Assembly (NCBI GenBank): GCA_964650475.1
Contig: CAZYRK010000002.1
Location: 12,087 to 76,086 of the forward strand
Origin: an uncultured Candidatus Saccharibacteria bacterium
GTDB taxonomy: Bacteria > Patescibacteriota > Minisyncoccia > Phycocordibacterales > Phycocordibacteraceae
Reading direction: 5' to 3'
DNA: 64,000 nucleotides
Within the stretch, counting starts at the first letter, position 1. The number at the start of each line of letters is the position of its first letter. Below are positions 1 to 64,000 of the stretch, in pieces. Made by a program: the position numbers and the translations under genes. The notes beneath the pieces were generated by a model, which was given only the letters and a program-made list of their open reading frames with translations, was not told where the DNA came from and searched no databases.

Positions 1-122
1 ACTGTTGGGTGAATTGTACGGGTTATTGTTCCAAGAGGACCCTTGACGGAAAGTGTCTGCACATCGGCAGAAACTTCGACTTTAGGTAGTTGGATAATTG
101 GCTTTTTTGCAAAACGTGACAT
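1..122 (-). CDS. rplF: 50S ribosomal protein L6 (N-terminal part; gene runs off window)
   Basis: Minus-strand translation from ATG at 122-120 gives MSRFAKKPIIQLPKVEVSADVQTLSVKGPLGTITR, a typical L6 N-terminus, and it sits directly after rpsH. Confidence 0.8.
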   Translation of the reverse strand, partial: MSRFAKKPIIQLPKVEVSADVQTLSVKGPLGTITRTIHPT

Positions 123-130
123 ATATAAAT

Positions 131-517
131 TTACCAGATTTCAAATAGTGATTCACCTCCCACACGCTCTCGACGTGCTTCGGAATCCGACAAAATTCCT
201 TTAGGTGTCGAGATAATTCGTGCTCCCATACCGCCGGCTACCGTATGTGCTTCGCGATGCGAAACATAGAGACGGCGACCTGGCTTGCTAACACGTCGCA
301 CGTCATGTATCTTGCCTACTCCTTTATCGTCATATGCAAGTTCCACGAGAAGCGTCCGTGCGTCTTTTTTCTCAACCTCTCCGACAAACCCGAGAGTACG
401 AAGCTTTTTGGCTATCGACTCAAGGTATGCGGAATACGGCAACGAAACATCGTCGTGCTTAACAGCAGTTGCATTCTTAAGACGGATTATGAAGTCTCCT
501 ACGCAATCGGTTACCAT
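131..517 (-). CDS. rpsH: 30S ribosomal protein S8
   Basis: 128-aa ORF with S8 signature (MVTD..IIRLKNA...) in conserved spc-operon order. Confidence 0.9.
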
Positions 518-780
518 GATGATTTTTTTACTCCAGGAACTTTACCCTCACGGGCAAGCTCACGGAAAGTTATACGGGACAAACCAAATGCGCGCAAATA
601 TCCATGAGCGCGTCCTGAGACTACGCAACGATTCTTCACGCGTACGGGAGAAGAGTTCTTTGGAAGTTTTTGCAAAGCATCCCAGTCGCCAGAAGCCTTA
701 AGCTCGGCGCGTCTCTCTGCGTACTTAGCAACGAGTCTTACTCGCTTTGCATTTCGTGCTATTTGTGAAGTTTTTGCCAT
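511..780 (-). CDS. rpsN: 30S ribosomal protein S14 (long, non-zinc form)
   Basis: The ORF contains [13 protein letters not shown]...[20 protein letters not shown], a typical S14, and the start is taken at the internal MAKTS (780). Confidence 0.85.
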
Positions 781-831
781 AGTGTTGAGAAATAATAAAA
801 AAGACGCGTGTTGCGTCACGATTGCATCCTA

Positions 832-1383
832 TCAGTGTTTAGGCGTTTGGTCAACGCACATCGGCAAACCGATGTGGCGCAAGAACGCTTCAGCCTCTGC
901 ACGTGTATTTGCGGTGGTTACAATAGTAATAGCAAGCCCGAAAATGTCCCTTAAGTCCTCGTCTGCGACCTCCGGAAAGATGGTGTGCTCACGTATGCCG
1001 ATTGTCATATTGCCCATTTCATCAATCGCTCCGGCAGAGAGACCTCTAAAGTCACGGGCTCGCGGAAGTGAAATATGAATGAGTTTATCGATGAAATCAA
1101 ACATGCGTGCTCCACGCAGTGTGACCTGCAGACCTACAGCGTCTCCTTCTCGCAACTTAAACGCCGCGATAGACTGTTTTGCAACACGAGACGATGGTTT
1201 CTGTCCGGTAATAAGACCAAGACGATCTGCGATAAGCGCAACTTGTTTTGCATCTTTCTTTTTTCCGGTTCCTGTTGAAACAACCACCTTCAAAATGCGC
1301 GGAGCAGCCATCCGGCTTGTGTAGCCGAACTCTTCGGAAAGCGCCTCGAAGGCTGTTTGCTGTTTTTCTTTTGTAAGCATCAT
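832..1383 (-). CDS. rplE: 50S ribosomal protein L5
   Basis: 183-aa ORF, L5-like sequence (..LKVVVSTGTGKK..), operon position between L24 and S14. Confidence 0.9.
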   Translation of the reverse strand: MMLTKEKQQTAFEALSEEFGYTSRMAAPRILKVVVSTGTGKKKDAKQVALIADRLGLITGQKPSSRVAKQSIAAFKLREGDAVGLQVTLRGARMFDFIDKLIHISLPRARDFRGLSAGAIDEMGNMTIGIREHTIFPEVADEDLRDIFGLAITIVTTANTRAEAEAFLRHIGLPMCVDQTPKH

Positions 1384-1397
1384 AAGTATATAAAGTA

Positions 1398-1703
1398 TTA
1401 GCCTAAGTCCTCACCACTTTTAACAGAAATACGCGTTCGCTTGCCATCTTTCTTTTCAAGACGAATACGTGTCGGCTTTTTGGTTTTTGGGTCAATAATC
1501 ATCACGTTTGAAGCGTGGATTGGCAAAGGACGCTCGACGATACGCCCGACCTCACCACGAGCACCTTTAATGTGCCGTTTTGCAACAGCGACACCTTCCA
1601 CTACCACGCGATCCTTTTGCGGGAATACGCGTAGCACGGTACCGGTTTTACCTTTGTCTTTACCGGATATTATTTGCACATTGTCGTTTTTCTTGATTTT
1701 CAT
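1398..1703 (-). CDS. rplX: 50S ribosomal protein L24
   Basis: 101 aa, KOW-type motif MKIKKNDNVQIISGKDKGKTGTVLRV. Confidence 0.9.
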   Translation of the reverse strand: MKIKKNDNVQIISGKDKGKTGTVLRVFPQKDRVVVEGVAVAKRHIKGARGEVGRIVERPLPIHASNVMIIDPKTKKPTRIRLEKKDGKRTRISVKSGEDLG

Positions 1704-1711
1704 AATTTTAT

Positions 1712-2089
1712 TTATACAACTTCAGGAGCTGCTGATGCTATTGCTTGCCACCCCATTTCGGTTAGCTCTCTCGGAACAGGGCCGAAAACACGATTACCGC
1801 GCGGAGCCATCTCTTTACCCCTCTTTTCTACCAAAACAACTGCGTTGTCGTCAAATGAGATATACGAGCCATCTTTACGGCGCATAGGTTTCTTTGTGCG
1901 TACAACAACAGCACGTACGATATCTTTCTTTTTAACTTGTTTGCGCGGCTCTGCTGTTTGGATTGATGCCACGACAGTATCTCCGATACGAGCGTAACGA
2001 CGCTTGTGTCCTCCGAGCACCTTGAACACTCGGGCAATCTTGCCTCCGGAGTTGTCGGTGATATTAACGATGGTTTGCGATTGAATCAT
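1712..2089 (-). CDS. rplN: 50S ribosomal protein L14
   Basis: 125 aa, MIQSQTIVNITDNSGGK... is the canonical L14 N-terminus. Confidence 0.92.
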   Translation of the reverse strand: MIQSQTIVNITDNSGGKIARVFKVLGGHKRRYARIGDTVVASIQTAEPRKQVKKKDIVRAVVVRTKKPMRRKDGSYISFDDNAVVLVEKRGKEMAPRGNRVFGPVPRELTEMGWQAIASAAPEVV

Positions 2090-2091
2090 AC

Positions 2092-2334
2092 TTATTTTAA
2101 AAGTCTAAAGCGTTTTAGTTTCGACACAGGTCGGCATGCTACGATAGTAACTTTCTCACCAACCTTGGCTGTGTTTTCAGGATCGTGTACAAGAAACTTT
2201 TTCGTACGAACCTGATACTTCTTATACTTAGGATGCTTTACGTATCGCGATACTGAGACCACGGCGGTGTCTTTCGAAGCCGTTTTAACAACGGTTCCTT
2301 GAAATGTTTGCGGTTTTGTTTCGGTAGTAGTCAT
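2092..2334 (-). CDS. rpsQ: 30S ribosomal protein S17
   Basis: 80 aa, GTVVKTASKDTAVVSV...ACRPVSKLKRF is S17-like. Confidence 0.88.
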   Translation of the reverse strand: MTTTETKPQTFQGTVVKTASKDTAVVSVSRYVKHPKYKKYQVRTKKFLVHDPENTAKVGEKVTIVACRPVSKLKRFRLLK

Positions 2335-2337
2335 ATT

Positions 2338-2541
2338 TTATTTTTTTACGGTATTCGCGCGTGAAGAAAACTCGGTCATAATGCGTGCAATCTCTTTACG
2401 AATCTTGCGCGGTTCGCTCGTATCTTTCGGGCGGGAGCCTGCAGAAGTAAAACGAACAACTCGAAGCTCTTCGCGTTTTTGCGAAAGAATCTTTGAAAGT
2501 TCCGTATTGGTTTTATCCGTGTATTTTGTGTTTTTTTCCAT
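2338..2541 (-). CDS. rpmC: 50S ribosomal protein L29
   Basis: 67 aa, TELSKILSQKREELRVVRF is an L29 helix signature. Confidence 0.85.
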   Translation of the reverse strand: MEKNTKYTDKTNTELSKILSQKREELRVVRFTSAGSRPKDTSEPRKIRKEIARIMTEFSSRANTVKK

Positions 2542-2545
2542 AATA

Positions 2546-2965
2546 TTATCGAGAAATGAAGACTGTCTTCATCGGGAGTTTCGAGCCCGCGCGACGCATA
2601 GCGTCGCGCGCCAAGGTCTCTTCGATACCGTCGATTTCAAACAGTATACGACCGGGGCGAACTTCGAATACGAAGTATTTCGGATCTCCTTTACCATGAC
2701 CCATACCGACCTCGGCAGGCTTGTTGGTGATAGGACGATCCGGGAACACGCGAATCCAGACCTTACCACTTTTTCCGGTTGCGCGCGAGAGAACCTTACG
2801 AGCCGCCTCAATCTGGTTGCTTGTAAGACGTGACGGGGTTATGGCTTTTAACCCATAGTTACCAAACGTGAGTACAGTACCTCGGGTATCTGGACGTGCT
2901 CGGCGTGCTAGACTTTTACGCCCTATTTGCCACTTGCGGTGTTTTACTTTTTTAGGAAACAACAT
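2546..2965 (-). CDS. rplP: 50S ribosomal protein L16
   Basis: 139 aa, MLFPKKVKHRKWQ..GNYGLKA.. is L16-like. Confidence 0.92.
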   Translation of the reverse strand: MLFPKKVKHRKWQIGRKSLARRARPDTRGTVLTFGNYGLKAITPSRLTSNQIEAARKVLSRATGKSGKVWIRVFPDRPITNKPAEVGMGHGKGDPKYFVFEVRPGRILFEIDGIEETLARDAMRRAGSKLPMKTVFISR

Positions 2966-2976
2966 ACGTATATATA

Positions 2977-3663
2977 TTACATTCTACGGTGAGCCGTGTT
3001 TTGATCGGTTGTGTGCTTGTCGCCTCGATAAATCCAAACCTTAATACCGAGAACACCGTACGGAAGGTGTGCTTGCACACTTGCGTAGTCAATGTCTGCA
3101 CGAAAAGTCTGCAAAGGAATACGTCCTCGCTTTACCTCTTCCTTGCGTGACATGTCGGCTCCTCCGAGACGCCCCGCCAAAGCGATACGAACTCCAGAAA
3201 CCTCTCGTACTGCTATAACCTTTTCTGCGGTCTGTTTTAGAACGCGACGAAATGGCATTCTCTTTTCAAGACCTTCCGCAATCATATATGCCACAACAGT
3301 AGCATCAGTCTCTGGCTGACGAATTTCCGTGATGTCAATCTTGATTACATGATTGTGTGCAGGAGCTGTCTTGTGCACGAGACGAGTAACCTCCGCGCGT
3401 ATTTTTGTAGCGTTCTCACCTGAACGACCGATAACAAGCCCCGGACGTGCTGTGTGTATGAAAATACGCAATTCAGTTTCCGTGCGCTCTATATCGACAC
3501 CGCTTGTGTGAGTACCGCGCAATCGTTTTGTAAGGAAATCACGGACAACAGCATCAACTTGGATATTTTCTCGATACTGTTTTTTATCAAGCGCGAACCA
3601 GCGACTTTTCCAGTCACGGATAATGCCGAGGCGATGTGCGTAAGGATGGACAATGTGTGTCAT
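2977..3663 (-). CDS. rpsC: 30S ribosomal protein S3
   Basis: 228 aa, HPYAHRLGI..DWKSRWFA.. with KH domain, S3-like. Confidence 0.92.
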   Translation of the reverse strand: MTHIVHPYAHRLGIIRDWKSRWFALDKKQYRENIQVDAVVRDFLTKRLRGTHTSGVDIERTETELRIFIHTARPGLVIGRSGENATKIRAEVTRLVHKTAPAHNHVIKIDITEIRQPETDATVVAYMIAEGLEKRMPFRRVLKQTAEKVIAVREVSGVRIALAGRLGGADMSRKEEVKRGRIPLQTFRADIDYASVQAHLPYGVLGIKVWIYRGDKHTTDQNTAHRRM

Positions 3664-3678
3664 GATATGTATGAAAAA

Positions 3679-4011
3679 TTATACGGACTTTTCTTCCGTA
3701 AGAGTAACCGCCATGCGACTTTTGCGATGACGAATAGTTGAAGCGCGACCAAATGCTCGTGCGCGGAAACGCTTAAGCATTCCGGAGCTATCGACCGTTA
3801 TGTTTGCAATACGCAGGTCTTCCGGTTTCGCACCCTTCTGTGTTGCGTTTGCAACAGCAGAGCGGATTAGTTTAGAAACAGGCTGTGCAGCGCGTTTGTT
3901 GAGGAAATCGAGCTCCGCAAGAGCGAGCGCGACTTTCTTGCCTTTTACAAGGTTCGTAACGAGGCGCACTTTACGCGGGGACTGATTATATCCTTTTAGT
4001 TCAGCTTTCAT
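3679..4011 (-). CDS. rplV: 50S ribosomal protein L22
   Basis: 110 aa, MKAELKGYNQSPRKVRLV is an L22 N-terminus. Confidence 0.9.
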   Translation of the reverse strand: MKAELKGYNQSPRKVRLVTNLVKGKKVALALAELDFLNKRAAQPVSKLIRSAVANATQKGAKPEDLRIANITVDSSGMLKRFRARAFGRASTIRHRKSRMAVTLTEEKSV

Positions 4012-4014
4012 ATG

Positions 4015-4356
4015 TTATTTCTTTGCAGAGCTAGACTCTTTTGCCGCCTTTGCCGCAGCTATTTCCGATTGCTGGCGCTTCTGTTCGAGCTCCTTCTGCA
4101 TTTTACCGCCGTGACGTACAAATTTCTTTGTTGGCGAAAACTCTCCCAATCGATGACCGACCATGTCCTCGGTAACTCGCACTTCAACATGCTGTTTGCC
4201 GTTGTGAACGCCAAAAGTAAAGCCCACCATTTCCGGAGCAATCTGACTTCCGCGAGCCCACGTTTTGATAACAGAAGCATCAGCCGGTTTTTTGCCGGAG
4301 ATTTTCTTCATGAGCTTCACGTCCACGTATGGACCTTTTTTTAGTGATCGAGACAT
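4015..4356 (-). CDS. rpsS: 30S ribosomal protein S19 with K/A-rich C-terminal tail
   Basis: Internal [12 protein letters not shown]...[17 protein letters not shown] is S19-like, so the start is set at 4356. The ~25-aa tail [26 protein letters not shown] is atypical. Confidence 0.88.
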
Positions 4357-4670
4357 AATGAAATTAAAACCCGCGATGCGGGATAAAGCTACGATACAGG
4401 AAACAGCCACGAGAGTCAACACATTGTGCCTTGTAGTGTTACAAAACATTGACCATCGAGTATGAAAACTTTTTATACAGAGATTGCGAACGCCTTAAAC
4501 AGACTTTATATTAAACAAATTTTATACGTTTGTAGCATAATCCAGCGCATCTCCGTTAATAACAGATATAATTTGCTTTTTAACGCGCGATTAAATTCTG
4601 CGGAGCTTTTTAAGTTGGTAAATACGACAACACTACTAAAAAGCAAACACTTTATCTACGGTGTGCCGCG

Positions 4671-4706
4671 AAAAAACGCGCGACCTTTCGGTCGCGCGTT
4701 TTTTCG
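4671..4706 (-). terminator. Intrinsic terminator hairpin between rplB and rpsS
   Basis: Perfect palindrome AAAAAACGCGCGACC-TTTC-GGTCGCGCGTTTTTT has a U-run on the minus-strand transcript, 20 nt after the rplB stop. Confidence 0.6.
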
Positions 4707-4726
4707 CGTGTTGGTTTCTAAAATAA

Positions 4727-5569
4727 CTACCGCCTCTTTCCAACTTTACGTCGAGATACAATAAATGTATTCGAGTACTTCTTCGGTCGGCGCGTCTTCT
4801 GCCCCTTTCCGGTCGGCTTGCCCCATTTGCTCTTTGCACGACGAGTACCTCGTCCTTGTCTACCTTCACCACCTCCGTGTGGATGATCGACAGGGTTCAT
4901 AGCATTACCACGCACAGTAGGTCGTTTACCCATCCAACGAGAACGCCCCGCCTTACCGATTTTTACGAGCATGTGCTCCTCGTTACCAACAGCACCGACA
5001 GATGCCCAACATAGATCGGAAATCTTACGCACCTCGGTCGACGGAAGCTTTATTTGAGCGTATCCGGCATCATGTGCGATTACCTGCGCGTAGTTTCCAG
5101 CAGAACGTGCCAGACGCGAACCTGCCCCAACCTGAAGCTCTATATTGTATACAAAAGTACCTACAGGAATCTTTCCGAGAGGAAGACGGTTGCCTGTCTT
5201 TACCGGAGCATCTTCCGAAACGATAAACGAATCGCCCACCTCCATGTTTTTAGGAGCGAGCACATAGCGACGCTCTCCATCTGCGTAAAGTGCGATAGCA
5301 ATGTTTGCTGATCGGTACGGATCGTACTCGATTGTAGTGAACTTTGCCGGAACACCCCTCTTGTCGTACTTGAAATCAAGCTTACGGTACCTGCGTTTGT
5401 GTCCCCCACCTTGGTGACGGGTTGTAATACGTCCAAAGGCATTGCGTCCAGCTTGACGTTTCTTGCTGGAAAGCAAGCTCTTGGTTGGTTTATCGCCAGA
5501 AAGATTTTCTCGATATGGCAATGTCGACATGTGACGACGACTCTTGGTTGTTGGTTTGTAAGTTTTCAT
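4727..5569 (-). CDS. rplB: 50S ribosomal protein L2
   Basis: 280 aa with ..NPVDHPHGGGEGR.. L2 signature. Confidence 0.95.
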   Translation of the reverse strand: MKTYKPTTKSRRHMSTLPYRENLSGDKPTKSLLSSKKRQAGRNAFGRITTRHQGGGHKRRYRKLDFKYDKRGVPAKFTTIEYDPYRSANIAIALYADGERRYVLAPKNMEVGDSFIVSEDAPVKTGNRLPLGKIPVGTFVYNIELQVGAGSRLARSAGNYAQVIAHDAGYAQIKLPSTEVRKISDLCWASVGAVGNEEHMLVKIGKAGRSRWMGKRPTVRGNAMNPVDHPHGGGEGRQGRGTRRAKSKWGKPTGKGQKTRRPKKYSNTFIVSRRKVGKRR

Positions 5570-5578
5570 ATACTCGTT

Positions 5579-5968
5579 CTAAGCAAATTGAATAGTGTCC
5601 CCTTTATTGAGGTAAACGTACGCCTTGCGACGACGTGGGCGAATAGCAACACCTGCACGGGCACGCTTTGAAACGCGCTTGCCCGGAAGATTTACAATAC
5701 GCACACTGCGCGGTACTACGTTATAGATTGTTTCTACAGCGCGCGCAACATCTTTTTTCGTTGCAGATCGCGGAATTGCAAATACATAAATACCGTTGTC
5801 TGTTCCGATAAGTGCTTTTTCGGAAATCCACGGAGCGGTAAGGACGACAGCAGCGCGGGCGCGAAGCGCAGTTGTAGCTTCACGTGCTTTTTTTGCAGGT
5901 GCTTTTGCTACTGCGGTTTTTTTCGCTTTTGCGTCTTTTGTAGTTGTGTCTTTAGAGAAGAGAGCCAT
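5579..5968 (-). CDS. rplW: 50S ribosomal protein L23 with K/A-rich N-terminal extension
   Basis: C-terminal 95 aa are L23-like (..IYVFAIPRSATKKDVARAVE..). The N-terminal ~30 aa are K/A-rich. Confidence 0.85.
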   Translation of the reverse strand: MALFSKDTTTKDAKAKKTAVAKAPAKKAREATTALRARAAVVLTAPWISEKALIGTDNGIYVFAIPRSATKKDVARAVETIYNVVPRSVRIVNLPGKRVSKRARAGVAIRPRRRKAYVYLNKGDTIQFA

Positions 5969-5982
5969 AAGTCAAAATATAA

Positions 5983-6729
5983 TTATGCACGTTTTGAGCG
6001 AGCTACTCGCTCTTTAAGAACTCCAAACGCTTCGGTCGGTTTCTCGATGATTAAGTAACGGTATCCAAGTATATCAACCGGGTTTAGGTTTCGTACTTCT
6101 TCTGTAAAGATGTTACCGAAGTTGCTGAAACTTTTTTTAACAAATGAGTCTTTTCCAGAAAGTGCGATGATTGTTGCGTTATTGCGACGCTCTGCAAGCA
6201 TCGGTGTACCGGAAGCTTTCGCAATAGCTGTAATCGCAGATTTCGCGTCTTTACTCTTCGGGGCATCAAATGATAGCGAGTCTACAAAGAAGACTTCTCC
6301 TTCCGCAAACTTTTTAGAGAGTACGGACACGAGGGCTCCTATGCGCATCTTGCGATTTGCTTTTTGTGTATAGTCGCGCTCCGGACGAGGTCCGTGAGTT
6401 GTTCCACCTCCACGCCATATAGGTGAACGGCGTGAACCATGGCGTGCACGACCTGTGCCTTTCTGTTTCCATGGCTTTTTTCCACCACCACGCACCTCAC
6501 TACGGTCTTTTGTACTTGCTACCGTTGGGCGAGCATTGGCTTGCATAGCAAGCACAACTTGATGTACGAGCTCCGCTTTCCATGAGACACCGAACAGCTC
6601 TTCCGGAAGATCTATCTTGCCAGACTCTTTGCCGTCCATTGTATAAACAGGAGCAGAAAGCTTCACGGCAACTTTTTTTGCCGTAGTATTTTCTTTCTTT
6701 ATTATATCTTTCTTTGTTGTAGTAGCCAT
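5983..6729 (-). CDS. rplD: 50S ribosomal protein L4
   Basis: 248 aa, ..GGGKKPWKQKGTGRARHGS.. is an L4 signature. An N-terminal K-rich extension is possible. Confidence 0.9.
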   Translation of the reverse strand: MATTTKKDIIKKENTTAKKVAVKLSAPVYTMDGKESGKIDLPEELFGVSWKAELVHQVVLAMQANARPTVASTKDRSEVRGGGKKPWKQKGTGRARHGSRRSPIWRGGGTTHGPRPERDYTQKANRKMRIGALVSVLSKKFAEGEVFFVDSLSFDAPKSKDAKSAITAIAKASGTPMLAERRNNATIIALSGKDSFVKKSFSNFGNIFTEEVRNLNPVDILGYRYLIIEKPTEAFGVLKERVARSKRA

Positions 6730-6740
6730 ATTTAAATATT

Positions 6741-7358
6741 TTAGGCAGAGATTATCTCTACCAACGAACCACGTCTTCCCGGAATTGCTCCGGAAATTAT
6801 GATTTCTCCGGTCTTTGAATCGACCGCGAGCACTTTGAGACCTTTTACAGTAACTCGTGTATTTCCCATGCGTCCGCCCATGCGCATACCTTTTGCAACG
6901 CGACCTCCGGCACGACCTCCCGAACCGCCGATTGAACCTGGCTCACGCTCGGAATGTTTCTGACCATGCGAGCGAGGACCTCCATGGAAACCATGACGTC
7001 TCACAACACCTGCAAAGCCTTTTCCTTTCATTGTGCCGGAAACCTGTACCTTGTCGCCTTCTGCAAAATCATCAACCGTTATCTCCATACCTACATTGTA
7101 TTCGGCATGGTTATCGATACGAAACTCTTTCAAGACCTTAAAAGCTTTGCCTTTGAGGTGTCCGAGCACTGGTTTGCTGAGCCTCTCTTTTTTCTGATCG
7201 TCAAAACCAACTTGTACAGCTGAATAGCCATCGTCTGCTGGAGTTTTAACTTGAGTCACGGTAACAGGTCCCGCTTTAAGGATTGTACCTGCAAACGACC
7301 GACCTTCGTCGGTAAAAATCTGCGTCATGCGCTCTTTGCGGGCAAGAATAAATTTCAT
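6741..7358 (-). CDS. rplC: 50S ribosomal protein L3
   Basis: Internal MKFILARKERMTQIFTDEG is the L3 N-terminus, so the start is set at ATG 7358 rather than the longer ORF. Confidence 0.9.
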   Translation of the reverse strand: MKFILARKERMTQIFTDEGRSFAGTILKAGPVTVTQVKTPADDGYSAVQVGFDDQKKERLSKPVLGHLKGKAFKVLKEFRIDNHAEYNVGMEITVDDFAEGDKVQVSGTMKGKGFAGVVRRHGFHGGPRSHGQKHSEREPGSIGGSGGRAGGRVAKGMRMGGRMGNTRVTVKGLKVLAVDSKTGEIIISGAIPGRRGSLVEIISA

Positions 7359-7613
7359 GAGTATAAAGCAAAACGCGCAGCGGCATATCGCACTGCGCGA
7401 TGTACCATTGGTCCGTATCATGTTCCGAAATTGGAAAACAGATACGTACGTAGCGTTATAGAGAGCACTCTACACGAACAAAACAAGAAATGCAACCGTT
7501 TGCGCCTGTAATTCAAGAAACACACTCCGTCTCTACACGACAATACCCCACCACAGGCACTGTTTTTAATAATACGAAGCAAAAGCACTCGAGTTTGGTA
7601 GTAAATGCAAAGA

Positions 7614-7650
7614 AAAACACGGCGCCGTTGCCGGCGCCGTGTTTTTCTTT
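7614..7650 (-). terminator. Intrinsic terminator after rpsJ
   Basis: AAAAACACGGCGCCG-TTGC-CGGCGCCGTGTTTTTC hairpin with U-run sits 27 nt after the rpsJ stop on the minus strand. Confidence 0.6.
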
Positions 7651-7676
7651 GTTTTGTGCGATATTGCGCGAGAACG

Positions 7677-8042
7677 CTATATCATTTTCACATCAATCGT
7701 AACCCCTGAAGGGAGTGTAAGATTTGTGAGAGCCTCAACAACTTTCGGTGATGGTGAAAGAATATCGATTAGTCGTTTGTGGATACGCATTTCGAACTGT
7801 TCGCGAGCGTTCTTGTGAACGAATGTAGATCGGTTTACAGTCCAACGTTTAAGCTCAGTCGGAAGAGGCACGGGTCCGATTATCTTTGCGTCAAAACGCT
7901 GTGCCGTGTCCACAATCTGCTTAACCGAGAGGTCGAGCACTTTGTGCTCGTAGGCGCGCACTCGGATACGCAGCTTCGGCTCAGATGCGACCGCGGACGC
8001 TCCTTTTGCTTTTGCTATTTTGTCTTTTGCGGTCGTTGCCAT
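7677..8042 (-). CDS. rpsJ: 30S ribosomal protein S10 with N-terminal extension
   Basis: C-terminal 100 aa are S10-like ([15 protein letters not shown]...). The N-terminal 20 aa are K/A-rich. Confidence 0.88.
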
Positions 8043-8063
8043 AATGATTCAATTAGTACAACA

Positions 8064-9260
8064 CTAGGCGCTAACTTTTGTAACAACACCAGCACCAACA
8101 GTCTTGCCTCCTTCGCGAATAGCAAAGTGCTGTTGCGCTTCAAGTGCTACAGGAGCTGTAAGCTTAACCTTGAAAGTAACTGTGTCTCCTGGCATAACCA
8201 TCTCCTTTCCTTCCGGAAGAGTAACCTCGCCTGTTACGTCCGTAGTACGGATGTAGAACTGAGGTTTGTAACCGGTGAAGAATGGTGTGTGACGACCACC
8301 CTCGTCTTTACCGAGGATATATACCTCTGCTTCAAAGTCTGTGTGTGGTGTTACCGTACCTGGCTTCACAAGAACCTGACCACGGTGCACGTCTTCTTTC
8401 TTTGTGCCTCGCAAGAGGATACCTGCGTTGTCGCCTGCCTGACCTTCTTGAAGCTGTTTGTTGAACATTTCAATACCGGTAACGGTCGTCTTTGTTGTTT
8501 CTTTGATACCAACAATCTCAACTTCCTCACCAACTTTGACTTGTCCTCGCTCTATACGGCCTGTTACAACAGTACCGCGACCTTCAATGGAGAAGATGTC
8601 TTCAATCGGCATAAGGAACGGCTTCTCAAGATCACGTACAGGATCCGGGAAGAACTCGTCCATTGTGTCGACAAGTTTCTTAACATTCTGTGCCTGTTCG
8701 TCATCTGCTGAAGTTGCTTCAAGTGCTTTCAAAGCGGAACCGCGAATAAATGGTGAGTCCTTGAAGCCCTGCTTCTCAAGGAGCTCTTTGATTTCTTCTT
8801 CCACGAGATCAATCATGTCTGCGTCGTCTACCATATCGGTCTTGTTAAGGAATACGATAATGTTTGGTACGCCAACTTGCTTTGCGAGAAGGATATGCTC
8901 ACGAGTTTGTGGCATAGCCCCGTCGGTTGCTGCGACCACGAGAACAGCTCCGTCCATTTGGGCGGCACCTGTAATCATGTTCTTAATGTAGTCTGCGTGA
9001 CCCGGAGCATCGATGTGCGCGTAATGGCGTTTCGGTGTCTCGTATTCCGAGTGGTGAAGAGCGATAGTAATACCGCGCGCCTTTTCTTCGGGCGCGTTGT
9101 CGATGTTCTCAACTTTTTCGCTACGAGCTTTATAGCCCGCTGATTCGTTGAGAGTAAGTACGTTTAGTATAGCCGCTGTGAGTGTTGTCTTACCATGGTC
9201 GACATGACCGATAGTACCAACGTTCACATGAGGCTTACTGCGATCAAATTCTGCTGCCAT
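8064..9260 (-). CDS. tuf: Elongation factor Tu
   Basis: 398 aa, [14 protein letters not shown] and DCPGHADY motifs. Confidence 0.97.
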
Positions 9261-9466
9261 AAGTCTTGTAAATTAAAATTAAAAGAATCGAAATAATAGA
9301 TAACGCGCCGCGCCTCGCGCCGACGGTGATACCGTCGAGTTCAAACACGACGCCCGAAAGTGTCGCGAACGAACAATTGCGTTAGTGCAAAGGTTACCCG
9401 ACCTGAGAGAAAAGGTCAAGAAAAATATACCCTGCCTCTCTATTTTACCGGTGTTGTTGCTACACC

Positions 9467-9510
9467 AAAACCCAAACGCGCGCAAACAAAGTTTGCGCGC
9501 GTTTGGGTTT
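9467..9510 (-). terminator. Hairpin terminator after fusA
   Basis: AAAACCCAAACGCGCGCAAAC-AAA-GTTTGCGCGCGTTTGGGTTT sits 17 nt after the fusA stop. Confidence 0.5.
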
Positions 9511-9526
9511 AACACATACTTAAATT

Positions 9527-11674
9527 TTACTTGCGTGATGCGATAATATCCAGCGCCACGTTCTGAGGCACGGTCTCGTAGTGATCGAATTCCATAGTCA
9601 TAGAACCTCGACCTTCCGTCATAGAACGCAAAATCGTTGTGTATCCAAACATTTCCGCAAGCGGTACCTTTGCATGAATCGCTTTGTTTATACCTCGGTC
9701 TTCCATTCCTTCTATCGCTCCGCGCTTCCCTGAAAGGTTTCCGGTGATGTCACCCATAAACTCCTCCGGAACAATAACCTCAACCTCCATTACAGGCTCG
9801 AGCAGTACCGGCTTTGCTTTTTGCACAGCCTCGTGGAAAGCCTGTGACGCTGCGATTTTGAAAGCAATCTCAGACGAGTCCACTTCATGGTATGAACCGT
9901 CGTACAGCTCAACAGAAACGTCAACAATCGGGTAACCTGCGAGCACACCCCTGTCCAAACCTTCACGAATTCCTTTTTCTACAGCCGGAATATATTCCTG
10001 CGGAATAACACCTCCCTTAATACTGTTGATGAATTCGAAATGGTCTTCGCGTTTAATATTTTTCGGAACCTTTGCACCTTCTTCAATCGGCTCAAGCGGT
10101 TTAATGCGAATTTTCACATGCCCGTACTGGCCACGCCCACCGGTCTGTTTGATGTATTTATTTTCAACTTCCGCAGAAGTCTTGATAGCTTCACGGTACG
10201 CTACCTGTGGCTTGCCAACATTTGCTTCAACATTAAACTCTCGCTTCATACGGTCAACAAGAATGTCGAGGTGAAGCTCGCCCATACCTGCGATAATAGT
10301 CTCCATAGTTTCATCATCTGTTGAAACACGGAACGTCGGATCTTCATCGGATAGTTTGTGAAGAGCGATTCCAAGCTTTTCCTGATCGGCTTTGGTCTTC
10401 GGCTCAATACGCAAAGAAACAACCGGCTCCGGAAAGATTATCTCTTCCAAAACAATCGGGTGCGCTTCGTCACAAAGAGTATGAGATGTTTTTGTATCTT
10501 TCAGTCCAACCGCCGCCGCAATCTCACCGGCAAAAACCTTTTTTACTTCCTCACGCTTGTCCGCTTGAAGTCGCACGATACGCCCGATGCGCTCTTTGGT
10601 TCCCGTATTTGCATTGTATACATACGAACCAGCCTCAAGCGTCCCTGCGTAGACACGAAAGAAAGTAAGTGTCCCAACGAAAGGGTCGGTTTGGATTTTG
10701 AATGCGAGCGCTGTGAACGGTTCGTCATCTGATGGTTTACGCTCGATTTCTTCACCGCTCTTCGGGTCTATACCTTTAACTGGTGGCAAGTCTACAGGCG
10801 ATGGAAGATAGTCCGCAACAGCATCGAGCACCGGCTGTACACCTTTGTTTTTCAAAGCAGAGCCCGTAAACACAGGAAAGATTTCATTTGAAATTACAGC
10901 TTTACGAAGAGCGCTCTTAAGCTCTTCAAGAGAAGGCTCGTTTCCTTCAAGATAAGCGCTCATAAGATTTTCGTCTTGCTCTACAATACGCTCAACCAAT
11001 TCTGCTCGGTACTTCTTTGCATCTTCTTTTAGATTTTCCGGCACCTCAATAATCACAACTTCTTCACCCATGTTTCCTTCGAAATGAAAAGCCTTCATTG
11101 TGAGCAGATCTACAGCTCCTTCATGTTCGCCTTCCTCACCTATCGGTATTTGCATACGCACCGCTTTTTTGGAAAGACGGTCTTCAATGCTTTTATATGA
11201 ACGCTCGAACGACGCTCCAGTACGATCGAGTTTATTTATGAAACACAATCGAGGAACATTTGCATCGTCTGCGTAGCGCCAGTTTGTTTCTGTTTGCGGT
11301 TCAACACCTGAAACACCGTCGAAAACAACGACAGCACCATCGAGTACACGCATAGAACGCTGAACCTCTGCGGTAAAGTCGATGTGCCCTGGGGTGTCAA
11401 TAATATTAAAACGGAACTTCTTGGACATATCTTTTTTATCCATTTCATCTGTCTTGCTCCAGAAGCATGTAATGGCAGCGGAGGTTATTGTGATACCTCG
11501 CTCACGTTCCTGCTCCATCCAGTCTGTTGTTGTTTCTCCTTCATGAACTTCACCAATTTTGTGTTGGCTACCTGTATAGAAAAGAACACGTTCAGATGTA
11601 GTTGTTTTACCGGCGTCAATATGTGCAATGATGCCGAAGTTGCGTACTTTTTCAAGCGGATAATCTCGATTCAT
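9527..11674 (-). CDS. fusA: Elongation factor G
   Basis: 715 aa, [13 protein letters not shown].. G-domain, full-length EF-G architecture. Confidence 0.97.
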
Positions 11675-11876
11675 AGATAATTGTTACAAAAAATAAGATG
11701 CTCCGACGGTTTTACCAAAACGCTTACACATATGAAAACATATTATCTTTCCATACAACAAGCGAGTGGCTAAAAAGACCGCCAAAAGCGTTGCTTAGAG
11801 GATAACCTAACTACCATAAAATGCAATCTTATATACAAAAATTGTCCGAAGCAACCGAAACGCATACTGTTTTCCT

Positions 11877-12281
11877 TTAGTGATTTAGCTTCCCGCTAGG
11901 GTCAATATGTGTAATACAGAAAAATTGTTGTTTTTGATAACCAAACACGCGAAACAGCTTGTCTGACTCGACACGAAAATGAAAATAATACTGTTCCATA
12001 AGATTACCCTCATAAGTGCTCTGCGTACTTATTAAATTGAAGTTTGGAGCTCCTTGTTTTTCAAACGTTAGCCCCTTTTTTCTTGAGAGATTCGCAAACT
12101 GCTTCCATGTTAATTTTTCCACATATTGCAGTTTGTGTAAAAAAATTTTTGCTTGCTCCTTATTTAAGGGCCAGAACGAATACTTTTTATCAAGCGAGCA
12201 GTCACTTATGGAAAAACAAATTTTTTCTTCTGCGTATTCAAGATTAATTTTTGTTGATACGTCGTGTTCGTCCATAGGCAA
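11877..12281 (-). CDS. Hypothetical protein; candidate toxin partner of the upstream Panacea-domain gene
   Basis: 134-aa ORF 13 nt downstream of the DUF4065 gene on the same strand. The C-terminus YYFHFRVESDKLFRVFGYQKQQFFCITHID loosely resembles RelE/ParE/HigB-type toxin C-termini. No confident family call. Confidence 0.35.
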   Translation of the reverse strand: MPMDEHDVSTKINLEYAEEKICFSISDCSLDKKYSFWPLNKEQAKIFLHKLQYVEKLTWKQFANLSRKKGLTFEKQGAPNFNLISTQSTYEGNLMEQYYFHFRVESDKLFRVFGYQKQQFFCITHIDPSGKLNH

Positions 12282-12294
12282 GGAAAAACCCGAC

Positions 12295-12759
12295 CTATTT
12301 ATTCAATAACGGGCTGTAATACTCTTTAAGGGCTTTGTTTGAAATGATTTGACTCGATGTTTTGTTTGCTTCTTTCCATGGAGTATGAGCATGGGTAATA
12401 TTAACGAGCTTGCTTGCGGAATAACCACCGAAAGTGTTCCAGATTATTTGAACAACTTTTTTATCCTCTTCGGAAAGCGATGACTTGCCGTCATCAATAA
12501 TCGGATTACTGCCATTACTTCGATATTTTTTATAAACACGCGAAACAACCGGTCCGTACTCCCACGCTTCAATATCATCAGAAAAAAGTGCCCTACCTAA
12601 TTTTGCAATATAATATGCCTGCGCAAAATATAATATCTTTTGTAATTTAAGATTTGTGATTCCTTCGCGTTCCTGATTATCGCCGACAAGCTCTTTTGAA
12701 GCGAGATGGATGAAATATTTTGCAACATTGTCGGCTGTGTAAGTTATTTTTTTAGCCAT
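12295..12759 (-). CDS. Panacea-domain (DUF4065/SocA-like) antitoxin-family protein
   Basis: ..NLKLQKILYFAQAYYIAKLGRALFSDDIEAWEYGPVVSRVY.. matches the DUF4065 core. The likely start is the internal MAKKITYT (12759); the ORF extends to 12822. Confidence 0.65.
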   Translation of the reverse strand: MAKKITYTADNVAKYFIHLASKELVGDNQEREGITNLKLQKILYFAQAYYIAKLGRALFSDDIEAWEYGPVVSRVYKKYRSNGSNPIIDDGKSSLSEEDKKVVQIIWNTFGGYSASKLVNITHAHTPWKEANKTSSQIISNKALKEYYSPLLNK

Positions 12760-12858
12760 ATATAAACTATATCTTGCTGAGTAACAAAAGCCAACAAAAT
12801 CCCGGCAATCATCATTGTGCATAAGTAAAGCGCGCGTAGTTATATATTGTTCAGCACA

Positions 12859-12898
12859 CCGGGCTACTTAGGGGTCGCCCCCCCCTAAGTAGCCCGGG
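12859..12898. repeat. 40-bp hairpin element, copy 1 (flanks hicAB)
   Basis: CCGGGCTACTTAGGGGTCGCCCCCCCCTAAGTAGCCCGGG. The same core is repeated at 13363-13400 in the same orientation. Confidence 0.7.
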
Positions 12899-12905
12899 AT
12901 GTTTA

Positions 12906-13100
12906 CTATTTTTTACTTATGCCTATTATACCGAGGTCATTACAAATTTTTTTCGCAAGAAAGTTATTTATCTCATTATGTCTTGGAACGGTGGATAATT
13001 TTTTAATGGTTGGATTGAGATACACGCTATGCTTTGCACCCTCCCGCAAAAATATACACCCACATTTTATAAGATGTTTTATGAGGTCAGTCCTTTTCAT
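12906..13100 (-). CDS. hicA: HicA-family mRNA interferase toxin
   Basis: 64 aa, MKRTDLIKHLIKCGCIFLREGAKHSVYLNPTIKKLSTVPRH is close to the HicA consensus (..GSHhxF.hP....tVP.H). Confidence 0.8.
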   Translation of the reverse strand: MKRTDLIKHLIKCGCIFLREGAKHSVYLNPTIKKLSTVPRHNEINNFLAKKICNDLGIIGISKK

Positions 13101-13360
13101 TAGATGGAGACAATGAGATTCTCTTTTATAATTTTTTGCTTGCTATTTGACTTATACATCAAACGGTTTGTCTCCAGCACCAAAAAAAGTGCGTCTTTAA
13201 GATTTTCTTTTGTCTCACTCAGTGTGGCACCTTGAGTATTCACGCCGGGGACTTCTTCAATCCACCCAGAGTACCACTTTCCATCTTTTTTATAGTTTGC
13301 TGTAAATTGTCTTTTCATATACATAGTATACATTACATTAATATATAGATGCGAGCCCAC
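13100..13360 (-). CDS. hicB: HicB-family antitoxin
   Basis: 86 aa, ..YKKDGKWYSGWIEEVPGVNTQGATLSETKENLKDALFLVLE is the HicB/UPF0150 fold signature. The stop overlaps the hicA start. Confidence 0.7.
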   Translation of the reverse strand: MGSHLYINVMYTMYMKRQFTANYKKDGKWYSGWIEEVPGVNTQGATLSETKENLKDALFLVLETNRLMYKSNSKQKIIKENLIVSI

Positions 13361-13362
13361 GG

Positions 13363-13400
13363 GGGTTACTTAGGGGTCGCCCCCCCCTAAGTAACCCGGG
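13363..13400. repeat. 40-bp hairpin element, copy 2 (flanks hicAB)
   Basis: GGGGTTACTTAGGGGTCGCCCCCCCCTAAGTAACCCGGGG has an identical loop and core, with compensatory stem changes versus copy 1. Confidence 0.7.
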
Positions 13401-13406
13401 GTGTGA

Positions 13407-13709
13407 TTATTGTCTGGCGTAGCACCCCATAAGCTCCGCGACTGTGATTATGTGCCCCTGCATTTCTGAAAGTACAGTGTCTTTTGTTACCCTTTCTTTA
13501 AGAGAAAGATTTGTATCAAGTGCGTACAGGCTGAAAAAATAACGATGCTCTTTCGGCTCATACTGCGGTGGCGGGCAATGTCCGGTATAGCCATTTTTGC
13601 CGGAACCGTTTGCCCCTTGTGTTCCAAGAATGGTGCCTACGGACAATTGAAAGCGGTGGAGATATGTTTTCACCATCGCACGTGTAGCGCTCGGGGATAT
13701 AATCACCAT
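13407..13709 (-). pseudogene. PEBP/YbhB-YbcL family protein, 5'-truncated remnant
   Basis: ..GYTGHCPPPQYEPKEHRYFFSLYALDTNLSL...GHIITVAELMGCY matches the C-terminal two-thirds of YbhB-type PEBP. The N-terminal ~60 aa are missing, and only 112 nt separate it from the rpsG stop. Confidence 0.5.
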
Positions 13710-13763
13710 TTGAGAATGCGGTTGAGACGAGTGCCGTTTGTATATGTTTATGTTAGCCCAACG

Positions 13764-13797
13764 AAAGGGGCGCGCGACAAAGTCGCGCGCCCCTTTC
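13764..13797 (-). terminator. Hairpin after rpsG
   Basis: AAAGGGGCGCGCGAC-AAA-GTCGCGCGCCCCTTTC. Confidence 0.45.
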
Positions 13798-13821
13798 CCT
13801 TTTTAGTGCCTTTCACTTACT

Positions 13822-14301
13822 CTACCAAGCAAAGTGCGCAAAAGCCTTGTTTGACTCCGCCATGCGGTGCATGTCGTCTTTCTTTTTAACTGCGTCTCCT
13901 TCACCTTTAGCCGCGAGCAGAAGCTCTTCTGCGAGTTTTTCAGACATTGGTCGTCCTTTTTTGTTGCGTGCTCCGTTTATTATCCAACGAAAAGCCAGTG
14001 CGAGTCTGCGCTGTTGCGGAACTTCGCGAGGAACCTGATAGTTTGCACCACCTACACGACGAGAACGAACCTCCATAAGAGGAGAAACATTGCGTATCGC
14101 CATTTCAAAAGTTTCAAGCGCGTCAATCTTTGTTCCCTCTTCGTTTTTAAAGTCGAGACTTCCAAGAGCATCGTACACAACCTTGCGTGCGATATCTTTC
14201 TTTCCGTCCAACATAACAGCGTTAATGAAACGGGTAAGCGTTTCAGAACCGTATTTAAGATCGGGGTTCCATGTGCGGGGATTTTTAATTGGGTGTCTCA
14301 T
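13822..14301 (-). CDS. rpsG: 30S ribosomal protein S7
   Basis: 159 aa, S7-like (..FINAVMLDGKK..ARKVVY.A..), follows rpsL. Confidence 0.9.
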   Translation of the reverse strand: MRHPIKNPRTWNPDLKYGSETLTRFINAVMLDGKKDIARKVVYDALGSLDFKNEEGTKIDALETFEMAIRNVSPLMEVRSRRVGGANYQVPREVPQQRRLALAFRWIINGARNKKGRPMSEKLAEELLLAAKGEGDAVKKKDDMHRMAESNKAFAHFAW

Positions 14302-14310
14302 ATTAAAATA

Positions 14311-14718
14311 TTAGTTCGGTTTTTTAGCTCCGTATCGTGAGCGTCCGCGACGGCGCTTGTCTACACCAGCAGCGTCGAGTTTACCTCGAACGATAGTGTA
14401 TTGCACGCCGATGTCTTTAACGCGACCACCGCGAAGAAGCACAACGGAGTGTTCCTGAAGGTTGTGACCTTCTCCCGGTACATACGCGGTAACTTCCATA
14501 CCGTTTGTAAGACGTACACGTGCGATTTTTCGAATAGCAGAGTTCGGTTTGCGAGGAGTCTTTGTGGTTACTTTTGTACACACACCTCTTTTAAAAGGAG
14601 ATGGGTAATTCGTCGGTCGGTTTTTAAGAGCATTGAAACCACGCGAAAGCGCAACGACTTTTGTCTTGCGGGTTTTGTTTTTGCGTGGCTTGTGTGAAAG
14701 CTGATTGATTGTTGACAT
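14311..14718 (-). CDS. rpsL: 30S ribosomal protein S12
   Basis: 135 aa, [13 protein letters not shown]...[16 protein letters not shown] is S12-like. Confidence 0.93.
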
Positions 14719-14753
14719 TTCGAATATAAAAACCCCACAAAGGGCTTGCGAGC

Positions 14754-14782
14754 ACTATATATGATATGCGAAGGAATTGCAA
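14754..14782 (-). promoter_or_regulatory. Candidate sigma70-type promoter for rpsL-rpsG
   Basis: Minus strand reads TTGCAA-N17-TATAGT, about 35 nt upstream of the rpsL ATG. Confidence 0.3.
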
Positions 14783-15039
14783 CGTCACGGCTTGCCGACA
14801 CTACAAAACCCGATAGTCAGTTAGGATTTAATATTAAAACTATTACAATTTTTTGTCACTATATCTGCCACGCAACTAAGGTGTGTAACTTAATTGCCAG
14901 CACGAAACAGAAACAAAACATATTGTGGATAATCACACTACTTTTATTGACTAAAAAATATCATTAATATAATATTCAAGATACGAAATGCCGGGGAGCG
15001 AGCGTGATGCCGCGATCCGGTTTTTCTATTTGTTTTTGC

Positions 15040-15828
15040 TCAAGGTAATACTTTTATTGCCTCGACCTTATCAAGGAACCTCTTTTTTAAAACTTTGGCA
15101 TTTCTGGGCGCACGAAATATTTTTTTATTAAGTATTCGCAACATAATTTCTTCATAAGAGTTTTTCTTAATTTTCTTTTTAAGATATTTACATTTAATCG
15201 CATATGCGAACAAATCCGCAATTTGCTCCTCTATATCATGATTCTTTTTTGAAACAAAGGATATTGAAGTTATTGTCTCTTGAACTTTTTTATATGATAC
15301 TTTTGGTACAGTGAGTCCCTCTGATAGAAAATACCCGAGTGCGCGATGAAAATAAAAATCTTTTTCTGCTGTCGCGCTTTCAATAACAACCTCTCCGCGT
15401 GAATCATGAGAAAGCAATATCAATATGAAATTGCGAATCATTGATTTTGCCGTTTCTTTGTAGATTTTTGTTTCGTCCCAACCTAATTTTTTGGTTTTCT
15501 CCTTATCAACAATTGCAAAAAACATTTTGAATTTCGAGTCGATCAAAAGAGCCTCGAGATCATGCAAGAAGTTTTTGTGAATATCCTTGCCTCTTAAAAT
15601 TGCAAATTCGCCATCTCTACGTCCAATTTCACGTGAGTGAAAAATTATATCTGTGTGTCCCCAATATTTAAACTTAATTTAATCTGCGAATATTTTTATG
15701 CGCGCTCGCTCAGAATCACTAACCGAGCAGCAAGACAAAACATACAAAGGGGAAGGATGTTTATAGCTTGCATGTCCGAGCTCATCTATAAATAGTTTGT
15801 ATGCGATTTTGTCAAAATGGTTTGTCAT
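15040..15828 (-). pseudogene. DUF3800-family protein interrupted by in-frame TAA
   Basis: N-part (15682-15828) reads MTNHFDKIAYKLFIDELGHASYKHPSPLYVLSCCSV.., then TAA at 15679-15681, then the same frame continues ..KYWGHTDIIFHSREIGRRDGEF...FAIVDKEK...VVIESATAEKD...ADLFAYAI, which is a DUF3800 architecture. The downstream part alone starts at TTG. Confidence 0.55.
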
Positions 15829-16066
15829 AACAAGACAATATATATAATATCAGCAGTATCCAAACATCTCTAATTTAAGTCTAGAAATATAAATATTGGT
15901 AGCTGGTAGAAAACTGCGACAAAAAAACAATGCTATTTTAGCCCTTTATTGAAAGGGCTTTTCTCGCGGTTTTTGAAACAGCCATTGCTTCATATTATCC
16001 TTATATAATCAATTTTACTCATATTGGCTGAAAGATTATCCACCTATGTTCTAAAAAGGGTGTCGC

Positions 16067-18835
16067 ATGTACACCATAAAGATATTAAAATGTAAACCAA
16101 TGCGCGCACATAAGCCCCTACTCTTTTCACTCGCAGTTTTTATCTTTGCTGTTTTGGTAGGCGTGCCTCAAGTCTCTCGGGCAGATACAAATCCAAATAT
16201 TCCACAATGCCCAAGATTCGAAAAAACCGGGCTGCGCTGGACAAATCCAGACCCGCATCGAAACACTTTCAATCAGACTTTTCCTAAAATAGATATGACT
16301 GGGGATATTTTTATATCTAATTATCCTGGTATTTTTATGCAGGACGGTGGCACGTACTCTTTTCCTTTTCATATACCCAGTTTTGGTTATGTGGTTATTG
16401 CAGGTACAAACTGTTCCAAAACAAAAGGCGACCTGTACTTTCTTCCGAAAGATTCCAGCGCACGCCAATTCGTAACGAGCTTCCATGGAGCCGGAGATAT
16501 TTTTGGGGGTTCACCTTACAGCCCACCGGACATTACTTATTTCCAATGGAAAAAATCCGGGCAATACGAGCTTGATATCCAAGAAAAGAATTCTGACACC
16601 GGCACATATGCGCTTACAAAAACCATTCACTTTACAGCAATAAACACCGACAACCCTTGCTCTGCCCCCAATTCCTGTTTTGACAATGTTCTTTTTATCC
16701 CGGGCACCGAAGCGAGCAGACTGTACTACAAAGACGGTTTTGGTGAACACCAAGTATGGGAACCGGATTTTTATACCGATATACCGTACCTAGAAATGAA
16801 CCAAGACGGCACGAGCAAACACACGCTGTACACGAAAGACATTATCGGGAGTTTGTATGGGAACACTACGGTCGAGAAAAAGATTGCTCTGCAATACTTA
16901 AACCAGGACGGAGTACAGGTCTACGGAAACTTCGAAAAGTTTATGAACGGGCTCGTAGCTTCAAGCACAATTAAGCAATGGTCTGCTTACCCCTACGACT
17001 GGCGCTACAGCGCGGACGACATTGTAAACAACGGAACTCTCACAGAAATGCCAAACGGCACCTTAAAACGCGTTTATATTGAAAAAGAGATCGAAAACCT
17101 TGCGTCAAGCTCCCCGACGGGGAAAGTAATGATTGTGGCACATTCAAATGGTGGTTTGGTTGCAAAAGAGCTTTTACAGAAACTCTCCAACGACGGCAAG
17201 CTAAAGCTTGTTGACAAGTTCGTTATGGTTGCCACTCCGCAATGGGGTACACCGGAAGCTATCGGCGTACTATTGCATGGAGACGGACAGACTCAAGCGC
17301 ACGGGCTTCTTATGAGCAGTGCCGAGACCCGAAGAGTAACAAAAACAATGCCCGGAGCTTACGACCTTTTGCCATCCTGGGAATATTTTCAGCAAATTAC
17401 TATTCCGGTTATCACTATCGATGCAAACGGCTCCGCCACAAACGACCTTGCAAAAGCTTTCGGAACAAAAATATCTTATTTCACAGAATTCGCAAATTTT
17501 CTTGAACACGGGTTTGGATATTTCCCCGCCCCGCAAGACACGGACACAGCACTGCGCACACCTATAGCTCTTTCCAAAAAACTCATCGATAAAGCAAAAG
17601 ACATGCATTTTCTTATAGACGTAGCGACCAGATGGTCGGATCTTTACGGTATCGACGTAACAGCGATAGCAGGCTGGGGGCAAAACACAGTAAAAACACT
17701 GGCGTACTCTACCGGGCAAAAAACAATCTGCACAAACCTCACCGCCGATGTTATAAACGCTTTTGAACCTCCGTGCCATACCTACTATTATCTCGAACAC
17801 ACACCGGTAACAACCCAAGGTGGAGACGGCACCGTCGTTTATCAAAGTGCTGTTGGAAATATTATTCACGAGTTGTTTTTTGATTCTTTTCTTTTCAAGA
17901 AAATCTTCCACGAGAAAATAGTCCACCAAAACATAACCTCCGCACCGCCAATACAAAATGTAATTAAAGACATTCTTACAAACAAAAAAGTACAGAAAAC
18001 AAACTACATAACAAAAACAAAACCTTCTTCCGGTGAAACTTTCCACGAAATCCGTATAAGCTCTCATTCTCCGGTAAATATTCTTATAACTTCCGCAAAC
18101 GGGGAACAGAGCGGTGTTGTCCATATTCCCGGCACAGACTTCTCTGGAACAAAAATGGATATTCTAGGAAGCTCCGTGCAGGTTTTCGATACAGAAGAGT
18201 ATGTAAGCCTTCCAAAAAATGGAAACTATAAAGTGGTTGCGCGGGGTCACGGAAACGGCACAGCAACAATACTTATTGAAACGATAGCCCAAGACGGAAC
18301 TGCGAGCACTACAAATACGTTTGCGGAAATTCCGACCACGGCAAGCTCCACCATTACTTTCTCCGTATCAAAAGGACAGCCTACAGCACCTATAATAGAC
18401 CTCACAGGAACCGGCAAACACACTTTTACCATACCTGTTGGCAACGACCCGCTCGCATATGTTCTTTATATGAAAAACGCGATTAAAGAAATGAATCTCT
18501 CTCGCGGTGAGCACTTTGTTATCAATGCAAAGCTCTCCGTGATAGAAATGCAGATAAAAAGCTCCAAAGAAACATCGCGATTTTTCAGAAAGGTGTGGCG
18601 AGGACACAGACCATACGGCAAACTGAGCGCCTGGCGAAACAAACAGATTAAATTTGAGCTTGCTGTTCTTACTCGCTATATCAACCACCAGTTTTCTCTT
18701 TCTGCGCGTATCGATAAAAATAAAGACATGCGCTCGCATCGGCACTTCGCCCGATACAATATGCAACCACACATAAGTGCGACGCAAGCTGAAACCATTA
18801 TCGATATGATCAACCGCCTAAAAAACTTAATCTAA
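16067..18835 (+). CDS. Secreted alpha/beta-hydrolase (lipase/esterase-like, GHSxG-type nucleophile elbow) with large C-terminal region
   Basis: 922 aa with a signal peptide (MRAHKPLLFSLAVFIFAVLVGVPQVSRA) and IVAHSNGGLVAKELL nucleophile motif typical of PGAP1/lipase-class hydrolases. The last ~120 aa are unusually basic. Confidence 0.6.
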   Translation: MYTIKILKCKPMRAHKPLLFSLAVFIFAVLVGVPQVSRADTNPNIPQCPRFEKTGLRWTNPDPHRNTFNQTFPKIDMTGDIFISNYPGIFMQDGGTYSFPFHIPSFGYVVIAGTNCSKTKGDLYFLPKDSSARQFVTSFHGAGDIFGGSPYSPPDITYFQWKKSGQYELDIQEKNSDTGTYALTKTIHFTAINTDNPCSAPNSCFDNVLFIPGTEASRLYYKDGFGEHQVWEPDFYTDIPYLEMNQDGTSKHTLYTKDIIGSLYGNTTVEKKIALQYLNQDGVQVYGNFEKFMNGLVASSTIKQWSAYPYDWRYSADDIVNNGTLTEMPNGTLKRVYIEKEIENLASSSPTGKVMIVAHSNGGLVAKELLQKLSNDGKLKLVDKFVMVATPQWGTPEAIGVLLHGDGQTQAHGLLMSSAETRRVTKTMPGAYDLLPSWEYFQQITIPVITIDANGSATNDLAKAFGTKISYFTEFANFLEHGFGYFPAPQDTDTALRTPIALSKKLIDKAKDMHFLIDVATRWSDLYGIDVTAIAGWGQNTVKTLAYSTGQKTICTNLTADVINAFEPPCHTYYYLEHTPVTTQGGDGTVVYQSAVGNIIHELFFDSFLFKKIFHEKIVHQNITSAPPIQNVIKDILTNKKVQKTNYITKTKPSSGETFHEIRISSHSPVNILITSANGEQSGVVHIPGTDFSGTKMDILGSSVQVFDTEEYVSLPKNGNYKVVARGHGNGTATILIETIAQDGTASTTNTFAEIPTTASSTITFSVSKGQPTAPIIDLTGTGKHTFTIPVGNDPLAYVLYMKNAIKEMNLSRGEHFVINAKLSVIEMQIKSSKETSRFFRKVWRGHRPYGKLSAWRNKQIKFELAVLTRYINHQFSLSARIDKNKDMRSHRHFARYNMQPHISATQAETIIDMINRLKNLI

Positions 18836-19301
18836 CTTTATGAAACTCTGGTATAAAAAATCTAGCCTTTTCATACTCGCCGGCATTTCGTATCTTGTCG
18901 GGCAGTATTTTAGAGGAGAATGGTGGCCTTTTTTCACATGGCCATTCAAATGCAATATGATAACTTCAGGAACCGCCATGTACTGCGACCCTAAATATAT
19001 GGACACTCTCGGCTTTCCTCTCATCGTCCTCGGACAGACGCTCGCTATCGTTGCGCTCATACTTTTGCTTGCAAACGAAAGTGCTTTTCGCAAATGGCTT
19101 CACTTTAGTTATTGGTATGTGCCTGTTGCAACAATACTCTCGTTTATGATGTATCCCGCCCATACCCCTCTTGGCGGAGAGGTTTCTATTTCGCAAGGTG
19201 TTTATTTGTTTGGGAGACCGTATGTTCTCATCACCGCCGGGATTGTAATTCTATATATTCTAAAATTCCTAAAGAGACAACTTCGGGAAAGGAGACTCCG
19301 A
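18791..19301. repeat. 511-bp direct repeat, copy 1
   Basis: Identical ORFs on both strands and identical boundary sequence imply that 18791-19301 equals 19990-20500. It includes the last 45 nt of the hydrolase gene. Confidence 0.75.
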
Positions 19302-19316
19302 GTGAAGCGAGACTAG
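18840..19316 (+). CDS. Hypothetical polytopic membrane protein (copy 1)
   Basis: 158 aa, ~4 predicted TM helices. The first 153 aa are identical to ORF 20039-20536. Confidence 0.5.
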   Translation: MKLWYKKSSLFILAGISYLVGQYFRGEWWPFFTWPFKCNMITSGTAMYCDPKYMDTLGFPLIVLGQTLAIVALILLLANESAFRKWLHFSYWYVPVATILSFMMYPAHTPLGGEVSISQGVYLFGRPYVLITAGIVILYILKFLKRQLRERRLRVKRD

Positions 19317-19428
19317 CCGAGAGTTAACAGAAGCCCAAAACAGAAGTGTTTTAACACTGGCGAACACTTTGCACAGAAAAACATACGCTCGATTCAAGTT
19401 TCCACCTCCATATGATAGGGTTTGATAT

Positions 19429-19743
19429 ATGAAGAATACTTTCAAAAAAGGGGTTTCCAGAGTTTTGATTTTTTTCGATACTGCGGAAAAAGTTTGGTAT
19501 GGGGTTGCTTTGGATTTTAATCTTATCGTTGACGGAAACGAACCGGAGACGGTTCGGAAAGACCTCCGGAATTTAATGCTCGACTATATCGACTCTGCAA
19601 AAAAGCTGGGGGACGAAAAACTTTTGAATAGAAAAATCGATAGTGAGTATGAAAAGATATGGAAAGAACTAGAAAAAGGAAACTTGGAAAAGAAGCTTTT
19701 GTCTCCATATCGGTTCTACTCTGCGAGTAAAGAATATGTCTAA
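19429..19743 (+). CDS. hicB: HicB-like antitoxin (UPF0150 fold)
   Basis: 104 aa, ..VLIFFDTAEKVWYGVALDFNLIVDGNEPETVRKDLRNLMLDYIDSA is a HicB-like pattern. It overlaps downstream hicA by 8 nt. Confidence 0.5.
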   Translation: MKNTFKKGVSRVLIFFDTAEKVWYGVALDFNLIVDGNEPETVRKDLRNLMLDYIDSAKKLGDEKLLNRKIDSEYEKIWKELEKGNLEKKLLSPYRFYSASKEYV

Positions 19744-19975
19744 TTGTTATAAAAATTGGATTTTTATAGATATTAAAAAGTTTTTAGTTATAAACGATTT
19801 CAAATTGTTGAGACAAAAAGGAAGTCATGTTCATTTTTATAAAAAAGTACATGGAAAAACTTTTTTGGTTACGGTTCCATTCCATGGGAAGCAAAGCCTT
19901 AAAATAAAGACTATGAAAAATGTCATCGACAATTCACAAATTGATAAAGAAAAATGGTTTGAATTTAAAAAATAA
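19736..19975 (+). CDS. hicA: HicA-family toxin
   Basis: 79 aa, ..FKLLRQKGSHVHFYKKVHGKTFLVTVPFHGKQSLKIKTMKNVI matches HicA consensus. Confidence 0.65.
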   Translation: MSNCYKNWIFIDIKKFLVINDFKLLRQKGSHVHFYKKVHGKTFLVTVPFHGKQSLKIKTMKNVIDNSQIDKEKWFEFKK

Positions 19976-19989
19976 GTAATTGCTCTTAA

Positions 19990-20500
19990 GAAACCATTAT
20001 CGATATGATCAACCGCCTAAAAAACTTAATCTAACTTTATGAAACTCTGGTATAAAAAATCTAGCCTTTTCATACTCGCCGGCATTTCGTATCTTGTCGG
20101 GCAGTATTTTAGAGGAGAATGGTGGCCTTTTTTCACATGGCCATTCAAATGCAATATGATAACTTCAGGAACCGCCATGTACTGCGACCCTAAATATATG
20201 GACACTCTCGGCTTTCCTCTCATCGTCCTCGGACAGACGCTCGCTATCGTTGCGCTCATACTTTTGCTTGCAAACGAAAGTGCTTTTCGCAAATGGCTTC
20301 ACTTTAGTTATTGGTATGTGCCTGTTGCAACAATACTCTCGTTTATGATGTATCCCGCCCATACCCCTCTTGGCGGAGAGGTTTCTATTTCGCAAGGTGT
20401 TTATTTGTTTGGGAGACCGTATGTTCTCATCACCGCCGGGATTGTAATTCTATATATTCTAAAATTCCTAAAGAGACAACTTCGGGAAAGGAGACTCCGA
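19990..20500. repeat. 511-bp direct repeat, copy 2
   Basis: See copy 1. It starts with a duplicated fragment of the hydrolase 3' end (..ETIIDMINRLKNLI*). Confidence 0.75.
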
Positions 20501-20536
20501 AAAATAAAAGCACGCGAATCTACAGACACACACTAA
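20039..20536 (+). CDS. Hypothetical polytopic membrane protein (copy 2, different C-terminus)
   Basis: 165 aa. It diverges from copy 1 only after residue 153, where the repeat ends. Confidence 0.5.
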   Translation: MKLWYKKSSLFILAGISYLVGQYFRGEWWPFFTWPFKCNMITSGTAMYCDPKYMDTLGFPLIVLGQTLAIVALILLLANESAFRKWLHFSYWYVPVATILSFMMYPAHTPLGGEVSISQGVYLFGRPYVLITAGIVILYILKFLKRQLRERRLRKIKARESTDTH

Positions 20537-20699
20537 ACCAGCCAACGACTTTGTCGTTGGCTGTATTTTTTTATATATGTACTTTGCTAGTTTGCTTTTA
20601 TAAGCTGCGCAGTAAAACCGGCGCGCCGGTTTTACTCTTCACCGCCCCACTTTCCTACCTTCTCTTTAAGCTCCCTCTTATAGAAAAAACTATTCAGTG

Positions 20700-21413
20700 T
20701 CAGAAGAACGCTTCCGTACAGATTTTTTCTTCATCCACACCGATAGACTTAAGCCCTCTCCACATATCTCGCACAAACGATATCGAACCACATATGAAAA
20801 ACTCCGCTTCGGTTTTTCTATTAAGTTTATTTAAAACCGTTTCCGCAGACATTCTGCCATAAGTCATTTCAGTTGGGATATTTTCTTCTTGTGTGATGAA
20901 ATAATCCACTTTTATAAACAGGTGCTCAAGAGCCAGCTTGTCGAGTGTCTTATGAAAGACAATATCAGAAACTGTTTTGTTGCTGTAAAAAAGATGCATT
21001 TCCCTTTCCTGTTTTTTACCCACAGAATCGAGCATTACGCTCCGAAAAGGAGCTACGCCGATACCGCCCGCAAGCATTACAAGCATACTGGCTTTGGACT
21101 CGCTATAAAAATACCCGCTTGGAGCTGACGCTAAAAAAGTATCTCCCGGAGCAAGAGCGCACAGCCGGCGCGAAAAGTCTCCACGTGCACTTACCGTTAT
21201 GCTTATCGGCTCTGTCGGGGCACTTGAAATACTGTATGCCTTGCCTTCTGGTGTGCCGAGCTCCGGAAGATACACTGTTATAAATTGCCCGGGTACATAC
21301 TCTGCAGGCTCTCCTTCGCACGAAAGACGCAAGGTCGTAACACTTGGTGTCTCAATTTCAGTGCTTGTCACCGTATATATTTTTTTATTTGTTTTTTGCA
21401 TCATTTTTTTCAT
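20700..21413 (-). CDS. FAD/NAD(P)-binding oxidoreductase (ferredoxin-NADP reductase-like)
   Basis: 237 aa, FAD-binding ..KAYSISS.. and NAD-binding MLAGGIGVAPF motifs. Confidence 0.7.
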   Translation of the reverse strand: MKKMMQKTNKKIYTVTSTEIETPSVTTLRLSCEGEPAEYVPGQFITVYLPELGTPEGKAYSISSAPTEPISITVSARGDFSRRLCALAPGDTFLASAPSGYFYSESKASMLVMLAGGIGVAPFRSVMLDSVGKKQEREMHLFYSNKTVSDIVFHKTLDKLALEHLFIKVDYFITQEENIPTEMTYGRMSAETVLNKLNRKTEAEFFICGSISFVRDMWRGLKSIGVDEEKICTEAFF

Positions 21414-21825
21414 AGTCTTTTATTGCATCTTTAAGTGCCAAATGCCCCAGAACCGAACAATGGTATTTACGATCCGGAAGCCCCTCAAGTCTTTCGATAA
21501 TCGCCTCGGGCTGTATCTTTTTGGCGCGGGCAATAAGCATTCCACCATTTTCAGTCACCATCAAAGACAACATCGAGGTAGAAGCTATCGCTGACGCGCA
21601 ACCGAAAGTACGCCACTTGCACTCTGTTATTTTTTGATTTCCCTTATCAACTCGTATCCATATCGCCATCATGTCGCCACACGCAGGGCTTCCCACGACA
21701 CCGACACCGTCTGCCACATAGTTTTTTTCATCAAGCAATATGTTCCGCGGATTAAAGAAATGATCTTTCACCACTTCACTGTAAAGCCACCCTTCTACAT
21801 CGCATTTTTTTATTTCTGTTTTCAT
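21385..21825 (-). CDS. nifU: Fe-S cluster scaffold NifU/IscU-like
   Basis: ..GSPACGDMM...WRTFGCASAIASTS.. conserved Cys ligands of IscU/NifU N-domain. Confidence 0.85.
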   Translation of the reverse strand: MKTEIKKCDVEGWLYSEVVKDHFFNPRNILLDEKNYVADGVGVVGSPACGDMMAIWIRVDKGNQKITECKWRTFGCASAIASTSMLSLMVTENGGMLIARAKKIQPEAIIERLEGLPDRKYHCSVLGHLALKDAIKDYEKNDAKNK

Positions 21826-23021
21826 AAACATATCTCTAGCGCTGACAACGACCTTAATTTTTTAATAATTTCAGGCAAAACACCGAGTACGTATTTCAAT
21901 TCTTTTAGAGTTGTATACCTTCCTAACGAAAAGCGAATACTTCCGTGCGCAAGCTCCGCACTTTGCCCGATAGCCAAAAGCACATGCGAAGGTCGCAAGT
22001 CTCGCGCAGAGCACGCGGAACCGGTCGCAACCTCTACGCCCATGCTGTCCAGCATAAGCAGTATCGATTCCCCTTCTATATTTGGAAAAGAAAAATGCAC
22101 ATTGCCCGGAAGGCGTTTGGTAGGGTGTCCGTTAAGAATTGCCTCCGGAATTTCTTTCTTCACACGAGCGATAAAGTAGTCGCGGAGCTTGGCGAGGCGC
22201 GCCGGCTCTTTATCTCGCATCAAATCTGCAATGCGAAGAGCTTCGGCACACCCCACGATAAAAGGTACGCTCTGTGTGCCGGCGCGCACCCCGCCCTCTT
22301 GCCCACCACCAACAATGACGGGCTCTATTCGCACCCCGTTTCTTTTATATAAAAAGCCAATGCCTTTAGGTCCATACATTTTAGAACCATTGAGAGTCAT
22401 CAGGTCGACACCCGTTTCTAAAACGCTAAGCGACAAAAAACCCGGAGCCTGACAAGCATCGGTATGCAAAAGTGGAAATTGTTTTCCTCCACGAAAAGTT
22501 TGGATAAGTTTGGAGATTTCACGAATCGGCTCGACCGTCCCTATTTCATTATTTGCATACATTACAGAAACCAACACAGTGTCGTCACGCAACATCTCAG
22601 AAAGACGCTTCGTATCGATTATCCCGTTTGAAAGCACTGGTGCCACACTTACCTCAAATCCCTCGCGCTCCAAAAGATGCGCGCTCTCAAACACTGCTTT
22701 GTGTTCTATGGAAGAAATTATGATGTGTCGCCCGTTTGCTTTATTTGCTCGCGCAACGCCAAGCAGTGCAAGGTTGTCCGACTCAGTGCCGGAACCGGTA
22801 AAAATAATCTCCTCTGCGGAGCACTCGAGTACCTTCGCCACAACAGACTTTGCTTCTTTAATAGCGTGCATAGCCCTACGTCCGCTTGCATAAAGTGAAG
22901 ACGGATTACCATAACGCTTATCAAAATACAGCATCATCGCTTTAAGCACTCGCGGATCAAGCGGTGTTGTTGCGGAGTAGTCTAGATATACAGAGCTATC
23001 GGATTGCGCAGTAATCGACAT
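21822..23021 (-). CDS. nifS: Cysteine desulfurase (NifS/IscS, class V aminotransferase)
   Basis: 399 aa, ..IYLDYSATTPLD.. N-terminus, PLP-lysine region, catalytic loop ..GSACSA... Confidence 0.9.
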   Translation of the reverse strand: MSITAQSDSSVYLDYSATTPLDPRVLKAMMLYFDKRYGNPSSLYASGRRAMHAIKEAKSVVAKVLECSAEEIIFTGSGTESDNLALLGVARANKANGRHIIISSIEHKAVFESAHLLEREGFEVSVAPVLSNGIIDTKRLSEMLRDDTVLVSVMYANNEIGTVEPIREISKLIQTFRGGKQFPLLHTDACQAPGFLSLSVLETGVDLMTLNGSKMYGPKGIGFLYKRNGVRIEPVIVGGGQEGGVRAGTQSVPFIVGCAEALRIADLMRDKEPARLAKLRDYFIARVKKEIPEAILNGHPTKRLPGNVHFSFPNIEGESILLMLDSMGVEVATGSACSARDLRPSHVLLAIGQSAELAHGSIRFSLGRYTTLKELKYVLGVLPEIIKKLRSLSALEICL

Positions 23022-23682
23022 ATTTATTTAGCATTACCTTAAACTCCTCCATTTCCGCATCACTATAGCTAACCTTGTGCTTGAGCTGAGGGTTTAATAT
23101 TTTGGTCGAAACAAACTTCTGCAAAAAATACCGTTTTGCACCTTTTATTTCTTTCCCAATCTGCAAAATATCCTCTTTTGCAAGAATTCCTTTAACAAAG
23201 GTCGTGCGAAACTCATATTTTATCGACGAACCCATCAGAAGCTCCACACTCTTTCGTACCGCTTCAATATTTACAGGCATAGAAACAGTCTGAGGATACA
23301 ATGCGAAAGGTGATTTTATATCCATTGCGATATAGTCGACAACTCCTTTTTCTATCAAGTCGCGAAGCATTTCAGGACGCGTGCCGTTAGAATCCAGCTT
23401 AACAAGGAAGCCTCTATCTTTAATCTTTTTAATAACCTCTGGCAAACCGTCGTGCATTGTCGGCTCGCCTCCGGTGATAACAACACCGTCTAACATTCCT
23501 TTTCGCGTATCCAAAAACTCAAAAAAGCTGTCCTCGGAAATACGAGTTTCAACAGTCTCGTTTACCAGCTCCGGATTATGGCAATACGGGCAATGGAAAT
23601 TACAACCTATAGTGTAGACAACGCACGCAACCTTTCCGGGATAGTCTACAAGCGTAAATTTTTCCAATCCTCCAAACTCCAT
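22996..23682 (-). CDS. nrdG: Anaerobic ribonucleotide reductase activating protein (radical SAM)
   Basis: 228 aa, CNFHCPYC radical-SAM motif, directly downstream of nrdD. Confidence 0.85.
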   Translation of the reverse strand: MEFGGLEKFTLVDYPGKVACVVYTIGCNFHCPYCHNPELVNETVETRISEDSFFEFLDTRKGMLDGVVITGGEPTMHDGLPEVIKKIKDRGFLVKLDSNGTRPEMLRDLIEKGVVDYIAMDIKSPFALYPQTVSMPVNIEAVRKSVELLMGSSIKYEFRTTFVKGILAKEDILQIGKEIKGAKRYFLQKFVSTKILNPQLKHKVSYSDAEMEEFKVMLNKYVDYCAIR

Positions 23683-23686
23683 TTTA

Positions 23687-25855
23687 TTATTTTGTATTTA
23701 CAGCCTCCTCTGCAGAAACCTCAACATGCACAGAAAGAGGGTCGTATGTCTCGCGAGCTTCATACTCTGCTTGCTTCCCTATGTTCCACTGGCTAACCGG
23801 ACGCAAATACCCAACCACACGCGAATATACTTCGCATTCATTTTTGCAAGTCGGACACAGGTGGTGTTCTCCGGCGATATACCCATGAACAGAACACACG
23901 CTAAAGGTGGGGGTTATCGTAAAATATGGCAGTTTATAATTTTCGCAAATCTTTTTTACCAACGCGGGTACAGCTCCGGCATCTGCAATCCTCTCTCCTA
24001 AAAACAAGTGCATCACAGTACCTCCTGTATATTTTGTCTGAAGACCGTCTTGAATATCCATCGCTTCTATAATGTCGTTTGTGTATTGCACCGGAAGATG
24101 AGATGAGTTGGTGTAAAAAGGTGATGCTCCTTTTGCATACTCGCTCTCGTTCGCAACAATAATATCCGGAAACTGTTTTTTATCTTTTTCGGCTATTCGA
24201 TACGAAGTACCCTCTGCCGGAGTAGCCTCTAGGTTGTACAGGTTGCCTGTGTCTTTTTGATATCCGACAAGACGCTCTCTCATATAATCTAAGACTTTCG
24301 TAGCAAACGCATGCCCTTTTTCCGTACCGATATCTTCTCCCAAAAGATTAACCAGCGCTTCATTCATACCCAGCAAACCTATAGTTGAGAAATGGTTTTC
24401 CCAGTACGCACCGTACGATTCTTTTATTTTTCTTAAATAAAACTTTGTGTATGGATACAAATTTGCATCTGTAAGTTTCTCCAGTATTTTACGTTTAATC
24501 TCCAGACTCTCTTTCGCGATATCCATTTGGACAGACAGCAACGAAAAGAACACCTCTTCTGCCTTTTTCATATCACCATGGCTTTTTTGCTTTGCCAGAT
24601 ACCCCAAACGAGGCATGTTTATCGTTACCACGCCCACCGATCCGGTAAGAGCATTTGCACCAAAAAGCCCTCCCCCGCGTCTGTCGAGTGCTTCGAGGTC
24701 GAGTCTTAGCCTGCAACACATCGACCGCGTGTCTTCCGGCTTCATATCTGAATTTACAAAATTGCTAAAGTAAGGCACGCCGTACTTTGCGGTAATCTCC
24801 CACAAGCCACGCAGGTTTGGATTTTCCCAGTCAAAGTCGCTTGTAACATTTACAGTAGGGATTGGAAATGTAAACACGCGTCCGGAAGCGTCTCCCTCGC
24901 TCATCACTTCAAAAAACGCAGAGTTTAACATGTCCATTTCTTTCTGAAATTCGCCGTATGTTTCATCTTGCTCTTCCCCGCCGATGATAACTTTCTGATC
25001 CTTAAAATTCGGTGAGGGTGTGAGGTCGAGCGTAATGTTAGAGAACGGCGTCTGAAAACCAACACGAGTCGGCACATTCATATTGAAAATAAATTCCTGC
25101 ACAGACTGCTTTACCTCTTTTTGAGAAAGGTTGTCGTAGCGAACAAACGGAGCTAGCAATGTGTCGAAATTTGAAAAGGCGATAGCTCCGGCTGCTTCAC
25201 CCTGCAAGGTATACATAAAATTTACCATCTGCCCAAGCGCTACACGCAGATGCTTCGCCGGTGCCGACTCGATTTTACCGGAGACACCGCGAAAACCTTC
25301 TGTGAGCAGGTCCTGCAGATCCCAACCAACGCAATAGACTGCGAGAGTGCCGAGGTCGTGAATGTGAAGACTGCCTTTCTCGTGCGCATCTCTTATTTTT
25401 TTCGGATAGATTTTATTAAGCCAATACGTTTTACTTACTTCTGAAAAAATATGGTTATTCATTCCCTGAAGCGAATAACCCATATTGCTGTTTTCTTTTA
25501 CCTGCCAGTCTAGCTCGCTGAGATAGTTGTCGACCAACCCAAGCGAGACGGAAGTGGCGAAAGCTCGCATTTCTGCATGTTGTTCACGGTAAATTATGTA
25601 AGCCTTTGCCGTAGCGGGAAAATTATTAAGTATGAGCTGGTTTTCTACAATATCCTGCACATCTTCAATAGAAGGAATCTCTTTGGAAAAGTTTTTACTA
25701 ATATCTGAAACGATATTGTTTGTCATTGCAAAAAGAACACTATCTGAGATATTTTCACCTGAAGCTGAAAAAGCCTTTTTAAGCGCACTTGTAATTTTTT
25801 CTGCATCAAAAATAACAACGCTTCCGTTTCTTTTTTTAATTTCAAGTATGGGCAT
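23687..25855 (-). CDS. nrdD: Anaerobic ribonucleoside-triphosphate reductase (class III)
   Basis: 722 aa, N-terminal ATP-cone, C-terminal glycyl-radical motif SRVVGYLRP and CPTC zinc site. Confidence 0.92.
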   Translation of the reverse strand: MPILEIKKRNGSVVIFDAEKITSALKKAFSASGENISDSVLFAMTNNIVSDISKNFSKEIPSIEDVQDIVENQLILNNFPATAKAYIIYREQHAEMRAFATSVSLGLVDNYLSELDWQVKENSNMGYSLQGMNNHIFSEVSKTYWLNKIYPKKIRDAHEKGSLHIHDLGTLAVYCVGWDLQDLLTEGFRGVSGKIESAPAKHLRVALGQMVNFMYTLQGEAAGAIAFSNFDTLLAPFVRYDNLSQKEVKQSVQEFIFNMNVPTRVGFQTPFSNITLDLTPSPNFKDQKVIIGGEEQDETYGEFQKEMDMLNSAFFEVMSEGDASGRVFTFPIPTVNVTSDFDWENPNLRGLWEITAKYGVPYFSNFVNSDMKPEDTRSMCCRLRLDLEALDRRGGGLFGANALTGSVGVVTINMPRLGYLAKQKSHGDMKKAEEVFFSLLSVQMDIAKESLEIKRKILEKLTDANLYPYTKFYLRKIKESYGAYWENHFSTIGLLGMNEALVNLLGEDIGTEKGHAFATKVLDYMRERLVGYQKDTGNLYNLEATPAEGTSYRIAEKDKKQFPDIIVANESEYAKGASPFYTNSSHLPVQYTNDIIEAMDIQDGLQTKYTGGTVMHLFLGERIADAGAVPALVKKICENYKLPYFTITPTFSVCSVHGYIAGEHHLCPTCKNECEVYSRVVGYLRPVSQWNIGKQAEYEARETYDPLSVHVEVSAEEAVNTK

Positions 25856-25875
25856 AATAAATATCGTGATATTAA

Positions 25876-25918
25876 TAAAAAACAGCCGGCGCTCCGCGCC
25901 GGCTGTTTTTTATTTTTT
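25876..25918 (-). terminator. Intrinsic terminator between the riboswitch-like element and the nrdD start (putative expression platform)
   Basis: CAGCCGGCGC-TCC-GCGCCGGCTG stem, followed on the minus strand by TTTTTT, 20 nt upstream of the nrdD ATG. Confidence 0.55.
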
Positions 25919-25939
25919 CTGTAATATAAAAATTCAAAC

Positions 25940-26110
25940 AAAATACCTTACGCGGGCATAAGCATTAGACTTTACGTCTATGTTTTGGATGGTCTGACTT
26001 CTCATACGAGTTACAGTTGCGCGACAGTACCGGACTTGCACCGGTTTCACTCCAAAACTACTTTTAGGCTGTAAACGAACTGCCCTCATCATACCTCATG
26101 CCGGCACATA
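25940..26110 (-). ncRNA. Candidate cobalamin (B12) riboswitch aptamer upstream of nrdDG
   Basis: Minus strand reads ..GGAGTGAAACCGGTGCAAGTCCGGTACTGTCGCGCAACTGTAAC...GAGAAGTCAGACCATCC.., resembling the cobalamin-riboswitch core (GGUG.AA.UCC...CCCGC.ACUGUAA) and B12-box-like AGUCAGACC. It lies in the 5' leader of nrdD. Not verified by a covariance model. Confidence 0.5.
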
Positions 26111-26150
26111 TTGCTCGTGGATAATGCAGATATTTATTTATACCAACGCG

Positions 26151-26184
26151 AAAAACCGGCGCGCCTTCGGCGCGCCGGTTTTTC
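26151..26184 (-). terminator. Hairpin terminator after the cohesin-like gene
   Basis: AAAAACCGGCGCGCC-TTC-GGCGCGCCGGTTTTT. Confidence 0.55.
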
Positions 26185-26228
26185 TCTTCACTGCCCTACT
26201 TTCCTACCTTTTTCTTAAAAGCTCCCGC

Positions 26229-26990
26229 TTATCGAAAGAGTCGTTTGCGGTTTGTCCAAAGCACAATACCAAGAACTATCACAAGCGCCACAATCGCCCA
26301 AAAAGTGGTTGTGAAAGGAGTGCTACCTTGTATCGGAGCACTCGCCGCCGCCTGAAGAGGCATCTGCGTTACAGTGCCGGAAGCCATTGCGGTACTCGTA
26401 GCGGTGCTTGTCGCCTCTACGGCAACAACAGTTGCTACAGGAACCGTTTTCTTTACGGTCTTTTTAGTATACGTTTTGTGCACCACTTTTTTTGGAGCTT
26501 TCTTTACCACTTTGTGAGGAGCAGAAACAGCAACGACAGCGACCCCTTGCGTACCGGAAATCGTGTTTTTGCTATTTTCATCGAGCACGAGCGAATTGCC
26601 CGTAACACTGATATTTGCCGTACCGGAAGCAACCGCTGTAAAGGTTATGGTTCCAAAAAGTATCGGCGAGGAAATACCACCAGGGTACCCTGCTGTTTTT
26701 ATAATCAAACCGTTTGTGTTGTCTGTTAGGTCGTATCCACTCGTAGAAAGCGCGAGCCATTTTGGAGCGAAAGTAAAACTTGTTACATGCACGAGCTTCG
26801 GGTTAAAAGAAACGTTTGCCCGCACAGTATAGACCTTTTCACCGACAGGGTTTGCTGTCACGTTTATCGTGAATACTTTGCCCGGGGTTACAGAAACCGC
26901 CGTAGGCGAAAGCGTTACGTTTGAAGCGAGAGCAGACGCTGGGAGCACTACAGAGAGTGCAACGATTAGAGTTAAAAGAAATCTTTTCAT
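26229..26990 (-). CDS. Secreted cohesin-like domain protein with K-rich linker and C-terminal TM anchor
   Basis: 253 aa with a signal peptide. The beta-sandwich region (VTLSPTAVSVTPGKVFTINVTANPVGEKVYTVRANVSFNPKLVHVTS...) has a cohesin-like pattern, followed by a KK/VV-rich linker and a hydrophobic C-terminus + RKRLFR. Confidence 0.5.
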   Translation of the reverse strand: MKRFLLTLIVALSVVLPASALASNVTLSPTAVSVTPGKVFTINVTANPVGEKVYTVRANVSFNPKLVHVTSFTFAPKWLALSTSGYDLTDNTNGLIIKTAGYPGGISSPILFGTITFTAVASGTANISVTGNSLVLDENSKNTISGTQGVAVVAVSAPHKVVKKAPKKVVHKTYTKKTVKKTVPVATVVAVEATSTATSTAMASGTVTQMPLQAAASAPIQGSTPFTTTFWAIVALVIVLGIVLWTNRKRLFR

Positions 26991-26998
26991 ATATTATA

Positions 26999-27628
26999 TT
27001 ATGTTTGCCAATTAACGATAAGAATATTGAAGTCGAGGATACCGACAACATCGTTGCCATTTAGATCGGCATCAATATTGCTTCCTTTCTGACCCCAGTG
27101 AACCAAAAGAGCATTGAAGTCGAGAATATCTACCTTTCCATCGTGATTTATATCACCGGCGGGGTAGGTTGTACTGACTGGTGTGTAGCTTCCGCCTCCG
27201 CCACCGCCTCCGCCTGAAGAAGGTGCTGGTGAATCGTTCTCGTTAATAACATACGTGAACGAAGCAAGCGGTGAGGTTTTCGATCCGTAACACGCGACAG
27301 CTCGCAATAATGCGGAACCTGTAACCTGAACAGGTTCTGCTGTGTCATAAACCATACCATTATTACAGGAAAGTTCAAGGTCTCTCGTGTTAATCATGTA
27401 GTGAATAGACGAGGCACCGGAAGCCGACAAAGCAACGCTCTGCGCTTCATCGTATGTACCACCTGTCGGTGTGGCTGTTGGTTTTGCCATAACAAACCCT
27501 GTTACTCCTGTGCTCACATTACCTGCGTTTGACCCTTCGCCAGGGGCAATCGTCTGCCAACCTGTCGTAGAAGCAAATGCTGGTGTCGCAAGAGCTAAAG
27601 AAAATATAACTGCAAAGATGTATTTCAT
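26999..27628 (-). CDS. Secreted protein with C-terminal dockerin-type module (two Ca-binding repeats)
   Basis: 209 aa with a signal peptide, poly-Gly linker, then GDINHDGKVDILDFNALLVHW and DLNGNDVVGILDFNILIVNW, which are tandem dockerin-like EF-hand repeats. Confidence 0.6.
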   Translation of the reverse strand: MKYIFAVIFSLALATPAFASTTGWQTIAPGEGSNAGNVSTGVTGFVMAKPTATPTGGTYDEAQSVALSASGASSIHYMINTRDLELSCNNGMVYDTAEPVQVTGSALLRAVACYGSKTSPLASFTYVINENDSPAPSSGGGGGGGGSYTPVSTTYPAGDINHDGKVDILDFNALLVHWGQKGSNIDADLNGNDVVGILDFNILIVNWQT

Positions 27629-27648
27629 AATGATATTTTCTAATCAGT

Positions 27649-30600
27649 TTATAATGTAGGGGCTTCTGACTTAAATGCGTACGACGATGAGTACGACAAT
27701 CCTTCAGCACTATCTGTCGGTACTTTCATCTCTACAACAACCTGCACTTGCCTTCCCGGAACAGTAGGATACATATCTGCATTTGCGTTTAATGTAATCG
27801 GTCCTGCAAACGTATTTGCTGAATCAATCATCATTGCGGTGCTTGCACTGTTTGCATCCGATGATTGCGGACTATAGAAACGAATGTTTCCATCTGCAGG
27901 AATTATATTTACGCCATCACTCGTTTTGAAATCTTTAAACTTCATTGATAGATCCGTTTCGTTCGTCGGTACCGTTACGTCAAACACCCAGCTCCATCCG
28001 TTTTCAAACGTACTGCCGACTGTCGCCATGGTGCTACTTGCGGTAACTCTAGTAACACCGAGCGAAGCAATATCATTAAACACGATATACATAACCGGAA
28101 CATTCACAGTATCTCCTGTTGATGAAGTTACTATCACATTGTAGGCATGGTAACCAAGCGCAGATGCATCTGTTGGTGTCGCTACCGTTAGCGTTGTTCC
28201 GTCTGTGTCAACGCTTGTTGCTACACCGTTTACAGTAGTGCTCTCTACACCGGTAGTTTCAAACTGCAAACCATTTACAAAGCGAGCAGACGCCTGTGTA
28301 GAGGTGTACGCCGTAAGTAGCGGGTCTCCATTTAGGATAAGTGTCGGGATTATAGGGGTAATTGTATTTGCATTTACGTTGTACGCTACTGTAATATTTG
28401 TGAAGTTACCTGTTGGTGAAGTTACAACAACATTATACACATGAAGCCCAAGAGTGGTTGCGCCTGCAATAGTTGTTGTGGCGGCATTGGCGTCTCCAAC
28501 CAAAGTTGCACTTATTCCGTTGACAGTAACACTCGCTGCACCAGTCAATGTGAATTGCAATCCGTCAGTAAAGCGAGCTCCTGCTTCCGTTGCTGTATAT
28601 GGAGAAGCAATTGCATCTCCATACAGTGCGATAGTTGGTGTTATAGGAGTAACAGTATTTGCATTTACTTGATACCCAACTGTTTTGGTTACGGTATTTC
28701 CTGTTGAGGAAGTAACTTTTACTGTGTACAAGTGCAATCCGAGAGTTACGGCACCCGTAGATGTCACTGCGGTTAGTGCTCCATTTCCACTTGTCGGTAC
28801 AGTTACGCTCGTTCCGTTAACAGTAGCGCTTATGGCGTTTGTGACATCAAACTGCAATCCGTTAGTAAACCTGCTTGTCGCCTGATCAACCGTGTATGGT
28901 GATGCGATTGCATCGCCATCAAGTATAAGGGTCGGTTGTACGACGGGGGTTGCGGTGAATTCAATTGTATTGGCTCCAGTAGCTGTTCCACCCACTTCTG
29001 TGGCAGTCACATTGACCCACCCGGCAATAGTATTGGTTATCGTAGTGGCTGTGCTACCGAGCGCTCCCATAGTGAGAAGATTTAAACCAAATGAAGCCCC
29101 GTTGTCTCCGATAAGTGTGAGCTTGGTTGAACTATCATTTACTACTGTGTAGTCACTCGCGTCTTTTGCCGTAACAGTAAGAGTTGAATCATGATTTACC
29201 TCTTGTGGATTCGTGCCAAAGCTCAGGTCAAACGAAGCGATCGGGTCGATTGAAACTAATGTACAAGTAAATGTGTTTGTTCCATTACCATCATTAACAG
29301 GAACATCCGTACAGAATGGGCTGAAATCTATGTTATCTGATGCAGATGATCCGATTCCTGATGGGTTAAGAGCGTCATTTTCAGGTCCTGTTTTATCACC
29401 CCACCAGTTTTTCTCTGCGTTGAATGAGCTATTGCTCCACGCGCCATTAAGAACGTTACCTGCTATATTATTTTCGCTCGCCGTGATAGAAGGCTCTGTA
29501 GTATTCCCTGTTGTGTAATCTCTTACTAAGATACCGTAATCGTTTGAGTTAATTGTGTTGTTGTTAATAGAACCTGTTGTTCCAAATTCGTTATAGCCAA
29601 AATAACTAAACCATTGGTCTGCACTCCATACGGCAATTCCTGTTGGATATGCGTTTCCTGTATGAGCAAGACCTGTAATATCATTGTTGTGAATATTTAC
29701 AGCATTAGATCCTACAGACCAAACGCCAAACTGGTTATTGGTAAGAGTGTTACCTGATACTTCAACAGTGCCAGAAGTGTGATACAAAAGGATTCCCGCT
29801 GCTCCATCTGCCGTTGTATCTGTTGTTGGATTATTATCAGTAGAATATGTGTAAATACCAGTCCAAACATTGTCTTTAACTGTATTGTTTTTGACCTTCC
29901 CAGTGGCGCCAAAACCAATTTGAATACCGTTTTGAGCGATTGAAGTAGTTGGACCCATGCCTGTTACTGTGTTGTCGTGGATATTTGCTGTCATGTCGGG
30001 ATAATTCGCAGTAATACCATTTTTTAGATAGTCAGAAACAACGTTGTCTTTAACTTCCAATGAAACCGATGTGGCATCATGCCCAACCAAATACATTCCT
30101 CCGCCATTATGGATATTGATACCGCTAATATCCATATTAGCAATTACACCACTAGTGTCTCGATAAAAGATGCCAACGAGTTCCGCACTAGAAGGTGTCG
30201 ATGTAATAAGAGAGCCATCTATTTTGAATCCGTGAATGTTAACAGTTTCTCCGTTTGTATTTACTCCGATAATAGGAGCTGTGTCTTTATTACTGCTATC
30301 AGTTCCTCTCGCAAAAAGTTGAAATGCACTAGCTGTTGCTTGAGATGGTTTAATAATAGTTGTGTTCCCTGCACCTTGAAGCGTTAAGGATTTGTTAATT
30401 ACAACTTGTTCGTCATAAGTTCCAGCGGCGACATCAATCGTTGTAATTCCATCAACAGAAGCATCGATTGCCCCTTGAATTGTTGCAAAATCTGGTGTTC
30501 CTGTTTTTGCCACGGTCAAGATTCCGTCAATATCGTATACAAACGATACTGACCTTGAAACTGTGTTCCCTGCCTCATCTGTGACAGTAAGGTTAATAAT

Positions 30601-32235
30601 ATGTCGTCCATCAGTAAGGTTTGAAATTGTATTACTCACTTCCCCACCCGATGTACAACTAACAAGTACCGAGCTTCCGCTATCTATCGTGTAAGAACAT
30701 GTGAGCAGGCTTGCATCAGTCGGAGTAAATATAAGTGTTGGGTTCGAATTGTGGTAGACAACATTCTCACCTGGCGAGAGAAAATCGGGGATCGTCGGAT
30801 TCGTGGTATCAATAACAAAAGTGTGTGTGCCATTAGATACCATTACGTTACCCGCAGCATCTGCTCCGTCAGTCAAAGTTATCGTAGCTGTACCATCTGA
30901 GCTGGGTTGGGTAATTGTGTAATCATAAGTCCATGTATCAGTTGGGGCTGTACCTAACATAGGTGTTGCTGAAACAGTATCAATGGTTCCAGCCGTATCA
31001 ATCGCGATTTGCGGTGCTGTTGTTAATGGCTCGCTGAATTTTACAGTGATTGTATGTGTTCCGGCATTGAAGTATTGTCCATCACTACTTACAGCATCGG
31101 TTGCAGTTGAGACCGTCGGCTTCGTTTTATCAAAAGTAACAGTACTACTATCAGTTGTATTCGTTACTTGTATACCTGAATTACCAGCCACGTCACTAAA
31201 ATCAATCGCGAAAGGAACTACCCTCTCGGAGTCACTTGATTGCATCGTATAAGTAGCTGCCCAAGAAGCTCCCGAACCAGTTACTAACGCTGAATTTCCA
31301 CCAATAGTTACTGTCAGGGTTTGAATATCCTCATCGGCAGTGATGTTCACTGTAATCTTGTCACCAACCTTAGCAAAACTTGAATTAGAATTTTCCGAAG
31401 TTATACCTACAGTACTTAATGTAGGTGCTGTTTGATCAACATAAATAGTACCATCGCTTGGAGTACCTGTTGTAGAATTGCCGGCATTGTCTGTAATGAC
31501 TGCTCCAAGTGTAATATTTTTACCGTCAGCAAAACCAGTCAATGCTTCAAAGGTTGATGCTTGGATACTTATCGTGGTTGTGTTTCCAGTACTATTGTCA
31601 ATATTTACCGATGAACCCAAGTCCACAAAACTACCGCTGCCAATCTGTGCCTGAAGTTGAATATTCCCACCTATTAGTGAGCTGTCACTGGAGTCTACAG
31701 GAACGACAACCTTCAATGCCGTGTTAGTAGAGTTCCATTTACCAGAAACAACATTTCCACCTGACGCAGTAACACCTCCAACCGTAAAGCTAGCTGGTGC
31801 TGTGGTGTCAATAACAAATTTATGTGAACTATCAGATGCCATCACATTGCCAGCAACATCTGTTCCATCAGTCAGAGTTATCGTAGCTGTACCATCTGAG
31901 CTGGGTTGGGTAATTGTGTAATCATAAGTCCATGTATCAGTTGGGGCTGTACCTAACATAGGTGTTGCTGAAACAGTATCAATGGTTCCAGCCGTATCAA
32001 TCGCGATTTGCGGTGCTGTTGTTAATGGCTCGCTGAATTTTACAGTGATTGTATGTGTTCCGGCATTGAAGTATTGTCCATCACTACTTACAGCATCGGT
32101 TGCAGTTGAGACCGTTGGGATTTGTGTATCTACTTTTACTTCTTTTGAACTTCCGACAACTTCAACATTTCCTGCATTGTCTGTTGATTTCCATACTATG
32201 AAGTTAGTACCGTCAGGAACCGCAAACGGATCCAA
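27649..32235 (-). CDS. Giant surface protein (beta-helix/PbH1 repeats, Big-like repeats), C-terminal 1528 codons
   Basis: Parallel beta-helix repeat stretch (..NNTIIKP..NIHNNDITG..), duplicated ~100-aa module, and three ~95-aa C-terminal repeats. The same frame continues upstream through a TAG into ORF 32362-32826. Confidence 0.7.
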   Translation of the reverse strand: MDPFAVPDGTNFIVWKSTDNAGNVEVVGSSKEVKVDTQIPTVSTATDAVSSDGQYFNAGTHTITVKFSEPLTTAPQIAIDTAGTIDTVSATPMLGTAPTDTWTYDYTITQPSSDGTATITLTDGTDVAGNVMASDSSHKFVIDTTAPASFTVGGVTASGGNVVSGKWNSTNTALKVVVPVDSSDSSLIGGNIQLQAQIGSGSFVDLGSSVNIDNSTGNTTTISIQASTFEALTGFADGKNITLGAVITDNAGNSTTGTPSDGTIYVDQTAPTLSTVGITSENSNSSFAKVGDKITVNITADEDIQTLTVTIGGNSALVTGSGASWAATYTMQSSDSERVVPFAIDFSDVAGNSGIQVTNTTDSSTVTFDKTKPTVSTATDAVSSDGQYFNAGTHTITVKFSEPLTTAPQIAIDTAGTIDTVSATPMLGTAPTDTWTYDYTITQPSSDGTATITLTDGADAAGNVMVSNGTHTFVIDTTNPTIPDFLSPGENVVYHNSNPTLIFTPTDASLLTCSYTIDSGSSVLVSCTSGGEVSNTISNLTDGRHIINLTVTDEAGNTVSRSVSFVYDIDGILTVAKTGTPDFATIQGAIDASVDGITTIDVAAGTYDEQVVINKSLTLQGAGNTTIIKPSQATASAFQLFARGTDSSNKDTAPIIGVNTNGETVNIHGFKIDGSLITSTPSSAELVGIFYRDTSGVIANMDISGINIHNGGGMYLVGHDATSVSLEVKDNVVSDYLKNGITANYPDMTANIHDNTVTGMGPTTSIAQNGIQIGFGATGKVKNNTVKDNVWTGIYTYSTDNNPTTDTTADGAAGILLYHTSGTVEVSGNTLTNNQFGVWSVGSNAVNIHNNDITGLAHTGNAYPTGIAVWSADQWFSYFGYNEFGTTGSINNNTINSNDYGILVRDYTTGNTTEPSITASENNIAGNVLNGAWSNSSFNAEKNWWGDKTGPENDALNPSGIGSSASDNIDFSPFCTDVPVNDGNGTNTFTCTLVSIDPIASFDLSFGTNPQEVNHDSTLTVTAKDASDYTVVNDSSTKLTLIGDNGASFGLNLLTMGALGSTATTITNTIAGWVNVTATEVGGTATGANTIEFTATPVVQPTLILDGDAIASPYTVDQATSRFTNGLQFDVTNAISATVNGTSVTVPTSGNGALTAVTSTGAVTLGLHLYTVKVTSSTGNTVTKTVGYQVNANTVTPITPTIALYGDAIASPYTATEAGARFTDGLQFTLTGAASVTVNGISATLVGDANAATTTIAGATTLGLHVYNVVVTSPTGNFTNITVAYNVNANTITPIIPTLILNGDPLLTAYTSTQASARFVNGLQFETTGVESTTVNGVATSVDTDGTTLTVATPTDASALGYHAYNVIVTSSTGDTVNVPVMYIVFNDIASLGVTRVTASSTMATVGSTFENGWSWVFDVTVPTNETDLSMKFKDFKTSDGVNIIPADGNIRFYSPQSSDANSASTAMMIDSANTFAGPITLNANADMYPTVPGRQVQVVVEMKVPTDSAEGLSYSSSYAFKSEAPTL

Positions 32236-32361
32236 ATACGCAGACCAATGCGTTCCGTCGTCAAGACTATAGCTTGTTGAGGAACATCCGCTTCCTGTAA
32301 CTCCGCTAACGATATTGTCATTACATGTAAGTGTAACTGTTGGTGCTGACGTTGACGTATA

Positions 32362-32826
32362 CTATCCTGTAGAACTTGGATTTTCAGGAGAAATAGAATA
32401 TGTAGTTTCAGGTGCGGTGTTATCTATGGTGAAAGTTTTAGAAAAACCGGACCCTCCATTCGCTCCAGTAACACGCACCTTGTATGTACCGTCATCAACA
32501 TTAATCGTATTCCATAAATAAGATTCCGTACTAATTGAATTTGCACCAGTTATTGGTACCGGTGTTACCCCATTAGAGAAATCGGAAGAGTATACTAAAG
32601 TATACGGAGATGAGGTGTTTGCATTATTTATAGAACTCCATGTAATGTTTTTACTGCCACGCACATATAATATATTTGATACTGTAGTACCTGATACACT
32701 TACTTCATAAGATGCTGATGTAGCACGTACCTGACCGATGAAGAACCCGCCCATTATGACCGTGATAATTGAGAACATTGCAATGAAGGTCGCTTTGCGT
32801 CCAAAGCGAGAATACAAATTATTCAT
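32362..32826 (-). CDS. N-terminal signal-anchor segment of the giant surface protein (separated from the rest by in-frame TAG at 32362-32364)
   Basis: MNNLYSRFGRKATFIAMFSIITVIMGGFFIG is a signal anchor. It ends ..SISPENPSSTG-TAG-YTSTSAPTV.., in frame with 27649-32235. Confidence 0.6.
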   Translation of the reverse strand: MNNLYSRFGRKATFIAMFSIITVIMGGFFIGQVRATSASYEVSVSGTTVSNILYVRGSKNITWSSINNANTSSPYTLVYSSDFSNGVTPVPITGANSISTESYLWNTINVDDGTYKVRVTGANGGSGFSKTFTIDNTAPETTYSISPENPSSTG

Positions 32827-33037
32827 ACATTTAAGTGTTAGTGGTATTAAAAGGTACCTTTTTTATTTTCTTTCACGTTCGGTTTTTCACGGGTTTTTCA
32901 CAGATACAAATCGCCCAAGCGTTTTGTATCTACATCCTCCTCTTTACGGCGTAGTAAGTCAATATTGTGTTTTTTGAGAAATACTTGATAATTTGTGGCG
33001 GTTTTTTGGGAAGGTGCGGGTGGGTTGGAGATTCGGG

Positions 33038-33092
33038 AGCACACACAAAGCGCCGCGCGGGCTTCGCCCGCGCGGCGCTTTGTGTGTGCTCC
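33038..33092. terminator. Long GC-rich hairpin (27-bp stem)
   Basis: GGGAGCACACACAAAGCGCCGCGCGGGC-TTC-GCCCGCGCGGCGCTTTGTGTGTGCTCCC lies downstream of gene 33130-33606. Confidence 0.45.
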
Positions 33093-33129
33093 CGTTATAA
33101 CTATATATAAAGGAGTGTTTTTTTGAAAA

Positions 33130-33606
33130 CTATGCCGGACTAAGAGGGCTCTTCACAGCCTGGTGCACGAAACGCACTGAAATAGCGACTGTGTTTACAA
33201 TCTCTTTGCCAAAAGTCTTTTCCGGCTCAAGACTAATAATCTCATAATGATACGTGCCTTCGCTTGTTACCGGAAAGCCGTTAAATTGTGCTCGGAAACG
33301 TGCGCGTTTGTGTTCGGCTTGCAAGGCTACCTCTGCTTTGTTTTCGTGTAGTATCTTTCCGCTAGGGTCGCGCAAAAGAACCTTAAACTTTAGAGAAAGA
33401 GGCGTGCCTGTTTCTTCACGCACCCACATACTCACCATATGGTGGTTTACCGGGATTACGGAATTATCGGGGACAGCCCCTGAAACCTGAAGTGTAAGCT
33501 CTTCCAGAATGTCAAAAAGCGAGACAGTGTTATTGTCACGATCGATAGAGGAAGAAAGCGAAACTATCGCCCACGCGTTTTGTAGTGTTTCTTTATTCAT
33601 AGTCAA
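33130..33606 (-). CDS. Hypothetical protein
   Basis: 158-aa ORF, no recognisable family. Confidence 0.4.
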   Translation of the reverse strand: MTMNKETLQNAWAIVSLSSSIDRDNNTVSLFDILEELTLQVSGAVPDNSVIPVNHHMVSMWVREETGTPLSLKFKVLLRDPSGKILHENKAEVALQAEHKRARFRAQFNGFPVTSEGTYHYEIISLEPEKTFGKEIVNTVAISVRFVHQAVKSPLSPA

Positions 33607-33625
33607 TATTCAGTTAATTTTTAAA

Positions 33626-34270
33626 CTAGCCACCGACGAGTAGCCGAAAAATAAAAAGTACGAGAGCGTAGAAAGGTCCAGAGAGTACTGTTACAAAAAC
33701 AAAAAGCACCGCGAGAAGCCCTATTGGCCCTAAGGCGCGTATGCGCTGTTCAAAAGCACGCACGGATACGGAATAGCGATACGGCAAAGCACTGGCAAGA
33801 ATGGTGTACCCGTCAAAAGGAGGAATAGGTATAAGATTAAACAACCCGAGAAACAGGTTTGTGATAACAATAAGCTGTGCAAAAACTACAGCGGAAGCCG
33901 GAAGCCCTATTGAAAGAGCTACTCTGGCAACAAGAGCAAAGATAAGCGCTAAAAGAATGTTTGAAAGAGGTCCAGCCAAAGCTACCAGCGTCTCTCCCCA
34001 CCGCTGATGCTTCAAGTTATACGGATTATAAGGAACGGGTTTTGCCCAACCAAAGAGAATACTCGAGTGCGTAAAGATTAAAAATGCCGGAATAAGTATG
34101 GAACCGATTATGTCGATATGAGGAATCGGGTTCAGTGTGAGGCGTCCTGCCATGCGTGCGGTTGGGTCGCCAAGAGCGTTCGCGGAAAAGCCATGAGCGA
34201 CCTCGTGCACGATAACCGAAAACACTAGTATTATGATTGCAAAAATGGATGTGTCCAACGTGAGTTGCAT
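33626..34270 (-). CDS. Site-2 protease family (M50) membrane metalloprotease
   Basis: HEVAHG zinc motif, multiple TM helices. The start is chosen at MQLTLD to avoid overlap with rpmB. Confidence 0.75.
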   Translation of the reverse strand: MQLTLDTSIFAIIILVFSVIVHEVAHGFSANALGDPTARMAGRLTLNPIPHIDIIGSILIPAFLIFTHSSILFGWAKPVPYNPYNLKHQRWGETLVALAGPLSNILLALIFALVARVALSIGLPASAVVFAQLIVITNLFLGLFNLIPIPPFDGYTILASALPYRYSVSVRAFEQRIRALGPIGLLAVLFVFVTVLSGPFYALVLFIFRLLVGG

Positions 34271-34305
34271 AATAAGGTATTTGCATGGTACCATGCCTCG
34301 TACAT

Positions 34306-34548
34306 ATGGCACGCATTTGCGAAATCACAGGAAAGACATCCCAAGTAGGCGGGCGGTACTCAAACCGTACGCGTGCTACGCAATATAACCCGACAGGCAA
34401 AACACGCCGTCAGCCGAATCTTCAGAAGCGTCGTATCTTCGTTCCGGAGATAAATAAGACCGTTATTGTAAACATTTCAGTAAAAGCAATGCGTATTATT
34501 AAAAAGAACGGAGCTTTTGCCACTCTTAAAAAGGCGGGGTTGGTGTAG
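34306..34548 (+). CDS. rpmB: 50S ribosomal protein L28
   Basis: MARICEITGKTSQVGGRYSNRTRATQYNPTGKTRRQPNLQKRRIF... is L28-like. The start is at the internal MARICE. Confidence 0.85.
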   Translation: MARICEITGKTSQVGGRYSNRTRATQYNPTGKTRRQPNLQKRRIFVPEINKTVIVNISVKAMRIIKKNGAFATLKKAGLV

Positions 34549-34564
34549 ATTGGTAGAGAAAAGT

Positions 34565-34603
34565 AAAAGCGCGGGTCGCAAAGCGACCCGCGCTTTTACT
34601 TTT
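34565..34603. terminator. Bidirectional hairpin terminator
   Basis: AGTAAAAGCGCGGGTCGC-AAA-GCGACCCGCGCTTTTACT lies between convergent rpmB and the comEC MBL gene. Confidence 0.5.
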
Positions 34604-35450
34604 TCACCCACACGCTGTACCCGTCACTTGCAAAGGCAATGCTGTGCGTACGAGTTGTGTACACCGAAATATTTTGCGATGTGAGCATTTTTAATGTGCT
34701 CGGCGCCGGATACCCGTATTTATTTTCTCCTACTGAAATAACAGCGTAGCGCGGGTGCACCGAAAGAAGCCATTTTAGGTCTATAGAGTTTCGTGCTCCA
34801 AAATGCCCAATGGAAAGAACATCGCTTGAGAGTTTCTCTCCACTATTAAAAGCTACCAGCCGGAGCTCTATTTTACGCGAGACATCGCTGGGCAAAAGAA
34901 ATGACGTTTTCCCATACACCACGCGCAAAACAACAGAGTTGTTTTGCGCGTTTGTTTTAGAGGCACCATGTTCCGGAGAGAGTACTTTTATGTACGCTCC
35001 TTTGCCGATATCAAAACGCATTCCGCGCACGGCTCGCAAGTGCAACAAGTGCGGTACGCGCCCTGCAAATTCTGCCGTCAAACGTGAGGAGGTGGTTTGG
35101 TTTGGTGCACCCGAAGTTATAAAAGCTCCAACATGATACCTACTTAAAATTTTTGCCAGTCCTCCGGTGTTACCGGCACTCGGGTTGGTTTCAATAACAA
35201 CAGAAATATTTCTATCGAGCGGATTAAGCACGGAGGAGAGCGCGCGAAGCGTTGCGGAGTCACGCCCTCCGTCGATAAGTATATTTGCACCGGTGGGGCT
35301 ACGCACAAGTACCGCGCGAGCGTTTCCGACTTTAAGAAAAGAAACTGTTAAATTTTCCTTACCGAAAGAAATTTGCGCGCGCATTATAAAAAACAACATA
35401 AAGAGGAGTGCGGTTATCAGAAAATACGATACTTTGCGTTTTGCGTTCAT
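34596..35450 (-). CDS. comEC: ComEC-type metallo-beta-lactamase-fold domain protein (separate ORF with own N-terminal TM)
   Basis: 284 aa, ..ILIDGGRDS.. MBL-fold pattern typical of the ComEC C-terminal nuclease domain. An N-terminal hydrophobic anchor is present. Confidence 0.65.
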   Translation of the reverse strand: MNAKRKVSYFLITALLFMLFFIMRAQISFGKENLTVSFLKVGNARAVLVRSPTGANILIDGGRDSATLRALSSVLNPLDRNISVVIETNPSAGNTGGLAKILSRYHVGAFITSGAPNQTTSSRLTAEFAGRVPHLLHLRAVRGMRFDIGKGAYIKVLSPEHGASKTNAQNNSVVLRVVYGKTSFLLPSDVSRKIELRLVAFNSGEKLSSDVLSIGHFGARNSIDLKWLLSVHPRYAVISVGENKYGYPAPSTLKMLTSQNISVYTTRTHSIAFASDGYSVWVKK

Positions 35451-35504
35451 TACTTATGAGGATACCGTATGGCGGTTTCTTGTTCAGTTCCAAATGCGTA
35501 TTTT

Positions 35505-37049
35505 TCAAAAAGAGATAGGCGGTGCCTGCGTATCGTCTCGCGGAGAAGTGGAGGTTTCCAAAGCTAGTGCGGGCTCGGGAAGTGCGTATAAAGTTTTACG
35601 AAAAGAAAGTCTGCGGGCAAAAAGAAATAAACTTATATAAGTAACTACGACCCACGCAAAAGAAAACGAGGGAACCGAAAATGCGGAGAAAGGAATGTTT
35701 GCAACAAAATGCACGACAGCGATTATGTAATGCAAAAGAATATATGCGGGAAGCCCCACAAGCGGAGCGAGCGCTGGGGAGAAAAAAGCAAAGAAGCCTG
35801 CGAAAGCGGATGTAGCCATCGCAAGAGGCACGAGGGGTAAAACAAGAAAGTTTGCAGGAAGTGCCACAACCGAAAAAAGTCCGTTCACATAAAGCAAAAG
35901 TGGCAAAACTGCAATCTGTGCAGAAGTGGTCGACGCCACAATCTCGCGAAGAAAGGTGCTTTTAATAAAACCGAGTTTCGGCTCCAAAAGTGGCACGCCT
36001 AAAATAAGCCCAAGAGTTGCTATCACGGACAAGTCAAAACCAAAACTGAAAGCGAGCAAGAGCGGGTTCCACAAAACCATAAGGAGCACTGCAAATACAA
36101 GCGCGCGAGTTACGTCATATGTGCGACCTGTTGAAAGAGCTGTTAGAGCAAAGAGTGCCATAAGTCCGGCGCGAACACTCGAGGCTCCCGCTCCGGAGGC
36201 AAGTACAAACATTCCTATTATAAAACCAGCACATAGCGAAGCCTTTCTGCGCGAAAGAAACGAGAGCAATAAAAGTACAGCCTCTGCGACAATCATCACG
36301 TTGTATCCGGAAAGTACTATTACATGTACAAGTCCCGAGCGCACAAAGTCTTTAAGCAAACCCGCTCCAAGCCCTTGCGTGCCTCCGGCAACTATCCCTC
36401 CGGCAAGAGATGCTTCCGGCTCGGGAAGAGCAAACCCAAGAGCGTATAGAAATTTTTGTTTCAAGCCGATAAGCCAGCCATACACATGGGGAAAAATATT
36501 TGTCGGTGGTTTTATTTTTGTAAGCGAGGCGTGTTGCATCAAAGAAAAAACTCCCTTCACAGCGAGGTACCTGTCGTATCGAAATGTTCGCCCGTACTCT
36601 GTTGCAAAAGGTTTCGGTTTTTTTAATTCTCCAGAAATTGAAACTTTCTCTCCATATGAAATATTTACTCCGCGCGACAAAGAGACAAGCACGTTCGTGC
36701 TTGTCTCTTTGTCGCGCACGGAAACGATGACGTTTTGTTTTGTATCTCGTATATCCGGAGAGCCGACAACAGTTCCAAACAAAACCACTTTCTTGCCGAT
36801 ATCTTTTGCAAAAGTTTTTGGAAGAGAAAAAGGGGTTATTGAAACGCGAGCAATCCCCGCAAGCGATGCGAAAAATATAATTCCGATTAGTGCGTACAAG
36901 GGTCTGCGTGTAAAAAACCACCCGGCGATAAAAACAAATGCGATTACCGCAAGAAACCCCAGCGCTTGGTTTGAAAAAATATAAAATGACCGTGCAAAAA
37001 CTCCGAGTAAAAAACCTGCGACGATAAAGAAAAATCGTCGGCTTCGCAT
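35505..37049 (-). CDS. comEC: ComEC/Rec2 DNA-uptake channel (membrane competence domain)
   Basis: 514 aa polytopic membrane protein with DUF4131 + competence-domain architecture. It overlaps the rnhA stop by 4 nt. Confidence 0.75.
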   Translation of the reverse strand: MRSRRFFFIVAGFLLGVFARSFYIFSNQALGFLAVIAFVFIAGWFFTRRPLYALIGIIFFASLAGIARVSITPFSLPKTFAKDIGKKVVLFGTVVGSPDIRDTKQNVIVSVRDKETSTNVLVSLSRGVNISYGEKVSISGELKKPKPFATEYGRTFRYDRYLAVKGVFSLMQHASLTKIKPPTNIFPHVYGWLIGLKQKFLYALGFALPEPEASLAGGIVAGGTQGLGAGLLKDFVRSGLVHVIVLSGYNVMIVAEAVLLLLSFLSRRKASLCAGFIIGMFVLASGAGASSVRAGLMALFALTALSTGRTYDVTRALVFAVLLMVLWNPLLLAFSFGFDLSVIATLGLILGVPLLEPKLGFIKSTFLREIVASTTSAQIAVLPLLLYVNGLFSVVALPANFLVLPLVPLAMATSAFAGFFAFFSPALAPLVGLPAYILLHYIIAVVHFVANIPFSAFSVPSFSFAWVVVTYISLFLFARRLSFRKTLYALPEPALALETSTSPRDDTQAPPISF

Positions 37050-37052
37050 GCA

Positions 37053-37472
37053 CTACTCTTTACTATCCATCGCTTCGTTTGCCAGAAGGTCTGCGTCTTT
37101 ATTTTGTTCGCGTGGGATATGAGTAAACTCCACATTGCCAAATACAGACATCGCTTCTTTAAGTTTCATTTGCTGTGTGCGCAATACCGGATGCTTCACG
37201 CGGTATATTCCTTTCATCTGTTTTACAACAAGCTCGCTGTCCATCTTCACAAACACTTCGGTATCGGGAAGAGACTTCTCCGGAACAATTGATGCGAGTT
37301 TTTGTATGGCGAGAATAATCGCTTCGTACTCTGCAAAATTATTTGTGCGCGTTCCGAGAAACTTTGAGACCGACGCTACTGTGTTTCCTTTCTCGTCACG
37401 AATAACGGCTCCGGCTCCGGCGGGTCCGGGGTTTCCTCTCGAACCGCCGTCTGTGTGGATTGTGTAATGCAT
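37053..37472 (-). CDS. rnhA: Ribonuclease HI
   Basis: 139 aa, ..IHTDGGSRGNPGPAGAGAVI....DADLLAN.. RNase H catalytic residues. Confidence 0.88.
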   Translation of the reverse strand: MHYTIHTDGGSRGNPGPAGAGAVIRDEKGNTVASVSKFLGTRTNNFAEYEAIILAIQKLASIVPEKSLPDTEVFVKMDSELVVKQMKGIYRVKHPVLRTQQMKLKEAMSVFGNVEFTHIPREQNKDADLLANEAMDSKE

Positions 37473-37504
37473 AATATTTTATTTCAAAATAACCTATCCA
37501 GAAA

Positions 37505-37545
37505 AAAACTCAACCGCGCGGAGCGCGCGGTTGAGTTTTTTTCTA
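37505..37545. terminator. Hairpin terminator
   Basis: AAAAAAACTCAACCGCGCG-GAG-CGCGCGGTTGAGTTTTTTTC lies between recJ and rnhA. Confidence 0.5.
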
Positions 37546-37598
37546 AAAATAAATTTCATTTATTACTACGTTGTACATAAAAAAATAATCTCGCGCGT

Positions 37599-39314
37599 CT
37601 AAATAATTTTTAACAAACGGAAACGCAAAGTGTTTTTGTACAAAAAAGTATCGCGTTCCAAGTGCGCGAGTATCGTAATGCGCGAGGAAATCTCTATATT
37701 TTTAACTCTAGTTCGTAAATCGTGCTTCGCGAAGAAAGCAATCGCCTCAAGGGTTCCACGAGCTCCATTTAGCGATAATTTAATGTGCTCCTCATTTTTA
37801 CCAAACGATGAAACTTTTTTGACCTCTATTTCACGCAATATCCAAGCCGGTTTTTTGTTGCCTTCGCCAAAAGGTGCGAGCTGTTCCAAGCGAGAAAGAA
37901 AATCGAAAGTTGCATCTGCAATCAAAAGTTCTGCGTCCGCATAAACAGGCAACACGCCGTCTTTATTTTTATCGAGTGTTTCAAAAGTTTTATTTAATCT
38001 CTCTTCAAGAAAAAAGATGGAGTCATCGCGTACGGAAAAACCTCCTGCCGGAGCGTGCCCTCCACACCTCGTAAAAGTTTCCGGCGTCGCACTCATAAGT
38101 TCAAAAACATCGGTAACACCTTCACTGCGACACGAGCCTTTTATTGTTCCATCCTCTTCGCGACCCCAAACAAAAGTCGGACGTCCATACTCCTCTGCAA
38201 CGCTCCCCGCCACAAGCCCAAGAAGTGACGGGCGCCACTGCGGGTCGCCGATAGCAATCACGCTCGGCAAATTTTCTGAAGCCTTGCGTTCTTTAAGACG
38301 TGCATAAACATTTCTCGTGATACTCGCCACCGCACTTTTCCTACGACGGTTTGCAGACTCGAGTTTCTTTGCGAGAGTGTTTGCTTCATCAGTATCGTCT
38401 GTGGCAAAAAGACGAAAAGCGTCCACTGGGTCGCCCATTCTAGACGCTGCATTTATTCGCGGAGCAATCATAAAACCAACATCGTCTTCTGTAATAGTGC
38501 GTGCATTAACACGCATAACATTGCATAGAGCGGAGAGACCTTTTCGAGGAGATTTCCTAAGCACAAGCAAACCGTATTTTGCGAGAACTCGATTCTCTCC
38601 GACAAGAGGAACCATGTCTGCGATTGTTGCAATACCGACCATATCAAGAAGCCATTTTTCCCACCCCTCGTGGATACTCTCCCGTTTTTCAAAACCAGTA
38701 GCGAGGGTTGCCACGACCAGTTTCCATGCAAGTGCCGCTCCGCACAAATCGCGAAAAGGATACGTCTCGCCCGATTGTTTTGGGTCCACTATGGCGTATG
38801 CGTCCGGAATATTTTCACCGACTTCGTGATGGTCTGTGACAATAACATCGATGCCGAGCTCTTTCGCGCGGGCGATAGGCTCCACATCTGTGATGCCAGA
38901 ATCGACAGTAACAACCAGCGTCACACCCTCGCTCGCTAGCTTTTCAATGCCGTCGATATTTACTCCGTACCCTTCCAAATTTCTGTGCGGAATATAGTTT
39001 GTAAAACGCACCCCTGCTTTTTTTAGAAAGTCGTGCATCACGACTGCCCCCGGAATACCGTCTGCATCGTAGTCGCTCCACACCGCTACGTGCTCATCAT
39101 TATCAATCGCCTTGGCGAGACGCGCAGAAGCGCGTGGCATGTTTTTCATCAGCATCGGATTGTGTACGTTCTCGTCATATGATGGGTGCAAAAAAACTTC
39201 CGCCTCGACGGCGTTTGCAACACCGCGCCGAGAAAGAAGCATCGCCGTTAGCTCATCGTATTCGGAAAGTTTTTCGCGAAGATCGGCGTCAATCGGAGTA
39301 TGAAACGGAACCAT
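37599..39314 (-). CDS. recJ: Single-stranded-DNA-specific exonuclease RecJ (DHH family)
   Basis: 571 aa, DHH and DHHA1 motifs (..VTDHHEV..). Confidence 0.88.
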   Translation of the reverse strand: MVPFHTPIDADLREKLSEYDELTAMLLSRRGVANAVEAEVFLHPSYDENVHNPMLMKNMPRASARLAKAIDNDEHVAVWSDYDADGIPGAVVMHDFLKKAGVRFTNYIPHRNLEGYGVNIDGIEKLASEGVTLVVTVDSGITDVEPIARAKELGIDVIVTDHHEVGENIPDAYAIVDPKQSGETYPFRDLCGAALAWKLVVATLATGFEKRESIHEGWEKWLLDMVGIATIADMVPLVGENRVLAKYGLLVLRKSPRKGLSALCNVMRVNARTITEDDVGFMIAPRINAASRMGDPVDAFRLFATDDTDEANTLAKKLESANRRRKSAVASITRNVYARLKERKASENLPSVIAIGDPQWRPSLLGLVAGSVAEEYGRPTFVWGREEDGTIKGSCRSEGVTDVFELMSATPETFTRCGGHAPAGGFSVRDDSIFFLEERLNKTFETLDKNKDGVLPVYADAELLIADATFDFLSRLEQLAPFGEGNKKPAWILREIEVKKVSSFGKNEEHIKLSLNGARGTLEAIAFFAKHDLRTRVKNIEISSRITILAHLERDTFLYKNTLRFRLLKII

Positions 39315-39468
39315 GCGTACTACTATGCTCTAAAAAAACAAACTTGTCGATATAAAAAACCGAGAGTTTTTCTCGTAAACACTGGTTATTGGAAAAAGTA
39401 AAACAGTGGTTGGGGAATAGAAAATCGGCACCAACCCGTAGGGTTGGTGCCGATGCTTTGCCGATGCT

Positions 39469-39984
39469 TTACAGAAAGCCTTCGAACCATCTATCCGGTG
39501 GTTTTTCTACAACCTCCGGAAAATGGTGGTGGAGGACCGCCTGAAGTAAAACGACATTCCTCTCAGAGAGGTCTACATAGCCGTAAGCTATACGCACACC
39601 CTTCTCCCCTTCCAAAAGAAATTTGGCGGAAGAAAGGTACTCCAGTTCAGCAAGATGGTTTTCCGTGATTGAGTTGCAATAGGCGCAAAAATTGCCATAG
39701 AGCTGTACAAGCTCAGTATTGCGTCTGTTGCAAAGAGCTTTTTCCATACTTAGATTATATGGAGTAACTCTTGCAAAGGACACTTCTTTATATGTCGGGA
39801 GCCCGACAATTCGTAAGTAGGTCTCTTTTCTTTTCGGGTTTTCCAAGCTCTCTACCGACACGCACACCAAAATAAGAACTGTTAAGATGTGTTTCTTTTC
39901 ATCTTTTTTGGTGATTATACCAATACAAAACCTTGAGCTATCAACATAAACAATACAAAAACAACTCACCTTTCTGTTGTCCAT
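39469..39984 (-). CDS. Hypothetical protein (Cys-rich segment)
   Basis: 171-aa ORF, terminator-like hairpin downstream (39425-39452), no family assignment. Confidence 0.35.
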   Translation of the reverse strand: MDNRKVSCFCIVYVDSSRFCIGIITKKDEKKHILTVLILVCVSVESLENPKRKETYLRIVGLPTYKEVSFARVTPYNLSMEKALCNRRNTELVQLYGNFCAYCNSITENHLAELEYLSSAKFLLEGEKGVRIAYGYVDLSERNVVLLQAVLHHHFPEVVEKPPDRWFEGFL

Positions 39985-40127
39985 AACAAAGAACCTCCTT
40001 TCGGAACTCGGGGCACCTCGCTAATGAGGTTTCTTATTTCCCGGTACCAATGGCGACACACTACCATATTAAAACAACAACGCCAAATTTCCCAGCTAAT
40101 GTGCTATGTTGTCAAGTTCTTATTTTT

Positions 40128-41273
40128 TTACTTCCCGTGTTCAAGAGCTTCGATACCCACGAGAGTGCCGTCTGTAAGAAAATCGAGCATCGCTCCACCT
40201 CCGGTTGAAACAAAAGAAAATTTATCACTAATGCCAAGCGACTCTATCGCGGAAACGGTATCTCCACCACCAACTATCGACTGTGCGGAACTCTTTGCAA
40301 TAGCAAAAGCGAGTTTTGTATCTCCGTCCGTAAAGCCTTTTTCATAATTCCCGAGAGGTCCGTTCCATAGCACGGTTTTTGCTTCTTTGACCAAAGAAGC
40401 AAAAACCGTGCTAGTCTCTTCCCCAACATCAAAAGCCGACTCGTCTTCGCCGATATTGTCTAGTGCGCGCGGTATTTTTTTTGTAGCGTCTTCATCGGCT
40501 TTTGCCACGACGACGTCTACCGGCAAAACCAAATTTTCATTTTTAAGAAGTGCGCGCACGCTGTCTTGGTTTGCTCCCGAAACCCGAGAAGTACCCATCT
40601 TATAGCCCTTTGCGAGCAGAAAGTCATTTGCAAGTGCTCCACCTACAGCAACATGTTCATACGAGTTAAGAAGAGTTTTTATGACAGGCTCTTTTGTATC
40701 AAATTTTGCTCCACCGATAACAGCGAGAGAGGGGTGTTCCGGAGTGCGCGCTTCGGACAAGTTTTTTACTTCCTCTGCAAGCAAAAGACCTGCGTACGAA
40801 GGCAAGAACTTTGGCACCCCAACGATGGAAGCGTGTTCACGATGGCACGTATCAAAAGCGTCTTGCACAAAAACATCTGCAAGGCTCGCCAGAGCGCGGG
40901 CGAAGCCCGCGTCATTTCCCACTTCACCGGGGTTCTGCCTTAAATTTTCAAGCAACAGCACTTCCCCACCCTTAAGCGATTGCTTCATCGCCACCGCCAA
41001 AGGACCGATAGATTCAGATGAAAATCTGACCCTTCTCAGCTTGGAAGCGAGTGCTCGGTACACAGGCATTAATGTTTCTGTTGGAGACCTTCCGATGTGT
41101 CCGCAGACAATCACTTTTGCTCCGGCGTTTGTAAGAAATTTAATAGTCGGTATCGTGCTACGTAAACGAAAATCACTTGTTATGTCTCCGTTTAGCACCG
41201 GCTCGTTTAGTGGAGCGCGAACAAGCACGATCGCTCCGGCAAGAGAAGGAATATTTCGAACGGTTTTCATCAT
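40128..41273 (-). CDS. pgk: Phosphoglycerate kinase
   Basis: 381 aa, typical PGK N- and C-domain signatures. Confidence 0.92.
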   Translation of the reverse strand: MMKTVRNIPSLAGAIVLVRAPLNEPVLNGDITSDFRLRSTIPTIKFLTNAGAKVIVCGHIGRSPTETLMPVYRALASKLRRVRFSSESIGPLAVAMKQSLKGGEVLLLENLRQNPGEVGNDAGFARALASLADVFVQDAFDTCHREHASIVGVPKFLPSYAGLLLAEEVKNLSEARTPEHPSLAVIGGAKFDTKEPVIKTLLNSYEHVAVGGALANDFLLAKGYKMGTSRVSGANQDSVRALLKNENLVLPVDVVVAKADEDATKKIPRALDNIGEDESAFDVGEETSTVFASLVKEAKTVLWNGPLGNYEKGFTDGDTKLAFAIAKSSAQSIVGGGDTVSAIESLGISDKFSFVSTGGGAMLDFLTDGTLVGIEALEHGK

Positions 41274-42016
41274 ACACTTACAGCACCGACAAGAGCCTTA
41301 AATGAATCTGGCTCAACAGCGGAGTGCCCTATGAGAAACCCGTCCACACCACTTCCCTCCGCAAGCACTCGAATATTGTCCGGCTCTACAGAACCTCCGT
41401 AAAGTATTTTTGTGCGCAAAGAGCCCCTACCAGGCAGAAATTCCGAAAGAGCTTTTCGAATATAAAGTATCATCTCAGTGAGATCTGCTGTTGTTATCGA
41501 TTCGGACGATGTCTTTCCTATAGCCCAAACAGGTTCATAGGCTATCAATATTTTAATACGTTCTTTTTGTGAAAGAGGTTCAAAAGCGGAGGATATTTCT
41601 TCTCGTAGAAAGGAGAGGTATCCTCCATTGTCGTCGCGCGAGCGCTCACCTACGCACAAGATAGGAGAAAGCCCCTGCGCGAGCGCGCGCTCAAGCTTTT
41701 GTGATATCTCAGAATTAGTCTCTCCTCTTGCTCTGCGCTCCGAGTGCCCGACAATAGCATACGTCGCTCCAGCCTCGCGAGCGGAGCCTGCGGTCACCTC
41801 GCCTGTTTGCGCGCCACCAGATATAGTAGAAATATCTTGCACAGCAAAAGCAAGTTTTGAATTGTTTTTTTCCGCAAGCAAACCCAAAAAGACGGTCGGC
41901 GGGGCGATGATAAAATCGTGCTCGGTGCTTCCCGCTAGCCTCTTTGCAACGGATACAAGCTTTTTTGCTTTTTCCAAAGACTCGACATACGCTTTCCAGT
42001 TCGTAGCAATAATCAT
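41270..42016 (-). CDS. tpiA: Triosephosphate isomerase
   Basis: 248 aa, MIIATNWKAY.. and ..AYEPVWAIGTG.. TIM signatures. Confidence 0.93.
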   Translation of the reverse strand: MIIATNWKAYVESLEKAKKLVSVAKRLAGSTEHDFIIAPPTVFLGLLAEKNNSKLAFAVQDISTISGGAQTGEVTAGSAREAGATYAIVGHSERRARGETNSEISQKLERALAQGLSPILCVGERSRDDNGGYLSFLREEISSAFEPLSQKERIKILIAYEPVWAIGKTSSESITTADLTEMILYIRKALSEFLPGRGSLRTKILYGGSVEPDNIRVLAEGSGVDGFLIGHSAVEPDSFKALVGAVSV

Positions 42017-42092
42017 TGGTCGTATTGTATCATTTTACCTGCCAAGTTTTTTGGTCTAAGATATCGTTTGAACAGATTATCCGTATTTTTGG

Positions 42093-43583
42093 TTACTCTT
42101 GTCTCCAGTCAATGAATTTGTACGTGGAGGAAGTGGTCGGAGTAAATGGCGGGGGGTTAATAAACTGAGACCTGTCAAAAGAGTTGGTACGAGTTGCGTA
42201 TCCAGAGAAAAACGTATTTCCGCATGCTGGAGTTCCGCTCCACTGTGTACCTGTTCTCTTTTGTGAAACAACTGTTCCGTACATAGAAAGAGAATTTTTT
42301 TGACTGTATTCCAAATATCCTTGCACAAAAGTCCGCGTCTCCCAATCCCAAAAAGAAGTGCAAGCATATCCGTTACGTCCGAAAGCACCGTTTTGAGCTA
42401 CGAAGATACCATACAAAGTCATATCCTCCGGTGAATCTGCGCCGATAAGAACATCGTTTTGCGCCATAAGAGTAAGCCCTGCGCTCGGTGAATTGTAGGT
42501 GATACTATTTTTAAGAACAGCGTCGGTCTCTATTCCTGCAGTATCAATATTTGCAGAAACAAGAGTGACCTTTCGACTAAGCACCCCCTCGACCCATATA
42601 TTGTCTTCTACAAAAATAAGTGCGCAATCTGCTGGGATTGTGTATGTACCCATCAAAGTATCGGACGCAATTACGGTATGGTCGTTCCACCCAAAATCGC
42701 TTGTAGCATCGACTGGAAGTGCATCAAGAGTATATGTTCTCGTTACTTTATATACAGTTATAGTTCCGTTGCCGTTAAAATCAAGCAAGTACCCACGGTG
42801 ACTCGCTCTACTGCTACCAGTGCTATATCGTGGAAAATAAAGACCTTGTGTCTGTGCGATAGACCTAAGTGAGGAGAAGTTAGCGGAGATAGCATTAAAA
42901 TCTATCTGCGGAGTAGGGTATTTCCACAAATTCTGATTATCTCCGGAACCAAACACACCATTTACCCATTGGTCCGGAACACAGCCAAAATTACGTGTAC
43001 AATCCCAGCTTGAAACAGAGCTTGTAACAGGGGCGTTCGCTGTTCCGTCCATACGTATGCCTCCGTTTGAGTGATATGGTCCGTTAATTATTCTGTCCGG
43101 ACCTGCCCAAACGCTTCCGTTAATAACATACGAATACTGCGCGACTGTGGGTTGCGCATAATGGGCGACAATCGTACGAGATATGTTTGGATAAGCTTCA
43201 GGAACTCCGGTCGACTTTATATCAATAGAAGTAGTCTTTCCGCATGATTGGGTTCCGGAAATATCGAGAGTGTACGTTCCTATAACACCGCCTTCTGGAT
43301 CGTTATAATCGATAGTGTACGGGCCCGGCAAACCTGTACCATTTTGCAGATCGTTGGGAAAATGCGCGAGATGCCACCGGTAATATTCGACGCCAGCTTC
43401 GGCAATAGATAGGGCGTTGCTTTTTGCACGGTTTGCTATCTCGAAATTGTTTTCTGAAAGAACGTAACCAGAGAGACCAGAGAAGACCGTAAAAAAGATT
43501 GCTCCAAAAACGAGCGCGAGCAACATAATGGAACCGGATTTATGATTATAGGGCGTACGTTGCATAAAAATATAATACCGCAT
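42093..43583 (-). CDS. PilX-like type IV pilus minor pilin/assembly protein
   Basis: 496 aa, N-terminal TM helix then ..NRAKSNALSIAEAGVEYYRWHL.. (PilX N-terminal-domain-like). Confidence 0.5.
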   Translation of the reverse strand: MRYYIFMQRTPYNHKSGSIMLLALVFGAIFFTVFSGLSGYVLSENNFEIANRAKSNALSIAEAGVEYYRWHLAHFPNDLQNGTGLPGPYTIDYNDPEGGVIGTYTLDISGTQSCGKTTSIDIKSTGVPEAYPNISRTIVAHYAQPTVAQYSYVINGSVWAGPDRIINGPYHSNGGIRMDGTANAPVTSSVSSWDCTRNFGCVPDQWVNGVFGSGDNQNLWKYPTPQIDFNAISANFSSLRSIAQTQGLYFPRYSTGSSRASHRGYLLDFNGNGTITVYKVTRTYTLDALPVDATSDFGWNDHTVIASDTLMGTYTIPADCALIFVEDNIWVEGVLSRKVTLVSANIDTAGIETDAVLKNSITYNSPSAGLTLMAQNDVLIGADSPEDMTLYGIFVAQNGAFGRNGYACTSFWDWETRTFVQGYLEYSQKNSLSMYGTVVSQKRTGTQWSGTPACGNTFFSGYATRTNSFDRSQFINPPPFTPTTSSTYKFIDWRQE

Positions 43584-44167
43584 TATTGTGCGCTAATGTT
43601 GCGTAATTTTGCACCCGCGGAAAGAGTAAAGTCTTCCGGGGCGCGTGCGGGGTTTAAGTTTACGGTTATTGTCGTGTTTATGGACGTAATATCCGTAATG
43701 TTAACAGGTGAATAAAGTTCCGTTCCCGCAGAATCGTAATAACGGAAAATCGGTGTGCTTGTATCTGTGCGTACATACGTTGCAACAGTATCCGTAATAT
43801 CCGGCGTGTCCGAGTACACCGGAGGAACACCGGTCGGGATAGTTATACTTCGATAAAGAGTAGTGCCACTTAAATAATATTGAACTCTATCTACCACATC
43901 GTCGCCTTTCAAATCGACATAAAAAGTAACACTCGAATCTGTAGCGCTAACGATAGGGTACGCCCCGTCTTCTCCGTATGAGGCTTCGCGCAAATCACGC
44001 ATCGAGTTAATAATCCCGATGTGAGCACTTTCTACAGCTTTTGTTTGCTCAAAAACATACGCGTTTGTTCTGTAGAAATACTGTATAACAAACATCATCG
44101 CACTAAAGACAATGGCAAACATTGTCACTGTTACGATTGTTTCAATGAGAGTAAAACCGCGCGTCAT
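43583..44167 (-). CDS. Prepilin-type N-terminal cleavage/methylation domain pseudopilin
   Basis: MTRGFTLIETIVTVTMFAIV is a class III signal. The start is set at this Met; the ORF extends to 44257. Confidence 0.65.
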   Translation of the reverse strand: MTRGFTLIETIVTVTMFAIVFSAMMFVIQYFYRTNAYVFEQTKAVESAHIGIINSMRDLREASYGEDGAYPIVSATDSSVTFYVDLKGDDVVDRVQYYLSGTTLYRSITIPTGVPPVYSDTPDITDTVATYVRTDTSTPIFRYYDSAGTELYSPVNITDITSINTTITVNLNPARAPEDFTLSAGAKLRNISAQ

Positions 44168-44222
44168 GTCTTTATGATAGCACTGGGCTCGGCTACGCCG
44201 AGCCCAGTGCACACATTTAAGG

Positions 44223-45932
44223 TTAAGGGAAAGATGCAACATAGAAAACTTGTCCATCTACTTCGACATTTGAAAACGTTGTTGTTGTATAACCTGTCTT
44301 GGATATATCAACTGAATAATCAGTACTTGTGGCCAGATTTCCAAAGTACGCGGTTCCACATAAAGAAGTATCAACTGTTTTTGAGTATCCTTTTGCCGTT
44401 TCCGAGAGGCTTACACTTGCGTCTTGTACCGGGAAATTACTCGCGTCTGTCACTGTTACAAGCAATTGGTTTGTTGTTTTATCTCCTAGTATAAACGAGT
44501 TCGTACGGAAATCTCCCGGTCCCATAAAATACGGCGGGGTGGCGCAAGCGTCCAGTACATCATACCCACCAAATACAATAGAGTATTTATCTCCTTCGAG
44601 AGACATTTCTCGAACACCAAGAGCATCTGTTGTGGTTGATATTACAGTTTTATAAATAGGAGCTCCAGCACCCGTTGTACCTATCTCTTTAGTGCCCGTT
44701 AGTGTGAAGCCAGCATCTGCCAAAGGAGTCGGCGCGGTTTTGTAGCTGACCGTCCAATCAAAAAGCTTTGGCACTATCGAGGAGTTGCTTGTGGTTGCAA
44801 TAACACCAAGCACCAGTGTCGAGTATGTGCTGGTTGCAACATTTGAAAGGCTTACTGGGAAGCTACTAAACCCCTCGCTATTTCCAGAAAGCACTGTGTC
44901 TGGCAAAAGCGCTCCAGAAGAATCATATACACGAACACGCATGCCAGAACCTGATGATATTCCGGTATCCGCAGAAAGGCTTGTCCACGAATACAAATTG
45001 CTCGGGGCTATATTTGTAGATGTCGCATACCCCAAAAGTGCTCCGTCGACAAGCTCGAGATCTCCCAAAACAGCATCCATACTTGAAGTTGCGGAAAGTA
45101 GAGATTCATCTGCAAAAGTATCGCTGAACTCCGCTGAAGCTGGCGGAGAGTAAGTAAGTAGAGTTAGTGATGAGAGCAAGTCAATCGGAAAAGTGTACGC
45201 TGTCGTTTCATCTTTCACGACGGTTAGATACCCCGGATTTGGATTTTGGTTAAAAGAATCGCGAACATAAGTTTGAGCGGAAGAATAATCATCTTTCGAT
45301 ACATAAACCTGATACTCGGTAGAAGTCGGAGCGCCACCGAGCAAAACCTCTCCAGAAGTATCTGAAAATGTAGAGAGGTCGATTGCCGGAGCTGTACTAG
45401 CGTTTACAATACGAACCGTTGCCCCTGCAATCGGTGTGCCTGAGAAATTTACAACGTGTATTAAAAGAGTACCTCCACCATTTGTCGTTTCTATCCCTAC
45501 CGGTGAAAAGTTTGAAAGCAGAGTAACTTCTCTTGTAGCCCCCGCCGAAACATATGACACAACTATTTTGGCAAGTTTATAATCGGTCGTGATGCCGTTT
45601 GTGTCGTCTGCACCAAGCCCGTCTGCTGGATCGTCAATATACTGAATGTATGTCCGAACAGTATATGTAACGCCGTCGAGCACTATCGTTTTGTTTTGCG
45701 GTATGTTACCTGCCGGAATACCGCCGATAGTGCCAAGAGCGTCGTACGACAAGCCGCGCAAATATTCCATCTGAGATCCTGCAAGCGATGAAGCCCCCGC
45801 GCGCGCCTTTGCAAGACTCGACACGAGTATCGATGCTCGCAAGATTCCCAAAAGCGATACGAATATTATAAGAACCAGCGCCGAGCCGACGATAACATCG
45901 ATAAGTGTCATACCCCGTGCGCGAATATACAT
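44223..45932 (-). CDS. Large PilV-like pilin-family protein
   Basis: ..ARGMTLIDVIVGSALVLIIFVSLLGIL.. prepilin-like N-terminus followed by ~550-aa Ser/Thr-rich domain. The ORF in the track runs to 46121 through the repeat region, so the start is chosen at MYIRARGM. Confidence 0.55.
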   Translation of the reverse strand: MYIRARGMTLIDVIVGSALVLIIFVSLLGILRASILVSSLAKARAGASSLAGSQMEYLRGLSYDALGTIGGIPAGNIPQNKTIVLDGVTYTVRTYIQYIDDPADGLGADDTNGITTDYKLAKIVVSYVSAGATREVTLLSNFSPVGIETTNGGGTLLIHVVNFSGTPIAGATVRIVNASTAPAIDLSTFSDTSGEVLLGGAPTSTEYQVYVSKDDYSSAQTYVRDSFNQNPNPGYLTVVKDETTAYTFPIDLLSSLTLLTYSPPASAEFSDTFADESLLSATSSMDAVLGDLELVDGALLGYATSTNIAPSNLYSWTSLSADTGISSGSGMRVRVYDSSGALLPDTVLSGNSEGFSSFPVSLSNVATSTYSTLVLGVIATTSNSSIVPKLFDWTVSYKTAPTPLADAGFTLTGTKEIGTTGAGAPIYKTVISTTTDALGVREMSLEGDKYSIVFGGYDVLDACATPPYFMGPGDFRTNSFILGDKTTNQLLVTVTDASNFPVQDASVSLSETAKGYSKTVDTSLCGTAYFGNLATSTDYSVDISKTGYTTTTFSNVEVDGQVFYVASFP

Positions 45933-45996
45933 ATTATTTACATAATACAACACGTTCACCAAACGTACACAAAAACTTTTGCGTATCCTTCTTTGT

Positions 45997-46524
45997 TTGG
46001 GAAGGTTAGACCTTCCCAACTTCCCAAGAACCATCTTTGGCACTTTTTGGGAAGGTCTAACCTTCCCAACTTTCCACAAATAAAAACCTAAGCGGTATGC
46101 CGACACTCGTTTTGCGGACACTAAGTGTCCGCAAGTGGGCTAGAAATCGTAATCGGAGAGTATGTCGAGTTTGTGTTCCATGCGCTCGCGAGCGAACTCT
46201 TTAAAAGACCCGGGCTCATTGAAGATTTCTCCGAGGAGCTCAGTGTCTAAAATCGGTGATACATTTTTCGAATTCTCGACAGGAGCACTCGTTTTGCGGA
46301 CACTAAGTGTCCGCAAGTGGGAAAGAAAGTGTTTGCGTAGCATGTTTTGCGGACACTTAGTGTCCGCAAAACAAGTGTTTGCGTTTCGTCCGTGCCATAT
46401 TGTTTTGTAATGTAGCGTGTGGTTTTTCATCAGGAGAGACCAGCTAACATTTTGGGAAGGTCTAACCTTCCCAACTTCCCGAGAACCATCTTTGGCACTT
46501 TTTGGGAAGGTTAGACCTTCCCAA
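45997..46524. repeat. Cluster A of 23-bp perfect-palindrome repeats R1 (TTGCGGACAC-T[A/T]A-GTGTCCGCAA) and R2 (TTGGGAAGGT-[TAG/CTA]-ACCTTCCCAA) with shared flanks
   Basis: R2 is at 45997, 46047, 46452 and 46502. R1 is at 46112, 46294 and 46347. Connector segments are shared (GAACCATCTTTGGCACTTT; CCACAAATAAAAACCTAAGCGGTA). Confidence 0.85.
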
Positions 46525-46570
46525 CTTGAGTGGGTGTAATTCATGTGAAAATTGCGGTAAACAAAAAGCC

Positions 46571-46618
46571 CTGCGACATTAAAACTTTTTAAAAAGTTTT
46601 AATGTCGCAGGGCTAAAC
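46571..46618 (-). terminator. 48-bp perfect palindrome terminator after pilB-pilC-orf139
   Basis: AGCCCTGCGACATTAAAACTTTTT|AAAAAGTTTTAATGTCGCAGGGCT is followed on the minus strand by TTTTTG. Confidence 0.5.
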
Positions 46619-46638
46619 TCAAACAATTGAAACTACCT

Positions 46639-47058
46639 CTAATTTGGTATCGCACTTGTCTTCGCGACAATCAGAACGCTCTTTTTACGAGTTGCCGAAC
46701 AAAAACCGTTCGTTCCCCACTCATTAACACGGAGATACGCCGCGCAAAAATCAAGCAGTGTCAATTTCTTATCAATCTCAACCAAAACAACTTTTGGCGT
46801 GTATATCGGAAATCCGCACTTCTGAGCAAGTGCTGACAAGCTACCAATCTTCGCAAGAGGAATAGCAATGTTTGAGTCGAAAGCTTTCTGTTCAAGCACT
46901 TCTTTCGGAGTAAACCTCGATACCAAAAGCATTCTCGCAAAACACTCGTGAAGCGTTGCTTCTCTTGAGGGCACGAGCATCGTCAACAAAACCTCATCTG
47001 ACAACTCTACTGTTTTAACAGTACTAAAAACCAATGTATCTCTTTTACACTCACACAT
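46639..47058 (-). CDS. Hypothetical protein in pilus locus
   Basis: 139-aa ORF between pilC and the repeat cluster, no family call. Confidence 0.4.
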   Translation of the reverse strand: MCECKRDTLVFSTVKTVELSDEVLLTMLVPSREATLHECFARMLLVSRFTPKEVLEQKAFDSNIAIPLAKIGSLSALAQKCGFPIYTPKVVLVEIDKKLTLLDFCAAYLRVNEWGTNGFCSATRKKSVLIVAKTSAIPN

Positions 47059-47192
47059 TACACTACCTCCTTACCTTTAAGGTTACTTTTTGTTCTCCTC
47101 AATCAGCAGGAGAACTATACCAAATTACAAACTTCTACTATTAAAAATACCATGCTACTTTCAATAAAACCACCGAGTATCCTCTCGAGAAA

Positions 47193-48404
47193 CTACATTG
47201 CTGAGGATAGCGAATAGATAGGTGAAATAATAGCCACGGCAAAGATACCGACACCCGTACCGATAAGAAGCATTAGCACCGGCTCTATTATTGTGGAAAG
47301 GTCTTTTGTCCTTCTCTCAACATCTTCTTCATAATAATCTGCGACTTGTTTTAGCATTCCTGCGACCTGCCCTGTCTCTTCGCCGACCTCAATCATGTCG
47401 GAAAACATAGTCGGGTACCTTTTCTCGTGCTCAAGAAACGCAGAGGAAAGAGTGTCGCCTTTGCGCACACGGTCTTCGGCTTCTTTTATTATTGAAGCAA
47501 ATTCTTTTGCACTGACGACTTCACGAGTTATCGCAAGAGCGTCGAGCATATCGACACCGGAAGAAAGTAGCGAGGAAAGAGTTCGTGATGTACGCGCCGC
47601 GTATGTCTCTTTTACCAAGTCACCAATAACCGGAATAACTAGCGCTACTCGAAACAAGAAATTACCTCCAAACTCAGATTTTGCAAAAGCCATAACAGCG
47701 GAAACAAATGCTCCGACACCAAAAAGGAAAAGTATCGTGTGGTTGATGAGGAAGTTTGATATCGCTACAATAACGCGCGTAGCAAGAGGAAGTTTCACTC
47801 CGAGCTGTGAAAAGGTTGCCGTAAGTGTCGGCACCACGAACATAAGCATAAGTACAAAAATAATCGCCATGGCGATGATGATTATGCTTGGATAAATCAT
47901 CGCTCCGCGTACTTTTTTCGTGAGGTTTCGTGCGCGTTCCATTTGCTTGCCGACAATAGCGAGCGACTCTGCCAAAGTACCGCCCTCTTCACCTGCATGT
48001 GCCATTGCCACGAAAAGTTTTGGGAATAGCTTAGGGTGTTCCGCTAAAGATTCGTGAAAAGCTGAACCTTTTTTGATAGATTCACTGACAGAAACAAGCA
48101 CCGCTTTCAAGTGCCTATTGCGAGTTTGTCTTTCTACAACAGCAACCGAACGCGAAAGAGTGAGCCCTGCGTGAAGCATAGAGCCCAGGTTTCTTGTCAT
48201 AAGAACAATATCGTCTGCGGACACGCCCGTGCCAAAAGTAATGTTAAGCCATGAAGGCATGGAAAGTCCGGCACCTTCTTTAAGCGAAGTAACCTGAGAA
48301 CCTTCTTTTTCAATTTGTTCGTAAACAGCAAAACGAGAAGTCGCTTCAACGACGCGTTTCTCTTCGTTTCCGCTTTTGTTTTTGATTGTAATGCTGTATT
48401 TCAT
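47193..48404 (-). CDS. pilC: Type IV pilus assembly platform protein PilC (GspF family)
   Basis: 403 aa, duplicated GspF domains with TM segments. Confidence 0.85.
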   Translation of the reverse strand: MKYSITIKNKSGNEEKRVVEATSRFAVYEQIEKEGSQVTSLKEGAGLSMPSWLNITFGTGVSADDIVLMTRNLGSMLHAGLTLSRSVAVVERQTRNRHLKAVLVSVSESIKKGSAFHESLAEHPKLFPKLFVAMAHAGEEGGTLAESLAIVGKQMERARNLTKKVRGAMIYPSIIIIAMAIIFVLMLMFVVPTLTATFSQLGVKLPLATRVIVAISNFLINHTILFLFGVGAFVSAVMAFAKSEFGGNFLFRVALVIPVIGDLVKETYAARTSRTLSSLLSSGVDMLDALAITREVVSAKEFASIIKEAEDRVRKGDTLSSAFLEHEKRYPTMFSDMIEVGEETGQVAGMLKQVADYYEEDVERRTKDLSTIIEPVLMLLIGTGVGIFAVAIISPIYSLSSAM

Positions 48405-48433
48405 ATTCGGGGGGTTATGGCTTAGCTAAATCA

Positions 48434-50185
48434 TTAATCAGATATTGCCCGTAAGACTTCCTCAAGCGAAGTAATACCGCGTGCTGCTTTATAAAGACCA
48501 TCCTCAAGCATTGTGAGCATGCCTTCTTTGCGAGCCTGCTCCTCGATAACGTCGATAGTGCCTTCATGCAAAATCTTTTCACGTATGGCGGGCGATACTG
48601 AAAGAATCTCGTGAATACCTATACGACTATGGTACCCGTCTTCGCACTCTGTTGACGGTTTTGGTCGATAAAAAGGAACTTCATCAAGAGAGGTGCCGGG
48701 TTTAATCATCTTTTCATTCAGAAGAGACTGCAATGCAACGTCAAAATGCTCCGGCGCCGTAACTTTGGCGCGTTCTTCTTCCGTAAGGGTGTACTGTTCT
48801 TTTTCCGTACATAGTTGTCGAACAAGTCTTTGCCCGACAATAACCCGCAGAGTTGAAACAAGCAAAAACGGCTCAATACCCATGTCGATTAAACGAGGTA
48901 CTGCCCCTGCAGCGCTGTTTGTGTGGATTGTGGAAAGAACAAGGTGCCCGGTAAGTGCGGCGTTTATAGCGAGACTCGCCGTCTCGCCGTCTCGAATCTC
49001 ACCAACCATAATAATATTCGGATCTTGGCGCATAAGCGAGCGCAACCCGGTTGCAAAAGTAAACCCGATGGAAGGATTAACCTGTGTTTGGTTTACGCGC
49101 TTCATCTGGTACTCGATAGGATCCTCGATGGTTGAAATATTTACATCCGGAGTGTTTAAAAGGTCGAGAACCGTATAAAGAGTTGTTGTTTTACCACTTC
49201 CGGTTGGTCCTGAGATAAGGATAATGCCGGTCGTTTGTCGTGTAGCACGATGAATATGCTCCATTGTTTCGCCATGGAAACCCAAAGTTTCCAAAGTAAG
49301 AAAGCCCCCTGTTTCGCGAAGTAGACGCATTACGACCTTTTCACCATAGAAAACAGGTAGGAGCGAGACACGAAACGACACTTTTTCTGTCTCTGTTTCC
49401 ATTTTGAAACGCCCGTCTTGCGGGAGACGTTTCTCGTCTAGTTTTAGGTTTGAAAGAACTTTAATACGCGCAACAATCCCCGGACCGGCCTGCTTTGGGA
49501 GAGTCATTGCGTCGTGCAATATTCCGTCGATGCGGTATCGCACGAGCACTTCGTCTTCCATCGGCTCGATGTGAATATCGGAAGCTTCCTGCACAATAGC
49601 GTGACGAAGCAAAGAATCCACGATTCGCACAATCGGCAAATCCTCCGCCATCTTTTTCAAATCCTCACCGGACGCGTTTCCTTTTTCATCACCCTGAACA
49701 ACCTTGATACGCCCTGCTTCTTTGGCGATGATATCTCCAAACTCTTCTTTTAGGGATTTTTGGTATTGCAAAAGAGCGTGTTTGAGCGAATCCTCATCTG
49801 TTAGGCGCGGGAGAATTCTTAGCCCTGTTTTTTTACGCACAGAGTCTATAGCTGCGAGGTCTTGCGTATCGAGCATTGCCACTTCGAGCCCTTTCTCGGT
49901 TTTCTTGTACGCAATAATCGAGTTCGTTCGCGCAATCGGTTCCGGAATAAGCGCCAAAACATCTTCTGAGATTTTCAAATCTTTCAAGCTTACGAAAGGT
50001 ATCCCGAGAACATACGCTTTAATGCGCCGAAGCGCATCCGAGGTTAAAAGCCCCCGGCTTACCAACACGTCGCCTACGGATTGTTTGCTTTTCTTTGATT
50101 CTTCAACTGCGGAATCTATATCTTTACGAGCAACCAAGCCCGAATCGATTATGAATTTCTTTAGATCGCTTTCTATAATCTGCAT
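48434..50185 (-). CDS. pilB: Type IV pilus assembly ATPase PilB (GspE family)
   Basis: 583 aa, Walker A GPTGSGKTTT, GspE N-domain. Confidence 0.9.
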   Translation of the reverse strand: MQIIESDLKKFIIDSGLVARKDIDSAVEESKKSKQSVGDVLVSRGLLTSDALRRIKAYVLGIPFVSLKDLKISEDVLALIPEPIARTNSIIAYKKTEKGLEVAMLDTQDLAAIDSVRKKTGLRILPRLTDEDSLKHALLQYQKSLKEEFGDIIAKEAGRIKVVQGDEKGNASGEDLKKMAEDLPIVRIVDSLLRHAIVQEASDIHIEPMEDEVLVRYRIDGILHDAMTLPKQAGPGIVARIKVLSNLKLDEKRLPQDGRFKMETETEKVSFRVSLLPVFYGEKVVMRLLRETGGFLTLETLGFHGETMEHIHRATRQTTGIILISGPTGSGKTTTLYTVLDLLNTPDVNISTIEDPIEYQMKRVNQTQVNPSIGFTFATGLRSLMRQDPNIIMVGEIRDGETASLAINAALTGHLVLSTIHTNSAAGAVPRLIDMGIEPFLLVSTLRVIVGQRLVRQLCTEKEQYTLTEEERAKVTAPEHFDVALQSLLNEKMIKPGTSLDEVPFYRPKPSTECEDGYHSRIGIHEILSVSPAIREKILHEGTIDVIEEQARKEGMLTMLEDGLYKAARGITSLEEVLRAISD

Positions 50186-50306
50186 ATGTATGTAAAGTAT
50201 AACGCGCCAAAGCTTCGCTTTGGCGCGTTATACCCGTATCGCACGTGGAAAACCCACGTTCGTATAAAAAAACGAAGGCTTTACCTTCGTTTTTTTATTT
50301 TTGGTT

Positions 50307-50921
50307 CTATTTTGTTTTATATACTTTATCTACGATACCGTATTTCTTCGCTTCGTCTGCTGTCATAAAGAAGTCGCGGTCAACATCTTTTTCTATCTGC
50401 GATACAGGCTTGCCGGTGTTTTTCGCCATAAGTTTATTAAGACGATCGCGAGTGGCGAGAATATGCTTTGCAGTAATTTCAATATCTGATGCCTGACCTT
50501 CAGCTCCGCCAAGAGGCTGGTGAATCATAATCTCTGCATTTGGAAGAGCAAAACGCTTGCCTTTTTTTCCTGAGGAAAGTAGCCATGCTCCACCGGAGGC
50601 GGCAAGACCCACGACAACAGTAGCCACATCAGGAGCCACATGATTCATAGTATCTATCATTGCCATCGTTGCGGAAACAGACCCTCCCGGAGAATTAACA
50701 TACAGGTAAATGTCTTTCTTGGGATCTTCCGCTTCCAAGAAAAGAAGCTGTGCGATTATGAGGTTTGCCGTCTCGCTTTCTATCACTCCGCCAAGGAAAA
50801 TAACTCTTTCTTTTAGAAGTCGCGAGTAAATATCGTAAGCCCGCTCACCAAACTGGGATTTTTCTACGACCATCGGAACCATAAAAGATGCCCGCGGTTG
50901 TCTTGTGTTGAAGTCTTGCAT
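50307..50921 (-). CDS. clpP: ATP-dependent Clp protease proteolytic subunit
   Basis: 204 aa, ..[17 protein letters not shown].. ClpP signatures. Confidence 0.93.
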
Positions 50922-50984
50922 ATGCTTTGCATACTATCTATCTTTTGTGTTGCTTGCAAGTTTTTTTATTTTTGCGCGCACTGT

Positions 50985-51048
50985 CAAAACAAAGCGCACC
51001 GCGGGAAAGTTTCTAAAGAAACTTTCCCGCGGTGCGCTTTGTTTTACG
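50985..51048. terminator. Long bidirectional hairpin terminator (24-bp stem)
   Basis: AAAACAAAGCGCACCGCGGGAAAGTTTC-TAAA-GAAACTTTCCCGCGGTGCGCTTTGTTTT. Confidence 0.5.
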
Positions 51049-51060
51049 AAAACAGACTTA

Positions 51061-51294
51061 TTATTTTGTAGTCGAAGAGGCTTCCAAGCTTCCAACTACA
51101 GATGCTGTCTGAGGATTTTGGTTGTATTTCTTTACACGCTTATTCCATGCGTAAATAGCCCCGACCACTATCATGGAGATGATAAGCATTATTGCGAGAA
51201 AGGCTCCCCACGATTGCTGTCGAGCAGTCGATACCGGTGGCATAGACATATTTGTTTTTTCATCTGTTGTTTCAGTATCTTTTTCTATTTCCAT
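51061..51294 (-). CDS. Small single-pass membrane protein
   Basis: The ORF is trimmed to MEIEKD.. (77 aa) so it starts after the terminator at 51335-51365. One TM helix. Confidence 0.3.
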   Translation of the reverse strand: MEIEKDTETTDEKTNMSMPPVSTARQQSWGAFLAIMLIISMIVVGAIYAWNKRVKKYNQNPQTASVVGSLEASSTTK

Positions 51295-51385
51295 ATTATT
51301 TTTAGTATAGCAAAACATGACCGATACATGCAAAAACCGCGCGCCTACGGCGCGCGGTTTTATAAAACTCACCTTACAATAAGGT

Positions 51386-52771
51386 CTACTCGTCCGAAGC
51401 CACTTTGTCTCGCGACTCTTCTTCATCTACAATCGATGCTCCCGCGTCTTCTGTAAGCTCTTCTTCCGCAGAAAGTTCTGTCGGTGCATTTTTCACACCT
51501 TCAGGAATAACTTCTTCAGAAGCTGTTGGTTCTACTCCGGCTTCTTCAGCTGGAGTTTCAGTATTCGTTGCGACATCTTCTTCCGGTGATATATCTACAG
51601 AATCACCGTCTGTTTGCGCAACATCTGCACCTCCTGTCGACATTATGTCGATATTCCATCCGGTAAGCTTCGCAGAAAGACGTACGTTTTGCCCCCCGCG
51701 ACCAATGGCAAGCGACTGTTGGTCTTCCGTCACAGTTACCGTCGCACGATGCTCCGAGCTATCGAGTACCACGTCAATCGCAGTCGCCGGCGAAAGAGCG
51801 TCTTTGATGTAAGTCTCTATATCATCAGACCACTCGATAATATCGATACGCTCACCACCGAGCTCACCCATTACGGTCGAAACACGCACACCGCGCTGTC
51901 CTACGAGCGAACCTACAGGATCGATACTCGGATCAGTCGATACAACAGCGAGCTTTGTACGGCTCCCCGCTTCGCGTACGATTTCTTTAATTTCAATGGA
52001 GCCTGAAGCGAGCTCCGGTACTTCCATCTCAAAAAGCTTTACCACAAAGCGCGGATGCGCGCGGGAAAGACGTAAGTACACCCCACGGAAACCTTCATCT
52101 ACATTATAAAGGTATGCACGGATTCGCTCGCCTGGTCGATACCTCTCTCCGGGAATCTGCTCTTCATAAGGAATGATACCCGTAGTGCGTCCGAGGTCGA
52201 TATATAAAGCTCCGCGTTCTACCCTTTGCACAACACCTGAGACAATCTCTTCCTTCTTGCTTGCAAACTCTTCAAGGATAGAGAGTTTTTCCGCTTCGCG
52301 AATTTTTTGAATAATAACCTGCTTGGCGGTTTGCGCTGCAATCCTACCGAAATCGTCTTGCGGTTCCAGTGGAAAAACAAGCTCTTCACCAACTACAACA
52401 TCACGCTTCATCAGCTTCGCGTTTTCAAGGAGAATATGCTTCTCAGTATCAAAACGAGGAAGTTCCTCCTCGTCTGAAGTTTCTTCACCTTCTTGCGTTG
52501 GGAGTGTTTTTGCTTTTTCAGGTTCCTCGTCTTCCTGTTCTTCTGTAGCAAAACGCACAGTTGTGTCATCAACAACTGTTTTTATCTGCTCGAAACTTAC
52601 TGTTCCACTATCTAAATCAAGTTTTGCGCGCACTACCTGCCCGCGTTTTCCGTACTCTTTTTTGTATGCTGTGGCCATTGCCGTTTCAATGGCATCGACC
52701 ATAGTCTCGCGGGAAATACCGCGATCTTCAAACTCCCCTAGCACCAGCTTAATGGTTTTGAGATCAATCAT
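51386..52771 (-). CDS. nusA: Transcription termination/antitermination factor NusA with acidic C-terminal tail
   Basis: MIDLKTIKLVLGEF.. NusA N-terminus, S1/KH domains, and a long E/D/T-rich C-terminus. The start is set at the internal Met 52771. Confidence 0.88.
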   Translation of the reverse strand: MIDLKTIKLVLGEFEDRGISRETMVDAIETAMATAYKKEYGKRGQVVRAKLDLDSGTVSFEQIKTVVDDTTVRFATEEQEDEEPEKAKTLPTQEGEETSDEEELPRFDTEKHILLENAKLMKRDVVVGEELVFPLEPQDDFGRIAAQTAKQVIIQKIREAEKLSILEEFASKKEEIVSGVVQRVERGALYIDLGRTTGIIPYEEQIPGERYRPGERIRAYLYNVDEGFRGVYLRLSRAHPRFVVKLFEMEVPELASGSIEIKEIVREAGSRTKLAVVSTDPSIDPVGSLVGQRGVRVSTVMGELGGERIDIIEWSDDIETYIKDALSPATAIDVVLDSSEHRATVTVTEDQQSLAIGRGGQNVRLSAKLTGWNIDIMSTGGADVAQTDGDSVDISPEEDVATNTETPAEEAGVEPTASEEVIPEGVKNAPTELSAEEELTEDAGASIVDEEESRDKVASDE

Positions 52772-52847
52772 AATAAAATATTTTAGAAATATGTACCGCT
52801 TCACTATAACAAGAAATGCCCGCATTGCGGACATTTCAGGGTAAAAA

Positions 52848-52877
52848 CATATTACCAAGTTAGAGAGTATGCGTCAA
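52848..52877 (-). promoter_or_regulatory. Candidate sigma70 promoter for nusA
   Basis: Minus strand reads TTGACG-N18-TAATAT, ~75 nt upstream of the nusA ATG. Confidence 0.35.
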
Positions 52878-52894
52878 CCCGCAGAGAACTGCGC

Positions 52895-53092
52895 TTACCA
52901 CGCGTAGCGCATGCCACGAGAAGACGTCTTTAACACAATGTTTCCTCGGCAGATGCTACGCACCAATTTTTTTGGGTCCCTGTGCCCAGCTTGGCGAGTT
53001 AATACGAACACGGCTTGCTGTAAATCTTCTCTTGAGATTTCTTCAATCTCAGACATCATCTCCCTCTTTTCTATACTACTATTATTACCCAT
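52895..53092 (-). CDS. Small hypothetical ORF
   Basis: 65 aa, no homolog recognised. It may be non-coding. Confidence 0.2.
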   Translation of the reverse strand: MGNNSSIEKREMMSEIEEISREDLQQAVFVLTRQAGHRDPKKLVRSICRGNIVLKTSSRGMRYAW

Positions 53093-53164
53093 GACCTAAC
53101 CTCCTTTAAAAAAGTTATTGTCTGTACTTCATTCCGTGCAAAATATACTTTGTCTAAAGCAAAA

Positions 53165-53210
53165 AAGCAACAGCGGGGCGCCTTCGGCGCCCCGCTGTTG
53201 CTTTTTTGCC
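53165..53210. terminator. Hairpin terminator after cfa
   Basis: AAAAAAGCAACAGCGGGGCGCC-TTC-GGCGCCCCGCTGTTGCTTTTTT. Confidence 0.55.
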
Positions 53211-53220
53211 CCGCATACAT

Positions 53221-54354
53221 TTACCGCACAGAAATATACCCACCCAACACACCTTTTTTAGACAAAACGATTTGCCAAAGTTGCGCTTCGCGTGCGCGAA
53301 ACAACCCTGCGCACGAGAGCAGATAGTATTTCCACATTCTGTAAAACTCTTCACCGTACTCCTTTATAACTTCTGTCCGATATTTTTCTACATTTTCAAA
53401 CCATGCCATCAGAGTTTTGTCATAGTCCGTACCAAAGTTATGCCAGTCCTCCATTACAAACACCTTTTCTATAGAATCCCCGATTTGTTTTATTGACGGG
53501 AGCATGGAGTTTGGAAAAATGTATTTATTTATCCATGGGTCTGTTGCGTGAACAGACCAATTTCCTCCTATAGTGTGGAGCAAAAACAGTCCATCATCTT
53601 TAAGAAGTTTCCGAACCGCTTTCATGTACGTTTTATAATTTTTATATCCGACATGTTCAAACATTCCTATGGAAACGATGCGATCAAAAGAACCTTCGGT
53701 GTCGCGATAGTCTTCAACACGAATCTCAATCGGCAACCCTTTACACTTTTCTCGAGCAAGCTTTGCTTGCTCTTTGGAAACAGTAATACCAACAGCGGAA
53801 ACTCCGTATTTCTCTACTGCATACTTAACAAAACTTCCCCATCCGCACCCGATATCGAGAATTTTCATACCGGGTTTCAAACCGATTTTCTTGCAAACCA
53901 GATCGAGTTTCGCTTCCTGTGCTTCTTCAAGATTTTTTGCATCTTTCCAATAACCGCATGTGTATGTTAAACGCGAATCAAGCATTTTCTCAAACAGACT
54001 ATTTCCTGCATCGTAATGTGTTTTGCCCACCTGAAAAGCGCGTTTTTTCGAGCTCTTATTAAAAACGAAAGCTCCTGCCAGATACAAAAGAGTCTTAACA
54101 TCTTTAAGACGAAGCATTTTCAACAATTCCGTGTCCAAACGCGTCCTGAAAATTTTATAAAAGAACTCATCAAGTTTTTCTGCGCCCCACCAACCCGCAA
54201 CATACGACTCTCCAAGACCGAGCGAACCACGAGTAAACACTTGGTCGTATACACCCTCATTCTTAACCTGCATATCCCATGGATTAGAACCATTGATATG
54301 CACTCCGGATTTCTCCAGTAATAACTCCGCCAGTTTTTTTGTCTTTTTACTCAT
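53221..54354 (-). CDS. cfa: Cyclopropane-fatty-acyl-phospholipid synthase (SAM-dependent methyltransferase)
   Basis: 377 aa, ..ILDIGCGWG.. SAM-binding motif and CFA-synthase N-domain. Confidence 0.85.
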   Translation of the reverse strand: MSKKTKKLAELLLEKSGVHINGSNPWDMQVKNEGVYDQVFTRGSLGLGESYVAGWWGAEKLDEFFYKIFRTRLDTELLKMLRLKDVKTLLYLAGAFVFNKSSKKRAFQVGKTHYDAGNSLFEKMLDSRLTYTCGYWKDAKNLEEAQEAKLDLVCKKIGLKPGMKILDIGCGWGSFVKYAVEKYGVSAVGITVSKEQAKLAREKCKGLPIEIRVEDYRDTEGSFDRIVSIGMFEHVGYKNYKTYMKAVRKLLKDDGLFLLHTIGGNWSVHATDPWINKYIFPNSMLPSIKQIGDSIEKVFVMEDWHNFGTDYDKTLMAWFENVEKYRTEVIKEYGEEFYRMWKYYLLSCAGLFRAREAQLWQIVLSKKGVLGGYISVR

Positions 54355-54549
54355 GGTATTTATATAAAAACTATACTACAGCTCTACTTAAAGTACATGC
54401 GCATTTCTACGGTAGCCCAATAACGCGGGCAAAAGACCTCCGGTCTTTTGCCCGCGTTATCCCCACCCACACACAAACAACCTGCCCCGCACAACACATC
54501 TGATATACAATCAAGACATTAACTTAATATTAATATCCACTTTTCTTTT

Positions 54550-55512
54550 ATGTCTCGCAGACTAATTTCACAAATAGGGCTTCTGGTCGCAGTGTTCTTC
54601 CTCTCTGTTGCGGTACAGGGTTATGCTTCCTTTAGGGAACCAAACACAACCCCACCAAACGCAAATGTAAACGCCCCACTAAACACCGGCTCGTCTGCGC
54701 AAACGAAGTCCGGGGATCTTACTGTTAAGAACCTTACCTCTGTTGGAAGCATCTGGTCCACAGATGTTGTTTCTTCCGGTAATGTATTTGCAAAAAATGT
54801 CACCGCAACAGGAAATGTATATGCCAATGGCGATATTTATACTAACGGTGGCAGAATATACGCAGCAAAAGGCGTCTACATTAAAGAAGCCGGGCACTGG
54901 AAAAAGCTCGCGATGGGCAACACTGTGAACAATACGAATACAGTTGCTTACCTATACAAATCCCAACACACAACAAAACAATGTACGAACCTTGGCGGAA
55001 CCGTTGTTACCGACGGCTCGACAAAGTTCTGTAAGTTCATGGAGAACTACGATTTAGGTGCTGTAACTCACACAAATCCTAGTATTGGTGGTACACCCGT
55101 CAACAATCCACCTTCACAACAACAACGTAATTTCTGTACCTCACTGGGTGGAAAAGTTACGGCTACACAAACCAAAGCGTGGGGTTTTATACTCGCCGGA
55201 ACATATTATAAATGCGTTTTCCCTCACGGTTATTCAAACACATCAAACAACCAAGTCCCTGCTGGGTGGGCAATATATAGACACTACCCAAGAACGGCTC
55301 GGGTCAACGGGTCTACTGGTGGATGGTCGATTACAGTACCAGAAACTTGTCACGGACATGACAATCCGAGTTCTCAATGCACGACAAAATCACACTCAAC
55401 ACTACAAAACAAAGGCCGAGAAACTTGCTCTTTCTATTCGTACATTGCATACCAAGGTAGAGGATTTACCGATACTTGCCAGGCAGCAGTAGTTGCTGTT
55501 GGAGCGTACTAG
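54550..55512 (+). CDS. Secreted Cys-rich hypothetical protein
   Basis: 320 aa, signal peptide, multiple Cys pairs, N/T-rich. Confidence 0.5.
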   Translation: MSRRLISQIGLLVAVFFLSVAVQGYASFREPNTTPPNANVNAPLNTGSSAQTKSGDLTVKNLTSVGSIWSTDVVSSGNVFAKNVTATGNVYANGDIYTNGGRIYAAKGVYIKEAGHWKKLAMGNTVNNTNTVAYLYKSQHTTKQCTNLGGTVVTDGSTKFCKFMENYDLGAVTHTNPSIGGTPVNNPPSQQQRNFCTSLGGKVTATQTKAWGFILAGTYYKCVFPHGYSNTSNNQVPAGWAIYRHYPRTARVNGSTGGWSITVPETCHGHDNPSSQCTTKSHSTLQNKGRETCSFYSYIAYQGRGFTDTCQAAVVAVGAY

Positions 55513-55526
55513 AAAGGTAACCCCCC

Positions 55527-55578
55527 ACCCACACACACAACAGCCCCGACCTTAAAAGGTCGGGGCTGTTGTGTGTGT
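55527..55578 (+). terminator. Hairpin terminator
   Basis: ACACACAACAGCCCCGACC-TTAAAA-GGTCGGGGCTGTTGTGTGTG. Confidence 0.5.
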
Positions 55579-55617
55579 GGGTTTTGGGTGACAAACAGGT
55601 AAATGGTTTGGTGTCTG

Positions 55618-55955
55618 TTTTGCGGACACTTTTGCGGACACTAAGTGTCCGCAAACCGATGTTTGCGTTTCGTCCGCGTCATATTGTTTTTTTTGCGGAC
55701 ACTAAGTGTCCGCAAACCGAGACCTTCCCAACTTTTTTCCACAAATAAAAACCTAAGCGGTACGTTGCGATGGATAGGGTAAGACATGTCCGAGCGGCCC
55801 GGAGCATGTTTTGCCGACACTTTTGCGGACACTTAGTGTCCGCAAAACATGCTCCGCAAAAACTCTCTGCCGCTTAGTGTCGGCAGAGAGTTTCGCGTGT
55901 GGTTTTGGGGTTTAGATAGACCGGCTAACATTTTGTGAAGGTTAGCCCTCCCCAA
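55618..55955. repeat. Cluster B of R1/R2 palindrome repeat family
   Basis: R1 is at 55632, 55693 and 55823, with partial copies and a related hairpin CTCTCTGCCG-CTTAGTGT-CGGCAGAGAG. There is a half R2 at 55722, a degenerate R2 at 55933, and the same connector CCACAAATAAAAACCTAAGCGGTA as cluster A. Confidence 0.8.
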
Positions 55956-56322
55956 ATCTATACAATGTTAAATTGTGTAAGAAGCATTGTCTTTACGGTC
56001 TTAAATTTTAACAAAAGGAAACAGCACCGCGGGGATATAAAAAACATTGTCTTTTTCAAGACAAAAAATCTATTTCACACTGGTTTTTATCCTACTCAAG
56101 TATTTCGAACATACGTTGATAAAAAATCAAGGTATTTTTATCAACGTATGTGGGAAAATAGGCGGTTGGAAGTCTTTATTTTGCAAAAAAAAACCGGCAA
56201 AACCTTTTCTCAAAGAAGGCTTAAAGAAAAAGCCTAGTGCGGTTTTCGTGCTCTCGCAAAGCACCGCCCAATTAAAAAAGCCCCGACCTTTTTAAGGTCG
56301 GGGCTTTGGCTCGCAGATATTG

Positions 56323-57375
56323 TTATTTATCATATGAGTCCCGTGACGGGAGCTGACGTTTGAAGTCTCCGTACTGCGGAAACATCTTTACAAACTCCTC
56401 ACATAAAGGAACCATAACTTCTCTCATCGAGGGTTCCGCTCCTCCGGAAGTGCGGAGCGCCATCATGTGCATCCACTCAACCAGATTCGCATAAACGATA
56501 ATTTCCGTTTTGCATGAATTCGGGAGAACGGTTCGAGCCGCTTGTGGCGAAACCTTCTTTCCGTCCGGTCCCAAACTCCCCAAAAGTTTCAGATAAGTCT
56601 GCTCCGCTTGAAGAACAGACTTTTCCCAAAGGGAGTAAAGCTCCGTACCTTCTTTGAAAAACATGGGTTTGATGTACGTAACCCTGTTTCCAAAGCGGTC
56701 GATATTGTACCGGCAATACCTCTGGCTTTCCTGCAGATACGAGCATGGGCGGTGACGCACAATCTCGTGCGTTACGGCACGGTTTACAATAAACTTCACC
56801 GCAATGTGCCGATGCCGAGCGCGCATGTCCGGAGGAAGTTCATTAACCTCGATCAAAGGCACTTGCTTCACTTCAATACCCAAAGAAAAACCGTGCTCCG
56901 GATACTGCAGGTCATCGAAGAAACATGGGTGTTCAAACCACATATCGCCAACAATTGCTGTGGTTATCTCGCACTCCGGGTGAAATATGTACATTTCCCG
57001 AAAAGCTCGTACGCTCCCGGTGATAAGAAGCTGGTAGTACCACGGGTTTTGCATATCTCTTTGCAAACCATAGAGACTGTCCACAAACAAATACTTTGGT
57101 ATCGTTTCGTAAAAATTTTTCAGCTTTTTTACGTCTTGAAACGAAACGCGGTAGCTAACAACAGCCATCTCCAAAACCGAGTTGTGCCCTCTCTTCACCG
57201 TATTACGGCAAAAAGGCTCTGCCGTAATACGACCCACTTTGTGCTCGCTTTTATAGCAAATTCTGCCACACTCTTCTATTCTTTTCTCAAGACCTTGACT
57301 ATCCAACCCCGTTAAAATCTCGAACGAAGGCGAAACCACTTTTGCTTTTGTGAAATCTGTTTCCTGCGTTCTCAT
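56323..57375 (-). CDS. thyX: Flavin-dependent thymidylate synthase ThyX (long form)
   Basis: RHRPCSYLQESQRY ThyX motif. 350 aa, RBS AAAGGAGGA upstream. Confidence 0.85.
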   Translation of the reverse strand: MRTQETDFTKAKVVSPSFEILTGLDSQGLEKRIEECGRICYKSEHKVGRITAEPFCRNTVKRGHNSVLEMAVVSYRVSFQDVKKLKNFYETIPKYLFVDSLYGLQRDMQNPWYYQLLITGSVRAFREMYIFHPECEITTAIVGDMWFEHPCFFDDLQYPEHGFSLGIEVKQVPLIEVNELPPDMRARHRHIAVKFIVNRAVTHEIVRHRPCSYLQESQRYCRYNIDRFGNRVTYIKPMFFKEGTELYSLWEKSVLQAEQTYLKLLGSLGPDGKKVSPQAARTVLPNSCKTEIIVYANLVEWMHMMALRTSGGAEPSMREVMVPLCEEFVKMFPQYGDFKRQLPSRDSYDK

Positions 57376-57554
57376 AACATCCTCCTTTTTGTTTTTCAGT
57401 CACATTCGCTCATAAGTGAGCTTTTCAAAATACAATACTATCTAAAGCCAAAGTACATTTACACAATGCCAATGTCAACAAACGCGCAAACATCATTTCA
57501 TTGCCGTGCTGTTTGTTTTCAGTAGCATATGTATCCAAAACTCTGTATAAAAAC

Positions 57555-57608
57555 CGCATATCAGACTTAATAGTAACCGGTACCGGTTACTATTAAGTCT
57601 GATATGCG
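57555..57608. repeat. 54-bp perfect palindrome (27+27, no spacer)
   Basis: CGCATATCAGACTTAATAGTAACCGGT|ACCGGTTACTATTAAGTCTGATATGCG lies in the divergent thyX-rny intergenic region. Confidence 0.85.
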
Positions 57609-58139
57609 AAACATAGCTAAAAAGTATTAAGACTGACTTCTTTGAAAAAGATTGTTTTCACTACAAATAATCTGATATTTGTTTGAGACCCCCCTCCATA
57701 AATAAGGAGGTTTTTCTGAAGATAAGCGCTTCAAGGCGAAAATTAAGCGGAGAATACGAAAAACCAAACAACACCGCACCGAAAACTGTGTTGAGAAATA
57801 AAGGTGCCACAAGTATCGCGCCCCAGTGTCAAAACATATTGACACTGGGGCGCGATACTAAAAAAGCTGAGGATTTGGAATATAACGAGACGGAAAACAT
57901 AATTAAAATTCCATTGAAACACTTTTTACTGGCAATAGGGTGAAAATAAAGTATTGAATGTCTTTTTATTTTGGCTACTTTTTGTTTTTGAATTTCGCTT
58001 TCCGCGTGCTAAAGTGCTCGCACCGTTAGAAAACAGCGGACTTATCATTTATTCCGTTCTCGACAGTCCTCGCACACCACCTCCGGACACGATTTGCATA
58101 GAAAAGACTTGAGGAACTGCCGAGCGGTAATCCCTATCT

Positions 58140-59669
58140 ATGTCGTTAAAATTTCTCTTTATTTTACTTGCGCTTTCGGGCGCCGCCGGCATCGCGCTCG
58201 GCTATGTTTTGCGATGGCTCATCGCACTCGGACAGCGCGGTTCACTTGAGCTGGATATAAAACAAAAAATGCTCGAGGCAAAGGAGCGGGCTTCAGTAAT
58301 ACTCAAAGAAGCAGAAAAACAAAGTGCGAAAATCTCTGATGAGCTTCTCGCAGATGTGCGCGAGCGTGAAGAGAAACTCGAAAAAAACCTCGCACGCCTT
58401 ACCAAAAAAGAAGATTTTTTAGATGCTCGTGAGCGCACTATCGTCGACGAATCAGAAATAATACGTTCCAGAGAAAATGAACTCTCACAACTAAAAAAGG
58501 AATCCGAGGAGGTTCTTGTAAAGCGCCGTTTGGAGCTTGAGCGCATTACTCACCTTTCAGAAGAAAAAGCGCTCGAAGAGATGTTTAAAGATATCGAGAA
58601 AACAAACGAAGAAGCTATTTTGGGCAGATTGCAAAAACTTGAAGCGCACGGGAAAGAAAGACTTGAAGAAGTTGCCAAAAATATACTTACCGCGTCAATA
58701 CATCGTCTCGGAAACGCAGTAAATACAGATGTAATGTCGCTTTCTATTCCCATAACTTCCGAGGAAGTAAAAGGGAAAATAATCGGAAAAGAAGGGCGTA
58801 ATATTAAAACTTTTGAACGCGCAACCGGCACGGACGTTATTGTGGACGATGCTCCGGATCGTATTACACTTTCATCTTTTGATCCTTTTAGACGCTACAT
58901 AGCAAAAATAGCACTTGAGCGTCTTCTTGCAGACGGGCGTATTCAACCAACAAAGATAGAGGAAGTTGTAGCTCGTGCAAAAAAAGAAGCGGAGGAGCTC
59001 CTGCGACAAAAAGGCGAGCAAGCGACATATGAAGCCGGTGTTGTGGGGCTTGATCCGAAGCTGATATCACTGCTCGGGCGACTTTATTTCCGCACGAGTT
59101 ACGGACAAAGCGTTCTACGCCACTCCATAGAAATGGCACACATCGCAAACATACTTGCGGAAGAGCTTGGAGCAGATCCTGTTATTGCCCGCACAGGGGC
59201 TCTTTTGCACGACATAGGGAAAGCTGTCGACCACGAAGTTAAAGGAACCCATGTCGAGATAGGACGCCGTATTCTTGAGCGTTTCGGTGTCGACAAGAAA
59301 GTTATTCAAGCAATGCAGGCACATCATGACGAATATGCTTATGAAACAACGGAATCGGTTATCGTACAGGTTGCAGATGCTATTTCCGGAGGACGCCCAG
59401 GGGCGCGCCGTGACTCTGTAGAGAAATACCTAACACGACTTAACGACCTTGAGCGCCTTGCGAAAAACTTTACTGGGGTCGAAAAAGTATATGCTGTACA
59501 GGCAGGGCGCGAGATTAGGATTTTTGTGAACCCAGGAAAGGTGTCTGATTTGGCAATGCATAAAATGGCTCGCGATATCGCAACACGCATACAAGACGAA
59601 TTGCGCTATCCGGGAGAAATAAAAGTAAATATTATTCGCGAAAATCGCGTTGTAGAGTTTGCAAGGTAG
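58140..59669 (+). CDS. rny: Ribonuclease Y
   Basis: 509 aa, N-terminal TM, coiled coil, KH domain and HD domain (..LHDIGKA..). Confidence 0.92.
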   Translation: MSLKFLFILLALSGAAGIALGYVLRWLIALGQRGSLELDIKQKMLEAKERASVILKEAEKQSAKISDELLADVREREEKLEKNLARLTKKEDFLDARERTIVDESEIIRSRENELSQLKKESEEVLVKRRLELERITHLSEEKALEEMFKDIEKTNEEAILGRLQKLEAHGKERLEEVAKNILTASIHRLGNAVNTDVMSLSIPITSEEVKGKIIGKEGRNIKTFERATGTDVIVDDAPDRITLSSFDPFRRYIAKIALERLLADGRIQPTKIEEVVARAKKEAEELLRQKGEQATYEAGVVGLDPKLISLLGRLYFRTSYGQSVLRHSIEMAHIANILAEELGADPVIARTGALLHDIGKAVDHEVKGTHVEIGRRILERFGVDKKVIQAMQAHHDEYAYETTESVIVQVADAISGGRPGARRDSVEKYLTRLNDLERLAKNFTGVEKVYAVQAGREIRIFVNPGKVSDLAMHKMARDIATRIQDELRYPGEIKVNIIRENRVVEFAR

Positions 59670-59682
59670 TGAAAAACCGTCG

Positions 59683-59716
59683 TGGGGTGCGGGCGCGTAG
59701 CGCCCGCACCCCACTA
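59683..59716 (+). terminator. Hairpin after rny
   Basis: GTGGGGTGCGGGCGC-GTA-GCGCCCGCACCCCAC. Confidence 0.45.
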
Positions 59717-59863
59717 GCTTATGCGTTTGCAACACACCGATTGCTTTGTGTCAAAAAATATCGCTATCCACCGTTTTGTCGCTTCGCACTTGCAGGAAAC
59801 GCTTTATTCCCTATACTTTTTAGCATACCCCTCTATACGAGGTATTAACCATAGTAGATTCCT

Positions 59864-60136
59864 ATGAATAAAGCGGAAATTATTGAAAAAGTTCACGAGG
59901 TGCTCGGTTCAACAAAAGCAGACGCAGATCGCGCCGTAGAAACAATTATCGAGTCAATTACAAATACACTTAAGTCCGGTGAGGAAGTATCCATTGCCGG
60001 TCTCGGCATCTTCTCAGCGAAAGTTCGTCCTGCACGTATGGGACGCAACCCTCGCACAGGTGAGCCGGTTCAGATTCAAGCAATGCGCGTACCGAAGTTC
60101 CGTGCATCCAAAGCTCTTAAAGACGCTGTTAAATAA
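59864..60136 (+). CDS. hup: DNA-binding protein HU
   Basis: 90 aa, ..GLGIFSAKVRPARMGRNPRTGEPVQI.. HU arm. Confidence 0.92.
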   Translation: MNKAEIIEKVHEVLGSTKADADRAVETIIESITNTLKSGEEVSIAGLGIFSAKVRPARMGRNPRTGEPVQIQAMRVPKFRASKALKDAVK

Positions 60137-60159
60137 AACGTAGTTTAGAGTGCTTTAAA

Positions 60160-60196
60160 AGCGCGCGCCGTCCTACGGACGGCGCGCGCTTTTTGT
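60160..60196. terminator. Bidirectional hairpin terminator
   Basis: AAAGCGCGCGCCGTCC-TAC-GGACGGCGCGCGCTTTTT. Confidence 0.55.
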
Positions 60197-60201
60197 TTAC
60201 C

Positions 60202-61326
60202 TTATAAATACTTTTTATTTTTAAGTTTTTTCGGCAGGTAACTTTTTGTATCATATTTCTCGTAACCTTCTCCGCGTCCTATTTCTTTCATAAGCTTTGT
60301 GGGAGCGTTTAAAATATTTTTAGGAATGGGTAAGTTTCCAAAAGTACGTATATCTTTTTGCGCTTCGCGCAGAGCATCATACGCGGAACGATTTTTCTTA
60401 CATTGCGCAAGATACGTAGCACCGTGCGCAAGGTTTATTGCACACTCCGGATACCCCACCGTCTCACATGCCCGAAAAACAGCATTTGCAACAACAAGTG
60501 CCGTCGGTTGCGCAAGACCAATATCCTCACTAGCAAAAACAACCATGCGCCTCGCGATAAAAAGAGGGTCCTCACCTCCTTCAACCATACGGGCGAGATA
60601 GTAAACAACAGCGTCTACCTGTGATGCTCGCATACTTTTAATAAAAGCCGATACAGTATCAAAATGTTCTTCGCCCTGCTTATCGTAGCGTAAATGCGGT
60701 GACTCCAGCGCCCTGTTCAGTATTTCAACAGTAACATCACCATAAAGATGGTTTGTGCTCTCAATCAGCCCGAGCACTTTGCGGGCATCACCGTTTGCGT
60801 ATTCCACAAGCCACGCAAGTGCTTCCTCATCGACAGGCACTTCAGAACGCGCAATTATTGCTCGCAACGAATTTTCTGAGAGCGCCTCCAGTGTAAATAC
60901 CCTACAGCGTGAAAGAAGTGCTGAAATTATTTCAAAAGAAGGGTTCTCCGTAGTCGCTCCGACGAGCGTAAGCTCCCCGCTTTCGACAAACGGTAACAAA
61001 AAATCCTGTTGCGCTTTATTGAAACGATGTATTTCATCAATAAAAAGTACCTTGTTTTTTCCTTTTACATCTTCTTCAAGAATTTTCCGAATATCGCTTT
61101 TACCTGCGGAAACAGCGGAGCACTCGAAAAGAGCTGAGTCTAAGGCGCGCGCATAAATGCGCGCGATTGTTGTCTTCCCCGCCCCCGGCGGACCCCAGAG
61201 AATAAATGAAAAAATATGTTTTTTCTCGATTGCAACCTGTAACGGGGCACCCTCTCCAACCAGATGCTCTTGCCCGACAAATTCATCGAGAGACTTCGGT
61301 CTGATACGAGACGCCAGTGGTTCCAT
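60202..61326 (-). CDS. rarA: Replication-associated recombination protein A (AAA+ ATPase RarA/MgsA)
   Basis: ..ILWGPPGAGKTT.. Walker A and MgsA C-domain. The start is set at MEPLASRIRPKSL, after the upstream terminator. Confidence 0.85.
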   Translation of the reverse strand: MEPLASRIRPKSLDEFVGQEHLVGEGAPLQVAIEKKHIFSFILWGPPGAGKTTIARIYARALDSALFECSAVSAGKSDIRKILEEDVKGKNKVLFIDEIHRFNKAQQDFLLPFVESGELTLVGATTENPSFEIISALLSRCRVFTLEALSENSLRAIIARSEVPVDEEALAWLVEYANGDARKVLGLIESTNHLYGDVTVEILNRALESPHLRYDKQGEEHFDTVSAFIKSMRASQVDAVVYYLARMVEGGEDPLFIARRMVVFASEDIGLAQPTALVVANAVFRACETVGYPECAINLAHGATYLAQCKKNRSAYDALREAQKDIRTFGNLPIPKNILNAPTKLMKEIGRGEGYEKYDTKSYLPKKLKNKKYL

Positions 61327-61382
61327 ATACCTTTCATAGTACACCGCCAAACAAGCAGTGTCTGCGCTTGCTAAGCCCAAGC

Positions 61383-61430
61383 CCACACCAAAGCGCCGTG
61401 CCTTAAAAGGCACGGCGCTTTGGTGTGGGC
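61383..61430. terminator. Hairpin terminator
   Basis: CCCACACCAAAGCGCCGTGCC-TTAAAA-GGCACGGCGCTTTGGTGTGGG. Confidence 0.5.
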
Positions 61431-61449
61431 TTGGTCAAGTACAACAATG

Positions 61450-61520
61450 TGCGGGATAGGAGAATCGAACTCCTGCTCTCAGTTTGGAAAACTGATGTTC
61501 TACCATTAAACTAATCCCGC
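61450..61520 (-). tRNA. tRNA-Gly (anticodon UCC), CCA not encoded
   Basis: Minus strand GCGGGATTAGTTTAATGGTAGAACATCAGTTTTCCAAACTGAGAGCAGGAGTTCGATTCTCCTATCCCGCA folds into a cloverleaf. Anticodon loop is TTTCCAA, T-arm is AGGAG-TTCGATT-CTCCT. Confidence 0.8.
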
Positions 61521-61579
61521 TTCGAATATCAGCATACCAAAAACGAGACTTTATCGCACGTCTCGGGTAGCATAAGAAT

Positions 61580-62767
61580 ATGAAGTCGATAATATTCTTA
61601 TGGTTTGTACTTGTAATATCACTTGTTGATATGGCAATTTTAAAAAAACCATACGACTTTACATACATTTTTTCTAAACCTGCTACAAAACTTGTCGTAT
61701 CAAAACAAAACGAAACACCTGTAGTAAATATCAACAGAAAACAAAAGACATTTCTTCCTGAAAGTTCTCCGAAAAAATCCGAACGAATACATAAAACCTC
61801 TCAAACAAAAGAAAACACTTATACTTCAACCCCTGACACAACTCCACAAGCGCAAAAAACACCAGCAACAAAAAGCATACTCCCTGCCCAAAAAACTCTT
61901 ACTGCTCCGGATTCGGAAACTTTTTCCGAGGGAACACTGCGCCTGCGCAAGGCTCTTGTAAATATAATCTGCACCGTCTCTGCGGGAACCGTGCTTCGTT
62001 CCATATCCGGAAGTGGGGTTATCATCAGCTCAAAAGGAGTTGTTCTCACCAACGCACACATCGGACAATATTTTCTTCTTAGCGATTACCCAAGCAAAGG
62101 AAATACCTCTTGCGTAATTCGCACAGGAAGCCCCGCAAAAAAATCTTACTCTGCAGAGCTTATGTTCATATCACCGGCTTGGATAAAGGAGAATCCTGCG
62201 ACACTTACAAAATATGCACCGTCCGGCACGGGCGAACACGACATCGCGCTACTTTCCATTACAAAAAGTCTTACAAGCACACCCCTCCCAAACAAATTCC
62301 CTTTCGTGGAGCTTTCAAGAGAAACACCGAGGAAAGATAGCTCGGTCGTAATAGGATCGTATGCCGCCCAATTCCTAACAGTAAACGAAATAAGAGATGC
62401 TTTATACCCGACAATTGCATACGGCAAAGTTCACGAGGTGTTTACTTTCGGCACAAATACAATTGACCTTATATCGCTCGGAGGAAATGCCGCGGCACAA
62501 GAAGGGTCTTCTGGTGGCGGGGTTATAGACCTAAACGGAAAGCTCGAGGGATTGATTACCACCAGCACAACACAGGGAGCCACACAAACACGCGATTTGC
62601 ACGCAATTACAGCAATGTACATACGCCACGATTACGCAAAAGAGGCTACGACATCTCTCGACGCGATACTTGCAGAACAGCCCGAAACTGTAGTTACCGG
62701 GTTCGCTCCCGAGGCTAAAAAACTAACTGCGGTACTTGTAAAAATACTTTCTTCGGCATCGAATTAA
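61580..62767 (+). CDS. Secreted trypsin-like serine protease
   Basis: 395 aa, signal anchor, ..VLTNAHI.. (His) and ..GSSGGGV.. (Ser) motifs. Confidence 0.65.
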   Translation: MKSIIFLWFVLVISLVDMAILKKPYDFTYIFSKPATKLVVSKQNETPVVNINRKQKTFLPESSPKKSERIHKTSQTKENTYTSTPDTTPQAQKTPATKSILPAQKTLTAPDSETFSEGTLRLRKALVNIICTVSAGTVLRSISGSGVIISSKGVVLTNAHIGQYFLLSDYPSKGNTSCVIRTGSPAKKSYSAELMFISPAWIKENPATLTKYAPSGTGEHDIALLSITKSLTSTPLPNKFPFVELSRETPRKDSSVVIGSYAAQFLTVNEIRDALYPTIAYGKVHEVFTFGTNTIDLISLGGNAAAQEGSSGGGVIDLNGKLEGLITTSTTQGATQTRDLHAITAMYIRHDYAKEATTSLDAILAEQPETVVTGFAPEAKKLTAVLVKILSSASN

Positions 62768-62799
62768 AAACTGCGTTGGGCTAGCGACCCGACTTAAAT

Positions 62800-62988
62800 T
62801 AACTCTTAAAGTACACCCTCTTGAAAAACTTGTTGTGGCGTTAAATAGTTAAGACGTTTACGTGGTCGACTATTCAATTTATGAACAGCACGTTGGACAT
62901 CTTTATTTGTAATTGTGGCAAAAGACGAACCTTTGGGAAAATACTGTCTCAACAAACCATTAATATTTTCATTGGCTCCTCTTTGTTG
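62800..62988 (-). pseudogene. IS30-family transposase C-terminal remnant
   Basis: Minus strand translates ..RGANENINGLLRQYFPKGSSFATITNKDVQRAVHKLNSRPRKRLNYLTPQQVF.., the conserved C-terminus of IS30 transposases. The upstream frame is closed by a stop inside an adjacent palindrome, and no DDE core is present. Confidence 0.6.
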
Positions 62989-62994
62989 GGGGTT

Positions 62995-63036
62995 GCTGAA
63001 TTAACACCTGAAGTGCACTTCAGGTGTTAATTCAGC
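62995..63036. repeat. 42-bp near-perfect palindrome abutting the transposase remnant
   Basis: CTGAATTAACACCTGAAGTG|CACTTCAGGTGTTAATTCAG. Confidence 0.7.
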
Positions 63037-63101
63037 AGATCTGGTGGAAAAGCTTTAATTTAACGTACTTTATAATTTCTTTATTCTGGGTTTGCGACTA
63101 T

Positions 63102-63974
63102 CTATGAAGCCTTTGGTTGTGATGCAATATGTATCGTGCGCGTTGGATACGCAAATTCAACATTCTCAGAAGCAAACAAATTAAGAATTGCCATATTCAT
63201 TTCCTGCTGTCTGTCCATGTATTCTGTGTAGTCTCCGGAATTTACGTAATACACCAGATCAAAATCGAGCGAGGAATCTCCGAAACCTGAAAAATGCACT
63301 CTGTCTATTTTAATACCTGAAATCGGGTTCAGTACATCTTTTATCTTTTCCGGAAGGGCTGAAACCGTCTCGCTTGGTGTCTCATAGGCTATACCAATCT
63401 TCATTTCCACACGGCGATTTTGCATAGAGTGGAAATTTTGGATACGGGTGGAAGTAAGCTCGTGATTTGATATAACAATCTCCTCGCCTTGAAGTGCGCG
63501 AAGTCTCGTGGTTTTTATACCAATATTTTCCACTGTGCCCATATTCTTGCCAACAATAATAAAGTCTCCTTGCACAAACGGCTTGTCAAAATAAATAGCA
63601 AACGAGCTAAAAAGGTCTGTCAAAATGTTTTGCAGAGCGAAAGCTATGGCAACACCGCCTATCCCCAAGCCGGCAATGAGCGATGTGATGTTTACCCCGA
63701 GGTTCGACAAAAGCAAGAGCACCGCGATGCCCCACAGTACAGACTTCGCCATAGTTCCCAAGAAATGCCGTGCAACATGTTCACTTTTTTCACCTGAGGA
63801 ATGCGCGACAAACATATCTATCGCGATATTGAGAGCGCGGATGACATACCAAAGAACAAGCGCGAGCAAAACTACATTTAATACAGTAGCTACATTTTTC
63901 GAGAGCTCGAGCGTGTGCAGACCGATATATAACGAAAGATACCAATAAAACGCTGGTCGAACGCTTTGTATCAT
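63102..63974 (-). CDS. mscS: Mechanosensitive ion channel (MscS family)
   Basis: 290 aa, three N-terminal TM helices and an MscS beta-domain region. Confidence 0.8.
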   Translation of the reverse strand: MIQSVRPAFYWYLSLYIGLHTLELSKNVATVLNVVLLALVLWYVIRALNIAIDMFVAHSSGEKSEHVARHFLGTMAKSVLWGIAVLLLLSNLGVNITSLIAGLGIGGVAIAFALQNILTDLFSSFAIYFDKPFVQGDFIIVGKNMGTVENIGIKTTRLRALQGEEIVISNHELTSTRIQNFHSMQNRRVEMKIGIAYETPSETVSALPEKIKDVLNPISGIKIDRVHFSGFGDSSLDFDLVYYVNSGDYTEYMDRQQEMNMAILNLFASENVEFAYPTRTIHIASQPKAS

Positions 63975-64000
63975 CGCGACGATAGCATCGTCTATTTTAT

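What the first reader, a model, noticed from the sequence alone, without database searches (positions are those of the whole stretch)
55618..55955. Cluster B of the R1/R2 palindrome family, 9 kb from cluster A, next to a secreted Cys-rich protein gene
There are three full R1 copies (55632, 55693, 55823) plus truncated TTTTGCGGACACT and TTTTGCCGACACT pieces. There is a derived hairpin CTCTCTGCCG-CTTAGTGT-CGGCAGAGAG, one half R2 and one degenerate R2 (TTGTGAAGGTTAGCCCTCCCCAA). The same connectors as cluster A are present (CCACAAATAAAAACCTAAGCGGTA; GTTTGCGTTTCGTCCG.GTCATATTGTTTT; GACCGGCTAACATTTT). The conserved module order (R1...GTGTGGTTTT...GACCRGCTAACATTTT-R2) across the two loci shows a composite ~150-200-bp element that has been copied, then decayed differently. 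Both loci neighbour genes for exported or cell-surface proteins.
Basis: seen in the sequence. Interest (0 to 1): 0.6.

Follow-up and report, generated by a model that had tools for sequence, protein, structure and literature searches.

The report
REP hairpin cluster of a tyrosine transposase
The repeat cluster is real: it is an intergenic pile-up of small DNA hairpins (REP-type repeats) whose likely mobilising enzyme, a RAYT-like single-strand DNA transposase, survives as a broken gene inside the sister cluster 9 kb away. This is a known kind of system seen here in a tiny-genome candidate-phylum (Patescibacteria) bacterium.

Summary
The 23-nt perfect palindrome R1 (TTGCGGACACTWAGTGTCCGCAA) occurs six times in the window, three per cluster, with 0 expected by chance. 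Cluster B also holds solo arms, a decayed variant hairpin, decayed R2 pieces and connectors shared with cluster A.

R1 behaves as a REP-type element:
- About 100 near-identical copies lie in 27 metagenome contigs of the same population.
- 95 of 103 copies lie outside ORFs of at least 120 aa, and the other 8 fall in ORFs that look spurious.
- Arrays of R1 flank an intact 229-aa HUH/Y1 transposase gene on contigs L002 and L018.
- Window 46143-46291 (− strand), inside cluster A, is the 3' remnant of that gene (98.7% DNA identity).

The protein matches Pfam Y1_Tnp, has the HUH and Tyr motifs, and its best fold match is the E. coli REP-associated tyrosine transposase (4ER8). Six of seven homologous genes examined in other Patescibacteria carry their own palindrome on both sides. 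One subclade carries R1-like stems and the other R2-like stems, so R2 is probably the REP of a second, unseen paralogue.

Cluster B sits between two convergent terminators in a variable islet. Verdict: a new member of a known kind (REP/RAYT), with moderate interest. The link to secreted-protein genes is unsupported.

The parts
55618..55629 (.). Solo left arm of R1 (TTTTGCGGACAC), a 12-nt arm duplication directly in front of R1 copy 1
   Evidence: Window 55618-55655 is 100% identical to L002 213-250, the array just upstream of the transposase gene. Solo arms are common: 77 in window plus loci, and 64 of them break at the loop apex.
55630..55656 (.). R1 copy 1 (core 55632-55654, loop TAA): REP-type perfect palindrome
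   Evidence: Exact match. As ssDNA the hairpin folds at -12.9 kcal/mol, z -8.4.
55657..55690 (+). Connector CGATGTTTGCGTTTCGTCCGCGTCATATTGTTTT, shared with cluster A (46373-46406)
   Evidence: (family D16, 87%).
55691..55717 (.). R1 copy 2 (core 55693-55715, loop TAA)
55721..55734 (+). Right half of an R2 palindrome (GACCTTCCCAACTT)
   Evidence: 46008-46022 and 46513-46527 match 55720-55734 at 100%.
55739..55762 (+). Connector CCACAAATAAAAACCTAAGCGGTA. The same connector follows R2 in cluster A (46074-46097) and in many other loci
   Evidence: R2 followed by cttatccacaaataaaaacc... recurs in L006, L016, L026, L029 and L030.
55752..55802 (-). Module homologous to the non-coding flank of the RAYT-like gene (...GGTACGTTGCGATGGATAGGG...GAGCGGCCCGG)
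   Evidence: L002 145-182 matches window 55784-55746 at 89.7% on the minus strand. The same module lies next to the gene remnant in L009 at about 1150-1205.
55809..55820 (.). Solo arm of the C-variant (TTTTGCCGACAC); it forms a 12-nt bulge inside the long palindrome 55800-55856
55800..55856 (.). Extended palindrome CGGAGCATGTTTTGC...GCAAAACATGCTCCG containing R1 copy 3 (core 55823-55845, flipped loop TTA)
   Evidence: I4: 22-nt arms, 95%.: -19.9 kcal/mol, z -8.3..
55863..55890 (.). Decayed copy of the compensatory R1 variant (GCCGACAC...GTGTCGGC) that has lost ACA from its left arm, with CTCTCT/AGAGAG stem extensions
   Evidence: -10.9 kcal/mol. The intact form ctctGCCGACACTAAGTGTCGGCagag is in L009 and L002. 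The G:C to C:G variant occurs 10 times against 85 for the main form, with 13 hybrids. It is the very palindrome that flanks the 67%-identical homologue P0003.
55895..55932 (+). Connector GCGTGTGGTTTT...GACCGGCTAACATT, which in cluster A (46415-46451) also leads into R2
   Evidence: (D6).
55933..55955 (.). Degenerate R2 (TTGTGAAGGTTAGCCCTCCCCAA), with 3 mismatches; no longer a hairpin
55532..55577 (+). Context: intrinsic-terminator-like hairpin of the 320-aa gene (54550-55512); left boundary of the gene-free gap that holds cluster B
   Evidence: 20 pairs plus a T run.: -37.8 kcal/mol.
56277..56307 (-). Context: intrinsic-terminator-like hairpin of thyX (56323-57375, − strand); right boundary of the gap
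46143..46291 (-). Cluster A: 3' remnant of the RAYT-like transposase gene (codons 185-229 plus a fragment of about codons 160-167), truncated against an R1 copy
   Evidence: tblastn gives 45/45 identical residues, E 4e-25. blastn aligns L002 953-1110 with window 46277-46120 at 98.7%, and L002 877-902 with 46291-46266. No other Y1 gene is present in the window.
46110..46371 (.). Cluster A: three R1 copies (cores 46112, 46294, 46347) bracketing the gene remnant
45997..46069 (.). Cluster A, left R2 doublet (R2, 27-nt spacer, then R2 with flipped loop)
   Evidence: D7.
46452..46524 (.). Cluster A, right R2 doublet: same spacer orientation as the left doublet but both loops flipped
   Evidence: D7, 91%.

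Best explanation
Cluster B is a BIME-like array of REP-type elements in a Patescibacteria (Paceibacteria/Kaiserbacteria-related) genome.

What the parts are:
- R1 is the hairpin substrate of a lineage-specific RAYT-like HUH/Y1 single-strand DNA transposase.
- R2 is a second REP family that probably belongs to a paralogous transposase not present in the window.

Proposed mechanism (inferred from IS200/IS605 and E. coli TnpA-REP biochemistry, not shown here): when DNA is single-stranded, for example at the replication fork, R1 folds into a 10-12-bp hairpin. The transposase binds the hairpin, cuts nearby with its catalytic tyrosine and rejoins the strands. This copies or moves hairpin-containing segments, preferentially next to existing hairpins, so arrays build up.

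Arrays persist only where they do no harm. Here that is the gap between two convergent terminators, in a variable islet between CMAS and rny. Over time the arrays acquire solo arms that break at the loop apex, flipped loops, compensatory variants and decayed copies. Cluster A is an older copy of the transposase locus itself, in which the gene has been truncated against an R1 copy. Any terminator or mRNA-stabilising role of R1 would be secondary.
For: Shown:
1. R1 is far above chance and nearly invariant. There are 6 copies in the window. About 98-112 copies lie in 27 metagenome contigs plus L002, and 82 of 111 are one of two exact 21-mers that differ only in the central loop base.
2. R1 is extragenic. 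95 of 103 copies lie outside ORFs of at least 120 aa, although 81% of bases lie inside such ORFs. The other 8 copies lie in three ORFs that look spurious: an end-open ORF running through the L005 repeat array (not inspected further), the read-through of the gene remnant in window cluster A, and an over-extended L009 ORF.
3. At least 16 contigs end within about 100 nt of an R1, as expected for a multicopy repeat.
4. An intact 229-aa ORF flanked on both sides by R1 arrays is present in L002 and L018. It scores 28.6 bits on Pfam Y1_Tnp against a cut-off of 23. Its only NCBIfam hit is REP_Tyr_transpos.
5. N84-H85-x-H87 and Y145...N150 are invariant across 26 and 43 homologues.
6. The AlphaFold model has pLDDT 90.5. 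Its best PDB match is 4ER8, the REP-associated tyrosine transposase bound to a REP hairpin, ahead of the IS608 and ISDra2 TnpA structures.
7. The window carries the 3' 45 codons of this gene inside cluster A.
8. Cluster B modules are homologous to the gene's flanks.
9. Six of the seven homologous genes examined in other Patescibacteria carry their own perfect palindrome on both sides. Stems are GGACAC/CGACAC in the subclade closest to the L002 protein, and GGAAG../AAGGT (R2-like) in the other. The seventh, L049, shows a palindrome upstream only.
10. A compensatory G:C to C:G change in the stem supports selection for pairing.
11. R1 and R2 are absent from 17.5 kb of syntenic sequence in a relative whose RNase Y is 78% identical.
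12. R1, scanned as its 21-nt core, is absent from GTDB species representatives apart from L002 and one chance-level hit.
Against: - No intact transposase gene lies in the 64-kb window, and I could not show that the intact copy (L002/L018) is in the same genome. L002 is binned in a Desulfobacterales MAG.
- The protein scores below the NCBIfam RAYT cut-off (31.8 against 80). By sequence profile its nearest solved relative is ISDra2 TnpA at E 0.035.
- The GTAG tag typical of many REPs is found at a fixed distance from only 16 of 98 copies, and from none of the cluster B copies.
- The gene exists as one intact form plus at least two remnants. That fits less well with a strictly single-copy domesticated RAYT.
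- Cleavage, binding and mobility were not tested.
- No clean filled-versus-empty site pair was found.
- No independent contig spans cluster B.
Confidence: 0.8

Rival explanations
1. The system is an ordinary autonomous IS200/IS605-type insertion sequence (transposase gene plus terminal hairpins), together with its miniature, gene-less derivatives (MITE/PATE-like). On this reading it is a purely selfish element rather than a RAYT/REP partnership, and clusters A and B are dead IS copies and solo ends.
For: - The gene has been copied and has decayed: one intact form plus remnants in cluster A, L009 (two remnants) and L026.
- Cluster B resembles one flank of the gene.
- The profile search against PDB sequences finds ISDra2 TnpA first.
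- The NCBIfam RAYT score is below its cut-off.
Against: - The protein is 229 aa with an extra C-terminal helical region, and its best fold match is TnpA-REP 4ER8, which aligns over 200 columns against about 140 for the IS608 and ISDra2 structures.
- No tnpB gene is present.
- The same palindrome, not distinct left and right ends, lies on both sides of the gene.
- Hairpins outnumber genes by roughly 50 to 1.
- Homologues sit at one fixed chromosomal site in several independent samples, which is RAYT-like.
Confidence: 0.13
2. R1 and R2 are primarily host regulatory sequences, either operator sites for a dimeric DNA-binding protein or bidirectional intrinsic terminators and mRNA stabilisers. They would have multiplied because they are useful, with no transposase involved.
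For: - They are perfect 23-nt palindromes.
- TTTT...AAAA flanks give a terminator-like shape on both strands.
- They are located at gene ends.
Against: - The terminator scan reports a separate terminator-like hairpin for each flanking gene, at 55532-55577 and 56277-56307, and reports none of the R1 copies.
- Three full copies plus solo arms and decayed copies packed into 340 bp is not an operator layout.
- R1 arrays flank a Y1 transposase gene, and so do the equivalents in six of the seven homologue loci examined.
- No Rfam family matches.
Confidence: 0.05
3. Cluster B is an assembly artefact, that is, repeat-induced chimerism or a collapse of cluster A.
For: - No independent contig spans 55512-56012.
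- Short-read assemblies break at these repeats.
- L026 shows an alternative junction nearby.
Against: - Clusters A and B have different unique flanks and a different module order.
- The same kinds of arrays appear in 27 contigs from independent assemblies.
- The flanks of A and the right flank of B are confirmed independently.
Confidence: 0.02

Closest known systems
REP/BIME elements with their REP-associated tyrosine transposase (RAYT, TnpA-REP; E. coli YafM, PDB 4ER8; REPIN-RAYT systems of Pseudomonas and Enterobacteria)
   Same: - Short extragenic palindromes occur in many near-identical copies, clustered with conserved linkers.
- A Y1/HUH transposase gene is flanked by the same palindromes.
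- The best fold match is 4ER8.
- More than one REP family, each with its own paralogous transposase, appears to coexist.
- Homologues sit at fixed chromosomal sites.
Features of the family are as described in PMC5581495 and PMC3733652.
   Different: - The palindromes are perfect rather than imperfect, and both loop orientations are about equally common.
- A GTAG tag is present in only about 16% of copies and lies 5 nt from the R1 palindrome.
- The protein falls below the NCBIfam RAYT cut-off and belongs to a clade whose named members are all labelled Patescibacteria or CPR.
- The gene has left decayed copies.
- Solo arms are abundant and break at the loop apex.
- R1 arrays are nested between R2 copies.
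IS200/IS605 family (IS608, ISDra2) TnpA and its hairpin ends
   Same: - It shares the HUH plus single-Tyr catalytic core, with subterminal DNA hairpins on both sides of the gene.
- It has weak profile similarity to ISDra2 TnpA.
- Fold matches rank 2 to 18.
   Different: - The protein is about 80 aa longer.
- There is no tnpB gene.
- The hairpins at the two ends are identical.
- Gene-less hairpins far outnumber genes.
GTAG-/CGTC-tagged palindromic repeats surveyed across prokaryotes (Di Nocera et al. 2013, PMC3733652)
   Same: A subset of R1 copies is the long palindrome GTAGCGCGGGGTT-R1-AACCCCGCGCTAC (L014 at 2406).
   Different: Most copies, including all three in cluster B, lack the tag.

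Membership tests
REP / BIME elements | Short (about 20-40 nt) palindrome able to form a stable hairpin | tested here: met
   R1 is a 23-29-nt perfect palindrome, -12.9 kcal/mol as ssDNA, z -8.4.
REP / BIME elements | Many dispersed, near-identical copies in one genome | tested here: inconclusive
   There are 6 copies at 2 loci in 64 kb and about 100 copies in 27 contigs of the same metagenome population. No closed genome was available to count copies per genome.
REP / BIME elements | Extragenic location | tested here: met
   95 of 103 copies lie outside ORFs of at least 120 aa, against 81% of bases inside such ORFs. The other 8 lie in three ORFs that look spurious. Cluster B lies between two convergent terminators.
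REP / BIME elements | Clusters with conserved linkers and alternating orientation (BIME-like) | tested here: met
   Connectors are shared between clusters A and B and other loci. Both loop orientations occur within one cluster.
REP / BIME elements | Conserved GTAG or CGTC tetranucleotide at one end | tested here: inconclusive
   GTAGCGCG (one mismatch allowed) lies at a fixed 5-nt distance from R1 in 16 of 98 copies, and in none of the cluster B copies.
RAYT (REP-associated tyrosine transposase) | HUH motif and catalytic tyrosine on a Y1_Tnp fold | tested here: met
   Pfam Y1_Tnp scores 28.6 bits against a cut-off of 23. N-H-x-H and Y...N are invariant. The model has pLDDT 90.5 and its top PDB match is 4ER8.
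RAYT (REP-associated tyrosine transposase) | Passes the curated NCBIfam equivalog model NF047646 | tested here: not met
   The score is 31.8 bits against a cut-off of 80. It is, however, the only NCBIfam family hit.
RAYT (REP-associated tyrosine transposase) | Gene flanked on both sides by its cognate REPs | tested here: met
   Seen in L002 and L018 and in homologues in L040 (two genes), L042 and L045 and L051. L049 and L054 show a palindrome or hairpin doublet upstream only.
RAYT (REP-associated tyrosine transposase) | One copy per genome, vertically inherited | not testable with these tools
   No complete genome was available. There is one intact form plus at least two remnants. Homologues occupy the same site in several samples.
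RAYT (REP-associated tyrosine transposase) | Binds and cleaves single-stranded REP DNA | not testable with these tools
   This needs biochemistry.
IS200/IS605 insertion sequence | TnpA of about 130-150 aa, distinct left and right end hairpins, often tnpB, several identical full copies | tested here: not met
   The protein is 229 aa, the same palindrome lies at both ends, and no tnpB is present. Full-copy number could not be tested.

The most novel reading that the evidence does not exclude
A Patescibacteria-specific clade of RAYT-like transposases may run an active hairpin-DNA system in an ultra-small genome. Its features would be:
- perfect-palindrome REPs whose loops flip
- arms that duplicate or break exactly at the loop apex
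- two REP families that nest inside each other (R1 arrays between R2 copies)
- a transposase-hairpin specificity code readable from seven gene-palindrome pairs

The arrays may act as recombination points that reshuffle neighbouring surface-protein genes, as hinted by the alternative junction in L026.
Probability: 0.25. Interest if true: 0.55.

Novelty: new member of a known kind. Interest (0 to 1): 0.38.

Why it matters
REP/RAYT systems have been studied almost only in Proteobacteria. Two full-text searches of the paper library found no description of REP, REPIN or RAYT systems in Patescibacteria or CPR bacteria. One preprint that mentions both terms does so for an archaeal locus.

Finding one in a streamlined episymbiont-type genome matters for three reasons:
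- It shows that such genomes tolerate, and possibly use, hairpin repeats.
- It explains why these MAGs fragment at particular sites.
- It offers a compact set of transposase-hairpin pairs with clear stem differences, including a compensatory G:C to C:G switch between 67%-identical enzymes. These pairs could be used to study how HUH transposases read their hairpins.

It does not change the understanding of the mechanism.

Tried and rejected
- **Rfam.** The gathering-threshold scan of the window found only one tRNA. The E-value scan of 55400-56350 gave only sub-threshold generic hairpin hits. No known RNA family is involved.
- **Viral contigs.** Scans for R1 and R2 found 0 matches, so there is no sign of a phage origin.
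- **GTDB genome scan for R1.** It returned only L002 and a single copy in a Streptomyces contig. About 0.3 chance hits are expected from my own arithmetic, so I treated the Streptomyces copy as chance.
- **Closest relatives via ThyX.** The best non-self hits are about 57% identical and labelled Desulfobacterota, so they were useless for comparing orthologous sites.
- **Exact look-up of the 320-aa neighbour.** It is not on record, so cluster B could not be confirmed in an independent contig.
- **Single-sequence PDB search with the transposase.** It found nothing meaningful. The profile search found only weak ISDra2 hits. The fold search was needed.
- **Search for the R2-cognate transposase.** P0045, P0046 and P0042 each carry their own, different palindromes and not R2. 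The R2 partner remains unidentified.
- **A single ancestral unit for A and B.** Global alignment gives competing solutions, so I rejected one ancestral unit in favour of a modular mosaic.
- **CRISPR array.** Rejected because the spacing is irregular and the repeats are palindromes with shared, non-unique spacers.
- **Filled versus empty site.** The syntenic Kaiserbacteria relative has different genes at this position, so no clean empty site exists.

Full report
**1.

- The 23-nt perfect palindrome R1 (TTGCGGACACTWAGTGTCCGCAA) is found exactly six times in the 64-kb window. Three copies are in cluster B (55632, 55693, 55823) and three in cluster A (46112, 46294, 46347). None is expected by chance.
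- R2 (TTGGGAAGGTYWRACCTTCCCAA) is exact four times in cluster A. It occurs once in cluster B, with three mismatches, at 55933-55955. That copy no longer folds.
- The connectors align with cluster A at 85-93% identity.
- The order of modules is not simply conserved. Two alternative alignments of A against B are about equally good, so the clusters are mosaics rather than two decayed copies of one unit.

**2. Setting**

- The window has 44% G+C.
- It comes from a Patescibacteria (CPR) bacterium of the Paceibacteria type. Its RNase Y is 78% identical to that of a Candidatus Kaiserbacteria MAG, and the other named hits are Paceibacterota, Minisyncoccia or Patescibacteria.
- Cluster B lies in an 810-bp gap between two convergent genes. 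One encodes a 320-aa protein with an N-terminal hydrophobic segment and no Pfam match (54550-55512, + strand). The other is thyX (56323-57375, − strand).
- The terminator scan reports a strong terminator-like hairpin for each of these genes, at 55532-55577 and 56277-56307. It reports none of the R1 copies. Cluster B therefore sits between two terminator-like hairpins.
- In the syntenic region of the Kaiserbacteria relative, a different pair of genes lies between CMAS and rny. No R1 or R2 is present in 17.5 kb there.
- The region at about 54.4-57.9 kb is therefore a variable islet.

**3. The decisive lead: a transposase gene flanked by R1**

A scan of one genome per GTDB species with the R1 core returned a 1284-bp contig, L002, apart from one chance-level hit. 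In L002 at least six R1 copies flank a 229-aa ORF.

Evidence on what the ORF encodes:
- It matches Pfam Y1_Tnp (IS200-like transposase) above the gathering cut-off, 28.6 against 23 bits.
- Its only NCBIfam hit is REP-associated tyrosine transposase, but below that model's cut-off, 31.8 against 80 bits.
- Its last 45 codons are 100% identical in protein and 98.7% identical in DNA to window 46277-46143 on the − strand, inside cluster A. A further fragment (L002 877-902) abuts the R1 copy at 46294.
- Cluster A is therefore a decayed copy of the transposase locus. No other Y1 gene is present in the window.

Links between cluster B and this gene's flanks:
- Window 55618-55655 is 100% identical to L002 213-250, in the array upstream of the gene.
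- Window 55746-55784 matches L002 145-182 at 89.7% on the opposite strand.
- Window 55821-55872 matches L002 1223-1274 at 90.4%.

**4. R1 behaves as a REP**

- The metagenome scan found 27 contigs (L004-L030) from one project, holding about 100 R1 copies.
- L030 is the window itself over 40016-46205 (99.4%), so this is the same population.
- 82 of 111 copies are one of two exact 21-mers that differ only in the central loop base.
- 95 of 103 copies lie outside any ORF of at least 120 aa, although 81% of bases lie inside such ORFs. The other 8 fall in three ORFs that look spurious. One is an end-open ORF that runs through the L005 repeat array (not inspected further). The second is the read-through of the gene remnant in cluster A. 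The third is an over-extended ORF in L009.
- At least 16 contigs end within about 100 nt of an R1.
- One stem position shows a compensatory switch: G:C in 85 copies, C:G in 10 and 13 hybrids.
- There are 77 solo arms, and 64 of them stop 0-2 nt past GACAC, which is at the loop apex.
- A GTAGCGCG tag (one mismatch allowed) lies 5 nt from R1 in 16 of 98 copies. The tag is on both sides in L014, which gives a 24-nt-arm palindrome. It is not next to any cluster B copy.

**5. The protein family**

- The protein's homologues are about 230-aa proteins, and every named one is from a Patescibacteria or CPR MAG.
- H13, R17, N84-H85-x-H87 (the HUH motif) and Y145...N150 are invariant.
- An AlphaFold model of the 67%-identical P0003 has pLDDT 90.5.
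- Its best solved-structure match is 4ER8, the E. coli REP-associated tyrosine transposase bound to a REP hairpin. The IS608, ISDra2 and IS200 transposases follow.
- A sequence-profile search of the PDB finds only ISDra2 TnpA, weakly.

**6. Flanking palindromes are a family trait**

Contexts of the homologous genes examined:

| Locus and protein | Identity to L002 protein | Flanking palindrome | Where |
|---|---|---|---|
| L040, P0003 | 67% | GCCGACACTWAGTGTCGGC (the compensatory R1 variant seen in cluster B) | both sides |
| L042, P0018 | 53% | GGACACGTAGTGTCC | both sides |
| L045, P0044 | 45% | GGAAGTCWGACTTCC | both sides |
| L040, second paralogue | 40% | CCATGGAAGTCTGACTTCCATGG | both sides |
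| L051, P0046 | 37% | GAGTAAGGT-loop-ACCTTACTC | both sides |
| L049, P0045 | 44% | its own palindrome | upstream only |
| L054, P0042 | 50% | an inverted doublet (REPIN-like) | upstream |

- The subclade closest to the L002 protein therefore carries GGACAC/CGACAC stems, like R1.
- The other subclade (N-terminus MRVEP) carries GGAAG/AAGGT stems, like R2.
- From this I infer that R2 is the REP of a second paralogue that is not in the window. I could not find that gene.
- R2 is as uniform as R1: 22 of 29 copies are exact.
- R2 brackets R1 arrays on both sides in L004, L005 and cluster A.

**7. Mechanism**

Shown:
- hairpin-forming, extragenic, multicopy palindromes
- a cognate-looking HUH/Y1 gene flanked by them
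- co-variation between enzyme clade and stem sequence
- decay products in the window

Inferred from IS608, ISDra2 and E. coli TnpA-REP biochemistry (general knowledge; PMC3479197, PMC5581495):
- The enzyme recognises the folded hairpin on single-stranded DNA, cuts and rejoins nearby, and so multiplies hairpin-bearing segments.
- These segments accumulate next to each other in harmless intergenic gaps.

Open points:
- The apex-broken solo arms and the flipped loops could come from enzyme cuts at the loop. They could equally come from template switching or hairpin processing during replication. This remains unresolved.

**8. Rival explanations**

- **Plain IS200/IS605 element with miniature derivatives.** This is the main rival. 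It differs mostly in whether the gene is selfish or domesticated. Remnant gene copies favour it. Against it are protein length, the fold match, identical hairpins at both ends, the absence of tnpB and a hairpin-to-gene ratio of roughly 50 to 1.
- **Primary operator or terminator role.** This is unlikely because each flanking gene has its own terminator-like hairpin and the arrays contain arm fragments.
- **Mis-assembly.** It is unlikely for the family as a whole, but it cannot be excluded for the fine structure of cluster B, which no independent contig spans.

**9. Comparison with the known and novelty**

- The system works like REP/BIME elements with a RAYT.
- It meets most membership features, fails the curated NCBIfam cut-off, and lacks a consistent GTAG tag.
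- I file it as a new member of a known kind, namely a Patescibacteria-specific RAYT-like clade with perfect-palindrome REPs.
- Two full-text searches found no description of REP/RAYT systems in CPR bacteria.
- The proposed association with exported-protein genes is not supported beyond coincidence.
- Interest is moderate.

Noticed in passing
window 12861-12902 and 13363-13404 (genes 12906-13100 − and 13100-13318 −): Two direct copies (93%) of a 42-nt palindrome, GGGYTACTTAGGGGTCGCCCCCCCCTAAGTARCCCGG, bracket a hicA toxin gene (Pfam HicA_toxin, 36.8 bits) and a HicB-like gene (UPF0150, 26.9 bits, just under the cut-off). This looks like a toxin-antitoxin cassette framed by hairpins.
   Followed up: partly
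window 54420-54530; L026 2020-2132: Contig L026 joins a cluster-A-like array (R1 copies plus transposase remnant, next to an 85%-identical homologue of the 632-aa gene) to window 54440-54529. The junction lies inside the hairpin at 54420-54460. Several Logan contigs also end at 54474-54514. This points to a second genomic context or strain rearrangement just upstream of the 320-aa gene.
   Followed up: partly
window 56323-57375 (thyX) and 54400-57900: The best non-self relatives of ThyX are only about 57% identical and all named hits are labelled Desulfobacterota, whereas RNase Y places the genome in Patescibacteria. A Kaiserbacteria relative has other genes at this position. thyX may be horizontally acquired within a variable islet.
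   Followed up: partly
window 55541-55568 and 56279-56305: The two convergent terminator hairpins that frame cluster B share the same core, AGCCCCGACCTT-loop-AAGGTCGGGGCT.
   Followed up: partly
window 54462-54481 and 55522-55543: The motif CCCACCCACACACA(A/C)ACAAC occurs both upstream and downstream of the 320-aa gene, against 0.01 expected matches.
   Followed up: no
window 18791-19090 and 19990-20289: An exact 300-nt direct repeat, spaced 1199 nt apart, covers the starts of two paralogous ORFs of 158 and 165 aa that have no convincing Pfam match.
   Followed up: no
window 4673, 7613, 20603, 25879, 26152, 51332, 53169; L052: Long G+C-rich perfect hairpins, mostly with TTCG-type loops and A/T-run flanks, follow many genes. 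They are terminator-like. The same style appears in the Kaiserbacteria relative.
   Followed up: no
L009 381-1090 (− strand): A small membrane-anchored or secreted protein gene sits between two R1 arrays, each carrying a transposase-gene remnant. This hints that R1 arrays can bracket host genes.
   Followed up: no
L002 (CAZODM010000230.1): The only GTDB-representative contig carrying R1 and the intact transposase gene is binned in an 'uncultured Desulfobacterales' MAG. It is probably a mis-binned Patescibacteria contig.
   Followed up: no
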